Below are positions 1-64,000 of a stretch of 64,000 nt of DNA, piece by piece. Position 1 is the stretch's first letter, and each line of letters begins with the position of its first letter. The position numbers were made by a program, and so were the translations under genes. This DNA comes from an uncultured Muribaculaceae bacterium (GTDB lineage: Bacteria; Bacteroidota; Bacteroidia; Bacteroidales; Muribaculaceae): assembly GCA_964646495.1 (NCBI GenBank), contig CAZYEO010000001.1:383-64382 (forward strand). The letters run 5' to 3'. The notes beneath the pieces are model-generated. The model saw nothing but the letters and a program-made list of their open reading frames with translations. It made no database searches and was not told the origin of the DNA.

Positions 1-783
1 GGCAATCCACTGTCCGTAATATTTGCCCCATACGGCTTTTCCCCATCCGGTGTCAGCAAGTGTGAGATGGAGACTATCTTCACCAAGATTGTGCCAATAT
101 GAACCCGTGATTATATGTCCTAACGGATACAAAAAATCATGGGCAACCATTTTAGGCTCGCCGGTAGTTCCCGATGTAAAGTATAATAATGACACATCAT
201 CATTGTTATTTGCATGTTTGGGACGCACAAATGGTGCGGCATCCTCTATCCCTTTGTTGAAATCAATCCAGCCATCGGGTATTTCAGGTCCTATGGATAT
301 ATAAGAGTGGACAGTAGGGCATTTTGGTGCAGCTTTTATGATATGATCAAGTACAATGTTATCGCCCACAGCCACAATAGCTTTTATATCGGCTGCATTG
401 GCACGATACACAATATCTTTTTCGGTGAGTAGGTGAGTGGCTGGAATTACTGTAGCTCCGAGTTTGTGCAATGCTGTGATGGCAAACCAAAATTGGTATC
501 TGCGTTTTAATATAAGCATTACCATATCTCCACGTCCTATTCCGAGAGATTGGAAGAATGAAGCAGTTTTGTCGCTCTCACGTTTAATGTCGGCAAATGT
601 GAATTGAATAGTTTTACCATCCTCATTTGTCCAGAGCAATGCCTTTTTATCAGGATTTGTGCGTGCCCATTCATCTACAACATCATATCCGAAGTTGAAG
701 TTATCGGGAACGTTTATTTTGAAGTTTTCCATGTAATCCTCGTAGGATTCGAAAACTGTTTTATCAAGAAATTTTTCTAACAT
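1..783 (-). CDS. AMP-dependent acyl-CoA synthetase/ligase, N-terminal part (gene runs off the window start)
   Basis: This ORF is absent from the ORF track because it has no stop in the window. Manual reverse translation from the ATG at 783-781 gives MLEKFLDKTVFESYEDYMENF... and stays open to nt 1. It contains the AMP-binding signature LLYFTSGTTGEPKMV (about nt 140-185). Confidence 0.8.
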   Translation of the reverse strand, partial: MLEKFLDKTVFESYEDYMENFKINVPDNFNFGYDVVDEWARTNPDKKALLWTNEDGKTIQFTFADIKRESDKTASFFQSLGIGRGDMVMLILKRRYQFWFAITALHKLGATVIPATHLLTEKDIVYRANAADIKAIVAVGDNIVLDHIIKAAPKCPTVHSYISIGPEIPDGWIDFNKGIEDAAPFVRPKHANNNDDVSLLYFTSGTTGEPKMVAHDFLYPLGHIITGSYWHNLGEDSLHLTLADTGWGKAVWGKYYGQWIA

Positions 784-810
784 AATTTTCTTCTATTGAA
801 ATGTGGTTGG

Positions 811-1356
811 TTATAATATTATGGCTATGAATTTTACAGAACGCTCATCGAGAGCTTTCATGCCGTGAGGGCGCATTGAATCAAACATTATTGAATCACC
901 CTCCTCAAGGATTATATTATTCCCCCCAATAGTAAATTGCATTCTTCCATTCACGACGTAATTAAATTCTTGTCCTTTATGTGAATTTAGATGCACAGGA
1001 TTGTCGTTTGGTTCTACAGTAACCATAAATGGATCAATCTCTCTATTGGCAAATCCTGCTGCAAGAGATTGATAGCTGTAGCATTTGGTGCGCTCAACAC
1101 TTACACCCATTTCCTTTCGTGTCACGAAATAGCTATTCATTTTAGGTTCTTCTCCAAATAGGATTGCTGTAAGTTCTACTCCAAATTCATGAGCTACTGA
1201 GTGCAGGAAGCTCACTGGGATGTCGGTAGTACCATTTTCATATTTTTTGTACGTTCCCGGATCGATGTTGCATTTCTTTGCTATTTCCGGAATAGAAAGA
1301 TCAAGAGCATCTCTAAGTCCCCTTAATCTTTTGGCTACTTGTTCGATATGGTCCAT
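811..1356 (-). CDS. XRE-family HTH transcriptional regulator with C-terminal cupin domain
   Basis: 181 aa. The N-terminus is an HTH_3-like segment (LRGLRDALDLSIPEIAKKCNIDPGTYKKYENG). The C-terminus is a cupin_2-like barrel (HSHKGQEFNYVVNGRMQF...GDSIMFDSMRPHG). The ATG at 1356 was verified. Confidence 0.8.
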   Translation of the reverse strand: MDHIEQVAKRLRGLRDALDLSIPEIAKKCNIDPGTYKKYENGTTDIPVSFLHSVAHEFGVELTAILFGEEPKMNSYFVTRKEMGVSVERTKCYSYQSLAAGFANREIDPFMVTVEPNDNPVHLNSHKGQEFNYVVNGRMQFTIGGNNIILEEGDSIMFDSMRPHGMKALDERSVKFIAIIL

Positions 1357-1485
1357 GACTGTTGTTTTTACGGATAGTAAATGCTATCATAGATAGCTGA
1401 CAATTGTGACAAAGGTAAAAAGAATTACTGAAAAAGAGAACTGCAATATTGATTTTATTGTTGTGATGCCATTTTAATTATATCT

Positions 1486-1530
1486 TAAAATTAATGCGGA
1501 CAAAAGAATATATCTTCTGTCCGCATTAAT
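1486..1530 (-). terminator. Rho-independent terminator downstream of the GH97 gene
   Basis: 12-bp perfect stem, attaatgcggac (1490-1501) with gtccgcattaat (1519-1530). On the minus strand it is followed by TTTT (plus-strand A-run 1486-1489). Confidence 0.6.
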
Positions 1531-1555
1531 ATTGAGAGTATGTATATATTATATA

Positions 1556-3745
<2,190 letters not shown>

Positions 3746-3895
3746 TTACATCATAGTGCAAAATTACTTAAACTTTACAATAGATTAAATATAATATCCC
3801 TCAAATATAAATAAATGTTGTTCACAAAGTTGAGGTATTAGTTTGTATTACAAATGATTGTAGCTGTTGTGGTGATGCGGGATATATGAAGGTGA

Positions 3896-4717
3896 TTATA
3901 GATTTTTCGTATTCAAACCAACGATTCTGTATGATGCTGTGAGTAATGATTCCGGAATTATTGGAGTATCGATAGGGAAAGTGCGATGTCTCGTGAAAAT
4001 TTGTCCACTCTTATTGCTTTGCAATGCTCTAAGTATGGCTTTTGCTCCTTGTTTGGGAGAGCTGATGAAAGGGCGGAAAAATATATTTGCAATCGGGTCA
4101 TACCATTTGTTCATGGATATCATATCGCTGTTCACTATTCCCGGATCGGCACATTTTATTTGTACATTATCACCATATTTAGCATGTAGATATGCAGCAT
4201 AGGCAGTGAGCGCAAGTTTGCTACGTCCATAAGTGCCAAGTTGTGAAAATTGCTCTTTGGTTTCGTGGAGATGAATATCTTGAAATTTATGAATCTTTCG
4301 AGTTACGGAAATTGTGAAAACGATATTGGCATGTGGCACCACCATTGGGAGTAATAATTCCGTGAGTAACATTTGTGATAGATAATTTACACCGATAGTA
4401 GTTTCAAATCCATCTTGGGTGAGGGTGTATTGTGAACATTTTATGCCTGCATTATTTATGATTCCTTTTACCAAGAGATTACGCTTGCCGATTGATAATG
4501 CAAATTTGCGAATTGATTGAAAGGAATCGAGTGACAATAATTCGGGGAAAATATGTTGATTGCCTGTTTCTCGTATTATCTCATTGCATATTTTATTGCC
4601 CTTCTCCATGTCGCGACAACCCACAATCACCTTTTCATCATGTATTGCAAGTGAGCGAAGCACTTCGGTTCCGATAGCTCCGGTAGCACCTGTAATTATG
4701 TATACCCCTGTATTCAT
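3896..4717 (-). CDS. Short-chain dehydrogenase/reductase (SDR); candidate hydroxysteroid dehydrogenase
   Basis: 273 aa. It has a Rossmann motif ITGATGAIGTEV, NNAGI, and catalytic YGRSKLALTAY (YxxxK). It is the last gene of the four-gene minus-strand operon, 6 nt after the previous gene. Confidence 0.75.
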   Translation of the reverse strand: MNTGVYIITGATGAIGTEVLRSLAIHDEKVIVGCRDMEKGNKICNEIIRETGNQHIFPELLSLDSFQSIRKFALSIGKRNLLVKGIINNAGIKCSQYTLTQDGFETTIGVNYLSQMLLTELLLPMVVPHANIVFTISVTRKIHKFQDIHLHETKEQFSQLGTYGRSKLALTAYAAYLHAKYGDNVQIKCADPGIVNSDMISMNKWYDPIANIFFRPFISSPKQGAKAILRALQSNKSGQIFTRHRTFPIDTPIIPESLLTASYRIVGLNTKNL

Positions 4718-4723
4718 TAAAAA

Positions 4724-5527
4724 TTATTTGTCAAGAAGTTTGTGCTTTACAATAAGTCTTATTTTCGATGGCAGCATGGCGACAAAAACTATTGAAAATC
4801 TATTTATAAATCCATTGATGTATTGTTTCTTTTTTGCAAAAGTAGCCTTTAATGCTCCACGGACAAATTTTTGAGGAGTTACCAAAACTCCCAATTTTAC
4901 CCCCAATTGTTGAAGATTTTTGGGCAATCCAAATAGATCGGTAGCAATCCCTCCGGGACAAGCTACCGTTACCGATACACCAGAATCGCTCAATTCAAGT
5001 TGGATAGCTCTCGATAGTACCCTGATATATGCTTTTGTTGCTCCATACATTGAGATTCCGGGCATTGGCATCCAGCATGACATCGACGACATATTAAGAA
5101 TATATCCATGATTGCGTTTTGCCATTTCGCTGCCGAATATGTGACATAACTCAGTTACGGCACGTATATGAAGGTCAATAAATAGGTTTATTCTCTCTTG
5201 AGACATTTCTATTAATGCCTTGAACGCAAAAATGCCGGCATTATTAATAAGAATATCCACTATTAAATTGTTCTCTGTGCACCAATTTAATATATGTGTA
5301 GCAGCATTTGGTGTCGATAAATCAATATGGAGATATGAAACAGAAACATCATAATCATGCTCAATCTCCGATGATGTGAGTCTAAGCTCCTGTTCTTGAT
5401 TGCTCACAAGAATGAGATTCACACCATTTGCAGCGAGTTGGCGAGAAAATTCCTTTCCTATTCCCGAAGACCCACCTGTGATTAAAGCTGTAGATCCTTG
5501 CGGAATTTTGTTATTTATGATGTTCAT
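4724..5527 (-). CDS. Classical SDR oxidoreductase; candidate 3-hydroxysteroid dehydrogenase
   Basis: 267 aa. It has ITGGSSGIGKEF (TGxxxGxG), INNAGI and YGATKAYIRVL (YxxxK). Its start overlaps the upstream gene by 17 nt. Confidence 0.75.
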   Translation of the reverse strand: MNIINNKIPQGSTALITGGSSGIGKEFSRQLAANGVNLILVSNQEQELRLTSSEIEHDYDVSVSYLHIDLSTPNAATHILNWCTENNLIVDILINNAGIFAFKALIEMSQERINLFIDLHIRAVTELCHIFGSEMAKRNHGYILNMSSMSCWMPMPGISMYGATKAYIRVLSRAIQLELSDSGVSVTVACPGGIATDLFGLPKNLQQLGVKLGVLVTPQKFVRGALKATFAKKKQYINGFINRFSIVFVAMLPSKIRLIVKHKLLDK

Positions 5528-6755
5528 TATATTTCTGAATATTCTCTATCTCCTGGAGAATTTTTTTGGGTAGCTCCTCGGTGCAATGTTTGTGACAAGC
5601 CATTTCCATAGAATACATTCGAGCTATACAGTAGTTTACATGATCGCATCCGCAACGTTGCTCACCGGCTTTCATTCTATTAACGAAATCAGGTTCATTA
5701 ATCAGGGCGCGTCCTATTTGCACGAATTGAAATCCATCGTTGAGCACGGTATCTATGCCATCGCGCGACACACAACCTCCTACATATATTAAAGGCATAT
5801 CGGGTAGTGCTTTGTGAAATTTAAGAGCATCTTCTCGAAAATATAATTCTTTGAAATCACACTTAGGAATCATTATATTACCGAACATTTTAACCCCCTT
5901 ACTCAACCATTTTTTATCCATATAATAAGATAGTGTGGTAATTGGCATTTTTCCTCGCATTACATACATTGGGGCTTTACTCACAAATCCTCCGCTTAAC
6001 ACCAACGCATGTGCTCCAAGCTCTTGAAGCTCTTTTGCAACAGTGATACAATCATCAATTTCCATTCCACCCTTGAATCCATCGCGCATGTTCATCTTCA
6101 CCACAACTCCCATATCGGATTCGGCTGCCGACATCACTTCACTCATACACATGCGCATGAATTTCATTCTATTATCAAGCGATCCTCCATATTTATCTTT
6201 GCGCTTATTGGTGTAAGGCGACAAAAATTGGCTTATAAGATAACCATGCCCTGCATGAATTTCCACACAGTCAAAACCTGAATCACGAGCCATTCTCACG
6301 GCTTCGCCAAATGCTAAAGCGGTTTCGCGAATTTCAACATTTGTCATAGCGCGTGTAAATGTAGGTGCATATAAGTTGAATCGTCCCGATGGCGACCATG
6401 GAGTTTCTCCGATAATCTCCTTTTTAGACATATTACCGCAGTGCCCCAACTGAATGGATGCCTTAGCTCCACCTGCATGAATGGCATCGGTAACATCTCG
6501 CAGATCCCGTAATATATCTGGGCGTATCCATAATTGATGAGGGAATGAAAGTCCACTTCGCATCACTGCCGCATAAGCAACAGTGCTCATTCCTACTCCA
6601 CCTTGTGATACGGAAGAATGATAATCCAAAAGCATTTCAGATGGTCGGTTTTCATCGCACATACCTTCAAATGCTGCCGATCGTATCGTTCTATTGCGTA
6701 GCGTGATCGGTCCTATGTTGTTTTCAGTAAAAAGTAGAGATTTAGAATTATCCAT
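5511..6755 (-). CDS. Old-Yellow-Enzyme family NADH:flavin oxidoreductase with Cys-rich C-terminus; candidate 3-oxo-delta4-steroid 5-beta-reductase
   Basis: 414 aa. OYE signature HAGHGYLISQFLSPYTNKRKDKYGGSLDNR. The C-terminal cysteine cluster RCGCDHVNYC...ACHKHC resembles the Fe-S site of the 2,4-dienoyl-CoA reductase/BaiCD branch. The second FAD/NAD domain of that branch is absent. Confidence 0.7.
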   Translation of the reverse strand: MDNSKSLLFTENNIGPITLRNRTIRSAAFEGMCDENRPSEMLLDYHSSVSQGGVGMSTVAYAAVMRSGLSFPHQLWIRPDILRDLRDVTDAIHAGGAKASIQLGHCGNMSKKEIIGETPWSPSGRFNLYAPTFTRAMTNVEIRETALAFGEAVRMARDSGFDCVEIHAGHGYLISQFLSPYTNKRKDKYGGSLDNRMKFMRMCMSEVMSAAESDMGVVVKMNMRDGFKGGMEIDDCITVAKELQELGAHALVLSGGFVSKAPMYVMRGKMPITTLSYYMDKKWLSKGVKMFGNIMIPKCDFKELYFREDALKFHKALPDMPLIYVGGCVSRDGIDTVLNDGFQFVQIGRALINEPDFVNRMKAGEQRCGCDHVNYCIARMYSMEMACHKHCTEELPKKILQEIENIQKYNEHHK

Positions 6756-6783
6756 TTGATATAATAGAATTATAATTTTTGAA

Positions 6784-7554
6784 TTAATATATGCCCGGAA
6801 TTATGCTTTTTAGCTTCAGTGAAGTAAATTTTTCGCCAAATTTCTTGCAATAATGCTCATTTATTTTTTTTGCTCTTGGAGCAAGATTAGCAAATGTCCA
6901 CAATGCAAATACTGCACCTGCCCAGCTCCATGTGAGTATTGCAAATCCTATCCATTCCACAGTTTCGCCAAAATAATTTGCACTTGAAACCCATCGATAG
7001 AGTCCGCCACGAGGTATATAATGGCCGGTGTCACCCGGTTTGCGTAAGTTGCGGATTATGTGGTCGCTATGCCAATTAATACCCATGCCTGAAAAGAATA
7101 TAATAGTACCGATTATGAATTGCGGCGACCAAAGCCATTCCACTTGGTATTGATTGGGTGACGACACATAAAAAATCCATCCCCCTTGCATTAGAGCATT
7201 AAGGATATTGAATGTTACACCACTCAATATAATAGTAATAGGCATTCTGCTCTTGCCTTTTATTAATAAAGGAAAGATAAATGACCTGTAGATATAATGA
7301 ATCTGAAACAAGCATAGAAATATCAGCGGTACAACCTCCCACTTGCGATTGCTTTCAAGCCAGAGCCAGAGCATAACCACCACCACGGGAGATTCCATGA
7401 GCACCCAGCCGAGACGATTGCTAACCGAGAAACCCCATTTTGGTGTGTACATCATTCCATAGCCGGCTTTCACATAGTGTAATGCGATGAAGACTATTAT
7501 TGCTATGATGCTCATTGCAATCAGGAATATATTGAAGTACTCGAAATAAAACAT
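6784..7554 (-). CDS. 3-oxo-5-alpha-steroid 4-dehydrogenase (SRD5A-like steroid 5-alpha-reductase) family membrane protein
   Basis: 256 aa and polytopic. The C-terminal steroid-reductase domain motif is HSDHIIRNLRKPGDTGHYIPRGGLYRWVSSANYFGETVEWIGFAI. It is the first gene of the operon, and the ATG at 7554 was verified. Confidence 0.75.
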   Translation of the reverse strand: MFYFEYFNIFLIAMSIIAIIVFIALHYVKAGYGMMYTPKWGFSVSNRLGWVLMESPVVVVMLWLWLESNRKWEVVPLIFLCLFQIHYIYRSFIFPLLIKGKSRMPITIILSGVTFNILNALMQGGWIFYVSSPNQYQVEWLWSPQFIIGTIIFFSGMGINWHSDHIIRNLRKPGDTGHYIPRGGLYRWVSSANYFGETVEWIGFAILTWSWAGAVFALWTFANLAPRAKKINEHYCKKFGEKFTSLKLKSIIPGIY

Positions 7555-7590
7555 TTTTTAGGTTAAAATGATACTTGCGTGATTTTTTTA

Positions 7591-7598
7591 CAAAAATA
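7591..7598 (-). promoter_or_regulatory. Bacteroidetes -7 promoter box (TATTTTTG on minus strand) for the steroid-reductase operon
   Basis: Plus-strand CAAAAATA matches the reverse complement of the TAnnTTTG consensus, 37 nt upstream of the ATG at 7554. The call rests on the motif alone. Confidence 0.4.
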
Positions 7599-7716
7599 CA
7601 AAAATTAATCAAATGATATAAAGAGACTCTCAAGAAATATACAATTAGAATAAAATACACTCATTTTTCAGATATTTAGAACAAAAAAAGATGCTTCCTA
7701 TTGCTGAAAGAATATG

Positions 7717-7724
7717 TATCTTTG
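7717..7724 (+). promoter_or_regulatory. Bacteroidetes -7 promoter box TATCTTTG
   Basis: It matches TAnnTTTG 49 nt upstream of the ATG at 7773. It lies inside the longer 7701 ORF, which argues for the 7773 start. Confidence 0.4.
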
Positions 7725-7772
7725 TCCGATTTTTATATAAAATATTTTTTAATTGAAATTTATAGCCCGATA

Positions 7773-8729
7773 ATGAAGAAAATTTTAGCTATTGTTTATG
7801 TGATATTTATTGGCGCTAATGCATGGGGCTTAACGCTTGAGAAAATTAATTATGGTGACTTCAATTCATGGATTACAAGGCATATAAAAGAATCAAGCGT
7901 TATCGGGGGTAATACTCGTACGCTATATGAAATAGGACCTTCCGGAAATATATACGGCGATAAGCCATACGTAAATCAAGGTGGTTCACCTTGGGCTACA
8001 TCTAATGTGATGGCAAAGGTGATGGGAGTTACAAAAACAAGTAATGCCGTATACAGCGAACCACGCGAAGGTGATGGATATTGTGTTAAAATGTGTACGA
8101 TACTTGAAGAGGTAAAAGCACTGGGAATAATTAACATGAAAGTTCTTGTTTCTGGTAGTGTTTTTCTTGGGCGAGTGTTTGAACCGATAAGCAGTACAAA
8201 GAATCCATATTCTAAAATGGAAATGGGAGTGCCTTATACTAAACGCCCCGATTGCCTCGTATTTGATTATAAAGTTACGGTTCCTCCCGGTAATAGAATA
8301 TATTCCAGTGGATTTGGAACGCAAAAAACTATCCCCGGACAAGATTATGCCGAAGTATACGTACTTCTTCAACAACGTTGGGAAGATGCTCAGGGTAATT
8401 TGCATGCAAAACGTGTGGGAACAGGACGCCAGCGTTTCGGTAACACTGTGGCAAGATGGCAATCCGACTATAAAATGCCAATCTATTACGGTAATATAAC
8501 GAACCATGCCGGTTATAAACCATATATGGCACTAATCTCAAAAGAAAATTCATACTATGCTCGCAATAGTAAGGGTAAAATGGTTCCGGTAATAGAGGAA
8601 GGGTGGGCAGATGCCAATGCTAAACCCACTCACGTGATGATGATGGCATCTTCGGGATGTGGAACCGCATATACGGGGACAGTGGGAATGACCCTATGGA
8701 TAGATAATGTGGCTTTCGGATTTGAATAA
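7773..8729 (+). CDS. Secreted protein, probably PCMD (putative carbohydrate metabolism domain) family
   Basis: 318 aa from the ATG at 7773, with a signal peptide MKKILAIVYVIFIGANAWG. INYGDFNSWI and the overall pattern resemble Bacteroides PCMD-domain proteins. The family assignment is from memory only. Confidence 0.5.
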   Translation: MKKILAIVYVIFIGANAWGLTLEKINYGDFNSWITRHIKESSVIGGNTRTLYEIGPSGNIYGDKPYVNQGGSPWATSNVMAKVMGVTKTSNAVYSEPREGDGYCVKMCTILEEVKALGIINMKVLVSGSVFLGRVFEPISSTKNPYSKMEMGVPYTKRPDCLVFDYKVTVPPGNRIYSSGFGTQKTIPGQDYAEVYVLLQQRWEDAQGNLHAKRVGTGRQRFGNTVARWQSDYKMPIYYGNITNHAGYKPYMALISKENSYYARNSKGKMVPVIEEGWADANAKPTHVMMMASSGCGTAYTGTVGMTLWIDNVAFGFE

Positions 8730-8867
8730 AATCAGAAGGGTTAAATCTTTAGAATTGTAATCAAAACGATATATGAAAATGTTGTGAATATGCTTGATAT
8801 GTAACATGATTAATACACCTTTGGGATAATTTATTAATAAATAAGGTAGTATTAAAAGTTTTTTATC

Positions 8868-8875
8868 TAATTTTG
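8868..8875 (+). promoter_or_regulatory. Bacteroidetes -7 promoter box TAATTTTG upstream of topA
   Basis: It matches TAnnTTTG 39 nt upstream of the topA ATG (8914). Confidence 0.4.
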
Positions 8876-8913
8876 TCGCCGATTTCAAGTAGGAACATAA
8901 CATCAACGTTAAT

Positions 8914-11313
8914 ATGTCAAAGAATTTAGTTATAGTAGAGTCCCCGGCAAAGGCAAAAACAATTGAGAAGTTTTTGGGAAAAGACTATCAGGTGTTGTCG
9001 AGCTATGGTCACATAAGAGATCTTCACAAAAAAGATTTCAGTATTGATCTTCTCAATGATTATAATCCTATTTATGAAATTCCCACTGAAAAGAAAGAGC
9101 TGGTAAAAACTCTAAAAAAAGCTGCTAAGGATGCCGAAATGGTATGGTTAGCATCCGATGAGGACCGCGAGGGAGAAGCTATTGCGTGGCATTTATATGA
9201 GGTACTGGGATTAAGTCCTGAAAACACCAAGCGAATTGTTTTTCATGAAATTACAAAAACGGCGATACTTGAGGCTATTGAAAATCCTCGAGATATCGAT
9301 ATTAACCGAGTGGATGCTCAGCAAGCACGTAGAGTACTTGATCGCATCGTGGGGTTTGAGTTGTCGCCGGTGTTATGGAAGAAAATTAAGCCTGCTTTGA
9401 GTGCCGGACGTGTGCAAAGTGTTGCAGTGCGTCTTATCGTGGAGCGGGAAAAAGAGATATCAGCATTCGTTACCGAGGAGTTTTTCCGTGTAGTCGCAGA
9501 ATTTATACCTCTTGATGGTGGAGCAGTCGTAAAAGCCGATCTTTCAAAGAGAATAAAAAATTTCGAGGAAGCTAAAAAATTCCTTGAAGAGTGTGCTTCT
9601 GCTAATTTTACTGTGGGTGATATTACAGTTCGCCCTGTGAAAAAATCTCCTGCTCCGCCGTTCACTACTTCCACACTTCAACAGGAAGCAAGTCGCAAAT
9701 TGGGCTTTTCGGTGTCGCAAACTATGATTGTGGCGCAGAAACTATACGAATCAGGGCATATAACATATATGCGTACCGACTCGGTGAATCTATCCAATCT
9801 TGCCATTAGTGCCATAAGCGAAGAGATAAAAAACAATATCGGTGCTGAATATTTGAAAGTTAGAAAATATCATACCAGTTCCAAGGGTGCACAAGAAGCT
9901 CACGAAGCAATACGCCCATCTTACATTGAACACAGTACTATTGTTGGTACAGCACAGGAAAAGAAACTGTATAACCTTATTTGGAAGCGTACCATTGCTT
10001 CACAAATGAGTGATGCAGAATTGCAAAAGACAAATATTGACATCAATATCTCTAATCGCGACGAAAAATTTACGGCTACCGGAGAGGTGCTTAAATTTGA
10101 TGGTTTCTTGCGTGTATATATGGAGAGTACCGATGATGAGGGTGATGCGGCTGAAACTGCCAATATGCTTCCTGCTCTTAAAACTGGAGAGCGACTTAAC
10201 ACAAAAAATATTTCGGCGTTACAACGTTTTACTCAGCAGCCATCTCGATACAACGAAGCAACATTGGTGCGCAAATTAGAAGAATTGGGTATCGGGCGCC
10301 CATCTACCTATGCTCCCACAATATCCACCATCCAAAATCGTGAATATGTGGTGAGAGGTGAGAGTCTTGGCAACGAGCGTCAATATAAAGTACTTACTCT
10401 TTCGGCAAATAAGATAAAAGAGGTAGTGAAAACCGAAATTACAGGTGCTGAAAAAGGGAAATTACTACCTACCGACATAGGTGTGGTGGTGAATGATTTC
10501 TTGTTGGAATATTTCCCTTCCATTATGGATTATAACTTTACTGCATCAATTGAAGAGCAATTTGATGAAATTGCCGAAGGAAATATAAGGTGGAATGATG
10601 AAATACGTAAATTCTATGAATTATTTCATCCTGATGTAGATAAGATAAATAATATGCGTCTTGAACGCAAAGTAGGGGAGCGTGTATTGGGTATTGATCC
10701 TAAAAGTGGAAAAGAGGTAGCTGTAAAAATAGGGCGATTCGGACCTGTAGTGCAGATTGGTAATGCCGATGATGAGGAGAAGCCACAATTTGCATCTCTT
10801 CTAAAAGAACAGTCGGTAAGTACCATAACTCTTGAGGAAGCATTAAAATTGTTTGATATGCCACGTGAGCTTGGCAATTTCGAGGATTCAATGGTGACGG
10901 TAGCAATAGGACGTTTTGGTCCATATATTAAGCATGCCGGTAAATTTGTTTCGATTCCTAAGGATTTTGCGCCACAAACAATTACTCTTGATGAGGCTGC
11001 TCAATTGATATATAAGAAACGCGAAGAGGAGAGTAATAGGATCGTTCTCACCTTTGATGCTGAACCGGATTTGCAAGTGCTTAACGGTCGTTTCGGAGTA
11101 TATATTTCATATAACAAGAAAAATTATAAAATACCTAAGGGGACAGATGCAAAGTCATTGACCTTGGAGCAATGCAAGGAGATTATCGCTAATCAACCGG
11201 AACCAAAGGGGAAACGCGGAACTTCAAAAGCTACAGCCAAAACAAAAGCTCCGGCTAAAGCAAAAACAGCAACTAAGGCAAAGCCTAAGAAAGTTGCAAA
11301 AAAGACTTCATAA
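8914..11313 (+). CDS. topA: DNA topoisomerase I (type IA)
   Basis: 799 aa. Toprim start LVIVESPAKAKTIEKFLG, acidic DEDREGE, and the active-site Tyr context ITYMRTDS. It ends in a Lys/Ala-rich basic C-terminal tail. Confidence 0.95.
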   Translation: MSKNLVIVESPAKAKTIEKFLGKDYQVLSSYGHIRDLHKKDFSIDLLNDYNPIYEIPTEKKELVKTLKKAAKDAEMVWLASDEDREGEAIAWHLYEVLGLSPENTKRIVFHEITKTAILEAIENPRDIDINRVDAQQARRVLDRIVGFELSPVLWKKIKPALSAGRVQSVAVRLIVEREKEISAFVTEEFFRVVAEFIPLDGGAVVKADLSKRIKNFEEAKKFLEECASANFTVGDITVRPVKKSPAPPFTTSTLQQEASRKLGFSVSQTMIVAQKLYESGHITYMRTDSVNLSNLAISAISEEIKNNIGAEYLKVRKYHTSSKGAQEAHEAIRPSYIEHSTIVGTAQEKKLYNLIWKRTIASQMSDAELQKTNIDINISNRDEKFTATGEVLKFDGFLRVYMESTDDEGDAAETANMLPALKTGERLNTKNISALQRFTQQPSRYNEATLVRKLEELGIGRPSTYAPTISTIQNREYVVRGESLGNERQYKVLTLSANKIKEVVKTEITGAEKGKLLPTDIGVVVNDFLLEYFPSIMDYNFTASIEEQFDEIAEGNIRWNDEIRKFYELFHPDVDKINNMRLERKVGERVLGIDPKSGKEVAVKIGRFGPVVQIGNADDEEKPQFASLLKEQSVSTITLEEALKLFDMPRELGNFEDSMVTVAIGRFGPYIKHAGKFVSIPKDFAPQTITLDEAAQLIYKKREEESNRIVLTFDAEPDLQVLNGRFGVYISYNKKNYKIPKGTDAKSLTLEQCKEIIANQPEPKGKRGTSKATAKTKAPAKAKTATKAKPKKVAKKTS

Positions 11314-11408
11314 ATATCTTTCGACCATATCAGACGAATATTTATAAGGAAATTCTTATAGCCTATTGTAGTTTTTCCAAAACGAAATTTTGAGGTAAAA
11401 TTCAAATT

Positions 11409-11463
11409 ATTTACTCTGCCAAATAGAATGTAAATTCATACTTCAGGCAGAGTAAATGCGTTT
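11409..11463 (+). terminator. Possible terminator hairpin after topA
   Basis: 12-bp perfect stem, atttactctgcc (11409-11420) with ggcagagtaaat (11446-11457). The loop is large (25 nt) and is followed by gcgtttt. Confidence 0.35.
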
Positions 11464-11630
11464 TAATAATACCATACTAAGTTGGATGAATATATATGAA
11501 AGGAATGAGGATTAAATAAACAGTCCAATTATTATATGAAAAAATTTAATTCAAAACTTGCGCCTAGTTGTATTTTAGCAATTGCCTATTTTTTTGTAGC
11601 TTTACACAATTATTTTTAATATATTATCTG

Positions 11631-14159
11631 ATGGAGATTGAAAGAAATAAACAGAATGCTTTTGTAAGAGTATTCAATAATAAGACCGCACTCTACAACG
11701 TAATTGCAATTGCATTGTTTGCGCTTATATCATGGTTGTATTTTTATCCCGATGCAATTGAGGGGAATATACTAAAACAGCATGATGTGCTGCAAGGGAT
11801 AGCCATAGGACAAGAGGGAAAGGCTTTTACGGAAGAAACCGGAGAAACAACTCGCTGGACTAATTCATTATTCGGAGGGATGCCTAACTTTCAAATTTCG
11901 CCATCCTATGAAAGTAGTAAATTGATAAGTTGGTTAAGTAAGGCATATAGTCTATGGTTGCCTTCGCCTGTGAATCTGGTGTTTATCATGATGCTTGGAT
12001 TTTATATCCTGCTTTTGGCATTTAAGGTGAAATGGTATATTGCTATTCCGGGAGCATTAGCCTATGCGTTCTCGTCATATTTCTTCATCATAATAGGGGC
12101 AGGGCATATATGGAAATATATCACCCTTGCCTATATTCCTCCAACCATTGCCGGAATTGTGTGGTGTTACCGAGGCAAATACTTTTCAGGGGCAGCTGTG
12201 GCAGCGTTTTTTGCTATGTTGCAAATTGCTTCCAATCACGTGCAAATGTCATATTATTTCATGTTTGTGATCATAGCAATCTCAATAGCTTTCCTTGTGT
12301 CGGCAATAAAAGAGAAAAAATCTATGTCATGGGTGAAATCTACAATAGTACTTATATGTGCTGCCATTCTTGCTGTGGCTGCTAATGCCCCCAATCTATA
12401 CAACACCTATGAATATAGTAAGGAAACTATGCGTGGTGGACATTCGGAGCTTACAAAACCGGGAGAATCGGTGAAAACTTCTTCCAATGGACTAAATAAA
12501 GATTACATTACTGCTTGGAGCTATGGTGTGGATGAAACCTTATCTCTTATCATTCCAAATGTAAAAGGTGGTGCTTCGGTGAAACCTGAAAAGGGGGAAA
12601 ATAAGCCGATGCCACTTTCGGCAGCATCTAAAGCGAAAGAGATGCTCAATTATCATGAAATAGATGGTGATGTGTATCAATACTTAGGACAATTCCCACA
12701 ATACTTTGGTGATCAACCCGGAACGAATGGACCCGTGTATGTGGGTGCATTGATATTCGTGTTTTTTATTCTTGGTTGTATAATTGTGAAAGGACCTATG
12801 AAATGGGCTCTTCTTGCTGCTACGATATTCTCTATAGTATTGTCGTGGGGACATAACTTTATGATGGTTACCGATTGGTTTATTGATTATATGCCTATGT
12901 ATAATAAATTTAGAACGGTATCGAGTATCCTTGTAATAGCAGAATTTACAATGCCTTTGCTTGCTATATTGGCAATACAAAAATTGGTGAGTGAGAAAAA
13001 ATTCTTTGAAAAATATCGCAATCCATTATTTATTTCTTTTGGCTTAACGGCATTTATATGCATATTATTATGGCTCATGCCACAGTTCCTCGGCTCTCCA
13101 TATTCGGTAATGGAACGTGATGCTTATATTACTTCGGGAATGGCACAACAATATCCACAACTTTTTGCGGCAGTGGAAGCTGTACGTTATCAGATGGTTT
13201 CGAGCGATGCACTTAGAAGTCTATTTGTCGTGTTACTTGGGTTTGGAGTATTGGTAGTATTGGCGATGGGATATATAAAAACAAAAATTGCATGTGTAAT
13301 ACTCGGAGCTATCGTGCTGGGTGATTTATATCTTGTGAATAAACGCTATCTAAACACCGACTCATTCCTCCCGGCTCCATTGACTCAATCCGAAAAAATT
13401 GTACCGAGATTAGTAGATCGACAAATTCTCATGGATACTTCAATGAATTATCGTGTATTAGATCAATCTCGTTTTGGCGATGCAATGCCCTCTTATTTCC
13501 ATAAGACAATCGGAGGTTATCATGCTGCAAAATTATCGAGGTATCAAGACCTCATGGATACTTATATTGTGAGTGAAAATCCAAATCCGGCAGTCATTGA
13601 TATGCTAAATGCGAAATATGTTGTGATGAATGACACTTTAGCGCAGGTGAATCCCTATGCTATGGGTAACGCATGGTTTGTGGAGGGTATTGAGTACACC
13701 TCTACTCCAGATGAAGAGATGACATTGTTGGGTAAGATAAATCCTGCTACTCATGCGGTAGCAGATAAAAAATTTGAAGCTGCGCTCGGAAATAGTATTC
13801 CACAAAAAATGCCAGGAGATACTATATTTGAAACTTCATATGCCCCGAATAAGCTCACATATCACGCAAATACCCAAAATGGTGCTTTAGCCGTGTTCTC
13901 CGAGATATACTTCCCATGGGGATGGATTGCTACCATTGACGGGAAAGAAGTCCCTATTGGGCGGGTAAACTATGTTCTACGCGCAATGAAAATTCCAGCC
14001 GGTAGTCATACTATTGAAATGCGCTTCGATCCGCAATCGGTGAAAGTAACCGAGACTATTGCTTATATTGCTATTCTATTGATATATGCGCTGATTGTAA
14101 TGACATTGGTAGGTGTGGGCAAAAAGAAAGAGAGCGACAAAATTATTATTAAAGAATAA
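11631..14159 (+). CDS. YfhO-family polytopic membrane protein (putative glycosyl-transfer/glycan-modifying membrane protein)
   Basis: 842 aa from the ATG at 11631 (the track start at 11568 is TTG). It has many TM segments, a large C-terminal extracytoplasmic domain and a final TM. The family assignment rests on overall architecture and remembered similarity to Bacteroidetes YfhO proteins. Confidence 0.7.
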   Translation: MEIERNKQNAFVRVFNNKTALYNVIAIALFALISWLYFYPDAIEGNILKQHDVLQGIAIGQEGKAFTEETGETTRWTNSLFGGMPNFQISPSYESSKLISWLSKAYSLWLPSPVNLVFIMMLGFYILLLAFKVKWYIAIPGALAYAFSSYFFIIIGAGHIWKYITLAYIPPTIAGIVWCYRGKYFSGAAVAAFFAMLQIASNHVQMSYYFMFVIIAISIAFLVSAIKEKKSMSWVKSTIVLICAAILAVAANAPNLYNTYEYSKETMRGGHSELTKPGESVKTSSNGLNKDYITAWSYGVDETLSLIIPNVKGGASVKPEKGENKPMPLSAASKAKEMLNYHEIDGDVYQYLGQFPQYFGDQPGTNGPVYVGALIFVFFILGCIIVKGPMKWALLAATIFSIVLSWGHNFMMVTDWFIDYMPMYNKFRTVSSILVIAEFTMPLLAILAIQKLVSEKKFFEKYRNPLFISFGLTAFICILLWLMPQFLGSPYSVMERDAYITSGMAQQYPQLFAAVEAVRYQMVSSDALRSLFVVLLGFGVLVVLAMGYIKTKIACVILGAIVLGDLYLVNKRYLNTDSFLPAPLTQSEKIVPRLVDRQILMDTSMNYRVLDQSRFGDAMPSYFHKTIGGYHAAKLSRYQDLMDTYIVSENPNPAVIDMLNAKYVVMNDTLAQVNPYAMGNAWFVEGIEYTSTPDEEMTLLGKINPATHAVADKKFEAALGNSIPQKMPGDTIFETSYAPNKLTYHANTQNGALAVFSEIYFPWGWIATIDGKEVPIGRVNYVLRAMKIPAGSHTIEMRFDPQSVKVTETIAYIAILLIYALIVMTLVGVGKKKESDKIIIKE

Positions 14160-14180
14160 AAGGGGTAGAACGGAATAACA

Positions 14181-14897
14181 GTGAATCGCATAAGAAGATA
14201 TTATTCGGCGTTGAGCCGTTACCATAAAAGTAACGGATATGGTATTCATTCCCCATTTGCGTTTAATTTTGTGTTAAGAGTGCTAAGAGAGCGATGTCCG
14301 TATTATGCTTATACAGAAATAGAAGCATTGCGAAGGAGTGTGATACAACGTACCCGTCGATACGGCAGACATCCTCGTATAATATCATTCAAGAATGCAA
14401 AGCTATTGTTTCGTGTAGTGAATTATGCCAATCCGAAAGTGATATTGCAATTTGGAACCAGCTATGGAGTATCTACTGCAAGTATGCTTTCGGTGTCTTC
14501 ACGTTCAAAAATTGTTCTTTTCGAGCCGCATTTGTCGGATTATGAAGTTACAGCCTCTGTACTCGGTCCCTTTATGAATCGCATCATGTCGTTTCCCTCT
14601 ATCAATGAATCTATAAAAGGATATAAAAAACTTATAGATAGTGATGATATACCATTTATTCTCATTAATAGTGTGGATGAAAGGGATGCCGAAGCTCTGC
14701 GCTCCTACATTACATCCATAATATCCTCTCAGGGAATAATAGTGATGCGTAATCTTAGTAGAAGTGAATCTATGGCAAATCTATGGGCACATTGTCGTAG
14801 TAGAGCGAGGTATGGTATGGCATTTAGCAATGAAAAAATTGCTGTGATAGTATCCAATCCAAAATTACCTCGACAGGAATATTCATTATGGTTTTAA
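14181..14897 (+). CDS. Hypothetical protein, class I SAM-dependent methyltransferase-like
   Basis: 238 aa with a GTG start. The N-terminal GIHSPFAFNFV motif and the ILQFGTSYGVSTA segment (motif I-like) resemble Bacteroidetes O-methyltransferase-fold proteins. The functional call is weak. Confidence 0.5.
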   Translation: MNRIRRYYSALSRYHKSNGYGIHSPFAFNFVLRVLRERCPYYAYTEIEALRRSVIQRTRRYGRHPRIISFKNAKLLFRVVNYANPKVILQFGTSYGVSTASMLSVSSRSKIVLFEPHLSDYEVTASVLGPFMNRIMSFPSINESIKGYKKLIDSDDIPFILINSVDERDAEALRSYITSIISSQGIIVMRNLSRSESMANLWAHCRSRARYGMAFSNEKIAVIVSNPKLPRQEYSLWF

Positions 14898-15376
14898 AGA
14901 AAATGATACAAAATAAAGAAATAAAATGGGTTGCACTCCCATTTAACGAATTAGCTCCCATGCAAATTTATGATATGCTTTCACTTCGTGCAGAAGTGTT
15001 TGTGGTAGAGCAAGAACAGGCATATCAAGATTTGGATTATCGTGATATGAAGTGTGTACATGTGCTTGGTTACGATTTGGATGGTGTGCTTGCAGCACAT
15101 TGTAGAGTATTCCCGATTGGTGGGTATTATGATGATGGCTGCATCGGTAGGGTGGTAGTAAAGCCATCTCACCGAGGAACCGGATTAGGTCACGTGTTGA
15201 TTGAAAAGGGGCTTGAAGCACATTATGCCCTGAATGGAGATGAGGCTTCTGTTTCCATATCGGCACAACTGCGATTGCGTGATTTTTATGAAGCACACGG
15301 ATTCCTGAAAGCATCCACCTGCTATCAAGAGGACAATATTCCCCATATAAAAATGACCAAAGCAGTTCCTAAATAA
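14888..15376 (+). CDS. GNAT family N-acetyltransferase (ElaA-like)
   Basis: 162 aa. ElaA-type pattern YDMLSLRAEVFVVEQEQAYQDLD and acetyl-CoA site RVVVKPSHRGTGLGHVLIE. The start overlaps the stop of the upstream gene (ATGGTTTTAA). Confidence 0.8.
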   Translation: MVLKKMIQNKEIKWVALPFNELAPMQIYDMLSLRAEVFVVEQEQAYQDLDYRDMKCVHVLGYDLDGVLAAHCRVFPIGGYYDDGCIGRVVVKPSHRGTGLGHVLIEKGLEAHYALNGDEASVSISAQLRLRDFYEAHGFLKASTCYQEDNIPHIKMTKAVPK

Positions 15377-15404
15377 GTATTTTGGATTAATATCATCTTT
15401 GAAT

Positions 15405-15691
15405 ATGATAGTATCTTTGCCGGACGATAGCGTAAAAACAGTGACCTATGTTGATTTGGATTGATATATGGGACGGTGGTATGAGATAGCAAGATATCCG
15501 CAATGGTATGAAAAAGGACTCACGGACGTTTCAACCATCTATACCCAAAAAGAGGGATATGTAGAGGTCGTAAATTCAGGTTATAAGAATGGACTATTTC
15601 CACTGCTCTTTACCTCACAATTACAAAACGCGCAAAAGAATCGGGGTTCGACCTGTCCAAATTAGTAAAAATGCAGTTTAAGCAGCAATAA
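15405..15691 (+). pseudogene. blc: Decayed bacterial lipocalin (Blc-like) gene
   Basis: The reading MIVSLPDDSVKTVTYVDLD-TGA-YMGRWYEIARYPQWYEKGL carries the lipocalin GxWYEIAR motif, interrupted by an in-frame TGA. After about 45 aa the frame is lost. A different frame then reads ...AKESGFDLSKLVKMQFKQQ-stop, which matches the Blc C-terminus. About 100 central codons are missing. Confidence 0.7.
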
Positions 15692-15712
15692 AAATTTAAT
15701 GATAAACGAAAA

Positions 15713-15746
15713 AATCATTGCACTTTATAATGCAATGATTTTTTGT
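15713..15746. terminator. Bidirectional rho-independent terminator between the lipocalin relic and manC
   Basis: Perfect 10-bp stem, aatcattgca (15713-15722) with tgcaatgatt (15731-15740). An A-run lies upstream and TTTTGTTT downstream. Confidence 0.7.
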
Positions 15747-15770
15747 TTCATTTGTGCTACGAGGGCATAA

Positions 15771-16850
15771 TTATAGAAATTTATCGCCAAATTCTGCCTT
15801 AATATCGTTTACGTAGAGTTTTATTTTTTGTTCTTCAGCCATTGGGCATATAAGTAACACATCGTTGGTGTCAGCCACAATATAATCGCTCAAGCCAGAA
15901 ATTACAATTAATTTATCACCTTTTCCGGCTATCATATTGTTTTTGCAATCGTAGAGACGTGCGCTGCAATTTTGTGTCACATTGCCATCTTTAGATTTCT
16001 GCGAATTGTCGTATAGTGATCCCCACGTGCCAAGATCGTTCCATCCGAAATCCACACATTCGACATATACGTTTGATGCCTTTTCCATGATAGCAAAATC
16101 AATCGAGATATTGGGGCATGATGAAAATTCCTGATGAATAAATTCGTTTTCGGTTGCTGTTCCGAAGTAATCCATTCCTTTATCAAATTGGCAACAGATT
16201 TCGGGAGCATGCTCGCGGAATGCGCTGATAATACTTTTTGCACTCCATAAAAATATGCCAGAGTTCCAGAAAAACTCACCGCTATTCAAGAATATTTTGG
16301 CTAATTCAAGATTCGGTTTTTCGGTAAATGTTTTTACTTTTGAGATGCCGGGACAGTATTCTTCATCAATTTGAATATATCCATATCCGGTTTCTGGGCG
16401 TGATGGCTTGATGCCGAGAGTGAGAAGAGCCGGATTGGATTCAACAAAATCGAATCCTTTGTTAATGCTTTCACGGAATGCATCCTCACGCAATATGAGG
16501 TGATCGCTGGGGGCAACCATCATTGACGCTTTAGGATTTATGGCATGAATATGATATGCCGCCCATGCAATACATGGAGCAGTGTTGCGGCGATCCGGTT
16601 CCAGAAGTATTTGGCTGTCCTTTAACTGTGGGAGTTGTTCACGCACCAAGGGAGCATATATCTCATTGGTGACTATTATTATATTCTCAGGAGGAACAAT
16701 CCCTTCTAATCTATCATAACTCATCTGCAAGAGCGATCTGCCAGTGCCGAAGAAGTCAATGAACTGTTTAGGGAGATTTGTGCGGCTATAAGGCCAGAAA
16801 CGGCTTCCGACGCCCCCTCCCATAATCACGCAATACCGATTATTTTCCAT
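15771..16850 (-). CDS. manC: Mannose-1-phosphate guanylyltransferase
   Basis: 359 aa. It has the nucleotidyltransferase motif VIMGGGVGSRFWPYSR and LPKQF. The length fits the short GMP form without a PMI domain. Confidence 0.85.
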   Translation of the reverse strand: MENNRYCVIMGGGVGSRFWPYSRTNLPKQFIDFFGTGRSLLQMSYDRLEGIVPPENIIIVTNEIYAPLVREQLPQLKDSQILLEPDRRNTAPCIAWAAYHIHAINPKASMMVAPSDHLILREDAFRESINKGFDFVESNPALLTLGIKPSRPETGYGYIQIDEEYCPGISKVKTFTEKPNLELAKIFLNSGEFFWNSGIFLWSAKSIISAFREHAPEICCQFDKGMDYFGTATENEFIHQEFSSCPNISIDFAIMEKASNVYVECVDFGWNDLGTWGSLYDNSQKSKDGNVTQNCSARLYDCKNNMIAGKGDKLIVISGLSDYIVADTNDVLLICPMAEEQKIKLYVNDIKAEFGDKFL

Positions 16851-16990
16851 TGATATACTGGTTTAATGTTATCAATTTACCATAGATTGTCTATGATATT
16901 TTCATTTGCTAAGATAAATATAAAAAAGGGGGTTACCAAATTCTAAAACATAAATTATATGTATTGTGAATACCGGCTTACTATGGATAT

Positions 16991-17033
16991 AAAAAAGCGA
17001 GACTACCTGATTTATTCAAGTAGTCCCGCTTTT
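16991..17033 (-). terminator. Rho-independent terminator of the ppiD-like gene
   Basis: The stem pairs aaagcgagactac (16994-17006) with gtagtcccgcttt (17020-17032), with one mismatch. On the minus strand it is followed by a T-run (plus-strand A-run 16991-16996). Confidence 0.6.
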
Positions 17034-17053
17034 ATAGGATTATGTGGATATGA

Positions 17054-19117
17054 TTAATAGAATTTAATCATCTCATTTTTTACTTCAGTTGAGTTGCGTA
17101 GAATATCTACAGCCTTTTGCATTACTGCTTGTCCACCGCGAATTGCTGAGAATCTGTCGCCACTTTGAGCTGGTGTGAGGCTTGGAGCTTGATCGTTTTT
17201 GCCGGTAACTTGGAATACATATACTCCAAAATTACCTTTCACCGGACCTACTAATTCTCCTGTTTTAGCTACAGGAACACGACCGAGCAATGCTGGTTCC
17301 ATTCCGATCATTGGGATATATGGTTGAGCGAATGTAACCGAAGTTGTATCTACCGAAGTGCTCATTACTTGTGCGTATCCTGCAATGTCTTTTGCCTTTC
17401 CTTTGTATTGTGACATAAGGTTTTCAGCCTTTTTATCGCGGATAATTTCGTTGGTAAGAGCTGTGCGCAAATCTTTGTCGGTAACAGGTGTGTAGCCTTC
17501 TTCGATAACTTCGTCGATTGCTACTACAACCATCTTATTGTTTGATTCTTTATCGAATATTGATGAAACATTTCCTACTTCGCCACCGAAAGCCCATTGG
17601 ATAGCTTTGCGAGTGTAAGGAATACGATCAATCTGAGCCGATGCCGGAGTTATTACAGTTTCAACAGCTTGATATCCGGCAGGAATAGCTTTTTCAGTAA
17701 ATGTTTTGTTTGTATTGTTTTGCGTAATGTATGTTTGAAGATTATCGCGCAAATTTTGTATAGTAGTTTCACTTGGGAATACTTTGTAAGAAACTTCAGC
17801 TATTTCATACATTTGTTTAGGAGCTTTCTTTTCAGTTACTTGAAGAAGCATTGCACCTTGATCCGAAGAATTTAGAGCAAAATATTCAGCGCCTGCACCA
17901 AGAATCTTAGTTTTTATTTCTTGAGATTCTGCACCTGCTTGCATTATAGATTGCCACATATCCATTTGAGCTGTTACACCTTTAATTTTTTGAATATCAG
18001 CTATCGGTTTACCTGCATTAAGCATTTTGAGTACTGAATCTTGGAGTGTCTTATTACCTTCTACACCTACCATATTCATTTTTACAGAATCTGTTTCGAC
18101 TTTTTTGCCGATAAGTTTTGTCAATGAATAAGTATCTCCGATATGTTTAACAGGAGTTAGTGCTTCAACCTCAGAAGTAAGGATAAATTCTTTAACTTGA
18201 GGGTCGTTGATGTCGCTTGCACGCACAACACGTTGGTTGATCGAAAGGTCACTATTATTTCTGATGTCGTCGATACCCGGTTTGCTCTTAAGAATAGCTA
18301 CGGCATCTTCAACTACTTTTTGTGCAGCAGCTTCATCGGTAGCCGATGGCTTAATATCCACTGCTATATAGTGAATGCGACGCATATCAGTGTCTAATTT
18401 ATATTTCTCTTTGTTCTTGTTGTAAAGAGCGTTGATTTCAGCATCAGTTACTTTGAAATCATCGTCTTTGAGCGATGAGTATTCTTTTTTTGCGTAAATG
18501 ATGTTGGATGTAGAAGCGTTCTCTGCATAAAGTGCATTTTTGTCCAAGTCGTTTGCTTGTACAGCTCCAGTGATGAGATTAGCTAACTTCATGTATTGGA
18601 GGGTTTTCTCCATTTCGTTTTCACGTTTCATCCATTCGGCACGAGCAGGAGCAATACTTTCTTCTGGAATACCGTAGTTTGAAGGGTTGAAAATCATGTC
18701 GTAGAGTTGAGCAGGAGTTTGTGCACCCATTTGTTGTGCAAATTGCACCATTCTTGGGTTGGCATTTTTACCTACCATCGCTTCTGTAAGTTCTTCTTGG
18801 CTCACATAGATGTCAAGGTCTTCAACTTCTTTGTCAAGAAGAATCTCCTGAATCATGCCGTTAAGCACTTGTTGTTGTACCAATGCAGGATCAACCGATT
18901 GGTTGTTTTGCTGCATCATTTGGCTTTCCTCTTCGTAGCGTTTTTGAAACTCTTGGATGTCAATTTTTTTACTACCTACTTGGGCTGCCATGTTTGTATT
19001 CCCGAAAAGAGTTCTTCCATTGGATAAGAAGTCGCCGAGAATAAAGGCGACAAGCGCTACGCCGATCACTATAGTCAATAGTGCGGCTTTACTTCTGATT
19101 TTCTCTAATGTTGCCAT
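17054..19117 (-). CDS. ppiD: Periplasmic chaperone / peptidyl-prolyl isomerase PpiD-like (SurA N-terminal domain protein)
   Basis: 687 aa. The N-terminal anchor MATLEKIRSKAALLTIVIGVALVAFILGDF is typical of PpiD, followed by a long chaperone region and a parvulin-like C-terminal part. Confidence 0.75.
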   Translation of the reverse strand: MATLEKIRSKAALLTIVIGVALVAFILGDFLSNGRTLFGNTNMAAQVGSKKIDIQEFQKRYEEESQMMQQNNQSVDPALVQQQVLNGMIQEILLDKEVEDLDIYVSQEELTEAMVGKNANPRMVQFAQQMGAQTPAQLYDMIFNPSNYGIPEESIAPARAEWMKRENEMEKTLQYMKLANLITGAVQANDLDKNALYAENASTSNIIYAKKEYSSLKDDDFKVTDAEINALYNKNKEKYKLDTDMRRIHYIAVDIKPSATDEAAAQKVVEDAVAILKSKPGIDDIRNNSDLSINQRVVRASDINDPQVKEFILTSEVEALTPVKHIGDTYSLTKLIGKKVETDSVKMNMVGVEGNKTLQDSVLKMLNAGKPIADIQKIKGVTAQMDMWQSIMQAGAESQEIKTKILGAGAEYFALNSSDQGAMLLQVTEKKAPKQMYEIAEVSYKVFPSETTIQNLRDNLQTYITQNNTNKTFTEKAIPAGYQAVETVITPASAQIDRIPYTRKAIQWAFGGEVGNVSSIFDKESNNKMVVVAIDEVIEEGYTPVTDKDLRTALTNEIIRDKKAENLMSQYKGKAKDIAGYAQVMSTSVDTTSVTFAQPYIPMIGMEPALLGRVPVAKTGELVGPVKGNFGVYVFQVTGKNDQAPSLTPAQSGDRFSAIRGGQAVMQKAVDILRNSTEVKNEMIKFY

Positions 19118-19279
19118 TTAAAATATGATCTTTTTTTAGTTTTCAATTTTTATTCTTCAATGTGCTTCGCATGCAATGAATTTTTTCGTTGCATAAACGT
19201 TGCCCAGTGTAATATTAAATAATCATTTACTGTGTAATAGCTGTGCCTTTTACTCCTATATCATGGTTATTTAAGCACG

Positions 19280-19310
19280 CAAAGATACCAAAATTTACAT
19301 AACACTCAAA
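19280..19310 (-). promoter_or_regulatory. Bacteroidetes promoter (-7 TATCTTTG, -33 TTTG) for ppiD-like gene
   Basis: Plus-strand CAAAGATA at 19280-19287 and CAAA at 19307-19310 with a 19-nt spacer. It sits about 160 nt upstream of the ATG at 19117. Confidence 0.45.
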
Positions 19311-19391
19311 ATTGTAGTATTTTTTTTCTTGTTTTTTTTGAAGGAGTCTTTTTTTTTGAAGAAAATAGTGAGAAAATATTGGTACATAGGA

Positions 19392-19429
19392 GCAAAAAAG
19401 AGGAGCGCATAAATCGTTATGCACTCCTC
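19392..19429 (-). terminator. Rho-independent terminator of metK
   Basis: The stem pairs gaggagcgcataa (19400-19412) with ttatgcactcctc (19417-19429), with one G-U pair. The minus strand continues with TTTTTTGCT. Confidence 0.75.
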
Positions 19430-19448
19430 TCAAGATGTTTATTGGATG

Positions 19449-20738
19449 TTATAAACCGAACGCTGCTTTGAGCGTTGGAACATAATCAAGTTTTTCCCAT
19501 GTGAATAGTTCCACTTCCATCTCTTTCTCTCCTTCGTATTTTGAAGAAAAATGCTTTGTGATGGTTTGCGGCATACGTCCCACATGTCCGTAGGCAGCTG
19601 TTTCTTCGTAAATAGGGTTGCGCAATTTTAGCCTGCGTTCTATCGCTTTGGGGCGAAGATCGAAAATGTCGCTTAATATTGCTGCTATTTCTGCGTCACT
19701 CTGTTTTACTTTTTTAGTGCCGTATGTATTTACACACACACTCACCGGGCGTGCTACACCAATTGCATAGGCTACTTGCACTAAAATTTCATCGGCAATA
19801 CCTGCTGCAATAGCATTTTTGGCAATGTGGCGAGCAGCATAAGCAGCAGAACGGTCTACTTTAGAGGGGTCTTTGCCCGAAAAAGCTCCACCTCCGTGTG
19901 CTCCTTTTCCTCCGTAGGTATCGACGATTATTTTGCGACCGGTAAGTCCGGTGTCTCCATGAGGTCCTCCGATAACAAATTTCCCGGTTGGATTTACATG
20001 AAGTATCAGTTTGTCGTCAAACATGTCCTGTAGCTCTTGTGATAATGTAGCTTTAACACGAGGAATTAATATATCGCGAACATCATCATGTATTTTGGTG
20101 AGCATTTCGGCATCGGCTGCAAGTTGTGCTTCCTGTGATCCGTCGGATGGTAATATAAATTCGTCATGTTGTGTGCTCACTACGATTGTGTGGATGCGCA
20201 CAGGTTTGTTATCTTCATTGTATTCTATCGTCACTTGGCTTTTTGAGTCAGGACGAAGGTAGGTCATCACCTTTCCTTCGCGACGAATATCGGCAAGAGC
20301 TTGGAGCAATTGATGTGAAAGATCGAGAGATAACGGCATGAAGTTTTCGGTTTCGTTGCAGGCATAGCCAAACATCATTCCTTGATCTCCGGCTCCTTGT
20401 TCCTCTTCGTCTATGCGTTCTACTCCACGGTTGATGTCAGCACTCTGTTCATGCAGGGCAGAGAGTACTCCGCAAGAATCGGCATCAAACTTGTATTCGC
20501 TTTTGTTATAGCCAATACGGTTTATCACGTTGCGCGTAACATCCATAAGGTCGATATACGCTTTTGATTTTACTTCGCCTGCCACGATTACTTGACCGGT
20601 GGTGACGAGGGTTTCGCACGCAACTTTCGATTCAGGGTCGAAAGCCATGAATTGGTCGAGCAGCGCATCGCTGATTTGATCGGCAACCTTATCGGGATGC
20701 CCTTCTGAAACTGATTCGGATGTGAATAGATAATTCAT
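19449..20738 (-). CDS. metK: S-adenosylmethionine synthetase
   Basis: Motifs [23 protein letters not shown] and GGGAFSGKD. The ATG at 20738 ([10 protein letters not shown]) is preferred over the TTG at 20747. Confidence 0.97.
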
Positions 20739-20883
20739 TTTTTCCAATTTTTTAGGGTGGAAAAAATGCTAAGCAATAACTATGAATTACTTGGGAATTG
20801 TAGTTCGCAGTTTTTAGCATTTTTTATCGTGGTTGCAAGCAGCCAAATTTTTCCACTGGGTTAATAAAAATATTTTATCGCCA

Positions 20884-20891
20884 CAAAGATA
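20884..20891 (-). promoter_or_regulatory. Bacteroidetes -7 box TATCTTTG upstream of metK
   Basis: Plus-strand CAAAGATA. It implies a 5' leader of about 135-140 nt for metK. Confidence 0.4.
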
Positions 20892-20968
20892 ATATTCTAC
20901 CTACCTATATTGCACATAAATGGTGTTAAATATATCCAATGCCATTATATTATAAACCAAATTTGTTT

Positions 20969-22417
20969 TTAATCCTTGTTCTCGGAAATCAACAAAAGTT
21001 TATCGCCACTAACTAATTTAAGCGATCCGTTAGGTATCAAAAATTTATCCTCACGTTTTACGATCATAACTAATGTTCCTTTAGGTATTTTCATATCCTT
21101 CAGGGTGTCGGCTTCTTCGAGCATATCATCGGTAATGGTGATGTCGTGGAGCTTGGAGTCTATTTCATCGGGAAGCTCTACACCGAAATCATTTCCCTCT
21201 TTTTGGAATGGCAACGAGAGTTTCAAGAATCGAGCTACTGCAGGTATAGTAGTGCCTTGCACGATTAACGACACAATGGTTATGAAAAATACTATATTGA
21301 AAATCATATTTGAGCCTTCGACGCCGGCAACCACAGGGTAGGTGGCGAAAATAATAGGTACTGCTCCGCGTAGCCCCACCCATGAGACGAATAGCTTTGA
21401 TCTCATATTTATCCTGCGGAATGGAAGCAAGCATAAAAATACACTAATAGGTCTACCAATGAGAATCACAAACACTGCAATCAATAATGCTACACCTGCA
21501 ACACTAAGCATTTCGTGTGGGTTAACTAAAAGACCAAGAACTAAGAACATTATTATCTGGAATAGCCATGTGAGCCCATCCATAAATGTGGCAATCTCTT
21601 TGCGGTGAGCTATTTTGCTGTTTCCTATTATCATTCCTGATATATATACAGCCAGATAGCCGTTGCCCCCCAATATATCTGTAATCGAAAAAATAAAGAA
21701 TATGAATGCCAGAAGAAATATAGGGTATAATGATTGATTGTCGATGTTCAACTTATTGATTGTTCGCACTGCAATATATCCTATGATGTATCCCACCAAC
21801 GCCCCTACTGCAAATTGGGTGGCAAAAGAGCCTAATATGCTGCCAAAATTCATCCCATTTGTGTTTAGGATTTGAATTAGAACGATGGTCAGCATATACG
21901 CCATAGGGTCATTACTTCCGCTTTCCAGCTCAAGCATAGGACGCATATTGTTTTTAAGATTCATTTTTTGAGAGCGCAGAATTGCAAACACCGAAGCCGA
22001 ATCGGTCGATGACATTGTGGCTGCTAATAGTAATGAGGGGATGAATGCAAAGTGAATGTTTGTCCAGCTGAATCCCGATACGTACCATACGAATAAACCT
22101 GTGATAAGGGCTGTAAGAAGTACTCCAGCAGTAGATAATACTATTCCTGGGGCGAGAATGGGCTTTATATCGGAGTATTTCGTATCCATTCCTCCCGAAA
22201 ATAAAATAATGCTAAGTGCTACCATGCTAATAAACTGAGCCTGATCAACATTGCTAAATTGTATCCCAAGCCCATCGCTTCCAAAAAACATTCCTACCAT
22301 AAGGAATAGCAAAAGTGCGGGTACACCAAATTTATATCCCGTTTTCCCTACGAGAATACTCGCAAAAAGCAGAATCGAACCGGTAAGTAATATATTTTCT
22401 GAGGTAATAAAATTCAT
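20969..22417 (-). CDS. K+/H+ (monovalent cation:proton) antiporter, NhaP2/CvrA type with C-terminal TrkA_C domain
   Basis: 482 aa. The CPA1-type membrane domain begins ...GYKFGVPALLLFLMVGMFFGSDGLG. The soluble C-terminus (ITITDDMLEEADTLKDMKIPKGTLVMIVKRED) is typical of a TrkA_C/RCK_C domain. Confidence 0.85.
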   Translation of the reverse strand: MNFITSENILLTGSILLFASILVGKTGYKFGVPALLLFLMVGMFFGSDGLGIQFSNVDQAQFISMVALSIILFSGGMDTKYSDIKPILAPGIVLSTAGVLLTALITGLFVWYVSGFSWTNIHFAFIPSLLLAATMSSTDSASVFAILRSQKMNLKNNMRPMLELESGSNDPMAYMLTIVLIQILNTNGMNFGSILGSFATQFAVGALVGYIIGYIAVRTINKLNIDNQSLYPIFLLAFIFFIFSITDILGGNGYLAVYISGMIIGNSKIAHRKEIATFMDGLTWLFQIIMFLVLGLLVNPHEMLSVAGVALLIAVFVILIGRPISVFLCLLPFRRINMRSKLFVSWVGLRGAVPIIFATYPVVAGVEGSNMIFNIVFFITIVSLIVQGTTIPAVARFLKLSLPFQKEGNDFGVELPDEIDSKLHDITITDDMLEEADTLKDMKIPKGTLVMIVKREDKFLIPNGSLKLVSGDKLLLISENKD

Positions 22418-22445
22418 ATTTTGATAAAAACAGTATTATTATGCG

Positions 22446-22453
22446 CAAAAATA
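22446..22453 (-). promoter_or_regulatory. Bacteroidetes -7 box TATTTTTG for the antiporter gene
   Basis: Plus-strand CAAAAATA, 29 nt upstream of the ATG at 22417. Confidence 0.35.
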
Positions 22454-22659
22454 GGAATAACTTCCGGAATGAATGCACTCGTTATAATTTTTATAGAAAT
22501 ATATATTAATTATGTATTATTTATGCGTGGGGTTTTAATAAATGCTTTTTATTCTCTTTTAAGTCCGTCGGAATATGTTAAAACTTGAGGCTATACGATC
22601 GATTGTGATTTTTAAAGTGATTTTTTTGTGGTATATTTTGTGAAATAGGAAATATGTAG

Positions 22660-22667
22660 TAATTTTG
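22660..22667 (+). promoter_or_regulatory. Bacteroidetes -7 box TAATTTTG for rplU-rpmA
   Basis: It matches TAnnTTTG 87 nt upstream of the rplU ATG. Confidence 0.4.
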
Positions 22668-22753
22668 TGCACTCATTCCGCATAGGCTACACAAAGAGAG
22701 ATGCTTAAATGCATATCCGCCTCACGGACTAACCTGTAAAAATAAAAAAACAG

Positions 22754-23074
22754 ATGTACGCAATCGTAGAAATTCAGGGACAACAATTCAAAGCCGAAGC
22801 AGGCAAGTACTTGTATGTTCACTATCTCGGCGACGAAGCAAAAGAAGGCGACGCAGTTGACTTCGACAAAGTGCTTCTCATTGATGCCGACGGTACCGTA
22901 AAGGTTGGTGCTCCTACCGTTGAAGGCGCAAAAGTAGTATGCGAGGTGAAACGTCCCCTCGTGAAAGGTGAAAGGATTATCGTTTTCAAGAAGAAAAGAA
23001 GAAAAGGATACCGTAAACGCAATGGCCACCGCCAATGCTTCACTGAAGTAGTGATAAAAGACGTAATTGCATAA
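22754..23074 (+). CDS. rplU: 50S ribosomal protein L21
   Basis: 106 aa. It starts [22 protein letters not shown], the canonical L21 N-terminus. Confidence 0.97.
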
Positions 23075-23097
23075 CCCCAAAAAAGTTTTAAGAAGAA

Positions 23098-23367
23098 ATG
23101 GCACATAAAAAAGGTGTAGGTAGTTCTAAGAACGGCCGTGAATCGGAAAGCAAACGATTAGGTGTGAAAATTTTTGGTGGTCAATTTGCAAAGGCTGGTA
23201 ACATCCTTAAACGTCAACGTGGCACAGTGCACCATGCAGGTGCTAATGTAGGTTTAGGCAAAGATCACACTCTTTATGCTTTGGTAGATGGTACTGTAGT
23301 ATTCACTACCGGCAAAAACGGACGTTCGTTTATGAATGTCACTCCAATTGCAAAAAGCGAAAACTAA
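23098..23367 (+). CDS. rpmA: 50S ribosomal protein L27
   Basis: 89 aa. It starts [24 protein letters not shown], the canonical L27 N-terminus. Confidence 0.97.
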
Positions 23368-23423
23368 CAATGCTTCGGCTTCTCCCATACAACGAGGAAA
23401 AGTAATAGCATAAATTTATTATT

Positions 23424-23455
23424 AAAGGCATTCACACAATCATGTGAGTGCCTTT
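23424..23455 (+). terminator. Terminator hairpin after rpmA
   Basis: 13-bp stem, aaaggcattcaca (23424-23436) with tgtgagtgccttt (23443-23455), with one G-U pair. The T-tract is weak. Confidence 0.5.
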
Positions 23456-23500
23456 GATAATATTAACGGAATAATAATAAGATAAATACATAGATATTTC

Positions 23501-24604
23501 ATGGCACTTCAATGTGGTATCGTAGGACTCCCAAATGTAGGGAAATCGACTCTTTTCAACTGTTTGTCGAATGCTAAGGCACAATCGGCTAATTTTCCAT
23601 TCTGCACAATTGAGCCCAATGTGGGAGTAATCACTGTGCCCGATGAAAGGCTTAATAAACTTGCCGAAATTATAAATCCCAATCGCATTGTACCTACAAC
23701 GGTTGAAATTGTGGATATAGCCGGCTTGGTGAAAGGTGCATCGAAAGGTGAGGGATTAGGTAATAAATTCTTGGCGAATATAAGGGAAACAGATGCTATT
23801 CTTCATGTGTTGCGTTGTTTTGATGATGACAATATAACTCATGTGGATGGTACGGTGAATCCATTGCGCGACAAGGAAATTATAGATTACGAGCTTCAAT
23901 TAAAGGATCTCGAAACGATCGAAGGACGCATAAGCCGTGTGCAGAAGCAAGCTCAAACTGGGGGTGATAAGAATGCTAAATTTCAATATGAAGTATTGCG
24001 CCAATTCAAAGAAGCCTTGGAGCAAGGAAAAGCGGCTCGCACGGTGACATTCGACAGCAAGGATGAGCAAAAATTTGCACGCGAATTGTTTCTTCTCACA
24101 AATAAACCGGTGATGTATGTGTGCAATGTCGATGATGCATCGGCTGTAAACGGGAATAAGTATGTAGAGATGGTGAAGGAAGCTGTGAAGGAGGAGAATG
24201 CTGAGATACTTATTGTAGCAGCAAAAACCGAATCGGAAATTGCAGAATTCGACACATACGAGGAGCGACAAATGTTTCTTAATGAAATAGGACTCGAAGA
24301 ATCGGGTGTATCACGTTTGATTCGTCAGGCATATCACTTACTCAATCTACAAACATATATTACTGCCGGTGTACAGGAAGTACGCGCATGGACATTCCTT
24401 AAAGGGAGTAAAGCACCACAATGTGCTGGTGTTATACATACTGACTTCGAAAAAGGATTTATTCGTGCTGAGGTAATAAAATATGAAGATTTTATTACTC
24501 TCGGAGGTGAAGCTGCATGTAAAGAAGCAGGTAAAATGAGTGTTGAGGGTAAGGAATATGTGGTGCAAGATGGCGATATAATGCACTTCCGCTTCAACGT
24601 ATAG
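23501..24604 (+). CDS. ychF: Redox-regulated ribosome-binding ATPase YchF
   Basis: 367 aa. P-loop GIVGLPNVGKSTLFN, a TGS-like C-terminus and the canonical ending DGDIMHFRFNV. Confidence 0.95.
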   Translation: MALQCGIVGLPNVGKSTLFNCLSNAKAQSANFPFCTIEPNVGVITVPDERLNKLAEIINPNRIVPTTVEIVDIAGLVKGASKGEGLGNKFLANIRETDAILHVLRCFDDDNITHVDGTVNPLRDKEIIDYELQLKDLETIEGRISRVQKQAQTGGDKNAKFQYEVLRQFKEALEQGKAARTVTFDSKDEQKFARELFLLTNKPVMYVCNVDDASAVNGNKYVEMVKEAVKEENAEILIVAAKTESEIAEFDTYEERQMFLNEIGLEESGVSRLIRQAYHLLNLQTYITAGVQEVRAWTFLKGSKAPQCAGVIHTDFEKGFIRAEVIKYEDFITLGGEAACKEAGKMSVEGKEYVVQDGDIMHFRFNV

Positions 24605-24619
24605 CATAAAGTCTGAAAT

Positions 24620-24664
24620 AAGAGGATAGGAATATGGAAACGATATTTTTTATCCTCTTTTTGA
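24620..24664 (+). terminator. Terminator hairpin after ychF
   Basis: The stem pairs aagaggata (24620-24628) with tatcctctt (24651-24659) and is followed by TTTT. Confidence 0.5.
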
Positions 24665-24686
24665 TGTATAATATATGATTGGTGCG

Positions 24687-24694
24687 TAAATTTG
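24687..24694 (+). promoter_or_regulatory. Bacteroidetes -7 box TAAATTTG for the GT2 gene
   Basis: It matches TAnnTTTG 24 nt upstream of the ATG at 24718. Confidence 0.35.
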
Positions 24695-24717
24695 CACCTA
24701 AAATACTTCGGTAGAAT

Positions 24718-25899
24718 ATGTATCTTAATTTTGACATCTCAATAATAGCGGTCTATATTGCAGGGGCTTCATTGCTATGTAGTATTATTGTGGTGTCAAT
24801 GATTTTATTACGATATGGTGCTATACCGAGATTTTGTAAAAAAGAAGCCGAGGGAAAGATTGATTATGTCGATTCGTTGGCTCCGGTGAGTGTTATTGTG
24901 TATGCAAGCAATGATGCTGACAATATTGAGCGCAATCTCCCTCTTTTATTGCAACAGGATTATCCGCAATATGAAGTTATTGTGGTGAATGATGGCACAA
25001 CCGACTATTCCAAAGATATTTTGGCTAAAATGGAATTGGAATATCCCAACTTGTATCAGACTTATGTACCAACAGATACATGCAACCTGTCAAGCAAGAA
25101 GTTATCGCTCACCTTGGGCGTGAAAGCAGCGAAATACGATATTATATTGAATACGGCAGCCAATTGCGCTCCACAGAGCAATGGTTGGTTGCGAAATATG
25201 ATGCGCAATTTCACAGATAACACCGATTTGGTAATAGGCTATTCGCATAATGATTATCAACGAGATAACGGATATGGCAAATTTTATAGAATCTTTGATC
25301 AGGTGAGTGGTGATGTGCAATATTTATCCTATGCCATACGCAATAAAGCATATCGTGGAACGGGTAATAACTTGGCATATCGAAAAAGTCTATTTTTTGA
25401 ACACAAAGGTTTTTCAAAATCATTGAATCTGCATTATGGTGACGATGATATATTTGTAAACAGTGTAGTTACAGCCACCAACACTAAGGTGGAATTGTCG
25501 CCCGAAAGCCAAATGGTGAGCTATTATAGCGATATAAGCCAATCATGGCAAGAATTAAAGTTGAGATACGGATTCACAGCTCGGTATTTGCATACCAGGT
25601 CATTTGGAATGGCAAAATTCTTTATGCTAATATTATGGCTCACGTTAATGCTAAGCATCAGTATAGCTCTTATCGATCCTCATAATTGGTTTAATCTGAG
25701 TAGTGCATCCTTATGTATTGTATTACCTTATGTAATCGCGATTGTGATGTATCGTAAAAGCTCAAAACATCTTCAAGCTCCGAATTTGTGCCTTTCCGTA
25801 CCCTTTTTTATGATGATGAAACCAATCATAAATCTAAGATACCGCTTAATGGGGCATGGACGCCGTATCACAAATTATACATGGCAGCGACGTAAGTGA
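24718..25899 (+). CDS. Family 2 glycosyltransferase, membrane-associated
   Basis: 393 aa. An N-terminal TM is followed by the GT-A motif VSVIVYASNDADNIERNLPLLLQQDYPQYEVIVVNDGTTD and a DDD motif (YGDDDIF), with C-terminal TM segments. Confidence 0.85.
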   Translation: MYLNFDISIIAVYIAGASLLCSIIVVSMILLRYGAIPRFCKKEAEGKIDYVDSLAPVSVIVYASNDADNIERNLPLLLQQDYPQYEVIVVNDGTTDYSKDILAKMELEYPNLYQTYVPTDTCNLSSKKLSLTLGVKAAKYDIILNTAANCAPQSNGWLRNMMRNFTDNTDLVIGYSHNDYQRDNGYGKFYRIFDQVSGDVQYLSYAIRNKAYRGTGNNLAYRKSLFFEHKGFSKSLNLHYGDDDIFVNSVVTATNTKVELSPESQMVSYYSDISQSWQELKLRYGFTARYLHTRSFGMAKFFMLILWLTLMLSISIALIDPHNWFNLSSASLCIVLPYVIAIVMYRKSSKHLQAPNLCLSVPFFMMMKPIINLRYRLMGHGRRITNYTWQRRK

Positions 25900-25998
25900 T
25901 TATGTTAGTATATAGATATTTATGTATTTTTAAACAAGGATTTGTTTTGTGAATAAGTATCTTTACACACTTTTAACCAATATATAATACAATTATTT

Positions 25999-27715
25999 AT
26001 GAAGAAAATTTTACTTTTTATTTCAATGATCGTAGGGACTTTCCCTATGACATTTGCTCAGTCTCCAATCGAAGTTGTAAAGTCCGTAAGCTATGGTGAT
26101 GTTATCGCTACTGATAAAGCTATATATACTGGTGCAACTGCTATTAACGCCAATAATGAAAGTTTTGTGGCCGGAGTATTTGATAAAGCATTTACAATCA
26201 AAACTCAACTTGAACCGATTTCTGTAAGCTCATTTGTGGCTAAATACGACAGTGATCTCATTCCGATGTGGTCGGTAGCGATTCAGGGAGCAGCCACAGT
26301 AACTACTATAGCCGAAGATGGAAATGGTGGTGTGTATGTAGCCGGTACGATGGCTGATGAGGTCGTATTTAATGGTACTGATGGAGTTTCTATCACAAAA
26401 GAGGGTATGAAAATGGAGGGTGCATTCACCACAGGGCAGAATGTATCGTTTATTGCTCATTACAATGCTGCCGGAGTGGTTCAAAAAGTGAGCACAATAA
26501 TTCCTGAGCAAATACCAGCCTTGGTAGCAACAGGAATGTATTTCCCTGCTGATGGCGATTTGTATTTCCGCATTGGCAAACTCGAAGTGGCTAATGGTAC
26601 AGTATATGCTTCAGCTGTGTACACAGGTGAAATAACATCTACTTCCGGAACAAAGTATAGCGGAGGCTACATGGATGTATATGGGTTTATGTTTTTAGAC
26701 CTTCGTGCAGGCGCGGTATTTGCGCTTGATAATGATTTAGCTATTAAAAATGCTGCATTTGAGGTTCATCCAAAAAGTGGCGATGCGAAACAACAGGAAG
26801 TACGTAATTTCACATTTACCACAAATGGAACTGAAATGTATGTAGGCTTCGTGGCACTTGGTGAAGAGAACTATTCGGCATTTAATACTACCGGAAATCT
26901 ATCATTTTACATTTACAGATGAAGGTGTGACAGCACTCGGACACGTAGTTGCTAAATTGGATCTTGCAACAAGTACATTGAATAAACTTGAAAAATGGGA
27001 ATATGTTACAGATGAAACACTTGATATAGATAAGATGCTTTATATGAAGGTTGCTAACGGCAATCTACTTATAGCAGGAACTTATCTTGGTAGCCTTCCA
27101 TTTGACAACAATGTAAAAGCTACATCTTCTGACGATATTTATGCTGTGGCATTGAATCCTAATGATTTGAGCGTTAAATGGACATATACTTCAGGCTATG
27201 ATGAAGGTGCGAAAACTGATAAAGAAGAGATATTTACTGCTGCAACTTATTGTGATGGTGCATTCTTGATTTCAGGATATGCAGCAACCAAAGCAGGGCA
27301 TGTGATTGACAATTCCATAAGAATTGAAGTAGATCCCAAAACAGGTGCTTCATTGAGCATCGCCAAAGCTACAAATGTAACATATTCGATGGCAGCTCAA
27401 GATAAATATTTTGTATCAGCTTCTTCAGAATCTCCTGCAATGTCGTCATTTATTGTAGAATTGTGGAAAAATACATCTGGAGTGGAATCAGTAATCGGCA
27501 ATACGAATAAAGTTACTGTTTATCCTAACCCTGCAACTGAAGTATTGAACTTTACCGAATTGTGTGATGTGAAAATTCTTTCGTTGTCAGGAAGTATGCT
27601 TGCTAAAGCAAATGGTGTGACATCAATAGAAGTGTCTTCATTGCAACAGGGCTTGTATATTGCACGTATTGTGAATGATGGAAAAGTGGAAATGGTGAAA
27701 TTCATTAAGAAATAA
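25999..27715 (+). pseudogene. T9SS-sorted secreted protein interrupted by a 1-nt frameshift (ORFs 25999-26922 and 26858-27715)
   Basis: ORF1 has a signal peptide (MKKILLFISMIVGTFPMTFAQ). ORF2 ends with a Por/T9SS C-terminal sorting domain (VTVYPNPATEVLNF...GLYIARIVNDGKVEMVKFIKK). The frames meet at the T4 run 26905-26908. Removing one T gives continuous ...NTTGNLSFTFTDEGVTALG... Confidence 0.65.
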
Positions 27716-27738
27716 CCATTCCCCCCTACATAATAAAT

Positions 27739-27780
27739 AGAGAAAGGAGCGTTCATCATGCGGTGAATGCTCCTTTCTCT
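27739..27780. terminator. Strong bidirectional terminator between convergent genes
   Basis: 17-bp stem, agagaaaggagcgttca with tgaatgctcctttctct (one G-U pair) and an 8-nt loop. It lies between the stops at 27715 (+) and 27796 (-). Confidence 0.75.
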
Positions 27781-27795
27781 GTTTATCGGATAGTT

Positions 27796-30171
27796 TTAAT
27801 ATTCAAATGTGATTCCTATACCCGGAATGAGTGTGCCGCTACTCTGTTTTATATACTTCATGGTGTAGCGTTGCTGGTCGATTGGAGCCGAGGGATTCTC
27901 AATTACTCCTGTACTCATTAATACATCGGGACGGTTGAATTTGCTTATGGTAACGTTCTGCAAATCAATGTAAAATCCAAGCATGCAGCGTTTCACGTAG
28001 AACGTTTTATCGATGCGTAAGTCCAATTGCCCGTATGATGGTAATCTTTCGGAGTTGAAGCGAGAATAATCGAAGTAGGGTTGTCCTTTGGCATTCCAAG
28101 CTGTGACGAGCGATGATTTATCTTCATCGTAGGGAGTATAGGGTGCGCCACCGATAAATTTAAATCGTGCTCCAACGCTCCAATTGTGTGGAAAATTATA
28201 TGTGCCACTAATGTTGAATATAAATCTGTTGTCCCATGCCGAAGGTATATATTCAGATGTGGAGTTATTGCGGTATTCGCTTTTGAATATTGTGAGCGAT
28301 GAGGATAGATTCAGTTTTGAGGCAATAAACCAGCGTGCAAGAAACTCTATTCCATACGCCCTTCCTTGAGCAGATGATACCAATGGTTCATTGCCTATCA
28401 CTCCATAATCATCACCTTTACAACTCAATGGAATATTTTCTTCGATGCAAAGAGGAATATTGTCGTAGTTTTTATAAAATCCTTCCATTGATAACTCCAA
28501 TGAAGCCCCTTTCGACCAATTTAAGCCGGCAGAAGTTTGAATCACACGCATATATTCAAGATTTTCATTCACATATTTCCCTTGATAATCCTTATATCCT
28601 AAGGCTGTGTATGGTGGCAGTTGGTAAAATAATCCGCCATTGGCACTTATTGAAATGCCATGTCCTATTTTGTAGGATAGTGAAGCGCGGGGTGATAGCT
28701 GTTTCAGCATGTTACTCATTTTAGAAGAGTAGCCACATCCGTCGCTTCTCAGTCCAAGAGTGGCGTTAAAACGGTCGTCGGGAGTAGCGAAATGCGCTGT
28801 GGCAAATACACCCCATTTCATTGTACCGAGAAAAGTGTGATAACGATCTGTCGATGGTGTGCCTGCAATAAATAGTTTTTGATATGTATCATTAAGATAT
28901 TGAGCATATTCAATGTTTGTGCCGACATTTATTTTCCATTGTTCTAACATGGTGAGATTCTCAAATCTAAACTTTGATTCCTGTTCGGTGGATTTAAGCC
29001 TCAACCGTAAATTCTCGGGCATGGAATCATCGTTGCCGGTGTATTTCAGGTTGTCATTATTCATATAGCTGTGACTCAACACCACTGTTTGCTGGTTAAT
29101 GCCGGCATAGTGCTTATATACTGCGCCTAAGGTGAAAGTTTGCTGTTTGATAAGAGGAAGATAGCTTAATATATATTCTGATTTTTCATCGTCGAGCGAA
29201 GTATTTAGCTTCATGTTGTCGATACCCACAAGCCCCATTAGAGTTAATTCGTTTCTTGGATTAAAGCGTGTTTTTATCTTAAACTGTCCGTCGGTAAATG
29301 TGGGAAGGAATGGCAATTTAATCATCTTGAAAAGTAATTGCAGATAAGATTGTCGCATTGAAACGAGATAAGAGGTTTTATCCCCTATATGCCCGGTGGA
29401 TGTGAGCGAAAATTCCGATGTACCGAGTGTGGCTTTCAGAGTGTAACCATTCATATTCCCTTCTTGAAGTTTGAAATCAAGTACAGAACTCAGGGCATTT
29501 CCACGTTCGGCAGGTACGGTGCCGGTGAAAAATTTCACTTCCCGTATTAAATCTGCATTTATTATCCCCACAGGTCCACCCGAAGCCCCTTCTGTGCTGA
29601 AATGATTGATATTAGGTATCTCTACGCCATCAAGATAAAATCTATTTTCGGATGGTGCTCCACCTCTTACTATCAAGTCATTGCGATAGCCGGCAGGGGA
29701 GAACGAAACACCGGGATATGATTGCACTATGCGAGAAATATCGCGATTTGCTCCGGGGCTTTTCTCAATTTCTTGAATCCCGATTATATGTAATCCGATA
29801 GGGTTGGCATCATCGCGCCGTATGGGAGAGGATGTGATGTTTACCTCTTTTAATAGTGCCGGATTATCTTCCATTTCGATAATAATATCGATGTCGCGAG
29901 TAGTGACGAAATATTGAGGTGTGATATTATCCTTATATCCCATAGATGCCGCATGCAATGTGTAAGTTCCGGGAGTTACATCCGGAAAACTAAAATATCC
30001 CGTGCTATCACATACTACAGCGCGAGGAGTTCCTACAAGAGCTACATTAACATATTCTATGGGGGTTCGTTCGGTTTTTGAGATTACTCGCCCGGTAATT
30101 GTGTGCGATGATTGAGCCCAAGATGATAGCGATAACGACAATAGCAGAGCTACAATAGAAAGTATTCTCAT
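27796..30171 (-). CDS. TonB-dependent outer-membrane receptor with N-terminal carboxypeptidase-regulatory-like domain
   Basis: 791 aa with a signal peptide. It has a CarbopepD_reg-like segment (ITGRVISKTERTPIEYVNVALVG...GTYTLHAASMGY), a plug, a beta-barrel and a terminal aromatic (ITFEY). There is no adjacent SusD. Confidence 0.8.
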   Translation of the reverse strand: MRILSIVALLLSLSLSSWAQSSHTITGRVISKTERTPIEYVNVALVGTPRAVVCDSTGYFSFPDVTPGTYTLHAASMGYKDNITPQYFVTTRDIDIIIEMEDNPALLKEVNITSSPIRRDDANPIGLHIIGIQEIEKSPGANRDISRIVQSYPGVSFSPAGYRNDLIVRGGAPSENRFYLDGVEIPNINHFSTEGASGGPVGIINADLIREVKFFTGTVPAERGNALSSVLDFKLQEGNMNGYTLKATLGTSEFSLTSTGHIGDKTSYLVSMRQSYLQLLFKMIKLPFLPTFTDGQFKIKTRFNPRNELTLMGLVGIDNMKLNTSLDDEKSEYILSYLPLIKQQTFTLGAVYKHYAGINQQTVVLSHSYMNNDNLKYTGNDDSMPENLRLRLKSTEQESKFRFENLTMLEQWKINVGTNIEYAQYLNDTYQKLFIAGTPSTDRYHTFLGTMKWGVFATAHFATPDDRFNATLGLRSDGCGYSSKMSNMLKQLSPRASLSYKIGHGISISANGGLFYQLPPYTALGYKDYQGKYVNENLEYMRVIQTSAGLNWSKGASLELSMEGFYKNYDNIPLCIEENIPLSCKGDDYGVIGNEPLVSSAQGRAYGIEFLARWFIASKLNLSSSLTIFKSEYRNNSTSEYIPSAWDNRFIFNISGTYNFPHNWSVGARFKFIGGAPYTPYDEDKSSLVTAWNAKGQPYFDYSRFNSERLPSYGQLDLRIDKTFYVKRCMLGFYIDLQNVTISKFNRPDVLMSTGVIENPSAPIDQQRYTMKYIKQSSGTLIPGIGITFEY

Positions 30172-30175
30172 AAAT

Positions 30176-31312
30176 TTATTCTAATGATTTTTCTTTACAT
30201 GGTTTACTATCTTTGCTACTGATATTTCGGGGATTATGCACGATATATTCATCGTAATATGAAATAAGAAGAGTAGTAAGAGGTAGAGCAATTATTAGAC
30301 CTATAAACCCTAATAGTGTACCCCATATCGAAAGTGACAAAAATATAATAGCAGGATTTAACCCCATATATTTACCCATGATTTTCGGAGTGAGATACAT
30401 ATCTTGAATGGCTTGAACAATGCAATATACTGCTATAGTTTCACCAAACATAATCCAGAAGTTCTCCCCTGTACTCACGCTATATACCAAGCATAGAACC
30501 GCTGCAAAAGGAATCGAAATCAATTGCAAATATGGAACCATATTGAGAATCCCGATAAATAATCCGAATACTACTGCCATTGGTAGCCCAATGATAAGAA
30601 ATCCGATACTGAACAGTATTCCTACTATAAATGAAATGAGTGCCTGCCCTCTGAAATAATGGTTCATACTATTTTGAATATCTCTAAAAACCTTAAATGT
30701 TCCCTTTTGATATTTTTGAGGTACGGCATTCTTAAATCCATTCATCACCCTGTCGTAGTCGATAAGGATAAATATCAAATATAAAAAAACTACCAACCAG
30801 CTGACAATAGTCAGAATCACACGAATACCCCCATCGAGAACAATCCACGTATCACCCACTACCTCCTCGATAATAGTTGCCCATTGGTCTTGAGATAATA
30901 ATCCTTTTAATTTCTCGAAATCAAGATATTTTATCACAAAATCATGTACGGCATCCGGTATATATGGAATATCAAGCTGTTCTTGTGTATAACGCTGAAA
31001 CAACGCTATCATTTGTTCTATTTCGGTGATAATATATGGAATGAAAAAATATAATCCTATGCCCACAAATAGAGTAATCTCGATAAGAGTGACTATGATA
31101 GCTATTAAGTTGCCTTTCAAATGCAATAGTTTGCGATTATAGGTTACCAATGGCTGTATGAGATATGCCAATAAACATGCCACGATAAAGGGCAATAAAA
31201 CACCTTTAAGATAATTAATTATGAATAATACTCCTGCTATAATTATCACCGTGAATATTATTCTCATTACACGGTCGAATGTATATGGTTTCCTTTCTGT
31301 CATTGTACTCAT
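30176..31312 (-). CDS. AI-2E family transporter (PerM/UPF0118 permease)
   Basis: About 378 aa from the ATG at 31312. It has about 8 TM segments and a PerM-type pattern (FGLFIGILNMVPYLQ). It sits 4 nt upstream of the TonB-dependent receptor gene. The promoter box at 31338-31345 lies inside the longer track ORF. Confidence 0.75.
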   Translation of the reverse strand: MSTMTERKPYTFDRVMRIIFTVIIIAGVLFIINYLKGVLLPFIVACLLAYLIQPLVTYNRKLLHLKGNLIAIIVTLIEITLFVGIGLYFFIPYIITEIEQMIALFQRYTQEQLDIPYIPDAVHDFVIKYLDFEKLKGLLSQDQWATIIEEVVGDTWIVLDGGIRVILTIVSWLVVFLYLIFILIDYDRVMNGFKNAVPQKYQKGTFKVFRDIQNSMNHYFRGQALISFIVGILFSIGFLIIGLPMAVVFGLFIGILNMVPYLQLISIPFAAVLCLVYSVSTGENFWIMFGETIAVYCIVQAIQDMYLTPKIMGKYMGLNPAIIFLSLSIWGTLLGFIGLIIALPLTTLLISYYDEYIVHNPRNISSKDSKPCKEKSLE

Positions 31313-31337
31313 ATCCAAAATTATAAAGTTTATTTTG

Positions 31338-31345
31338 CAAAGATA
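31338..31345 (-). promoter_or_regulatory. Bacteroidetes -7 box TATCTTTG for the AI-2E transporter operon
   Basis: Plus-strand CAAAGATA, 26 nt upstream of the ATG at 31312. Confidence 0.4.
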
Positions 31346-31390
31346 ATGAAAAGTTAATGGCAAAAATATGTTTTTATCCTTTTAAAGCTG

Positions 31391-31433
31391 TGAATCGATG
31401 GAGCTTATTGCAATTGGGCGTTGAAATAATTAT
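31391..31433. repeat. Left copy of a perfect 43-bp direct repeat bracketing the PUL
   Basis: tgaatcgatggagcttattgcaattgggcgttgaaataattat is identical base for base to 54958-55000. Its last 4 nt overlap the stop codon of the regulator gene. Confidence 0.95.
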
Positions 31434-34351
31434 AATTTCTGGAGATATTCGGCGAGATTTGTATCTCTACTCAATTCCATCTTTTTGCGTAATCTGTACC
31501 GAGCCATTTCCACGCTTCGGAATGAAATATTCATAAGTGGTGCAATATCTTTTGAACATAGCCCCATTTTAAGATAAGCACATAGCCTCTGATCTCCCAA
31601 ATTCAGCTGTGGATACTGTTCAAGCAAGCGATTCATGTAATTTTCATAAACAATATCAAAGTTACGGATAAAATTGCGCCAATCGTCGTCGTGACTTATG
31701 CTCTCTTTTGTTATATTTTGAATTTTATTGAGTTGTTTGTTTGCCGAAATACTTAAACTACCATCATTTTCGCTTTCCTGTAATTTGGAAATCATAGCGG
31801 AAATATCCATTAATATTTCATTTTTACGAATCATATTCATGGTTATATTTGATAGCTCTTCTGATTTGCTCTTGATGTCATGCTCCAATTGTTCGTTCTT
31901 GAGGTGAGCTATTTCATAATTTTTGCGTATGGTCTCTTCTTCTGCTTTATGCTTTATTTCTTCTAATTCCTTTTCTTTGCGTTGCAGTATTGCGCGTGTG
32001 GCATCTTGGTATGATTTTTTTATGTATTTTATGGTAAATACTAATAGGATTATAAACATGATAAAATATACGCAATAAGCCCAAATACTTCTATACCAAG
32101 GAGGTAGAATTGTAATTTTTAAAGAATATTCAATGTTCTCACCATCGTATGTATCAATAGCCTTTATTCGTAATATATAGTTTCCTTCTGCCAATCGTGT
32201 GTATTCTTTGGTGTTGATGCGTGATAAAGAACTCCATTCTTCATCATATTTCTCAAGTAAACAACTGTACAGCACCGCATTTTCAGCCCGATATTCGGGC
32301 ATAGTGTAGATAAAACGCAATGAATTATGTTTATACGGTATATTTATGCATGTATCGTATTTCTCTTTCGTGGTATTGAAAATCAAAGAATCATTTTCAA
32401 CCGTTGAAAATATTTTAATTATAATATTGTGTTTTTCCTTCACATATTCTTTGTTGTCTTTTAATTTTATTTCGTAAAAACCATCTTGGTTTGAAATAAT
32501 AATTGATTGGTCGTTAATGAAATTCAAGTCGTTGAAACCGGCAATTATTTTATTAGAAAGTGGCTTGAAGCTTAATGAATCGACATCATATCCACCTCTG
32601 TTATTCCGATATGCTACCTGCAATAGATTATAAGAAATATTCCATATATCATTGTTTGTGGGTTGATATATTTTTGCACTTGGATTATTTTTGAAAAGAT
32701 TGTCTAATTTAGCATCACTTATAAATGAATCACTTTCGGCAACGTATTTGAAAAACCCTCCGGGTGAAGATATTATAAACTCATTGTTCACAATGTTAGG
32801 AATGTTATTATAATCGGCAGGAAGTCCTGTTGCTTTGTTGAATAACTTGTCAATGGTGAATTCTGATAAATTTTCGTTCAATATAAGCTTATATACACCC
32901 TTCATCCAATGTCCTATCCATATATTACCCCATTTATCTTCTATTACATTGCTCCCGGCTTCATTAAATCCATTTATTTTATTTGCTAAACTCCATACAC
33001 CGTTTTTGTTTTGGATAAGGTAGAAACTGTTATAGGTAAATGCAAGCGCATACCCCGGATGCTTTTTCAGCTTAGTTACAGACCATGTGCCGGGAATAGA
33101 TTTTATCTGCGACCATTGTCCATTTAAGTTTTGATATAATCCGGCATCGCAACATGCAAAAAGGCTTTTACCAATTGTATCAATACTCCACACTTGTCCC
33201 TTTATGATTGATTCCATTTCGGTGGGTTTTTTGTTAGACTCCAATGGATATACAGTAGAATATAGACCATGGTTAGTACCCATAAATAGAGTTTTGTCTA
33301 TGAGCAATGATGCATATCCTGCTCCATATATTGTAGGATTGCCTAATACGTTGGATATTGGAGAGTTATGCAGTACATAATCAATTCCATTGTCTAAGCC
33401 CAACCATATATTTTTAAGTTTATCTATATATATATTCAAAACGGTGTTATTTTGCATGCCGCTTAAAGTGTTGAGGAAAGTGCTCTCATTGGTATGACAG
33501 TCTTTTATTACTATTCCTAAATTCACTGTTCCGAATATTAAATTGTTATTGCTAATGGTGGCAGTAAATACTTGATTTTCTCGGAGAAAGGGATCAATAT
33601 CCAATTTTAACGGTTTTATTGAGTTTCCGTTATAACTATATACACCATCTAAAGATGTAACTATCAATAATTGATCGAATGGTAAGAAACTATTTAATAT
33701 TGCAACAACTTTTTTCCCTATTATAAATTCGTTTCCGTTTATTGGTATGAATTTATTACCGGAAAGCATATTTATCCCCTTGTTAATAGATGCCACATAT
33801 ATTTTATTGTCGATTAAGGCTGATGTAGTTATTTTATCATCGAAATGAATCGTAGAAGTTACATTGCCGTCATAACATAATAGATCGTAGTCGCTTTGAA
33901 ACCAATAATCATTATCTTTTTTGAAAATATTCCAGATTTCGGTCAAATGTATATTATCATCTTTTAGGGTAGGAATTAAACTATAATAGTCGAGGTCGCC
34001 ATTTATATTATTGTTCTGAAAATATCCAAATTCCGATGAACCACCAACGTATATACGACCATTCCTGTTGTCAATGTTTATCGAACGCACAGTTGTGTGG
34101 TTGGAATTATAGTGTTGTTCCCATGATTTACTATCAAAAGATAATAATCCTTTATCGTTGCCGAAATACATTCTCCCCAAACTATCCTGTGCAGCCGCCC
34201 AATTTTGAGTGCCAGCATTATAAAGCGATCTACTGAAATTTCTTACCAATGGATATGAAGCTTGCATTTCTAAATATGAAGATATAGCAATTATCATCAC
34301 TATGAATATCTTAAAATATCGAAATGAATGATTAAATATATCTTTTGTCAT
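31430..34351 (-). CDS. PUL regulator: periplasmic two-component-regulator-propeller / Y_Y_Y sensor domain, one TM, coiled coil and C-terminal LuxR(GerE)-type HTH (no kinase or receiver)
   Basis: 973 aa. It has repeated Reg_prop-like beta-propeller blades, a Y_Y_Y-like Ig region (YSCLLEKYDEEWS...GNYILRIKA) and a TM segment (IWAYCVYFIMFIILLVFTI). The C-terminal HTH is GDQRLCAYLKMGLCSKDIAPLMNISFRSVEMARYRLRKKM. Confidence 0.85.
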   Translation of the reverse strand: MTKDIFNHSFRYFKIFIVMIIAISSYLEMQASYPLVRNFSRSLYNAGTQNWAAAQDSLGRMYFGNDKGLLSFDSKSWEQHYNSNHTTVRSINIDNRNGRIYVGGSSEFGYFQNNNINGDLDYYSLIPTLKDDNIHLTEIWNIFKKDNDYWFQSDYDLLCYDGNVTSTIHFDDKITTSALIDNKIYVASINKGINMLSGNKFIPINGNEFIIGKKVVAILNSFLPFDQLLIVTSLDGVYSYNGNSIKPLKLDIDPFLRENQVFTATISNNNLIFGTVNLGIVIKDCHTNESTFLNTLSGMQNNTVLNIYIDKLKNIWLGLDNGIDYVLHNSPISNVLGNPTIYGAGYASLLIDKTLFMGTNHGLYSTVYPLESNKKPTEMESIIKGQVWSIDTIGKSLFACCDAGLYQNLNGQWSQIKSIPGTWSVTKLKKHPGYALAFTYNSFYLIQNKNGVWSLANKINGFNEAGSNVIEDKWGNIWIGHWMKGVYKLILNENLSEFTIDKLFNKATGLPADYNNIPNIVNNEFIISSPGGFFKYVAESDSFISDAKLDNLFKNNPSAKIYQPTNNDIWNISYNLLQVAYRNNRGGYDVDSLSFKPLSNKIIAGFNDLNFINDQSIIISNQDGFYEIKLKDNKEYVKEKHNIIIKIFSTVENDSLIFNTTKEKYDTCINIPYKHNSLRFIYTMPEYRAENAVLYSCLLEKYDEEWSSLSRINTKEYTRLAEGNYILRIKAIDTYDGENIEYSLKITILPPWYRSIWAYCVYFIMFIILLVFTIKYIKKSYQDATRAILQRKEKELEEIKHKAEEETIRKNYEIAHLKNEQLEHDIKSKSEELSNITMNMIRKNEILMDISAMISKLQESENDGSLSISANKQLNKIQNITKESISHDDDWRNFIRNFDIVYENYMNRLLEQYPQLNLGDQRLCAYLKMGLCSKDIAPLMNISFRSVEMARYRLRKKMELSRDTNLAEYLQKL

Positions 34352-34414
34352 TACTTATTGCTTGTTTAAATAAGAATGTGTTTTTTAACAAATGAATTAT
34401 ATTAATAATTTAGT

Positions 34415-34422
34415 CAAATATA
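34415..34422 (-). promoter_or_regulatory. Bacteroidetes -7 box TATATTTG for the regulator gene
   Basis: Plus-strand CAAATATA, 64 nt upstream of the ATG at 34351. Confidence 0.35.
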
Positions 34423-34456
34423 TAAAAAATAATATTGTTGATGTGTTGGTTCGCTT

Positions 34457-34470
34457 ATGTTGTACAACAT
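34457..34470. promoter_or_regulatory. Perfect 14-bp palindrome ATGTTGTACAACAT, candidate operator in the regulator-susC intergenic region
   Basis: It was read directly from the sequence. It sits between the divergent regulator and susC-like genes. Dimeric LuxR-type HTH proteins typically bind palindromes. Confidence 0.35.
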
Positions 34471-34595
34471 ATTTTATGTAAATTACTGATAAACAGTGAA
34501 TTTATAGATATATGTTTAGTTTTTGTAGTATGAATATATAAGGTATGTTGAGTTTTTTATGAATATATTTTTATTCATTATATGTAATATATGTT

Positions 34596-34603
34596 TAGTT
34601 TTG
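34596..34603 (+). promoter_or_regulatory. Bacteroidetes -7 box TAGTTTTG for the susC-like operon
   Basis: It matches TAnnTTTG 99 nt upstream of the susC-like ATG. It lies within the second copy of the 16-bp direct repeat atatatgtttagtttt. Confidence 0.4.
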
Positions 34604-34701
34604 CAATGTGATTTCGCCATAATATAAAGCAAGTCACAAAAATCTTAAATATAGAATAAAATTATTAACAAAAATGATTTAATACCAAACCCCAATATTT
34701 T

Positions 34702-37700
34702 ATGAATAAAAAGATATTATGCTTATGCTTTTTGTTATTTGCGTCAATAGGTATTGCGCAAAATCTAAAAGTTCAAGGAACAGTAACGCAGGCTGAAGAT
34801 GGAGAGCCTCTTGTAGGTGCTCCTGTGCTTGTAAAAGGTAATCCATCTCTATCGGTTACAACAGATATTGATGGCAATTACATTATCAATGTGCCTATGG
34901 GAAAAACTTTAGTTTTTTCATATATAGGATGTAAACCTATTGAAAAAGTAATAAACGAATCACAACAATTAAATGTGCAACTCACAGCCGAGAGCCACAT
35001 GCTCGATGAAGTTGTGGCAATAGGTTATGGAACCATGAAAAAAAGTGATTTAACGGGTGCTGTCTCAACTATATCATCCGATAAATTGCAGAAAACGCCT
35101 GCCGCCAGTCTCGCCAATGCTTTGCAAGGACAAGCAGCCGGAGTGTCAGTAAACTCTAATACCGGTCAGCCGGGCGCCGCACCCGAGGTGAGAATACGTG
35201 GTGTAGGGACTATTAATGGAGCATCACCTATATATGTAGTAGATGGAGTGATTGTAGAAGATATCTCGTTTTTGTCACCCAATGACATAGAGCACACAGA
35301 GGTGCTGAAAGATGCCTCAGCAACAGCTATTTATGGTTCGCGTGGAGCAAACGGTGTAATCATTGTTACCACTCGTGGAGGTAAAGTAAATAAAAAAACA
35401 AACATTACATTAGATGCATATATCGGTTTGCAACAACGATACCGTAAACTCGATGTAATGAATGCAAAGCAATTTGCTGATACTTATGTGGCTATCAATG
35501 GCAATAAATCTTCGCGTAAGGTATATGAAGAACAAGGATTTAATAAATGGTTGGGAATATATCAAGGAATAAATTCATCAATCTATCACCCTACCATATA
35601 TGATGCAGAGAAAAATCCCAATGGTTTGGATTATTCTAAAATTGATACCGATTGGCAAGATGAAGTATTTCGCGATGCAATGATTCAAAATTACCACTTA
35701 GCATTTGATGGTGGTAGCGAAAAAACAACTTACTCCATGTCAGGCAGTTGGTATTCTCAGGATGGTACTATTATGGGTAGTAATTATCAGCGTTTGACGG
35801 TGCGATTAAACACTTCACATAAAGTAACTGACTGGTTGAAGATTGGAGAAAATATATCATTTATGAGTTCTACTTCTCGTTCATCGCTCAATAATAGTGA
35901 ATCGGCAGGTGCATCAATATTATCAGCAGCATTAGCAATGGCTCCGTGGGATCCTGTAAGATACCCCCAAGGTTCAGTGAATAAAAATGGTAAAGATTTA
36001 AGTGGAGGGATAAGTGCAGGTTCTAATTTTAAGAATGTAACCAATCCATATAGTATGGTTGAATATTCGCATCCTTCTAACCGTAGCGAACGATTTGTAG
36101 GCATTGTCTATGCAGAATTGACTCCTATTAAAAATCTTACTTTGCGCTCAAGCTATAGTTTTGATTATAACATAACTACAGCCAAGCTATTTAAAGATAA
36201 ATATGAGGTATCAGCTTACGATAAATCGGACAAAAATTTCTTATCATCAGATATTTTCCGCTATTATAATTGGAATGTAGATAATATTGCTACTTACACC
36301 AATTCTATCAATGATCATGATTTTTCGGTTATGGCAGGACAAACTATTGAGGAATATAACACTTATGGTATAGGTAACTCGGGTTCGTCAATTCTTAATC
36401 CAGAAGAACGTAATTGGTACTTATCGCAAGTGACCGATGATTTTGGTCGCCCAGGAGACACTGTGGGTCGTAGTCGTAGATTCTCATTTTTAGGGCGTTT
36501 ATATTACAGTTTCAAAAACCGTTATATGCTGACTGTCAATTTCCGTGCTGACGGTAGTAGCAAATTTGCTGAAAAGCCATGGGGTTATTTCCCATCTACT
36601 GCTCTTGCTTGGAGAATCAGCGAAGAATCTTTCATGAAAGATATTACTACCCTCGACATGTTGAAGCTTCGTGTAGGTTGGGGTAAGGTAGGTAACGATA
36701 AGATCAATGACAATGCGTTTATCCTAAACATGTTTAATCAAGGTCCATCATTTGTCGATTATGTATTTGGTAAAGATCAACAACTTGCCAATGGTGCCAC
36801 TGTACTTACATGGATAAATAATGGTGGTCACTGGGAGAATACCGAACAATGGAGTTTAGGCGTAGATTTCGGATTATGGGGATCAAGACTCACCGGGTCG
36901 GTGGATTTATTTATACGCAACACCAATGACATGCTAATTGGAGTCACTGCTCCGGCTCATGTGGGTAACCGTTATGCAGGTATGAGCAACGTTGGAACAG
37001 TGAGCAACAAAGGTGTTGAATTAACTTTGGATTATCGTAATAATATAGGTGATTTAAGTTACTCCGTTGGTGGAAACATATCATTTATCAAAAATAAAAT
37101 GACCGGTCTTAATGGTGGATCACCAGTGTATGGCGGCTATTCTAATATTACAGTTGTGAATGAAGGATATCCATTATATTATTTCTGGGGATATCAATAC
37201 GACGGAATGTTCCGCACAGACGAAGAAGCACTTGAATATCTTCATGGATATACTGCCAATGACATCCCTTTCCATGCCGGAGATGCTAAATATCGTGATG
37301 TTAGTGGCGATGGTAAAATCGATGATAAAGACCGTGTGGATTTAGGTTCAAGTATTCCTACCATTAATTATGGTATAAATATTGGTGCCGGCTATAAGGG
37401 ATTTGATCTCCAATTATTTTTCCAAGGAGTAGGTGGAAATAAAATTTACAATCAAGTACGCCATCGTTTAGAGAGCACAGGTACAACATCTGTTCTTTCC
37501 CCTATAATGGTTGATGCATGGACTACAAATAATCCTGATGGAACAATTCCAAACCCCAAAAACTCAATCAATTACTATGCGTCAAGCCGTTTTCTTGAGA
37601 GCGGGGCGTATTTCAGGTTGAAAAATCTGCAAATCGGTTATACTCTTCCTGCTGCAATTTCAAAAAAAGCATTCTTGCAAAATTGCCGATTCTATCTTCA

Positions 37701-37824
37701 AGGTAGCAACCTCTTTACCATTACTAAATATAATGGTTATGATCCAGAAGTTGGCGGTGGCATAGACTATGGAAACTATCCTCAATCGCGTACTTATATC
37801 TTTGGTGTCAATATTACTTACTAA
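34702..37824 (+). CDS. SusC/RagA-family TonB-linked outer-membrane transporter
   Basis: 1040 aa. It has a signal peptide, a CarbopepD_reg-like N-terminus (VQGTVTQAEDGEPLVGAPVLVKG), a SusC-type plug (DEVVAIGYGTMKKSDLTGAVS; NGASPIYVVDGV) and the terminal FGVNITY. A SusD gene follows immediately. Confidence 0.95.
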   Translation: MNKKILCLCFLLFASIGIAQNLKVQGTVTQAEDGEPLVGAPVLVKGNPSLSVTTDIDGNYIINVPMGKTLVFSYIGCKPIEKVINESQQLNVQLTAESHMLDEVVAIGYGTMKKSDLTGAVSTISSDKLQKTPAASLANALQGQAAGVSVNSNTGQPGAAPEVRIRGVGTINGASPIYVVDGVIVEDISFLSPNDIEHTEVLKDASATAIYGSRGANGVIIVTTRGGKVNKKTNITLDAYIGLQQRYRKLDVMNAKQFADTYVAINGNKSSRKVYEEQGFNKWLGIYQGINSSIYHPTIYDAEKNPNGLDYSKIDTDWQDEVFRDAMIQNYHLAFDGGSEKTTYSMSGSWYSQDGTIMGSNYQRLTVRLNTSHKVTDWLKIGENISFMSSTSRSSLNNSESAGASILSAALAMAPWDPVRYPQGSVNKNGKDLSGGISAGSNFKNVTNPYSMVEYSHPSNRSERFVGIVYAELTPIKNLTLRSSYSFDYNITTAKLFKDKYEVSAYDKSDKNFLSSDIFRYYNWNVDNIATYTNSINDHDFSVMAGQTIEEYNTYGIGNSGSSILNPEERNWYLSQVTDDFGRPGDTVGRSRRFSFLGRLYYSFKNRYMLTVNFRADGSSKFAEKPWGYFPSTALAWRISEESFMKDITTLDMLKLRVGWGKVGNDKINDNAFILNMFNQGPSFVDYVFGKDQQLANGATVLTWINNGGHWENTEQWSLGVDFGLWGSRLTGSVDLFIRNTNDMLIGVTAPAHVGNRYAGMSNVGTVSNKGVELTLDYRNNIGDLSYSVGGNISFIKNKMTGLNGGSPVYGGYSNITVVNEGYPLYYFWGYQYDGMFRTDEEALEYLHGYTANDIPFHAGDAKYRDVSGDGKIDDKDRVDLGSSIPTINYGINIGAGYKGFDLQLFFQGVGGNKIYNQVRHRLESTGTTSVLSPIMVDAWTTNNPDGTIPNPKNSINYYASSRFLESGAYFRLKNLQIGYTLPAAISKKAFLQNCRFYLQGSNLFTITKYNGYDPEVGGGIDYGNYPQSRTYIFGVNITY

Positions 37825-37839
37825 TAAAACTCATTAACG

Positions 37840-39447
37840 ATGAAATTTCAAAAAAATATATATATAGTAGCTTTTGCTTTTGGCTTGCTTATGTCGTTTT
37901 CTTCCTGTAATGGGTGGCTTAAAGAGCCATCGCCAGGCAAAACAGAATTACCCGACTTCTTTACAGGCGGAAAGGCAGCTATCCAATGTGTGAATGCAGC
38001 TTATACCCCTCTTGCATGGGAATATAATAAAACATATTGTTCGGAATGGTTTATCGGAGATATAGCATCTGATGATGCACTCAAAGGTGGACAAAATGTT
38101 GCTGACGGACAGCCATATTATGATATCGAGAACTTTAAGGTGAATGCCAATAATGAATTGTTGCTCGATTTCTATCGTGGGCAATATCAAGGCATAGCCC
38201 GTTGTAATCTTGCAATTAAGGAGATACCTAATGTTGATCCTGATGAGGATATGACAGAAGCCCGCAAAGATTGTCTTATAGGCGAAGCTTATTTCTTGCG
38301 TGCATTATATTATTTTCGTCTTGTAAGAATATATGGAGGCGTACCATTGGTTGACTTTGTGATAGATAGTTCAGAAAAATGGCAACAACCTCGCGCTTCA
38401 AAGGAAGATGTATATAATCACATTATAATTGATCTTGCTAAAGCTAAAGATCTCCTTTGGGAGAAGTCAGCCTATGCTGATGCTGATCTTGGGCGTGCTA
38501 CTCGTGGTGCAGCGATTGCAATGCTTATGAAAACGTACCTATGCATGCATGATTATGCAAATGCTTATAAATATGGCAAATTATTCATGGAGGAGGAAAA
38601 TCAAAAACAATATTCTCTATGCAACAGATATTTAGACAACTTCACTCTTGCTGGTGAAAATGGTGTAGAATCTGTATTTGAAATACAATATATGGCTGAG
38701 GGTACGAGTGACTATGGAGAAGGGTTCGGGTTCACACGCGGTACATTCACCACAATATTGGTTCGTCCTCGTCTGAGCAGTTTAGGAGGCAGAAGCGGGT
38801 GGGGGTTCAATCATCCTACCAAAAATTTATATGATGAATATGAGATAGGTGATCCTCGTCGTGAAATTACCATCGGTGTACCAAGTGAGTCTGATCTCGA
38901 AAATGTAGAAGTGTCATATTTAGGTAACTACTATTATAATTTGAAGTATTCTTATTATGATTGGGATCTTAAACAATTTCCGGCTACCGATCATGCCACT
39001 CGTTCACCACTTAACTATAAATTGATAAGATTATCGGATGTAATGTTGATGTTTGCCGAGGCATCTGTAGAAACGGGTGATAATACAAGCGCAAAAAAGA
39101 TGCTTGAGGATGTCCGTAGCCGAGCACGTCAGAATTCTGATGTAAATAATGTACTTCCTTCGTTCCCAGGCTACAATGGATATGCCGACAATTCCGATGA
39201 TCTTCGTAAAGCAATCCGCCACGAGCGCCGTGTGGAGCTTGCAATGGAGGGACATCGCTGGTTCGACCTGGTACGTTGGGGCATCGCTTACGAAGTATTA
39301 GACAAGACAAACGGTTCATACCCTCGGACAGAAACTCAAGAGGCACGAGATGAAATGGCATCATTCATTCAAGGTAAAAACGAGCTATTCCCGTTGCCAT
39401 CAGAAGAAATCCATCTTAATCCGATGGATCAAAACGAAGGATATTAA
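37840..39447 (+). CDS. SusD/RagB-family nutrient-binding outer-membrane lipoprotein
   Basis: 535 aa. It has a lipoprotein signal (LLMSFSSC), a TPR-like SusD fold pattern (RALYYFRLVRIYGGVPL; ERRVELAMEGHRWFDLVRWG) and sits 15 nt after the susC-like gene. Confidence 0.95.
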   Translation: MKFQKNIYIVAFAFGLLMSFSSCNGWLKEPSPGKTELPDFFTGGKAAIQCVNAAYTPLAWEYNKTYCSEWFIGDIASDDALKGGQNVADGQPYYDIENFKVNANNELLLDFYRGQYQGIARCNLAIKEIPNVDPDEDMTEARKDCLIGEAYFLRALYYFRLVRIYGGVPLVDFVIDSSEKWQQPRASKEDVYNHIIIDLAKAKDLLWEKSAYADADLGRATRGAAIAMLMKTYLCMHDYANAYKYGKLFMEEENQKQYSLCNRYLDNFTLAGENGVESVFEIQYMAEGTSDYGEGFGFTRGTFTTILVRPRLSSLGGRSGWGFNHPTKNLYDEYEIGDPRREITIGVPSESDLENVEVSYLGNYYYNLKYSYYDWDLKQFPATDHATRSPLNYKLIRLSDVMLMFAEASVETGDNTSAKKMLEDVRSRARQNSDVNNVLPSFPGYNGYADNSDDLRKAIRHERRVELAMEGHRWFDLVRWGIAYEVLDKTNGSYPRTETQEARDEMASFIQGKNELFPLPSEEIHLNPMDQNEGY

Positions 39448-39462
39448 TAAACTTAAAAAAGC

Positions 39463-39490
39463 AATAGGCGGATAATTCCGTCCGCCTATT
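39463..39490 (+). terminator. Intra-operon hairpin after the susD-like gene (attenuator/processing site)
   Basis: 10-bp perfect stem, aataggcgga (39463-39472) with tccgcctatt (39481-39490). There is no strong T-tract. Confidence 0.45.
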
Positions 39491-39523
39491 CTAAATATTA
39501 TTAACTTATAAAAATAATTTATT

Positions 39524-40495
39524 ATGAAAAAGATGACTCTTTTTGCTGCTGTGGCAGCACTCAGCATTGGTATGATCAATGCACAAGATTTTGTAACCGA
39601 CAAACCCGGATTATCAGGTCCAAAAGCCGCCGGAGCTGTGTTTGACGTATTGCAATTAGATCCAATTTCGGTTGAAAGTTTGAAAACAGCAGGGAAAACA
39701 GTAAATGATTTTTCTCTTGACAACACTACTCGTTGCTGGTATATATGGACTGATACATTTAAAGCCGGAGAATCGAGCAATCCTGGTGTTGATGATCAAA
39801 CAGAAGGATATATATCAATGGAAGTACTAAATCAAGGATGGTCGGGTGCAGGTTTTTGTATTCTTGATGGATCGCCGATTGATTTGTCACATGTAAGCGA
39901 GGATACGCATTTCCATATGGGTCTTAATACATATAATGCTCCTGCAAGTGTAGCAGTAATAGCGTTTGATGGTAAAGATTTTGCAGATCCTAAAAACCCT
40001 GTTGCATCAGCACCATTTAAAGGTTCAGTAGGTAAAACTGCTTTTGTTGATAATGGAGCTACTTTTCCTCTTCTTGGTAATTTTGGAACAGGAGAAAATG
40101 AAGGTGAATGGGTAGCTATAGATATTACGCTTAAAGATATGAAAAAAATGTGGCCGTCTTTTAATTTTAATGGCACGAAAGCATGGGCAGGTAACATCTT
40201 TGCTATTTTAGCAGGTGGCGTTCCTGGAACCGCTGTACAAATTGATGCCGTATATTTTTATACTCCAAGCGGAAGTGGTAGCGTAGGTAGCATATCATCT
40301 GATGATGTAGCTATCATAGTTTCAGATAAGACTATCAGTGCAGCAGGAACAGATAATGCACCTATGCAATTGATAAATATGGGTGGTCAAACCGTGAAAA
40401 CTTCTAACACTTCAATTATGGGTGTTGAGAATATTGCTAACGGTATTTACATCGTAAAAACTGCCGGTGTTACTAAAAAGGTAATTATTAAATAA
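39524..40495 (+). CDS. PUL-encoded putative surface glycan-binding protein with T9SS C-terminal sorting domain
   Basis: 323 aa. It has a signal peptide MKKMTLFAAVAALSIGMINAQ (no lipobox Cys) and no recognisable catalytic motif. The C-terminus is ...MGVENIANGIYIVKTAGVTKKVIIK (Por_Secre_tail type). It occupies the position after susD that SGBPs normally take. Confidence 0.65.
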   Translation: MKKMTLFAAVAALSIGMINAQDFVTDKPGLSGPKAAGAVFDVLQLDPISVESLKTAGKTVNDFSLDNTTRCWYIWTDTFKAGESSNPGVDDQTEGYISMEVLNQGWSGAGFCILDGSPIDLSHVSEDTHFHMGLNTYNAPASVAVIAFDGKDFADPKNPVASAPFKGSVGKTAFVDNGATFPLLGNFGTGENEGEWVAIDITLKDMKKMWPSFNFNGTKAWAGNIFAILAGGVPGTAVQIDAVYFYTPSGSGSVGSISSDDVAIIVSDKTISAAGTDNAPMQLINMGGQTVKTSNTSIMGVENIANGIYIVKTAGVTKKVIIK

Positions 40496-40516
40496 TAGTA
40501 TGATTTAGTTTTACAG

Positions 40517-40554
40517 AAGTGGCGGACTAATTATGTTTGCCCGCCACTTTTTTA
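40517..40554 (+). terminator. Rho-independent terminator/attenuator inside the PUL
   Basis: The stem pairs aagtggcgg (40517-40525) with ccgccactt (40541-40549) and is followed by TTTTTTA. Confidence 0.6.
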
Positions 40555-40654
40555 CCTATACATATCTATATACAACTATATTCTAATGAAACACATGCTA
40601 TTGCTCGCATGTCAATGAGCATAATTTATATAATTCTTAACAATAATAATTCTA

Positions 40655-41839
40655 ATGAAATCCATATATCTACTTTTCTGTGTACTAATCGGTTTTTTCT
40701 CTTCTGCCACAATTCTTGCTGCCAACGATCAAAATGGCTCCGGAGAGACTGATGGATATAAGTTGGTGTGGCAAGATCTTTTTGATGCTTCAGAAATCAA
40801 TCCTATGCGCTGGGAAATAGAAGTAAATGGTGAGGGGGGTGGTAATAATGAATTACAGTATTACACCGACGACGATAAAAATGTGCGTCTTGCTAAAGAT
40901 GCAGATGGCAATGGTTGCCTTATACTTTCGGCTATAAGAGAATCATATTTAGGAAAAAACTTCACATCAGGGCGTATAATATCTAAAAACCGTATTGCAT
41001 TCACGCATGGTAAAATAGAAGCATCTATTAAACTTCCAAACACAGCCAATGGATTATGGCCGGCATTTTGGATGATGGGAAATGATTTCGACATGGTAGG
41101 GTGGCCGAAGTGTGGCGAAATAGATATAATGGAATTTGGTAACATTACCGGAATAAACGCCGGCACACAAGATCGTTATTTTAATGGCGCATGCCACTGG
41201 GGACCATCTTGGGAAAATCATCCAATGTATGCAAATGCCATTACCAATGAGTATAGTTTGCAAGATGGACAATTTCATCTTTATACCCTTATTTGGACTG
41301 AGAATAAGATAACAATGTATGTGGATTATGATAAAAATCCTACAAAAAAGCCATATTACGAAATGGATATTACCTATCAAGGTGAAAACATTTGGTCGCC
41401 GAGCAATTATTTTCATAAAGAAAATTTCATATTATTCAATCTTGCTGTGGGTGGTAATTTTACAGGCATACACAATGCTGACAGAATTACAGCATTAGGG
41501 TCAGCAAAAGGGAGTGTGGCTAATATGTATGTAAACTATGTTCGGATTTATCAAAAAGGGACTCCCGATGAATCTACTAATTTTCAAGATGCCGGAGATT
41601 CTCCTGCCGGAATCAATGAAATTGAAATCGATAAGGATAACTCAATTATGATATGTACATCCAATAAAGTAACATTACCATTTGTGGCAAAATTCACTGT
41701 ATATGATATGTTGGGAGGTAAAGTATTAGAAGAGCAAAGTTCATATATACTACTCGACAATTTATCATCTGGAATTTATATCGTGAAAGCTGTAGCCGAA
41801 AATGGTAGTGTATATACAAATAAGGTAATAAAAAAATAA
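40655..41839 (+). CDS. GH16 endo-beta-1,3-glucanase (laminarinase) with T9SS C-terminal sorting domain
   Basis: 394 aa with a signal peptide. GH16 laminarinase motifs are ELQYYT, WPAFWMMG and the catalytic GEIDIMEF (ExDxxE). The C-terminus is ...LSSGIYIVKAVAENGSVYTNKVIKK. Confidence 0.9.
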   Translation: MKSIYLLFCVLIGFFSSATILAANDQNGSGETDGYKLVWQDLFDASEINPMRWEIEVNGEGGGNNELQYYTDDDKNVRLAKDADGNGCLILSAIRESYLGKNFTSGRIISKNRIAFTHGKIEASIKLPNTANGLWPAFWMMGNDFDMVGWPKCGEIDIMEFGNITGINAGTQDRYFNGACHWGPSWENHPMYANAITNEYSLQDGQFHLYTLIWTENKITMYVDYDKNPTKKPYYEMDITYQGENIWSPSNYFHKENFILFNLAVGGNFTGIHNADRITALGSAKGSVANMYVNYVRIYQKGTPDESTNFQDAGDSPAGINEIEIDKDNSIMICTSNKVTLPFVAKFTVYDMLGGKVLEEQSSYILLDNLSSGIYIVKAVAENGSVYTNKVIKK

Positions 41840-41863
41840 AAAAATTAAGATAAAGCGATATAT

Positions 41864-42736
41864 ATGAAGGTAATAAATGTTTTGGGGTTATTATTTTTTT
41901 TCATGGTTGCTCCTGTTGCTCACAGCATCGAACCATCAAAAATGGTGGGGTATACTCTCACATGGAGTGATGAATTTGATGGAGATAGCATAGATCGCGC
42001 TGCTTGGAACATTGAACATAATGGTTCGGGCTGTGGTAACAGAGAGTTACAATTTTATGTTGATGATAGTGCTAATGTTGATGTGAAAAACGGAAATTTA
42101 ATACTTACAGCATTAAAAAAAGATTTTGAAGGCAAAAATTTCACATCGGGCCGTATTAATACATGTGGTAAAGTAAGGTTTACTTATGGGATAATAGAGG
42201 CAAAAATTAAGATTCCACCCACAGCCAATGGGTTGTGGCCGGCATTTTGGATGATGGGTGATGATATAACCAATAATGGATGGCCATTTTGTGGAGAGAT
42301 TGATATATTAGAAATGGGACATTCCAACGGTATAGAGTCTGATAATCAAGATAAATTGTTTAATGGTGCCCTGCATTGGGGCAATCCTGCTGATGGACAT
42401 AAACAATTGGTAGGAGATAGGGTCAATGATTATAGTTTACAAGATGATCATTATCATGTATTTTATACCGTATGGACTCCTGAGAAAATTGAGATGTATA
42501 TTGATGATAATCCAAAGCCTTATCTTACGGTTGATATCTCAGATGACACAAATAAATCATCGGTAGGGTATTATTTTCATAAGCCTAATTTTATTTTATT
42601 CAATTTGGCTGTGGGTGGTGGTTTCCCTTCCCTCTATGATGCCGATAAAATAACTGGGCTTGATGATGGAAGAGCTTCGATGGTGGTCGATTATGTGAGA
42701 GTATATCAAAAAGAAAATACAGTGTTATTAAATTAA
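41864..42736 (+). CDS. GH16 endo-beta-1,3-glucanase (laminarinase), catalytic domain only
   Basis: 290 aa with a signal peptide. Motifs are ELQFYV, WPAFWMMG and the catalytic GEIDILEM. It is a paralogue of the preceding gene but has no sorting domain. Confidence 0.9.
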   Translation: MKVINVLGLLFFFMVAPVAHSIEPSKMVGYTLTWSDEFDGDSIDRAAWNIEHNGSGCGNRELQFYVDDSANVDVKNGNLILTALKKDFEGKNFTSGRINTCGKVRFTYGIIEAKIKIPPTANGLWPAFWMMGDDITNNGWPFCGEIDILEMGHSNGIESDNQDKLFNGALHWGNPADGHKQLVGDRVNDYSLQDDHYHVFYTVWTPEKIEMYIDDNPKPYLTVDISDDTNKSSVGYYFHKPNFILFNLAVGGGFPSLYDADKITGLDDGRASMVVDYVRVYQKENTVLLN

Positions 42737-42755
42737 AAATCGAATATTATACATT

Positions 42756-44981
42756 ATGAATAAATTTATTTTTGTTTCGTTTTTGCTTATTTCTTCCCTC
42801 TTTAACTCCATAGCGGCAACAGTCGCAGATACTGAGAAGAAGATAGACGTACTGCTGAGTAAAATGACGTTGACCGAGAAGATAGGACAACTTAATCAAT
42901 TGTCGGGTGATAATTATAATAAGGATATTGCCGACAAAGTGAAAAAAGGGGATGTCGGATCTATTCTCAATATTGTGGATGCTAATATAGTGAATAAGCT
43001 ACAATATGATGCTGTTAAAAATAGTCGTTTGGGTATCCCCTTGGTTTTTGCTCGCGATGTGATTCATGGATTTAAAACCATCTTTCCTATCCCATTGGGG
43101 CAAGCAGCTACTTGGAATCCGTCATTGGTAGAAGATGGGGCTCGCATAGCAGCCGATGAAGCATCGTCGGTGGGTATCCGTTGGACTTTTTCACCTATGC
43201 TCGATGTTTCTCGTGATGCTCGTTGGGGTCGTATTGCTGAGTCGTTTGGCGAAGATACTTATTTGACTTCCGTTTTAGGTGTTGCAATGATAAAGGGATA
43301 TCAAGGGGATGATTTGACTAAACCCAACACTATGGCTGCATGTGCAAAACACTTTGCCGGATATGGTGCGTCTGAAAGTGGTAAAGATTACAACACTACT
43401 TGGATTCCTGAGAACCTATTGCGCGATGTTTATTTGCCCCCTTTTGAAGCAGCTGTTGAAGCCGGTGCTGCTACATTTATGTGCTCATTTAATGATATTA
43501 ATGGGGTCCCATCATCGGGCAACAGTCATTTGCTTCGCGATATATTAAGAGGCGAATGGAAATATACAGGAATGATGGTGAGCGACTGGGGATCGATACA
43601 GCAAATGATTCCTCATGGATTCTGTACAGATCTTAAAGATGCAGCCCTTAAATCGGCTCTTGCAGGTGTAGACATGGATATGGAAAGCCATGCCTATTCT
43701 AAATACCTTCAGCAACTTATTGATGAAAAGAAAATCGATGTGAAAGTAATCGATGAATTAGTGCGCAATGTGTTGCGCTTGAAATTCAACTTAGGTCTGT
43801 TTGATAATCCGTATGTGGATATAAAGCAGAGCAACAAATTTTATTCGCCTGAGGCTCTTGAAAAAGCCCGTATTGCCGCCGAAGAAGGAACTATATTATT
43901 AAAGAATACAGGAATACTTCCTCTCTCGTCATCAACTAAGAAAATAGCTGTGGTAGGCCCTATGATGAATGCTCAGCACGACCAAGCCGGGACATGGAGT
44001 TTTGACCTTGAAAAGGAACATTGTATAACGCCATTGACATCCCTTATCCAAATGTATGGTAAAGATGCCATAATATCTGCTCCCGGGCTTGAATATAGCC
44101 GTGACATGAGTGAAAAAGGATTTGCAGATGCTGTCAATGCGGCACGCCAAGCAGATGTAGTGTTAATGTTTGCTGGTGAAGAAGCTGTGTTGTCGGGCGA
44201 AGCACATTGTCGTGCAGATATATCTCTACCGGGAGCACAAACTAAACTCTTAGAAACTCTTAAAGCCACTGGCAAACCGATTGTGTTGGTTATTCAGACA
44301 GGTCGTCCAATGACTATTGCTCATGAAACAGACCTTGCCGATGCAGTTCTCTATACATTCCATGCCGGAACAATGTTCGGACCGGCTCTTGCAAATATGA
44401 TTTCAGGTAAAGTTTCACCGTCGGGTAAGCTCCCGGTAAGTCTTGCATATATGGTGGGTCAAATGCCACTGTATTATGCACATAAAAACACAGGTCGTCC
44501 TGCCGAAAATATTGTGTATATAAATGATATCGAACGCGAAGCAGGTCAAACATCCACTGGATGTACAAGTTTTTATCTCGATGCCGGTGACGGTGCATTA
44601 TTTCCATTTGGATATGGATTGTCATATACCACTTTTGAATATGGAGATGTACGTCTTTCTTCAAATAAAATGACTACTGATGGAGCAATCACGGTAACTT
44701 GCAGTGTTACCAATACCGGAAAAATGGAGTGTGCAGAAACTGCTCAATTATATGTTCGTGATATTGTGGGCTCACTTATTCGTCCTGTGAAAGAGCTTAA
44801 AGGTTTTGAAAAAATCAGATTGAAACCGGGAGAAACGCGCAATGTCTCATTTACGCTCAATGCAAAAGATCTTGGGTTCAATCAACTTAATTCTACTAAA
44901 ATAGTAGAACCCGGAGATTTCAATGTGTGGGTAGCCGCTAATAGCGCATCGGGTAATCCAGCTAAATTTAAAATTTACTAA
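42756..44981 (+). CDS. bglX: GH3 beta-glucosidase (BglX-like, probably periplasmic exo-beta-1,3-glucosidase)
   Basis: 741 aa with a signal peptide and no lipobox. GH3 motifs are KHFAGYG and the nucleophile region MMVSDWGS. A C-terminal Fn3-like domain is present. Confidence 0.92.
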   Translation: MNKFIFVSFLLISSLFNSIAATVADTEKKIDVLLSKMTLTEKIGQLNQLSGDNYNKDIADKVKKGDVGSILNIVDANIVNKLQYDAVKNSRLGIPLVFARDVIHGFKTIFPIPLGQAATWNPSLVEDGARIAADEASSVGIRWTFSPMLDVSRDARWGRIAESFGEDTYLTSVLGVAMIKGYQGDDLTKPNTMAACAKHFAGYGASESGKDYNTTWIPENLLRDVYLPPFEAAVEAGAATFMCSFNDINGVPSSGNSHLLRDILRGEWKYTGMMVSDWGSIQQMIPHGFCTDLKDAALKSALAGVDMDMESHAYSKYLQQLIDEKKIDVKVIDELVRNVLRLKFNLGLFDNPYVDIKQSNKFYSPEALEKARIAAEEGTILLKNTGILPLSSSTKKIAVVGPMMNAQHDQAGTWSFDLEKEHCITPLTSLIQMYGKDAIISAPGLEYSRDMSEKGFADAVNAARQADVVLMFAGEEAVLSGEAHCRADISLPGAQTKLLETLKATGKPIVLVIQTGRPMTIAHETDLADAVLYTFHAGTMFGPALANMISGKVSPSGKLPVSLAYMVGQMPLYYAHKNTGRPAENIVYINDIEREAGQTSTGCTSFYLDAGDGALFPFGYGLSYTTFEYGDVRLSSNKMTTDGAITVTCSVTNTGKMECAETAQLYVRDIVGSLIRPVKELKGFEKIRLKPGETRNVSFTLNAKDLGFNQLNSTKIVEPGDFNVWVAANSASGNPAKFKIY

Positions 44982-44998
44982 TCTAAATTATTTTGTTG

Positions 44999-46552
44999 AT
45001 GAAAAAACATAGCATATTATTAATAATTCTTGTAATATTCACATCCCAGATTTCGTATTCTGCCAAGAGTTTCAAAAGGGGGGTCAGTGAGAATAGTTTC
45101 GTTTTTGAAGGTGAATTTATACCTATGGAACCCGGTGTATCTTGGTATTATACGTGGGGAAATACCATGGGGAATATAAGAAATCTTGCAGGTGAAAAAA
45201 TAGATTATACCGGTATGGAATTTATTCCAATGTGCTGGAATGAAAACTATGATTCTGATAAAATCAGAACATATTGTAATGCGCATCCTGCCACAAAGTA
45301 TCTTTTAGGTTTTAATGAGCCAAACTTTAAGGCACAAGCGAATATGACACCAGCCCAAGCAGCTGCTCAATGGCCCGCAGTGCAAGCTCTTGCCAAAGAA
45401 CTTAATCTTAAATTAGTAGGCCCTGCTGTAAACTATTCTCCTGATGGAGCCGACAATGACCCTTATACATGGTATTCGAATTTTGTAAAACTTGTGGGAT
45501 TAGATGCGTTTGATTATATAGCTATTCACAACTATAGTGGTGGGAAAGATGGCATGAAAAATATGATCGATAAATTCTATGACTTATATGGTAAACAAAT
45601 ATGGGTAACAGAATTTTGTAATTGGCCGGGCGAAACAAGTGGAGCTGCCATAATTAGTGTCGATACTCAAGTTTCGTCAATGATATCTCAATTGGAATAT
45701 CTTGAAAAGAGTGACCGTGTATTCCGCTATTCATGGTTTAAGGCTAAAGAAGCTGTTTCGAGCCAAGTGAATTATGGGTTGATGATAGCACAGAATGGCA
45801 ATGGAGTGCGAACACTCACGCAAGCTGGTTATGTATATACTTATTTGACAAATTTTGATGCCAATATTTATAATGCTACCGAAACTCCTGTGTCTGCCGG
45901 CAACTTCATAAGCTCATCAGGTATATTACTCGATAAAACCACCGATGAAACACAACCGGGAATGTTGGAAATTACAAAATTCAATGCCGGATACGTGGAT
46001 TATCAATATGATGTGCCAACTGCCGGTAGTTATAAAATAACTCTTCGAGTATCGGGTAAAGGTGAGCCTATGCGTTATGATCCATGCGTTGCATTGTATA
46101 CTGTAGACAGCGATGGAAATATACTTTCTACCCTTTCCGAACCGGAAATATTTGAAATTTCTGGCGATGATGCAGTGTTTGCCGATAAATCATTTTATGT
46201 GACTCTTGAAGCGGGGAAACAAATAATTCGTGTGGCTGACGGACGCCCGAGCCGTCCAAGTGGTATTCATATAAGCACAATCACTATCAAAAACACTGCT
46301 GCAGTAGAATCAATATCCGACAATGTGGATAGCAATTTTGTAGCATTTTATGCTAATGGCTCGATTCATTTTATTGCTAATAAAGATATAATCTCTGCTG
46401 AAGTATTCGACATAAACGGTAGAATGATCTTATCGGGTGAGGTAAATAATTCTTATATTAATTCCCCTATTATGTCAAGTGGGATATATATTGTAAAAGC
46501 TAAAAATACTATTGGTGAGATAGAGATCTCTAAATTTATAATAAAAAATTAG
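44999..46552 (+). CDS. GH128-type (Glyco_hydro_cc, PF11790-like) beta-1,3-glucanase with CBM6/35-like module and T9SS C-terminal sorting domain
   Basis: About 517 aa from the ATG at 44999. The catalytic-core pattern is KRGVSEN, SWYYTWG, LLGFNEPN (acid/base region), YIAIHNYSG and IWVTEFCNW (nucleophile region). A beta-sandwich module follows (AGSYKITLRVSG...). The C-terminus is ...SSGIYIVKAKNTIGEIEISKFIIKN. Confidence 0.75.
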   Translation: MKKHSILLIILVIFTSQISYSAKSFKRGVSENSFVFEGEFIPMEPGVSWYYTWGNTMGNIRNLAGEKIDYTGMEFIPMCWNENYDSDKIRTYCNAHPATKYLLGFNEPNFKAQANMTPAQAAAQWPAVQALAKELNLKLVGPAVNYSPDGADNDPYTWYSNFVKLVGLDAFDYIAIHNYSGGKDGMKNMIDKFYDLYGKQIWVTEFCNWPGETSGAAIISVDTQVSSMISQLEYLEKSDRVFRYSWFKAKEAVSSQVNYGLMIAQNGNGVRTLTQAGYVYTYLTNFDANIYNATETPVSAGNFISSSGILLDKTTDETQPGMLEITKFNAGYVDYQYDVPTAGSYKITLRVSGKGEPMRYDPCVALYTVDSDGNILSTLSEPEIFEISGDDAVFADKSFYVTLEAGKQIIRVADGRPSRPSGIHISTITIKNTAAVESISDNVDSNFVAFYANGSIHFIANKDIISAEVFDINGRMILSGEVNNSYINSPIMSSGIYIVKAKNTIGEIEISKFIIKN

Positions 46553-46606
46553 TCCCTTAATACAAAATTTAAATATAACAAACATGAATAGAAAACACTT
46601 TTTTTG

Positions 46607-48757
46607 ATGCTTGCATTTGCATCCATTACAAGCTTGGTGTCGGCTAAGTCCATAATTAATTGGAATGTAGCCACAAATCTGTTGCAAGATGCAACGGTGG
46701 TAACATCTTCTACAAGAGCGATTGAGGATCAGCCAATCAATATTACAGATGGAAATATTTCTACTGGATGGCAGGCTGTAGAGAAAGCTAATAATGTAGT
46801 TGGCAACCCTGATTGGGTAATTATTGATCTGGGATCCAAGAAACATATTGCTGATGTTGAAGTAGCGCAGCAAGATGCTCTTGCTACTAAATATGATTTT
46901 TATTTAGTAGATGCAGTTCCTTCATATTTATCTCGTGAAATTAATACTGGCACAGAAGAAGCTCCCAATCTTGTAAATGTGAACTATATTACTGATGATT
47001 GGTATACGAACAACACTCCTGTTTATACTCATAATGAAGATGAAGTTGGATACGACAAAGCATTGAAAGGTACTAACTATGACACACACGCAGTAGATGC
47101 AGTGGGGCAATATATTGTTATTGTCGCTAAGGAATATAATGTGTGGGGCGAAGGCTATGGAATGAAAATATGGGAAGTGCGTGCTACCGAAAAAACGAGT
47201 GACATAGATAGCCCAAAGACTATCACCTTGTCGGATTCTTCTGTGAAAAACGGACAAATGATTTCAACCACTTTAACCGCAATAACCGTAGGAGGAAAAG
47301 AGATAAATGATATATCTGCGTTTACAAATATAAATCTTACTATAAGCGATAATGCTGCTGCTGATATTGTCGATAAAGGGAACGGCACATTTGAAATCAC
47401 TGGTAAAAAAGTAGGAGAGTACACATTAACAGCGAAAGCGAGCCTAAATGGTGAAGAAGTAACAGCAACAGCAATTTTGAATGTATTATTCAGTTGGGAT
47501 AAAGCTACCGATGTTGCTCTTAATAAAACAGCTACTGCAAGCCACAACTCTGCAAATGCTTATAAAGCAATAAATGGAAGTGGAAACGGATGGGAAGTTG
47601 GCGAAAACATTACTACTGGCACATGGTATCAAGTAGATCTTGGAGGAGATTATAAAATTTCAGCTATTGGAGTTCAATGGGAAACCGCTTATGCCAATCA
47701 TTATAAATACTACTATGCTACAGAAAAAGATGGTGACGGTGAACCCAATTGGATAGAATTACTTGAGGTAAATACCTACAAAACAGCTGATAATCAAACT
47801 ATATTTACAGATGTATTTAGTGAAGTGACTGCTCGATATATTAAATTGGAATGTATTCAAAGTCAAGTATGGGGTATGCACTTTTTTAATTTCAAAGTTG
47901 CCGGTGTGCCGTCAGCATCACCTGTGCCTACTACTATGATTATTAATTCTTCAGCCAACGGGTTGTTTATTGGTGAATCGGCAACTATAACATCTGTAGT
48001 GAAAGATCAATTTGGAAGCTTGATGGATATCGCTCCAGAATTGACTATCACTGACGGAACTGAAACCGGAACTATTACTGGATCTGTTTTTACCTCTACT
48101 GCGAAAGGGACCGCCACAATTACTGCTAAAGCCGGTGATCTTGTAAAAACTATTGATATAGTAATTGCCGCCGATAAAAATAAATATCTTATCAAATCTG
48201 GTGCATCAGCGATAACCAATACAGATGAGAATGGAGCAAAGGCTATCGACAAAGACATAAACACATATGTTGAATTCCCCATTGCTGATTTCCCAAGCTC
48301 AATCACAGTGAAACTTGACAATTTGTATATTCTTGACATGATCACTATAGATTGGGAGCGTGCTTGTCCTGCCGACTATACAGTTACCCTTGCAACTGAT
48401 GAAGCCGGGTTGGATACTAATACTCCGATACATGTAGTAGCTGATAGACCAGATCCTAACGCAAACATACAGGACCGTATTTATGGCAAAACCATGAAAT
48501 CTGTGAAATATATTAAGATTAATATGACAAAAGCTGCTACCCCTTGGGATGTGAAATTATTTGAAGTCAGCCCTTATGGTGTTATTGATCCAGCTACAGG
48601 TGTAGGAGCGATAGCAACCGACAAAGCCAATATTCCGGTTGATGTATATTCCATCAGTGGCAACTTGGTTCGCAAATCAGTATTACCTGAAGATGCAACC
48701 AAGGATTTAGCTCCAGGTTTTTATATTGTGGGAAAAGAGAAAAGGATAGTAAAATAA
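46607..48757 (+). CDS. Multi-domain F5/8 type C (discoidin/CBM32-like) + Big_2 protein with T9SS C-terminal sorting domain; 5' end affected by a T7 tract
   Basis: About 716 aa. Discoidin-like modules include ITDGNISTGWQA...DWVIIDLG and ALNKTATASHN...TWYQVDLGGDYKISAIGVQWE. Ig-like Big_2 segments are present. The C-terminus is ...LAPGFYIVGKEKRIVK. An upstream ATG at 46584 (MNRKHFF-stop) would join in frame if the T-run 46599-46605 had 8 T instead of 7. Confidence 0.75.
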   Translation: MLAFASITSLVSAKSIINWNVATNLLQDATVVTSSTRAIEDQPINITDGNISTGWQAVEKANNVVGNPDWVIIDLGSKKHIADVEVAQQDALATKYDFYLVDAVPSYLSREINTGTEEAPNLVNVNYITDDWYTNNTPVYTHNEDEVGYDKALKGTNYDTHAVDAVGQYIVIVAKEYNVWGEGYGMKIWEVRATEKTSDIDSPKTITLSDSSVKNGQMISTTLTAITVGGKEINDISAFTNINLTISDNAAADIVDKGNGTFEITGKKVGEYTLTAKASLNGEEVTATAILNVLFSWDKATDVALNKTATASHNSANAYKAINGSGNGWEVGENITTGTWYQVDLGGDYKISAIGVQWETAYANHYKYYYATEKDGDGEPNWIELLEVNTYKTADNQTIFTDVFSEVTARYIKLECIQSQVWGMHFFNFKVAGVPSASPVPTTMIINSSANGLFIGESATITSVVKDQFGSLMDIAPELTITDGTETGTITGSVFTSTAKGTATITAKAGDLVKTIDIVIAADKNKYLIKSGASAITNTDENGAKAIDKDINTYVEFPIADFPSSITVKLDNLYILDMITIDWERACPADYTVTLATDEAGLDTNTPIHVVADRPDPNANIQDRIYGKTMKSVKYIKINMTKAATPWDVKLFEVSPYGVIDPATGVGAIATDKANIPVDVYSISGNLVRKSVLPEDATKDLAPGFYIVGKEKRIVK

Positions 48758-48787
48758 TAAATATTTAGCTTTCCATAATATTTGATG

Positions 48788-48825
48788 AAAGTCCGCTCTA
48801 CCGTAATGCGGTAGGCGGACTTTTT
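48788..48825 (+). terminator. Rho-independent terminator/attenuator inside the PUL
   Basis: Extended stem aaagtccgc-t-ctaccg / cggtag-gcggacttt (48788-48823) followed by TTTTT. Confidence 0.7.
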
Positions 48826-48918
48826 ACATAAAAAAGGGATGTTTCCTCCCTTTTAGGATAATCCTATGCCTAATAATATTGATATTATAATCACAAACCT
48901 GACATATAACAATAAACT

Positions 48919-51900
48919 ATGAACTTAACAAAAATAATCGTTGGTGCGCTTTTAATGTCGTTCTCCTTTGGGCTGTCTGCTCAAGAGCCGGTGCAGATAG
49001 GCGCAGCAAGCTATGCAGCATATCCCCCTTTATATAAAGGACGTACTGATGCACATAATGGGGACTTAAGCTCATTGATGCAGACAAAAAAGCTATATAT
49101 CAATGAATCGGATAAAATGGATGACGGACAACGTCGCCCCTTACCCACCAACGATTGGTGGACAGGTCTTATTAATGCTCCTTTTGCTGACGCTCTTTGG
49201 GCTTATCCACAAATGGTACACCCTTTTGAGGCAGGTATTACTATTAACTATCCTTCATATTGGAACGAGAATGGAACCGAAGTAAAATCAAACTCAAACA
49301 TTACCATTAAAGGTGTTAAATTCACAGCTGTGTCTGCCATAGCCCATGATTGGCATGACTGGGATGTAGAAATGCTTATGTCGGGAGCCGACGGCAAACA
49401 AGAGATGTATGTTACCTTGGCGCATGGCATCCCTTTTACTTGGATTGAACTTAAAGAATTTTCACCTCGCATTACATTTTCATCTTCTGCAGAATATTTC
49501 GACGTAGAGGGAAATAAACTTGATATTTCTGATATATTATCTTATGCCGACAACAAAATCACGGTGAAAATAGGGAGTGATTATTACGGCATATTTGTGC
49601 CTGACGCTACCGGATATAGTATAAAAGATGGAGCATTGGCATTGGTATTTGCTGAAACGAAGAAACAATTTATCTCGGTAGGAATGATGAAAAATATTTC
49701 AGACTTAAAAATTTTTGCCGAATATGCCTATTCAGTACCTCGCAAAACTACAGTTTCTTGGAATTTTGATGAATATAAAGCAGAACTCACTACTAAATGG
49801 CAAATAGATGCAGAAAACTTGCTTGATAAAGCTAAGCCTGCATTGGTGATGCAAGGATTTCTACCTCACGCCTATAAAGATGCTTTGAGTAAGCCATCCT
49901 TTCAGTCTGAGTCATATTTATCTCCTCGTGGGAGATTGAAAATTGCTACACCATCATCGGACAATATTTATACCTTCTCTTATAGATTTTCGGGTATGCT
50001 ACCATATTATGCTGCTCCCAAAGAGAATAATGCTGAAGCTAATCCGTATATCAAAGATCGCATGACAGACCTTATGACTAAATATGCCAAAAACGGCACA
50101 TTTGGTAACGATACATATTGGGGTGGTAAAGGATTGACGCAGATGGCTCTGAATATGACATTTGCACATGAAATGGGCGACGAAGAAAACTTTAAGTTGA
50201 GTAAAGATAAATTAAAAGCTAAATTGATCGACTGGCTCACCTTTACTCCCGGTGAAGAACAGGTTTTTTTCTCATATTATCCTCGGTGGGGAAGTTTGGT
50301 AGGACATGAAACATCGTATGATTCCGATGCTTTCAATGATCACCATTTTCATTATGGCTATTTTATATATTCAGGCGCGTTGTTGTGCATGATGGATAAA
50401 GATTTTAGGCTCAATTACGGACCTATGTTGCGTTTAATTGCAAAAGATTATGCCAATTGGGAACATGATGATAGCCAATTTCCTTTTTTGCGTACATTGG
50501 ATCCGTGGGCAGGTCATTCCTATGCAGGGGGTCTTGGCGACAACGCTAATAGTAATGGGAATGGACAGGAGTCATCATCGGAAGCAATGCAATCATGGGG
50601 TGCCATATATTTGCTTGGAGTTGCACTTAACGATAATGCAATGCGTGATGCCGGGATATTCGGTTGGAGTACAGAATCTCGTGCCACTGCTGAATATTGG
50701 TTTGACCGCGACCAAATACATCCTGAAAAAGAACATAACTATGACTACACCCTTTACACATCACCATATTGTACCAATCTTACCTCGAAAGGTATAGGTT
50801 GGTGGACATGGTTTAGTGGTGATGCTTTGTGGATGCATTCTATTCAATGGATGCCTGTGTCACCTTGTTTGAACTATTTGTCGCAGGATTTGGATTTCGT
50901 GAAATGGGATTATGATAAAATGATGAGTGCCACGGCATATAAATGGTTTGATGCCGTAGGTACAAATGCCCCCTTAGCTAATCAATCGGTAGGCAATGTG
51001 GTATTATGTTACATGGAGCGTTCAAATCCCGATGAAGCCGCTAAAATATTTGACAGGGCTTATGAAGAAAATTATGGGATTGCTACAGGTATTGATACCG
51101 GACATATATCATATTTTACAATTCAATCACACCGTACGTATGGTGATATAGATTTTTCGGTGCATGCAGACATCCTTACAGCTACAGCTTATAAGAAAAA
51201 GGATGGCTCGATGACATACATGGCATACAATTCGTATGATACGGAGAGGATGGTAAGATTTTTCAAAGATGGAACCACTGTAGCTACGGTGAAAGTGCCT
51301 GCACGGAGTTTGGTTGCTTACGGTGTTGCTGCTGTAGCTTCATCGGTAGTGATGGAATCAGCTGAAGGATTAATCATGCCTCCATCTGCAAAATCTTTGT
51401 TATCTGTTAGTGTTTTGGATCAATATGGGGCAACAATGGATGATGTTAAATATTCATTCGTTGTGAGTGATGCCAATCTCGCTTTTATAGATGGCAAAAA
51501 CATATTGAACATCAATGCTACTGCCACAAAAGGATCTAAATTTACCGTTACGGTTAAAGTGAATGATGATATAAAGAGTGTAATGGATTTTACAGTGAAC
51601 GACATTCCGGTGATAGCATCAGCATCCATTACTCCTCAACTTAAATATCTTGAAAAAGGTGATAAGGCTACATTTACGATTGACCCTATAGATCAATATG
51701 GCAATTTTATGAACTTGGATATTGATTGGACTATAACAAAAGGAGGCAAAAAGGTTTCAGACTCCAATGTGCTTGATGCAACTGAAATCGGCATATATGA
51801 TATTGAAGCCAATATCGGAGGGAAAAAATATACTCAACAAGTATATCTTACACCTAAATTTAACAATGTAGCCTTGAATAAAACAGCCATTTCCAGTAGT

Positions 51901-54867
51901 GAAGAAAATGTCGGAACTCCTACAAAATTTGTAAATGATGGAGATAATACTACTCGTTGGGGAAGCAATCATAATGAAAATGAATGGATATATGTGGATC
52001 TTGGCGAAAATTGTTATATATCTAAAGTAAATATAAATTGGGAAGATGCCTATGGTAGTATATATGATATTCAAATAGCATCCGATGGTGCAACGACCGA
52101 ACAATTTAATGGAATATATGCGGGCACAACTGTGAATAAAACAGTGATTTCTGAAAAAGAATGGAAAACAGTTGTTTCAGTAACCGATAATGCCAGTAAA
52201 GGTGATAATACTCAAGTTATTGGCACAGAAGGAAGATATGTGAGGATGAAAGGAATAAAACGAGCTACAAATTATGGATACTCTATTAAAGAATTTGAGG
52301 TTTTTGGTATTCCTAAATCTTTACCTCAAGATGGAATAATTGGTATTGATATATTGTCTCCCGATTTTATGGATGAAGATGATTTTGCTATACTTGAAGC
52401 AAAGGCATATACTCTTGATGGAAAAGAGATAGCAAAAGATGTTGCATGGGAGTGCGAGGCTGAAAAAGCAACAATCGACGGAAACAAATTCGCACCATCT
52501 ACCTATGGCAGAATGGAAGTAACGGCAAAGTCATCAGATGGCTACTCGGCTGTGAAAAATATCATGGTAAATGAGGTGGTTAAACTTAAATCATTGAAAA
52601 TAACTCCCGAAAACACTCAAATCCTTCTTGGAGATGATATCGCTTATTCCATATCCGGTCTTAATCAATTCGGTGGAGAATATGAATTCAATACATCAAC
52701 ACTTGCAGTAGAAATAAGCAATGTTACGGATCCTGAAAATGTATTTGTGGTAACAGACGGAAGTGCATATTACCATATGTCAGACAATACTTTTGGCTCT
52801 ACAAAGGTAGGAGATTATAATCTTAAATTTGTAAGTGGAAATGTCGTTAAAAATGTGCTTATTGGAGTGGCAGATGTGTCAAAAGCCAACTTGGCACTTA
52901 ATCGTCAAGCCACAAGTTCCTCCTCATATGGGATAAATACTGCATCTAAAATTAATGATGGCGATGTACTGACACGATGGGAAAGTGATAAAGCTGATGG
53001 TGAATATGTAACTATCGATCTTGAATCACCTTTCGTGTTGGATCGCATGAATGTGATATGGGAAGCAGCTTATGCCACAAATTACCATGTGATGGCGTCG
53101 ATGAATGGTGACGCGTGGACTAATATTTTGACTAAAACAGATGGCGATGGTGCTACTGATTCTTTCACCATATCGCCTGTGCCTGCACAATATGTGCGTC
53201 TGATATGCGACAAACGTGCCGTAGTAGATTATGCGAATAGTATTTATGAATGGGAAATTTATGGTTTATCTCGATTCACAGGAGAAAATGACAATAAAGC
53301 ACCTGTAATTTCGGGGTTTAATATCCAGCCTGACGGAGCACAACTCACAATCAAAGCTAATGCAAACGATGATTCAGGATATATATTCTATACCCTTACA
53401 CGCACCACATCGGGCGTAATAAATGGTAATCCTGTGGAGGTGTCCTCTTACTCTAAGTCGGGCGAAGAAATTTCAATTACATCCGTGGGTTTGAAAGATA
53501 ATGTAGAATATATTTATACTCTTACAGCTACCGATCCATTTGGGAATAAAAGCTCCCGTGTTATAAAACATACTGCCGAGGTGTCAATAGATGGAGTGAA
53601 TCTTGCTCTTAATAAATATGCTTATGCTTCTTCGGCCGAGAACCCGGCTTTAGTAGCTCAATACGCTGTAGATGGTAACTCAGATACGCGTTGGGGAAGT
53701 GAATTTAATGATAATGAGTGGATAACAGTGGATCTTGCAGATGCATATCTGATTGATAACATCAAAATTAAGTGGAATAACTTTGCTTTTGCTACTAATT
53801 ATGATGTGTCAGTATCAATTGATGGTGACAAATTTGATAATATATATTCCAAAGAAGGATTCGTAGGAGGTGAGGAAAATATAGTTGTATCACCGACTGC
53901 TGCTCGATATATTAGGATTGTAGGGCTTAAACGTTCATCAATATATGGTACGAGTATTGATGAGCTCGAGGTATATGGTAGCGATATGTTGTTGAGCATC
54001 ACCGGTGCCGTGAGACACAATATACGCCTTGAGGGTCGTTGGGATAATAAAATATTTGCAGCATTAGATAGTAAAGATGCTACCAGTTATGATGTAACAT
54101 CCGTAAGCCAATTCCCGGAATCGATTACTACTCTAAATCCAAATTGTTTGATATATGTTCCATCTTCCTTTACATCGGCTCTTCATCCAAATATGGTTAA
54201 GGTAAATGAGGAAAATTACCAAGCCAATTCAATAGAATTATATGATGGATTTAATTTTGAATCTCTTCACGATATTTCTGTCGGAGGCGACATGGAATTT
54301 AATAAGTCTATGACAGGCGCTGTAATTCCAATAATTTTACCATTCCCTATAGAGGGAACGGAATCCATGAAAATAGCTTTACCCGATACTGAAAGAAATG
54401 ATGCAGTGTGTTTTTATTTGTCGGAAAATAATAAAAGTGAAGCCAATCAACCAATTGTATTGAAACTCACCACATCAATCAGTAAAATTAAAGGTGCAGG
54501 TAATATATTGTATCGTTCATCGACTTCAAGAATAAACCAAATCACCGGAACATATATGTATAAACCTGCTTTCGAGGGGGAATATCGTTGGCAAAACGGA
54601 GTTTTCGTGCGTCAAATATCTGGTGACGATTTTAACCCCTTTGAGTTGGTTGTGGAATATAGCTCAAATCTCTCCTCGGAATTACCTTTGAAGGTAACCG
54701 ATGTTCCAACAGGAATTGAAGAAACGAGAGAGGATATGAATGTTATTGTAGATGTTTACAATATTTGGGGGATTAAAATACGTGCAAAAATTCTGAAATC
54801 AGAAGCCTTCAAAGGTCTTCTTCCGGGTGTTTATATATCTAATGGTGAAAAAATAATAGTGCGGTAA
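48919..54867 (+). CDS. Giant GH81 endo-beta-1,3-glucanase with Big_2 and three F5/8 type C modules and T9SS C-terminal sorting domain
   Basis: 1982 aa with a signal peptide. GH81 motifs are LPTNDWWT, FNDHHFHYGYFIYSGALL and NGQESSSEAMQSWGAIYL. The three discoidin modules lie at about 51868-52310, 52891-53265 and 53601-53982 (each ALN+xxxSS...DG...TRW...W..VDL). The C-terminus is ...LPGVYISNGEKIIVR. Confidence 0.85.
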   Translation: MNLTKIIVGALLMSFSFGLSAQEPVQIGAASYAAYPPLYKGRTDAHNGDLSSLMQTKKLYINESDKMDDGQRRPLPTNDWWTGLINAPFADALWAYPQMVHPFEAGITINYPSYWNENGTEVKSNSNITIKGVKFTAVSAIAHDWHDWDVEMLMSGADGKQEMYVTLAHGIPFTWIELKEFSPRITFSSSAEYFDVEGNKLDISDILSYADNKITVKIGSDYYGIFVPDATGYSIKDGALALVFAETKKQFISVGMMKNISDLKIFAEYAYSVPRKTTVSWNFDEYKAELTTKWQIDAENLLDKAKPALVMQGFLPHAYKDALSKPSFQSESYLSPRGRLKIATPSSDNIYTFSYRFSGMLPYYAAPKENNAEANPYIKDRMTDLMTKYAKNGTFGNDTYWGGKGLTQMALNMTFAHEMGDEENFKLSKDKLKAKLIDWLTFTPGEEQVFFSYYPRWGSLVGHETSYDSDAFNDHHFHYGYFIYSGALLCMMDKDFRLNYGPMLRLIAKDYANWEHDDSQFPFLRTLDPWAGHSYAGGLGDNANSNGNGQESSSEAMQSWGAIYLLGVALNDNAMRDAGIFGWSTESRATAEYWFDRDQIHPEKEHNYDYTLYTSPYCTNLTSKGIGWWTWFSGDALWMHSIQWMPVSPCLNYLSQDLDFVKWDYDKMMSATAYKWFDAVGTNAPLANQSVGNVVLCYMERSNPDEAAKIFDRAYEENYGIATGIDTGHISYFTIQSHRTYGDIDFSVHADILTATAYKKKDGSMTYMAYNSYDTERMVRFFKDGTTVATVKVPARSLVAYGVAAVASSVVMESAEGLIMPPSAKSLLSVSVLDQYGATMDDVKYSFVVSDANLAFIDGKNILNINATATKGSKFTVTVKVNDDIKSVMDFTVNDIPVIASASITPQLKYLEKGDKATFTIDPIDQYGNFMNLDIDWTITKGGKKVSDSNVLDATEIGIYDIEANIGGKKYTQQVYLTPKFNNVALNKTAISSSEENVGTPTKFVNDGDNTTRWGSNHNENEWIYVDLGENCYISKVNINWEDAYGSIYDIQIASDGATTEQFNGIYAGTTVNKTVISEKEWKTVVSVTDNASKGDNTQVIGTEGRYVRMKGIKRATNYGYSIKEFEVFGIPKSLPQDGIIGIDILSPDFMDEDDFAILEAKAYTLDGKEIAKDVAWECEAEKATIDGNKFAPSTYGRMEVTAKSSDGYSAVKNIMVNEVVKLKSLKITPENTQILLGDDIAYSISGLNQFGGEYEFNTSTLAVEISNVTDPENVFVVTDGSAYYHMSDNTFGSTKVGDYNLKFVSGNVVKNVLIGVADVSKANLALNRQATSSSSYGINTASKINDGDVLTRWESDKADGEYVTIDLESPFVLDRMNVIWEAAYATNYHVMASMNGDAWTNILTKTDGDGATDSFTISPVPAQYVRLICDKRAVVDYANSIYEWEIYGLSRFTGENDNKAPVISGFNIQPDGAQLTIKANANDDSGYIFYTLTRTTSGVINGNPVEVSSYSKSGEEISITSVGLKDNVEYIYTLTATDPFGNKSSRVIKHTAEVSIDGVNLALNKYAYASSAENPALVAQYAVDGNSDTRWGSEFNDNEWITVDLADAYLIDNIKIKWNNFAFATNYDVSVSIDGDKFDNIYSKEGFVGGEENIVVSPTAARYIRIVGLKRSSIYGTSIDELEVYGSDMLLSITGAVRHNIRLEGRWDNKIFAALDSKDATSYDVTSVSQFPESITTLNPNCLIYVPSSFTSALHPNMVKVNEENYQANSIELYDGFNFESLHDISVGGDMEFNKSMTGAVIPIILPFPIEGTESMKIALPDTERNDAVCFYLSENNKSEANQPIVLKLTTSISKIKGAGNILYRSSTSRINQITGTYMYKPAFEGEYRWQNGVFVRQISGDDFNPFELVVEYSSNLSSELPLKVTDVPTGIEETREDMNVIVDVYNIWGIKIRAKILKSEAFKGLLPGVYISNGEKIIVR

Positions 54868-54895
54868 ATATAATAAATAATTATATTAAATTCAT

Positions 54896-54940
54896 AGATG
54901 GGGATGCGCTTATATTTTATGCTCATCTCCATCTTCATTT
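54896..54940 (+). terminator. Terminator hairpin at the end of the PUL
   Basis: The stem pairs agatggggatg (54896-54906) with catctccatct (54924-54934), with one G-U pair. It is followed by tcatttta. Confidence 0.55.
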
Positions 54941-54957
54941 TATTCATTTAAAAATAT

Positions 54958-55000
54958 TGAATCGATGGAGCTTATTGCAATTGGGCGTTGAAATAATTAT
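54958..55000. repeat. Right copy of the perfect 43-bp direct repeat bracketing the PUL
   Basis: It is identical to 31391-31433, and the repeat starts are 23,567 bp apart. It lies between the PUL terminator and the asnA promoter. Confidence 0.95.
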
Positions 55001-55024
55001 TTTTTGAGCAAAATGATACTAAAA

Positions 55025-55057
55025 TTTGGATTGTTGTGGAAGTTTGTATTATCTTTG
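55025..55057 (+). promoter_or_regulatory. Bacteroidetes promoter for asnA (-33 TTTG, -7 TATCTTTG)
   Basis: TTTG at 55025-55028 and TATCTTTG at 55050-55057 with a 21-nt spacer, 28 nt upstream of the ATG at 55085. Confidence 0.5.
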
Positions 55058-55084
55058 CGCACTATCGCATATAAAAAAATAATT

Positions 55085-56119
55085 ATGGCATTGATAATTC
55101 CAAAGAAATACAAGCAAAAGCTACTTCCCGAAACGACGGAAGTGGCTATTAAAGCAATTAAAGACGCCTTTCAAGAACGCATAGCAAAAGCATTGAATCT
55201 ACGTCGTGTCACAGCTCCATTATTTGTGCTTTCGGGCACAGGTCTTAATGATGACTTGAATGGGGTGGAGCATGCGGTAAGTTTTAAGATAAAAGATATG
55301 AATGATGCCAACGCTGAGGTGGTGCATTCTCTTGCCAAATGGAAACGAGCCAAATTGGGATCGTATGGTGTGGCTCCGGGATATGGAATTTACACTGATA
55401 TGAACGCTATTCGCACATTTGAAGAGCTTGATAATCTCCATTCGCTCTATGTAGATCAGTGGGATTGGGAGCAATCGATAAATGCGTGTGATCGTACTCT
55501 GGACTATTTGAGATTGACTGTCGAAAAAATATATTGTGCGGTTCGTGAAACTGAATGGATGATATATGAACGTTTCCCGCATATTACACCTATTCTTCCT
55601 AAAAGGATAAAATTTATACATGCCGAGCAATTGCTTCAACAATATCCCGACTTGTCGGCAAAAGATCGTGAAGCTCAAGCTGCCAAAGAACATGGGGCTA
55701 TTTTTCTCATAGGAATAGGCAATCCGCTATCCAATGGAGAACCTCATGATGGACGTGCACCTGATTATGATGATTGGAGTACTCCCAATTCTGACGGTTT
55801 TGTAGGTCTAAATGGTGATATGATATTTTGGAATCCAATTCTCGAATGTCCGTTTGAGTTGTCTTCAATGGGTATTCGTGTAGATGAGGAATCACTTGCA
55901 TTGCAATTGAAATTGCGTGGATGCGAAGATCGGAAGCAATATAAGTTTCATAAAGCATTGCTGGCAGGAGAGTTGCCATGTTCTATTGGTGGAGGAATAG
56001 GGCAGAGCCGTCTTTGTATGTTCCTTTTGCAGAAAGCACATGTGGGCGAAGTGCAAGCCAGTATTTGGCCTGATGATCAGATTGATATTTGTGCTAAGCA
56101 TGGTATCACGCTAATGTAG
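55085..56119 (+). CDS. asnA: Aspartate--ammonia ligase (asparagine synthetase A)
   Basis: 344 aa from the ATG at 55085. Motifs close to E. coli AsnA are VVHSLAKWKR, YVDQWDWE, RAPDYDDWSTP, LSSMGIRVD and GGGIGQSRL. Confidence 0.95.
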   Translation: MALIIPKKYKQKLLPETTEVAIKAIKDAFQERIAKALNLRRVTAPLFVLSGTGLNDDLNGVEHAVSFKIKDMNDANAEVVHSLAKWKRAKLGSYGVAPGYGIYTDMNAIRTFEELDNLHSLYVDQWDWEQSINACDRTLDYLRLTVEKIYCAVRETEWMIYERFPHITPILPKRIKFIHAEQLLQQYPDLSAKDREAQAAKEHGAIFLIGIGNPLSNGEPHDGRAPDYDDWSTPNSDGFVGLNGDMIFWNPILECPFELSSMGIRVDEESLALQLKLRGCEDRKQYKFHKALLAGELPCSIGGGIGQSRLCMFLLQKAHVGEVQASIWPDDQIDICAKHGITLM

Positions 56120-56329
56120 TTTTAGTTATTAATAGATATGAGGTAGAGGGGAGTTATAATATGGCTTTCCTCTATTTCTTTGTAAATATGGTTGCCAAGT
56201 ATAGCCTATATTCAGATTAATGATAGTTGTTTTAAGTTATTATGAGGCTTTTATAATAAATATCGGGGATAAATGCGATTTTTTAGATATATTTTGTGGG
56301 TGTAATTTTGGAGAATTAAAAAATAGTAG

Positions 56330-56337
56330 TATCTTTG
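56330..56337 (+). promoter_or_regulatory. Bacteroidetes -7 box TATCTTTG upstream of tRNA-Asp
   Basis: It matches TAnnTTTG 42 nt upstream of the tRNA 5' end. A second match, TAATTTTG, lies at 56303-56310. Confidence 0.4.
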
Positions 56338-56378
56338 CACTCGCAATCTCAAAAGAGGGATTGTTAAGATTCAAAATT

Positions 56379-56452
56379 GGTGCGGTAGTTCAGTTGGTTA
56401 GAATACCTGCCTGTCACGCAGGGGGTCGCGGGTTCGAGTCCCGTCCGCACCG
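56379..56452 (+). tRNA. tRNA-Asp (anticodon GTC)
   Basis: The cloverleaf was folded manually. Acceptor GGTGCGG/CCGCACC, D-arm GTTC..GAAT, anticodon stem CCTGC/GCAGG with loop CTGTCAC (GTC), T-arm GCGGG-TTCGAGT-CCCGT, discriminator G. CCA is not encoded. Confidence 0.95.
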
Positions 56453-56540
56453 CAGTGGAGAGAGAAGATGGACAACTTTACTTGAAAATAGTAAGTTGTC
56501 CATCCTTTCTTTGTTTAATCCCTATCGAAATTGAGGATAA
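56441..56540. repeat. Left copy of a perfect 100-bp direct repeat (attL-like): last 12 nt of tRNA-Asp plus 88 nt downstream
   Basis: It is identical base for base to 59739-59838 (checked by hand). Confidence 0.95.
56467..56516 (+). terminator. Rho-independent terminator of tRNA-Asp (inside the 100-bp repeat)
   Basis: 12-bp stem, gatggacaactt (56467-56478) with aagttgtccatc (56493-56504), followed by CTTTCTTTGTTT. It is duplicated at about 59765-59814. Confidence 0.7.
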
Positions 56541-56575
56541 TTCAAAGATATATTATTTTGATAGATTGAGCAATA

Positions 56576-57469
56576 CTATTTTACACCTTTCAACTCTCTT
56601 TCCATAGCTTCTCTACGCTTTTCAGCTTCCGAAGTAGAGTTGTCAGTTGAAGGTTTTTCTTTTACCCAAGCACCTTTATTTTCGCTATAATAGATTTTCT
56701 GTCTTGCTAATGCCTTGCAATCCGTTTCTGATAGTTCGGTATAATTCCAGTCCGTTCCGTTGTCAGGAGTGCCTAAAAAGTCATTCAAATCAACTTCTAT
56801 TTCGTTAGCGGGATTGGTCATTTTCTTTATCAGAGATTCAAAAGGCGATTCTGACGATTTTTCAAATTCTACTTTAAGGGAGACTTCCTCAGTTTTTGGA
56901 GACTCTATTTGTACTGGAGATTGATTTGCTACACGATTGCGAACTTCTACCATTTCTTTGAATGTTACATACTCACACCTAATTTTCCTGATCTTATCTA
57001 CAAAAATCTGTTTCCCAATCCTATCTATATGATCAGAATAGCCAACGCTATATAATTCGCCTTGAGGAACCTCAAATATTAAGGATAACTCTTTCTTGGT
57101 CTTGGGATTGATTGTCTCAGAGAATAACAGTGGATTCAGTCTTGATGTGAAGTTGGTTGAGACATCGTAACGGCAATCGTTATAATCAAACAAACTCAAG
57201 TCGTTTTGATACAAGGTTTGCGGCTCTTTGCTAATATTTTCGATAATGAAGTCCAATTTCATTATTGCACTTCCTTTGGGTAGACTCCATTCCCTATCTA
57301 ACGTCATTTTCATATTGGTAAGATGAAAGACTTTAAGGGTCTTATTAGGAGCAACAACCTGTTTCAAGCCATCGGATATATTAATTATTCCCATATTATA
57401 CAAAACAGAAACACCCAACCCTAAAGCAAGACATATAATAATAGCCCAAAGAAGTTTAGTTGATTTCAT
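56576..57469 (-). CDS. Membrane-anchored hypothetical protein, DUF4352-like Ig-fold ectodomain plus acidic C-terminal region
   Basis: 297 aa. It has an N-terminal TM (LLWAIIICLALGLGVSVL). The central beta-sandwich pattern (MKLDFIIENISKEPQTLYQNDLSLFDYNDCRYD...ELSLIFEVP) resembles DUF4352. It sits 3 nt downstream of the preceding gene. Confidence 0.55.
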   Translation of the reverse strand: MKSTKLLWAIIICLALGLGVSVLYNMGIINISDGLKQVVAPNKTLKVFHLTNMKMTLDREWSLPKGSAIMKLDFIIENISKEPQTLYQNDLSLFDYNDCRYDVSTNFTSRLNPLLFSETINPKTKKELSLIFEVPQGELYSVGYSDHIDRIGKQIFVDKIRKIRCEYVTFKEMVEVRNRVANQSPVQIESPKTEEVSLKVEFEKSSESPFESLIKKMTNPANEIEVDLNDFLGTPDNGTDWNYTELSETDCKALARQKIYYSENKGAWVKEKPSTDNSTSEAEKRREAMERELKGVK

Positions 57470-57472
57470 ATT

Positions 57473-57943
57473 TTATCTGTTATGAGGATATTTGTCTCGA
57501 TTGGTATTCATTTCTATGCCTGAAGAAAATTCATTTTGCTTAGGTTGAGTTTTTAGAGGTGAACTATTTGTTCTATTACCATTCGAAATATTTTCGGAAT
57601 TATTTGAATCTAAAGCTTCTTTTATCTTATCCTCTCCTAAAATAAAAACATGATTCAAGATTCCGAAAGAAACAATCTTATTGTTTTCTTGATAAGAAAT
57701 TTTACCAAGACTGAAAATGAAGTAATTATCAGTTGATAAATGGGTCTTAATGAAACCTTCCATGATAAATGAACCCAAACCACCCCATACTATACCAGCA
57801 ACCCCATCTTTGTCAGTCTTTTCTCTTACAATATCCGTAAGAAAATTATTAATAGATTCTGAATGCTCCTGCTTATTGGGGCAAGTCAGAGCAAATACGA
57901 CAATTAAGCTCACAAAAGACAAAAATATTAAAAGTTTTTTCAT
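57473..57943 (-). CDS. Small lipoprotein/membrane protein, DUF4359-like
   Basis: 156 aa from the ATG at 57943 (the track start at 57952 is TTG). It has a signal peptide with a possible lipobox (VVFALTC). The pattern NYFIFSLGKISY...SFGILNHVFI resembles DUF4359. The family call is from memory and low-confidence. Confidence 0.5.
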   Translation of the reverse strand: MKKLLIFLSFVSLIVVFALTCPNKQEHSESINNFLTDIVREKTDKDGVAGIVWGGLGSFIMEGFIKTHLSTDNYFIFSLGKISYQENNKIVSFGILNHVFILGEDKIKEALDSNNSENISNGNRTNSSPLKTQPKQNEFSSGIEMNTNRDKYPHNR

Positions 57944-58387
57944 TAATTGCAATTTTTAGCCTTTGACAACCAACGAAGGTATTATACAAAAAAGAAGTGG
58001 GCTGCCGTCCACGCCTATCAGGTATCGCCAAACACCTACATATACACGAACAAACAATCCCCCTATACGTGGAGTCATCTGTACCTTGTATATGCCCTTT
58101 TAATTTGGCAATTTCGATAGGCAAAGGCACTTCTTAAATATGTCCGTTCCGAAGAACAAATACAAAGATAACGAATTTAGATTCGCCACCAATTGTATTA
58201 CTGGCAAAATATTGCTTACACTCCGATAAGGTGGGTTTTAGTTGCTCCAAACTTGTGTTTATTCGTATTCCGCATGGGCTAAGTTAGTTGGCATTGAGCA
58301 AAAGACAAAATTCTAATTAATATTTTCTTAACAAGTCAATTAAAATTTGTACTTTCGTATATCAATACTAAAACACTACATATTAGA

Positions 58388-59593
58388 ATGAAGACTATTT
58401 TCTCAGAATATTACCCAATAAGCAAAGATGTCATTAATAATGCTTGGGACAAAGGTGTATTTTGCTATGACGCCAATGTTTTATTGAACTTATATAGGTA
58501 CTCCAATGAAACTCGAAATAAAATCTTCGAGAACATTGAATATTTTATAGGCAAAACTATAATGCCATATCAAGCTTGTTATGAGTATCACAAAAATAGA
58601 AGAAGCGTTGAGGATAGTTTATCAAATAGTTACGACGAAATAATAAAGGTTATTGAAAAAACCATTAATTCATTAGAGTCAGGAGACATTACTGGATATA
58701 GAAAACATTGTGCTTTAGATATTTATAAAGATATAATCAAACCAATAAAATTGACAGCAACAAAGGTAATTAAGAAAATTAATGATATAAAAAGTGATCA
58801 TCCTTCATTGCTAAATGCCTCGGAAATACACGAGAAAATCAGCCAACTATTCGATGGTAAAGTCTCAAATAAATTTCTCGAAGATGAACTGAAGAAGATA
58901 TATACGGAAGGCAAGATTAGATATGAAAAGAAGATTCCTCCTGGATTTGCAGACTATGATAACAAAAAGAACAAAGGTGAAAATAGCTTGTACGGAGATT
59001 TGATTATTTGGAAACACCTTATCGAAATAAGCAAGAATAAAAATTCAGATATTATTTTTGTTACAGATGATAGAAAAAAAGATTGGTGGGACATTCACCA
59101 TGGACAAACAAAAGGTGCGCTACCCGAATTATACAGTGAGTTCAAGGAACTTACATCACATAATATTTTAATATATTCGGTAGAGGACTATATGAAATAC
59201 GCTCCAGAACATTCAGAGATTGCAGTCCCTAAGAAAGTTATTAATGAAATTGAGGAGCTTAGAAAGGTTGACGAACGAAGAAAAGCCTATCTTGATTATG
59301 ATTCTCTCTCCAAAATAACGGAATACATAAATAAGCAAAATAGCGTTTGGGAGAATCTTAATAAACAAAATGAGGTTTTCAAAGCATTGAATAACTATAC
59401 TACGTTGACTGATTATTCAAAATCAATCGAAGAGTTCAATAAAACAATACAAAAGATTAACCCCAAGATTGAATATATCGAATTAATTGAAAATATGAAT
59501 AAATTCAATGCCGGTGAAACAATATGGGATAATATAAATTTCAAAAGAAAAAAGGATTTCTTTCATAACGTGGACGAAGATGATAATGAATAA
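58388..59593 (+). CDS. PIN-like domain (DUF4935-type) predicted nuclease with long helical C-terminal region
   Basis: 401 aa. The N-terminal PIN-like beta-strand with Asp is VFCYDANVLLNLY (D28). The conserved acidic cluster is IIFVTDDRKKDWW (D227/D228), after GDLIIWKHLIE. The C-terminal roughly 130 aa are Lys/Glu/Asn-rich and helical. The gene is very AT-rich. Confidence 0.65.
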   Translation: MKTIFSEYYPISKDVINNAWDKGVFCYDANVLLNLYRYSNETRNKIFENIEYFIGKTIMPYQACYEYHKNRRSVEDSLSNSYDEIIKVIEKTINSLESGDITGYRKHCALDIYKDIIKPIKLTATKVIKKINDIKSDHPSLLNASEIHEKISQLFDGKVSNKFLEDELKKIYTEGKIRYEKKIPPGFADYDNKKNKGENSLYGDLIIWKHLIEISKNKNSDIIFVTDDRKKDWWDIHHGQTKGALPELYSEFKELTSHNILIYSVEDYMKYAPEHSEIAVPKKVINEIEELRKVDERRKAYLDYDSLSKITEYINKQNSVWENLNKQNEVFKALNNYTTLTDYSKSIEEFNKTIQKINPKIEYIELIENMNKFNAGETIWDNINFKRKKDFFHNVDEDDNE

Positions 59594-59738
59594 CAAATCA
59601 AGGGCCGGTATAAGGGACGGAAATTTTGTTTATGATTGACATCCTCACGTTCCTGAATGAAAAATGCAAATCATATAATCACTTCAAAATGATTAAAATA
59701 TCAGTCAAATAAAGTCATTTGATTGCAAAAAGGAGCTA

Positions 59739-59838
59739 CCGTCCGCACCGCAGTGGAGAGAGAAGATGGACAACTTTACTTGAAAATAGTAAGTTGTCCA
59801 TCCTTTCTTTGTTTAATCCCTATCGAAATTGAGGATAA
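59739..59838. repeat. Right copy of the perfect 100-bp direct repeat (attR-like), carrying only the last 12 nt of tRNA-Asp
   Basis: It is identical to 56441-56540. It is preceded by non-tRNA sequence (aaggagcta). Confidence 0.95.
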
Positions 59839-60050
59839 GCCTGAAAAATATTAGCTTGAAAGATAATTAATCGCAATAATTTGCAAGATTTTGAATTATT
59901 ACCTGTATATTAGCCGTCCGACATATTTAATCGGTTAATTTGCTTGTTATGAGATTATAAACTGAATAGTTCTGAATACCCATTGCAAGGTTTTCTTGAG
60001 CTATTCAGTTTTGGGTTTTTATTTACGCAAAATATCCTGTATGCTTTGTG

Positions 60051-61157
60051 TTATAATTCGATTTTACTCAATGGTAGATTCCATGCTTTTGCCACTGCCG
60101 GGAATACTACTTTTCCTTCAACGATATTAAGTCCTTGTTCGAGAGCTTTATCCTCTTTGCATGCTTGCCGCCATCCTTTATTGGCTAATTTTATTGCATA
60201 AGGAAGTGTGGCATTGTCGAGTGCTAAAGTAGATGTTTGTGGCACAGCTCCAGGAATATTGGCTACACAATAATGAATCACGCCGTCTATTTCAAATGTT
60301 GGATTTGAATGTGTGGTAGGGTGCGATGTTTCAAAACATCCGCCTTGGTCTATTGCCACATCGACCATTACCGATCCTTTTTGGATGAGTTTCAGCATGT
60401 CTCTTGTGATAAGATGAGGAGCTTTTGCTCCGGGAATGAGTACTGAGCCTACAACTATATCCGTGTCGGGAAGCTCTTCACGTATGTTGTGATCTGATGA
60501 GAATAGGGTTGTTATATTTGGGGGTACAATCTCGGCAATGTATCTGAGTCGAGGCAATGAAATATCTGTGATTACTACGCGAGCTCCCATTCCTGCTGCA
60601 ATAATTGCAGCGTTATAGCCCACTACGCCGGCTCCAAGTACCAAAACTTTGGCAGGTTTCACCCCCGGTACTCCACCGATAAGTTTTCCTTTGCCTCCAT
60701 TTGGTTTTTCGAGAAACATTGCTCCAGCTTGTATTGACATTCGTCCTGCTACTTCACTCATCGGGATAAGCAGCGGTAGGGCGTTGTCGGGGGTGCGCAC
60801 TGTTTCGTATGCCAAGCACACAGCTCCGCTTTTGATCATTGCCTTTGTAAGCTCCTCGTCGGATGCGAAATGGAAGTATGTGAAAATGAGTTGATCTTTT
60901 TTTATCAGATTATATTCCTCTTTAATAGGTTCTTTTACCTTCAGAATCATTTCTGCTGTATCATACACATCTTTTATTGATGGGAGAATTGTTGCTCCTG
61001 CTTTTTCATATTCACTGTCTGTAAAACCACTGTTTTCCCCGGCAGTGTGTTGTACATACACGCAATGACCGTTTCTTACAAGTTCGGCAACACCACTTGG
61101 AGTTGCAGAAACACGATTCTCATTGTTTTTAATCTCTTTGGGAATTCCGATTTTCAT
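60051..61157 (-). CDS. ald: Alanine dehydrogenase
   Basis: 368 aa. It starts MKIGIPKEIKNNENRVSATP and has the NAD motif VLVLGAGVVGYNAA. Length and pattern are typical of Ald. Confidence 0.92.
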   Translation of the reverse strand: MKIGIPKEIKNNENRVSATPSGVAELVRNGHCVYVQHTAGENSGFTDSEYEKAGATILPSIKDVYDTAEMILKVKEPIKEEYNLIKKDQLIFTYFHFASDEELTKAMIKSGAVCLAYETVRTPDNALPLLIPMSEVAGRMSIQAGAMFLEKPNGGKGKLIGGVPGVKPAKVLVLGAGVVGYNAAIIAAGMGARVVITDISLPRLRYIAEIVPPNITTLFSSDHNIREELPDTDIVVGSVLIPGAKAPHLITRDMLKLIQKGSVMVDVAIDQGGCFETSHPTTHSNPTFEIDGVIHYCVANIPGAVPQTSTLALDNATLPYAIKLANKGWRQACKEDKALEQGLNIVEGKVVFPAVAKAWNLPLSKIEL

Positions 61158-61359
61158 GTTTTGGTATATTAAGTTATTGAGTAAGTTTTACAGCCGAAAT
61201 TTACGAAAAGCCACAAAAAACCTGCTATAAATATTGTAAAATATTTTATAAAAAACATTTATATACTAATGGCAATTCTTTATAATAGTGAAAAATGGAC
61301 TAAAAAAGGTCTTTAGAAAATAATATTGTAAAATGTGAATTATATACGCCAGAAATGAG

Positions 61360-61367
61360 TAACTTTG
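61360..61367 (+). promoter_or_regulatory. Bacteroidetes -7 box TAACTTTG upstream of the SulP gene
   Basis: It matches TAnnTTTG 97 nt upstream of the ATG at 61464. Confidence 0.35.
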
Positions 61368-61463
61368 CACCCTTAAAATCGCATAAATCGAAATGCTTCC
61401 TTTTTGTCACATTTCTAAGGGTTTAGCATGTGAATGATAGATTATAAAATACAAAAAAATTAT

Positions 61464-63176
61464 ATGAATTTAGCTTTTGGATTAAATTTTAAACCGAAAA
61501 TCATTTCCGAACTCAAAAATTACAATTTGAGTAAATTTAAGGATGATATTGTAGCCGGTATAGTAGTAGGAATAGTAGCGTTGCCGCTTGCAATCGCATT
61601 TGGTATCGCATCGGGTGTAACCCCGACAGTAGGACTTATAACAGCTATCATTGGTGGCTTTTTAGTATCGGCTCTTGGGGGGAATAGCGTTCAGATCGGT
61701 GGGCCGACGGGTGCATTTATAGTTATTGTTTATAACATAATTCAGAATTATGGCCTCACAGGACTTGCTATCGCTACATTTCTTGCGGGAGTGATACTTA
61801 TTGTATTGGGGGTGTTCAAATTGGGGACTATAATTAAATTTATTCCATATCCTATTGTAGTAGGATTTACAAGCGGTATTGCTGTTACGATTTTTTCAAC
61901 TCAAATAGTGGATTTCTTTGGACTCACAGTTGATAAAGTTCCAAGTGATTTTGTGTCTAAATGGGGTGTGTATTTTGATAACTTCGGTTCGATAAGTTTA
62001 CTCACTACGATAGTTGGAGTATTAACCGTGGGGATAATTGTGTGTACGCCATATATTTCAAAGAAACTACCCGGAGCACTTATTGCAATAATTGTAATGA
62101 CCGGTGCTGTTTATTTTCTCAATGGCATTGAAGGATTGGGGAGTGTAGAGACTATTGGTGATAGATTCGGTTCGTTGCCAAATAATATTCCATCTCCGCA
62201 TAGAATAGGGATTAATATGGAAACAATCAATCTTCTATTGCCTTCAGCTTTCACAATAGCAGTGCTTGGAGCCATAGAGTCATTACTCTCGGCTACAGTG
62301 GCAGATGGTGCTACAGGAAATAGAACCAATTCCAATACAGAGCTTATAGGGCAAGGAGTGGCAAATATGGTAGTTCCATTCTTCGGGGGTATCCCTGTGA
62401 CCGGAGCAATAGCCCGCACTATGACCAATATAAGTAACGGAGGGAAGACCCCCGTAGCCGGTATTATACATGCAATAGTGCTGCTGTTGATATTCCTATT
62501 CCTAATGCCTCTTATTAATTATGTACCTATGGCATGCCTTGCCGGAGTGCTTGTGATGGTAGCATATAATATGAGTGGTTGGCGTACCGTAAAGGGGATA
62601 CTGAAAAATCCTAAGTCGGATATTTCTGTATTGATAGTTACATTTATTCTTACAGTGCTATTCGACCTCACTATTGCTATAGAGATCGGACTACTGCTTG
62701 CTGTGGTATTATTCATACGTCGTGTGATGGAAAATACACAGGTGAAAGTGTTTAGCGATCAGATAGACATCGCCGATGGTACAGATTCTTCGAAGCACGA
62801 AGTGCTCAATGTGGTTAAAGGTGTGGAAATATATGAAATCGACGGACCGTTCTTCTTTGGGGTTGCAACTAAATTTGACGAAGTGATGCGTAGTATGGGT
62901 GAAAAACCGTTGGTGAGAATTATTCGTATGAGAAAAGTCCCTTTTATAGATAGTACAGGGATTCACAATTTGGAAATCCTCATAAAATCATCGAAAAAAG
63001 AGGGTATTCCAGTGGTTCTTTCCGGTGTAAATCCTCATGTTCATAAGGTGCTTAAAAATGCAAAAGTAGAAGAAATGATAGGATCCGACCATATATGCAG
63101 TAATATCACGGCAGCTGTAAAACTTGCCAATTCTTTAGTGGAAAATAAAGAGACATTGAAGCGAGTAAACTGGTAA
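61464..63176 (+). CDS. SulP-family anion permease with C-terminal STAS domain
   Basis: About 570 aa from the ATG at 61464 (an alternative ATG lies at 61434). The SulP signature region is DIVAGIVVGIVALPLAIAFGIASG. The C-terminal STAS is EIDGPFFFG...IIRMRKVPFIDSTG. Confidence 0.9.
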   Translation: MNLAFGLNFKPKIISELKNYNLSKFKDDIVAGIVVGIVALPLAIAFGIASGVTPTVGLITAIIGGFLVSALGGNSVQIGGPTGAFIVIVYNIIQNYGLTGLAIATFLAGVILIVLGVFKLGTIIKFIPYPIVVGFTSGIAVTIFSTQIVDFFGLTVDKVPSDFVSKWGVYFDNFGSISLLTTIVGVLTVGIIVCTPYISKKLPGALIAIIVMTGAVYFLNGIEGLGSVETIGDRFGSLPNNIPSPHRIGINMETINLLLPSAFTIAVLGAIESLLSATVADGATGNRTNSNTELIGQGVANMVVPFFGGIPVTGAIARTMTNISNGGKTPVAGIIHAIVLLLIFLFLMPLINYVPMACLAGVLVMVAYNMSGWRTVKGILKNPKSDISVLIVTFILTVLFDLTIAIEIGLLLAVVLFIRRVMENTQVKVFSDQIDIADGTDSSKHEVLNVVKGVEIYEIDGPFFFGVATKFDEVMRSMGEKPLVRIIRMRKVPFIDSTGIHNLEILIKSSKKEGIPVVLSGVNPHVHKVLKNAKVEEMIGSDHICSNITAAVKLANSLVENKETLKRVNW

Positions 63177-63199
63177 ATAGATATAAATAAAATATTTAA

Positions 63200-63244
63200 A
63201 CGGCTCGATAAAGGTTAAATAACCTATTGTCGAGTCGTTTTCTT
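63200..63244 (+). terminator. Terminator hairpin after the SulP gene
   Basis: The stem pairs acggctcga (63200-63208) with tcgagtcgt (63230-63238), with one G-U pair. It is followed by TTTTCTTTC. Confidence 0.5.
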
Positions 63245-63284
63245 TCTATATCTTTACGGGGATAAAAATAATACAGGATAATTT

Positions 63285-64000
63285 ATGGATAAGGAACGGA
63301 AATTGATTTTAGTGAGCAACGACGATGGTATTTATTCAAAGGGATTGCTGAGTTTGATAGAATATGTAAAAGATTTTGGAGATGTGATTGTCGTAGCGCC
63401 AAGTTCGGCACAATCAGGTAAGTCGTCAGCAATTACAGTAGAAGAACCTTTGCGAGCAGTGCGAATAGATGATTATATGGGAGCAACCAGATATAAGGTG
63501 AGTGGTACACCCGTAGATTGTGTGAAATTAGCAATGCATACGCTATCTCCACGTCGTCCTGACTTAGTCATTTCGGGTATCAATCATGGTGGAAATACCG
63601 GCATCAGTACCATATATTCCGGCACAATGGGGGCTGCATTTGAGGGTAGCATAGTAGGGATTCCGAGTATAGGGTTTTCATTACTCAATCATAGTAAAGA
63701 TGCCGATTTCAGTGTGTGTGAATCAGTAGTAAAAACAGTGGTGGAAAGAGTGATTGCTAATGGGCTACCTGATGAAATTTGTCTTAATGTGAATATACCT
63801 AATCTCCCAATCGTGAATGGGCTTAAAGTGGTAGAGGCTGCAAAAAGTAGATGGACTGATGAATTTGACACACGTATAGACCCTCATGGAAAAACATATT
63901 ATTGGCTCACGGGGCATTTCCATAACGAAGAACCTACTAATGAAGGTACAGATTTGTGGGTGCTTGCCAAGGGATATGTAAGCATTGTGCCATGTCGTGT
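63285..64000 (+). CDS. surE: 5'/3'-nucleotidase SurE (C-terminus beyond window end)
   Basis: This ORF is absent from the ORF track because it has no stop. From the ATG at 63285 it reads MDKERKLILVSNDDGIYSKGL...VVAPSSAQSGKS...ISGINHGGNTG...YSGTMGAAFEG, which are canonical SurE motifs. Confidence 0.9.
   Translation, partial: MDKERKLILVSNDDGIYSKGLLSLIEYVKDFGDVIVVAPSSAQSGKSSAITVEEPLRAVRIDDYMGATRYKVSGTPVDCVKLAMHTLSPRRPDLVISGINHGGNTGISTIYSGTMGAAFEGSIVGIPSIGFSLLNHSKDADFSVCESVVKTVVERVIANGLPDEICLNVNIPNLPIVNGLKVVEAAKSRWTDEFDTRIDPHGKTYYWLTGHFHNEEPTNEGTDLWVLAKGYVSIVPCR

What the first reader, a model, noticed from the sequence alone, without database searches (positions are those of the whole stretch)
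58388..59593. Orphan PIN-like (DUF4935-type) nuclease with a long helical tail as candidate single-gene defence or abortive-infection effector
- **Domain evidence:** the 401-aa protein has the hallmarks of a PIN-like fold. A first beta-strand ends in Asp (CYDANVLLNLY). A late acidic cluster is embedded in IIFVTDDRKKDWW.
- **Tail:** the fold is followed by about 130 aa of charged, coiled-coil-like sequence with no recognisable partner domain.
- **Missing partners:** no antitoxin-sized ORF lies adjacent, so it does not look like a classical VapBC pair. No helicase, ATPase or methylase accompanies it.
- **Context:** its location in a tRNA islet and its extreme AT-richness fit horizontally moving immunity genes. 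The activating signal and the target (RNA or DNA) are not obvious from the sequence.
Basis: partly seen in the sequence, partly recalled or inferred. Interest (0 to 1): 0.7.

Follow-up and report, generated by a model that had tools for sequence, protein, structure and literature searches.

The report
Mobile-element PIN_8 nuclease, likely defence gene
This gene encodes an intact nuclease of a large uncharacterised family (PIN_8), carried on a small piece of foreign DNA inserted next to a tRNA gene; its relatives sit among anti-virus genes, so a defence role is plausible but untested.

Summary
The ORF (58388-59593, +, 401 aa) is real. It is a full-length PIN_8 (PF18476) protein (E=2e-57); the DUF4935/PIN_12 match is marginal. 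D28, E66 and D204 are invariant across 54 homologues and D227/D228 nearly so. The core (residues 1-280) is under strong purifying selection (dN/dS 0.04-0.08), while the helical tail evolves 5-7 times faster.

The gene lies in a 3.3-kb AT-rich islet flanked by a 126-nt direct repeat that starts in the tRNA-Asp 3' end. A Dysgonomonadaceae relative carries the same right end in a 7.3-kb integrase-bearing element at tRNA-Asp. The window has no integrase.

No conserved antitoxin exists, and no PADLOC, NCBIfam or PDB match. Some relatives sit between hsdS and hsdR of type I R-M operons (5/77 loci) or head a PIN_8-HerA-NurA-methylase operon (15/77, tail-less). Others sit beside dGTPase, R-M and TIR genes, near prophage ends, or on tiny plasmids. 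The remainder lie among housekeeping genes.

A defence or conflict role is the best reading, by association only.

By-product: the conserved stretch upstream is a promoter-hairpin-terminator RNA-like element with strong covariation. It is absent from Rfam, occurs in at least 93 gut viral contigs (typically after the lysis cassette), and is independent of PIN_8.

The parts
56379..56453 (+). tRNA-Asp (GTC), the attachment site of the inserted element. It is intact.
   Evidence: ARAGORN; Rfam tRNA at 70.2 bits. It is 94.7% identical to the tRNA-Asp that carries the integrase-bearing relative in L007.
56441..56566 (.). Left copy of the direct repeat. It comprises the last 13 nt of tRNA-Asp plus about 97 nt of downstream sequence, including the tRNA terminator hairpin at 56461-56510.
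   Evidence: the repeat finder family D1: 126 nt, 93% identical, spacing 3298 nt. The alignment shows about 110 nt exact, starting at CCGTCCGCACCGCA.
56576..57469 (-). orf297: an N-terminally membrane-anchored DUF4352 protein, cargo of the islet.
   Evidence: Pfam DUF4352, E=3.6e-9. The gene is 74% identical at the DNA level to the DUF4352 gene that lies divergently next to PIN_8 in L095-L097. Its C-terminal region resembles the 199-aa neighbour of PIN_8 in Alistipes.
57473..57952 (-). orf159: a small predicted lipoprotein (weak DUF4359 match), cargo of the islet. It has the second-lowest GC in the window.
   Evidence: ORF list. Pfam DUF4359 scores 24.2 bits, below the cut-off. GC is 0.306. 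No homologue was found in the related loci.
57985..58170 (-). Promoter (-7 box TATCTTTG at 58170-58163), then a rod-like structured RNA-like element of about 170 nt, then a U-tract. It is transcribed away from PIN_8 and towards orf159 and orf297. It belongs to a widespread family that is not in Rfam.
   Evidence: **Conservation:** 88-100% identity to L007 and L095, although synonymous sites in the gene are saturated.

**Structure:** fold z-score of -4.5 on the minus strand. Ten compensatory pairs among 4 copies.

**Wider family:** a covariance model hits 93 of 100 viral loci. Covariation there is 90.2% of cells paired against 63.1% in shuffles, with 45 of 56 pairs showing double changes.

**Promoter and terminator:** a promoter box and a T-run sit at fixed distances.

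**Rfam:** no hit.
58388..59593 (+). The PIN_8-family nuclease gene (401 aa). The PIN_8 domain spans residues 25-248 (nt 58460-59131) and contains a helical insertion of about 140 aa. The conserved core extends to about residue 300. The variable helical tail covers residues ~300-401 (nt ~59285-59590).
   Evidence: **Domain matches:** Pfam PIN_8 E=2e-57; phrog_9788 E=3.7e-57.

**Conserved residues:** D28, E66, D204 and D232 are invariant; D227 and D228 are nearly invariant.

**Structure:** AlphaFold2 mean pLDDT 84. The best Foldseek neighbours are PIN proteins.

**Selection:** dN/dS is 0.04-0.08 in the core, and the tail has 5-7 times higher dN.
59595..59738 (.). Conserved right arm of the element, carrying GGGCCGG/GGGACGG repeats that are likely integrase arm-type sites. 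It ends at the att core.
   Evidence: 88-90% identical to the segment that follows PIN_8 in L007, L095-L097, and 75% identical in L101-L103. In L007 the GGGACGG-repeat motif occurs at both element ends. In the window GGGACGG occurs only here within the islet.
59739..59864 (.). Right copy of the direct repeat: the displaced tRNA-Asp 3' end plus the native downstream sequence leading to the alanine dehydrogenase gene.
   Evidence: The flanking genes are AsnA, AlaDH and SulP.

Best explanation
**What it is.** The gene encodes a catalytically competent, metal-dependent nuclease of the PIN_8 family (VapC-like branch of the PIN-like superfamily). The protein has three parts:
- a PIN core;
- a family-specific helical insertion of about 140 aa that carries its own invariant residues (R178, PPG 184-186, D189);
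- a fast-evolving helical tail of about 100 aa.

**Where it sits.** It is an accessory ('cargo') gene of a small mobile element that entered the chromosome by Campbell-type recombination at the 3' end of tRNA-Asp. That element has since lost, or never carried, its integrase.

**What it most likely does.** Its most likely role is in conflict between the host or element and incoming phages or other mobile DNA. In this reading the nuclease is kept latent and, on infection, cleaves RNA or DNA to stop the invader or the infected cell. The tail or the helical insertion would serve for self-association or autoinhibition; in tail-less relatives a HerA ATPase platform would provide this.

**Shown here:**
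- family membership;
- intact active-site residues;
- purifying selection;
- foreign composition;
- the repeat-bounded insert at tRNA-Asp;
- homology of the element's right end to an integrase-bearing element;
- absence of a conserved protein partner;
- recurrent placement of relatives inside or beside defence systems and on prophages and plasmids.

**Inferred:** nuclease activity, the defence function, the latent-then-triggered logic, the substrate, and the role of the tail.

**Confidence.** The figure of 0.55 is for the defence/conflict function. The descriptive part (an intact PIN_8 nuclease gene carried as cargo of a tRNA-Asp insert) I hold at about 0.9.
For: **Domain and active site**
- PIN_8 E=2e-57 over the whole profile.
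- D28, E66, D204 and D232 are invariant and D227/D228 nearly invariant in 54 homologues of 29-74% identity. This matches the '4-5 conserved acidic residues' given for PIN_8 in PMC5499597.
- AlphaFold2 model pLDDT above 90 over most of residues 1-290.
- The top sensible Foldseek hits are PIN proteins: PAE2754 (prob 0.85), FitB, the HARP RNase P, and a viral 'PIN like domain' protein (prob 0.98).

**A real, selected gene**
- dN/dS is 0.04-0.08 in residues 1-280 against orthologues at 75% identity.

**Foreign and mobile**
- It has the lowest GC of 38 ORFs in the window.
- The insert is bounded by a 126-nt direct repeat that starts inside tRNA-Asp.
- L007 has tRNA-Asp, then an integrase, then further genes, then PIN_8 and the right arm, with a 16-nt att core repeated 7311 nt apart. 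Its homology to the window runs exactly to the repeat.
- Integrases or relaxases sit next to every close homologue examined.

**Defence association in relatives**
- Neighbours include dGTPase (E=1e-101), type II R-M, a TIR protein, a split type IIG R-M and PDC-M70A.
- In 5 of 77 genome loci PIN_8 lies between hsdS and hsdR. PrrC is likewise genetically linked to, and silenced by, the type Ic R-M enzyme EcoprrI (PMC2610378). That prrC lies between the S and R genes is from my own knowledge.
- In 15 of 77 loci the operon is PIN_8-HerA-NurA-N6/N4 methylase.

**Other mobile contexts**
- At least 96 viral contigs carry relatives, and the gene lies within about 5 kb of a contig end in 42 of 80.
- In Clostridium phage phiCp-A it is the last gene.
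- 68 plasmids carry relatives, including a 4.2-kb plasmid where it is essentially the only cargo.

**Tail versus HerA**
- HerA-linked forms have a median length of 344 aa. The other forms are about 400 aa.
Against: **Association is incomplete**
- There is no PADLOC hit, so the defence label is by association only.
- 46 of 80 genome loci carry none of the recombinase or defence markers I searched for. In those loci the nearest neighbours are heterogeneous and mostly housekeeping (AMP-binding, LpxK, tRNA synthetase, S1), with only scattered DndFG, AbiEii and reverse-transcriptase hits.
- I did not compute a proper background-corrected defence score.

**This locus specifically**
- It has no known defence gene nearby. 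Its only neighbours are two envelope proteins and an RNA-like element.
- There is no integrase in 64 kb, so current mobility is unproven.
- No empty site could be found, because the host is essentially unique in the databases.

**Structure**
- Structural matches to PIN proteins are not statistically significant on their own (E above 0.05). The large insert is the likely reason.
- I could not inspect active-site geometry because no coordinates are available.
Confidence: 0.55

Rival explanations
1. **Addiction (toxin-antitoxin-like) module.** PIN_8 would be a toxin that stabilises the mobile element. It would be neutralised by an unrecognised partner, for instance the adjacent structured RNA (type I/III-like) or a non-homologous small protein.
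For: - PIN domains of the VapC-like group are classic TA toxins (PMC5499597).
- A strongly conserved structured RNA-like element lies 220 nt upstream in the four closest lineages.
- Some distant plasmid homologues have a small ORF just upstream: 65 aa in pA48P2 and 91 aa in pC51_006.
- It is the sole cargo of tiny plasmids, as addiction genes often are.
Against: - The RNA element and PIN_8 are independent. None of 80 viral or 77 genome PIN_8 loci outside the close lineage has the element.
- None of 120 viral loci with the element has PIN_8.
- In phages the element follows the lysis cassette and precedes same-strand cargo genes.
- It is transcribed away from PIN_8 and shows no significant duplex with the PIN_8 translation start (z about -1).
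- No conserved small ORF sits upstream across 77 loci or in the intergenic region.
- The protein is 401 aa, against about 130-150 aa for VapC.
Confidence: 0.13
2. **Element life-cycle nuclease.** PIN_8 would serve the mobile element itself, in replication, recombination, DNA-end processing or packaging. An example would be a structure-specific nuclease acting with HerA-NurA-type end-resection machinery.
For: - It shares an operon with HerA and NurA, which are DNA-end resection proteins in archaea and bacteria (PMC12977600, listed), in 15 of 77 loci.
- It always lies near an element end, beside integrase arm sites.
- In Alistipes it is next to a Phage_CRI-like replication protein.
- The PIN-like superfamily includes flap and 5' nucleases.
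Against: - Most family members are lone genes with no recombination or replication partner.
- The window copy persists under purifying selection in an islet that has no integrase or replication gene.
- The HerA-NurA operons carry a DNA methylase and sit beside other defence candidates such as PDC-M62A. That pattern fits self/non-self discrimination rather than the element's life cycle.
- Embedding in type I R-M operons is hard to explain this way.
Confidence: 0.12
3. **Housekeeping RNA-processing enzyme, or a decaying remnant.** The gene would be either an ordinary host enzyme or an inert leftover with no current function.
For: - The flanks are housekeeping genes: AsnA, AlaDH, SulP and tRNA-Asp.
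- In many distant loci the neighbours are housekeeping.
- The islet lacks an integrase, so it looks like a remnant.
Against: - The distribution is patchy. The exact protein and its flanking proteins are singletons in a collection of 15 billion proteins, and the nearest homologues (75% identity) are in other genera on mobile elements.
- Composition is foreign, and the insert is bounded by repeats.
- The reading frame is intact, dN/dS is 0.04-0.08 and the catalytic residues are invariant, all of which argue against decay.
Confidence: 0.05

Closest known systems
PIN_8 family (Pfam PF18476), defined in Matelska et al. 2017, NAR 45:6995 (PMC5499597)
   Same: - Full-length HMM match at E=2e-57.
- VapC-like group with 4-5 conserved acidic residues.
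- Found in bacteria, with a few archaeal and viral members.
   Different: - Nothing separates it from the family, so it is a member.
- The family itself is annotated 'Function unknown', and PF18476 is mentioned in none of the searchable papers.
- New at family level here: the HerA-NurA-methylase and type I R-M operon contexts, the correlation between tail and HerA, and about 7,300 clusters at 50% identity.
DUF4935 / PIN_12 (Pfam PF16289)
   Same: - A related PIN-like family with a long helical insert after strand 2.
- Genes are described as mono-cistronic (PMC5499597).
   Different: - The match is only 33.5 bits against a cut-off of 32, and it lies under the much stronger PIN_8 match.
VapC toxins of VapBC type II toxin-antitoxin pairs
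   Same: - The same branch of the PIN-like superfamily.
- The same D-E-D-D type of acidic site.
- The likely chemistry is metal-dependent RNA cleavage.
   Different: - It is three times larger.
- It has a 140-aa helical insertion and a 100-aa tail.
- There is no adjacent antitoxin gene here, and no conserved one across 77 loci.
PrrC / RloC anticodon nucleases guarding type I R-M systems
   Same: - In 5 of 77 relatives the gene lies between hsdS and hsdR, within a type I R-M operon as prrC does.
- PrrC is genetically linked to and silenced by the type Ic enzyme EcoprrI, and is unleashed when a phage inhibits restriction (PMC2610378). That prrC lies between the S and R genes is my own knowledge.
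- This offers a working model for a latent suicidal RNase.
   Different: - The fold is unrelated: PrrC has an ABC-ATPase plus a nuclease domain, and PIN_8 has no NTPase.
- The window copy is not next to any R-M system.
Effector-HerA defence pairs (SIR2-HerA, DUF4297-HerA; PMC11291478, PMC11472057, PMC11514289)
   Same: - In 15 of 77 relatives a short PIN_8 directly precedes a HerA-type ATPase.
- In the known pairs, likewise, an effector enzyme is paired with HerA.
   Different: - Those operons also carry NurA and a DNA methylase.
- PADLOC recognises only the HerA and methylase parts.
- The window gene has no HerA and carries a tail instead.
Menshen NsnC 'inactive PIN' effectors (PMC12065111)
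   Same: A PIN-like domain in an anti-phage protein.
   Different: - NsnC PIN domains lack the catalytic residues and are fused to a separate toxin domain.
- PIN_8 keeps all acidic residues and has no second enzymatic domain.
tRNA-targeting integrative elements of Bacteroidota (tyrosine integrase with Arm-DNA-bind_5/SAM_5 domains)
   Same: - A direct repeat that includes the tRNA 3' end.
- A right arm with repeated GGGACGG-type motifs.
- Homology to a 7.3-kb element with an integrase and an HTH_17 gene at the same tRNA.
   Different: - There is no integrase or excisionase in the islet or anywhere in the 64-kb window.
- The repeat is unusually long (about 110 nt exact) because it also contains sequence downstream of the tRNA.

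Membership tests
PIN_8 (PF18476) | Match to the family HMM above the curated cut-off, over the whole domain | tested here: met
   195.2 bits against a cut-off of 26.1. Residues 25-248 cover profile positions 2-227 of 227.
PIN_8 (PF18476) | Four to five conserved acidic active-site residues | tested here: met
   D28, E66, D204 and D232 are invariant and D227/D228 are at least 90% conserved in 54 sequences. The family description is in PMC5499597.
PIN_8 (PF18476) | PIN (Rossmann-like, 3-layer alpha/beta/alpha) fold | tested here: inconclusive
   The AlphaFold2 model is confident (pLDDT 84) and the best sensible Foldseek hits are PIN proteins (prob 0.85 in PDB, 0.98 in BFVD). All E-values exceed 0.05, however, and no coordinates were available to inspect the site.
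PIN_8 (PF18476) | Metal-dependent nuclease activity | not testable with these tools
   This needs biochemistry.
DUF4935 / PIN_12 (PF16289) | Match to the family HMM above the curated cut-off as the best family | tested here: inconclusive
   33.5 bits against a cut-off of 32, on the same residues as the far stronger PIN_8 match.
VapBC type II toxin-antitoxin | Adjacent, co-transcribed small antitoxin gene | tested here: not met
   There is no conserved ORF in the 435-nt upstream region. No recurrent small neighbour appears in 77 loci.
VapBC type II toxin-antitoxin | Compact single-domain toxin of about 130-150 aa | tested here: not met
   The protein is 401 aa, with an insertion and a tail.
Known or candidate defence systems (PADLOC-DB v2.0) | Match to any system component model | tested here: not met
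   Zero families at E up to 1 for PIN_8, orf297 and orf159. The short HerA-linked form also gives none.
R-M-linked suicide RNases (PrrC-like arrangement) | Gene embedded in a type I R-M operon | tested here: not met
   No hsd genes occur in the window. The feature is met only by 5 of 77 relatives.
Effector-HerA defence systems | Adjacent HerA-type ATPase | tested here: not met
   There is none in the window. It is present in 15-16 of 80 relatives, all of them tail-less.
tRNA-integrated mobile element | Direct repeats that include the tRNA 3' end and bound a compositionally foreign segment | tested here: met
tRNA-integrated mobile element | Own integrase | tested here: not met
   No integrase-like ORF occurs in the 64 kb. 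The related element L007 has one.
tRNA-integrated mobile element | Presence/absence polymorphism (an empty site in related genomes) | not testable with these tools
   The flanking proteins are singletons and not indexed. The repeat was not found in viral or metagenome contigs. No close relative turned up in metagenome contigs.
Rfam RNA families (for the upstream structured element) | Match to any of the 4227 covariance models | tested here: not met
   There is no relevant hit at E up to 1 in the window copy, nor at E up to 0.1 in six viral copies.

The most novel reading that the evidence does not exclude
PIN_8 proteins would be the effector of a new and very widespread anti-phage or anti-plasmid defence family of about 7,300 clusters at 50% identity. 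The family would come in three formats:
- a stand-alone tailed form, like this gene;
- a PrrC-like guard embedded in type I R-M operons;
- a tail-less form that works on a HerA-NurA-methylase platform.

The variable helical tail would act as the built-in regulator or sensor that HerA replaces.
Probability: 0.4. Interest if true: 0.6.

Novelty: new member of a known kind. Interest (0 to 1): 0.45.

Why it matters
- PIN_8 is a large protein family with no assigned function and no solved structure. This locus and its relatives give a concrete, testable hypothesis: a latent nuclease used in conflicts between bacteria, phages and mobile elements.
- The work also supplies ready-made comparison sets for choosing constructs: stand-alone, R-M-embedded and HerA-linked forms.
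- If confirmed, it would add a single-gene system and a four-gene HerA-NurA-methylase-PIN_8 system to the defence catalogue. Gut Bacteroidales are under-sampled for defence systems.
- The by-product may matter independently. It is a strongly covarying promoter-hairpin-terminator element, found after the lysis cassette of many gut Bacteroidales phages and in front of variable cargo genes. It is a candidate new RNA family that marks where these phages and islands load accessory genes.

Tried and rejected
**Empty-site and strain-polymorphism test (no result)**
- The exact PIN_8 and AlaDH proteins are not indexed.
- All the window proteins I looked up that are in the collection are singletons.
- The repeat hairpin has no exact match in viral or metagenome contigs.
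- A search for close relatives in metagenome contigs found none.

**Sequence search of the PDB**
- It gave only spurious SH3/spectrin hits and a designed helical protein.
- Whole-model Foldseek E-values are not significant.

**The upstream element as a known RNA:** no Rfam family matches.

**The upstream element as a PIN_8 antitoxin or regulator (rejected as a general rule)**
- The element and the gene occur independently.
- It is transcribed away from the gene.
- No significant RNA-RNA duplex forms with the translation start regions of PIN_8, orf159 or orf297.

**A hidden small protein gene in the 435-nt intergenic region:** reading frames are not conserved in the Alistipes copy.

**A conserved protein partner across the family**
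- Clustering of the five ORFs on either side in 77 loci gave only the HerA/NurA/methylase block and the type I R-M block.
- Small upstream ORFs are mostly not protein-like and not related to each other.

**DUF4352 as a general partner:** it occurs only in the window and L095-L097 lineage.

**A direct repeat flanking the module in L096/L097**
- I suspected this from two 52-aa ORF calls. It is not present at the DNA level.

**Literature**
- DUF4935 appears in 2 papers and PF18476 in none.
- No paper links PIN_8 to HerA-NurA or to defence.
- The invariant RNA motif appears only as unrelated primers.

**Not followed up:** a weak covariance-model hit in L052 (26.5 bits).
Full report
**1. The observation**

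The ORF at 58388-59593 (+) is present, starts with ATG and encodes 401 aa.

Pfam gives a full-length match to PIN_8 (PF18476): E=2e-57, residues 25-248, profile positions 2-227 of 227. The match to PIN_12/DUF4935 (PF16289) is only 33.5 bits against a cut-off of 32, on the same stretch. The protein is therefore a PIN_8 member, and DUF4935 is the sister family.

- PHROGs has a full-length family of unknown function: phrog_9788, E=3.7e-57, residues 1-362.
- PADLOC and NCBIfam give nothing.
- PDB sequence searches give only spurious hits.

**2. The protein**

*Conservation.* I aligned 54 homologues of 29-74% identity.
- Invariant: D28, N34, Q62, E66, R178, P184, P185, G186, D189, D204, L205, W208, T226, K230, D232, W233, L248, E251.
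- At least 90% conserved: D227 and D228.

This gives the acidic D-E-D-D-type set expected of an active PIN nuclease. It also fits the '4-5 conserved acidic residues; function unknown' entry for PIN_8 in Matelska et al. 2017 (PMC5499597).

*Predicted structure.* The AlphaFold2 model has mean pLDDT 84 and pTM 0.74.
- The alpha/beta core is interrupted by a long helical insertion (about residues 61-200).
- Strands at 222-225, 234-244 and 260-263 are confident.
- A 54-residue helix (282-335) and three shorter helices follow, with confidence falling from about 65 to below 50.

*Structural neighbours.* Foldseek finds no significant match for the whole model. The best sensible neighbours are nevertheless all PIN proteins: PAE2754 (prob 0.85, TM 0.58 on the target), FitB and the HARP RNase P in the PDB, and a phage 'PIN like domain' protein (prob 0.98) in BFVD. 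I could not inspect the active-site geometry because no coordinates are available.

*Selection.* Against orthologues at about 75% identity, residues 1-280 have dN/dS of 0.04-0.08. The tail has 5-7 times higher dN, with dN/dS of 0.13-0.24 where it can be computed.

*Family size.* An exhaustive search finds 7,319 cluster representatives (50% identity) at E up to 1e-3, and 5,446 at E up to 1e-10. Nearly all align to query residues 1 to about 300 and carry unrelated C-terminal extensions.

**3. The locus**

*Composition and flanks.* The gene has the lowest GC of 38 ORFs in the window: 0.304 against 0.395 ± 0.025. The window contains one tRNA, tRNA-Asp(GTC) at 56379-56453. The flanks are ordinary chromosomal genes (AsnA, alanine dehydrogenase, a SulP transporter), and a SusC/SusD pair lies upstream, which indicates a Bacteroidota host.

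*The repeat.* A 126-nt direct repeat (93% identical, about 110 nt exact) lies at 56441-56566 and 59739-59864. It starts 13 nt inside the tRNA 3' end and includes the tRNA terminator hairpin.

*Contents of the 3.3-kb segment between the repeats:*
- orf297 (-), a membrane-anchored DUF4352 protein;
- orf159 (-), a predicted lipoprotein;
- a conserved non-coding block;
- PIN_8 (+);
- a 145-nt conserved 'right arm'.

*The related element.* A Dysgonomonadaceae contig (L007, L008, L014; protein 71% identical) explains this layout.
- It has a tRNA-Asp 94.7% identical to the window's, followed by a tyrosine integrase, an HTH_17 gene, several unknown genes, and PIN_8 as the last gene.
- A 16-nt core, CCGTCCATACCGCAAA, is repeated 7,311 nt apart.
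- DNA homology with the window runs from 57972 to 59752, which is exactly up to the right repeat.

The right arm carries GGGACGG-type repeats. It recurs after PIN_8 in L095-L097 and L101-L103.

*What the window lacks.* GGGACGG occurs only at the right end of the islet, and there is no integrase-like ORF in the 64 kb.

*Interpretation (inferred).* The structure is what a circular molecule carrying 'core + downstream sequence' would produce by Campbell-type insertion at tRNA-Asp. The islet is now an integrase-less derivative. I could not test for an empty site, because the host is essentially unique in the collections.

**4. Partners**

No conserved protein partner exists.
- The 435-nt upstream region has no reading frame conserved in the Alistipes copy.
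- I clustered the five ORFs on either side of PIN_8 in 77 species-representative genome loci. This yields only two recurrent blocks.
- Small upstream ORFs are mostly not protein-like and are unrelated to each other.

*Block 1 (15 of 77 loci).* The operon is PIN_8, then HerA (DUF87, about 730 aa), then NurA (about 460 aa), then an N6/N4 DNA methylase (about 375 aa), with overlapping stops and starts. It is often followed by a PDC-M62A-type ATPase and lies on elements with recombinases or relaxases.

*Block 2 (5 of 77 loci).* These are mainly Bacteroidaceae, Muribaculaceae and Alistipes. PIN_8 lies between hsdS and hsdR of a type I R-M operon.

*Length tracks context.* HerA-linked proteins have a median of 344 aa and no tail. 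R-M-embedded proteins are about 399 aa. All others have a median of 407 aa.

**5. Context of the closest homologues**

Every one of them is on or beside a mobile element.
- **Alistipes finegoldii (75% identity).** Two tyrosine integrases and a Phage_CRI-like protein are present. The variable neighbours include a dGTPase (PADLOC E=1e-101), a type II R-M pair, a TIR protein (PDC-S66) and a SacI R-M.
- **L095 (77% identity).** Two integrases, HTH_17 and CTn-type genes are present, and the same divergent DUF4352 gene as in the window.
- **L098 (55% identity).** This is a relaxase-bearing element, with a split type IIG R-M directly upstream.
- **L009 (39% identity).** PIN_8 lies between IS21 copies, next to a PDC-M70A-like gene.
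- **L100 and L101.** An integrase is adjacent.

*Wider survey.*
- Of the 80 genome loci, 18 have a tyrosine integrase within the stretch and 34 have some recombinase or defence-type marker.
- In the remaining 46, the two nearest genes on each side are heterogeneous and mostly housekeeping, with scattered DndFG, AbiEii and reverse-transcriptase hits.
- At least 96 IMG/VR contigs encode relatives. In the 80 I fetched, the gene lies within about 5 kb of a contig end in 42 and within about 2 kb in 20.
- In the one GenBank phage with a hit, Clostridium phage phiCp-A, it is the last gene, after a tRNA and a sigma factor.
- Sixty-eight plasmids carry relatives. One is a 4.2-kb Psychrobacter plasmid with RepM, a 65-aa ORF, the PIN-like gene and MobV. 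Another is a 5.2-kb Klebsiella ColE1-type plasmid.

**6. Mechanism**

*Shown.* This is an intact, selected PIN_8 protein with a complete acidic site, carried as cargo of a tRNA-Asp-integrated element. It has no protein partner at this locus. Its relatives are repeatedly placed inside or beside defence systems and at prophage ends.

*Inferred.* It is a metal-dependent nuclease kept latent and unleashed during infection or invasion.

*Two precedents give working models.*
- PrrC is an anticodon nuclease genetically linked to, and silenced by, the type Ic enzyme EcoprrI, and it is activated when a phage peptide inhibits restriction (PMC2610378). From my own knowledge, the prr gene order is hsdM-hsdS-prrC-hsdR. 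If so, the R-M-embedded PIN_8 genes occupy the same position.
- In SIR2-HerA and DUF4297-HerA, an effector enzyme is paired with a HerA ATPase (papers listed).

The inverse relation between tail and HerA suggests that the tail provides self-assembly or autoinhibition in the stand-alone form. That is a hypothesis only. VapC-like PINs typically cut RNA, whereas the HerA, NurA, methylase and R-M partners point to DNA. The substrate cannot be decided from sequence.

*Probabilities.* I put the defence/conflict reading at about 0.55. The rivals are:
- an addiction toxin with an unrecognised antitoxin, 0.13;
- a life-cycle nuclease of the element, 0.12;
- housekeeping function or decay, 0.05.

**7. 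The conserved non-coding block (by-product)**

*In the window lineage.* Window 57985-58170 is 88-100% identical to L007 and L095, although synonymous sites in the gene are saturated (dS at least 0.8). On the minus strand it has three parts:
- an invariant Bacteroidetes -7 box (TATCTTTG, 58170-58163);
- a rod-like hairpin (fold z=-4.5);
- a U-tract.

Among the four PIN_8-linked copies, ten pairs show compensatory changes. None of 500 shuffles reaches that number, and slid controls give at most 1.

*In viral contigs.*
- A 17-nt motif from its invariant stem (GGTGTYTGGCGATACCT) has at least 120 exact matches in IMG/VR.
- A covariance model built from the four copies hits 93 of the first 100 of these loci at 25-115 bits.
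- On that alignment (49 distinct sequences), 90.2% of cells pair against 63.1% in shuffles. 45 of 56 pairs show double changes, and the covariation score is 0.537 against 0.147 in shuffles and at most 0.084 in slid controls. The alignment is fitted to the model, and the search motif fixes one stem, so the invariant stem itself is not evidence. The flanking helices are.
- A TAnnTTTG box sits at a fixed distance upstream in about 67 of 84 distinct contexts. A T-run follows within 20-40 nt in 51 of 84.

*Genomic position.* In the viral contigs the element lies about 110 nt downstream of a lysis cassette: a holin-like gene, an Amidase_3 or DUF5675 gene, and a 162-aa lipoprotein/TM spanin-like gene. 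It lies upstream of variable same-strand cargo, such as an Mrr-type restriction endonuclease.

*Status.* No Rfam family matches and no paper contains the motif.

*Relation to PIN_8.* The two are independent. None of the 80 viral or the other genome PIN_8 loci has the element, and none of the 120 element loci has PIN_8. In the window it points away from PIN_8, towards orf159 and orf297, whose start lies about 35-45 nt past the U-tract. I read it as an sRNA gene or a promoter-leader-attenuator for accessory genes at phage or island ends, not as a PIN_8 antitoxin.

**8. Comparison and verdict**

The gene is a member of a known but functionally blank family, so it is a new member of a known kind.
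- It is not a VapBC pair.
- It is not in any PADLOC system.
- At this locus it is neither R-M-linked nor HerA-linked.

The protein description and its 'orphan' status hold. The family label and the 'tRNA islet' needed correction. The defence role remains an inference from context.

Interest is moderate at 0.45. A mobile PIN nuclease as a defence candidate will not surprise specialists. The family is large and uncharacterised, however, and the three genomic formats give an unusually clear experimental route.

Noticed in passing
window 57985-58170 (minus strand); also L001 9604-9772, L007 7601-7778, L095 8592-8770, and L108-L227: A promoter, rod-like hairpin and U-tract element of about 170-210 nt with very strong covariation. 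It is not in Rfam. It is present in at least 93 IMG/VR contigs, typically just after the lysis cassette and before variable cargo genes such as an Mrr-type endonuclease. It is a candidate new structured RNA family of gut Bacteroidales phages and islands.
   Followed up: yes
L024 10001-15791 (also L011, L025, L028, L029, L041, L051, L074 and others): A conserved four-gene operon: short PIN_8 (about 344 aa), HerA/DUF87, NurA, and an N6/N4 DNA methylase. It occurs in Flavobacteriia, Chitinophagia and others, often next to a PDC-M62A-type ATPase and recombinases. PADLOC recognises only the HerA and methylase parts. It is a candidate multi-gene defence system.
   Followed up: partly
L027 6218-14586 (also L049, L054, L065): PIN_8 (about 400 aa, tailed) is inserted between hsdS and hsdR of type I R-M operons in gut Bacteroidales, within a type I R-M operon as prrC is in the E. 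coli prr locus. An unassigned 217-aa gene sits between hsdM and hsdS.
   Followed up: partly
window 56441-56566 and 59739-59864: The direct repeat is unusually long for a tRNA att site (about 110 nt exact). This is because it also duplicates the tRNA terminator hairpin and downstream sequence. It would allow RecA-mediated loss of the islet without any integrase.
   Followed up: partly
window 56576-57469 (orf297); L001 8966-9565; L095 7774-8547; L156 678-881: The DUF4352 membrane protein recurs divergently next to PIN_8 in L095-L097. Its C-terminal 80 aa resemble the 199-aa neighbour of PIN_8 in Alistipes and a cargo ORF downstream of the RNA element in a viral contig. This may be a shuffled accessory envelope-protein module.
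   Followed up: partly
window 20804-20862 (minus strand): A SAM-II (long-loop) riboswitch match above the gathering score (53.8 bits), upstream of the 432-aa ORF at 19449-20747.
   Followed up: no
window 34702-54867: A polysaccharide-utilisation-type cluster. It has a SusC/SusD pair followed by several large secreted proteins with F5/8 type C domains, ending in a 1,982-aa protein directly upstream of asnA.
   Followed up: no
L105 (Psychrobacter plasmid pA48P2, 4,204 bp) and L106 (Klebsiella pC51_006, 5,240 bp): Distant PIN_8-like genes (25-30% identity) are essentially the only cargo of very small plasmids. Each is preceded by a small hypothetical ORF (65 aa and 91 aa). These would be convenient natural constructs for testing toxicity or defence.
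   Followed up: partly
L052 17212-17391 (+): A weak full-length hit of the RNA covariance model (26.5 bits, E about 0.002), 6 kb downstream of a HerA-linked PIN_8 in a Chitinophagaceae genome. It may be chance.
   Followed up: no
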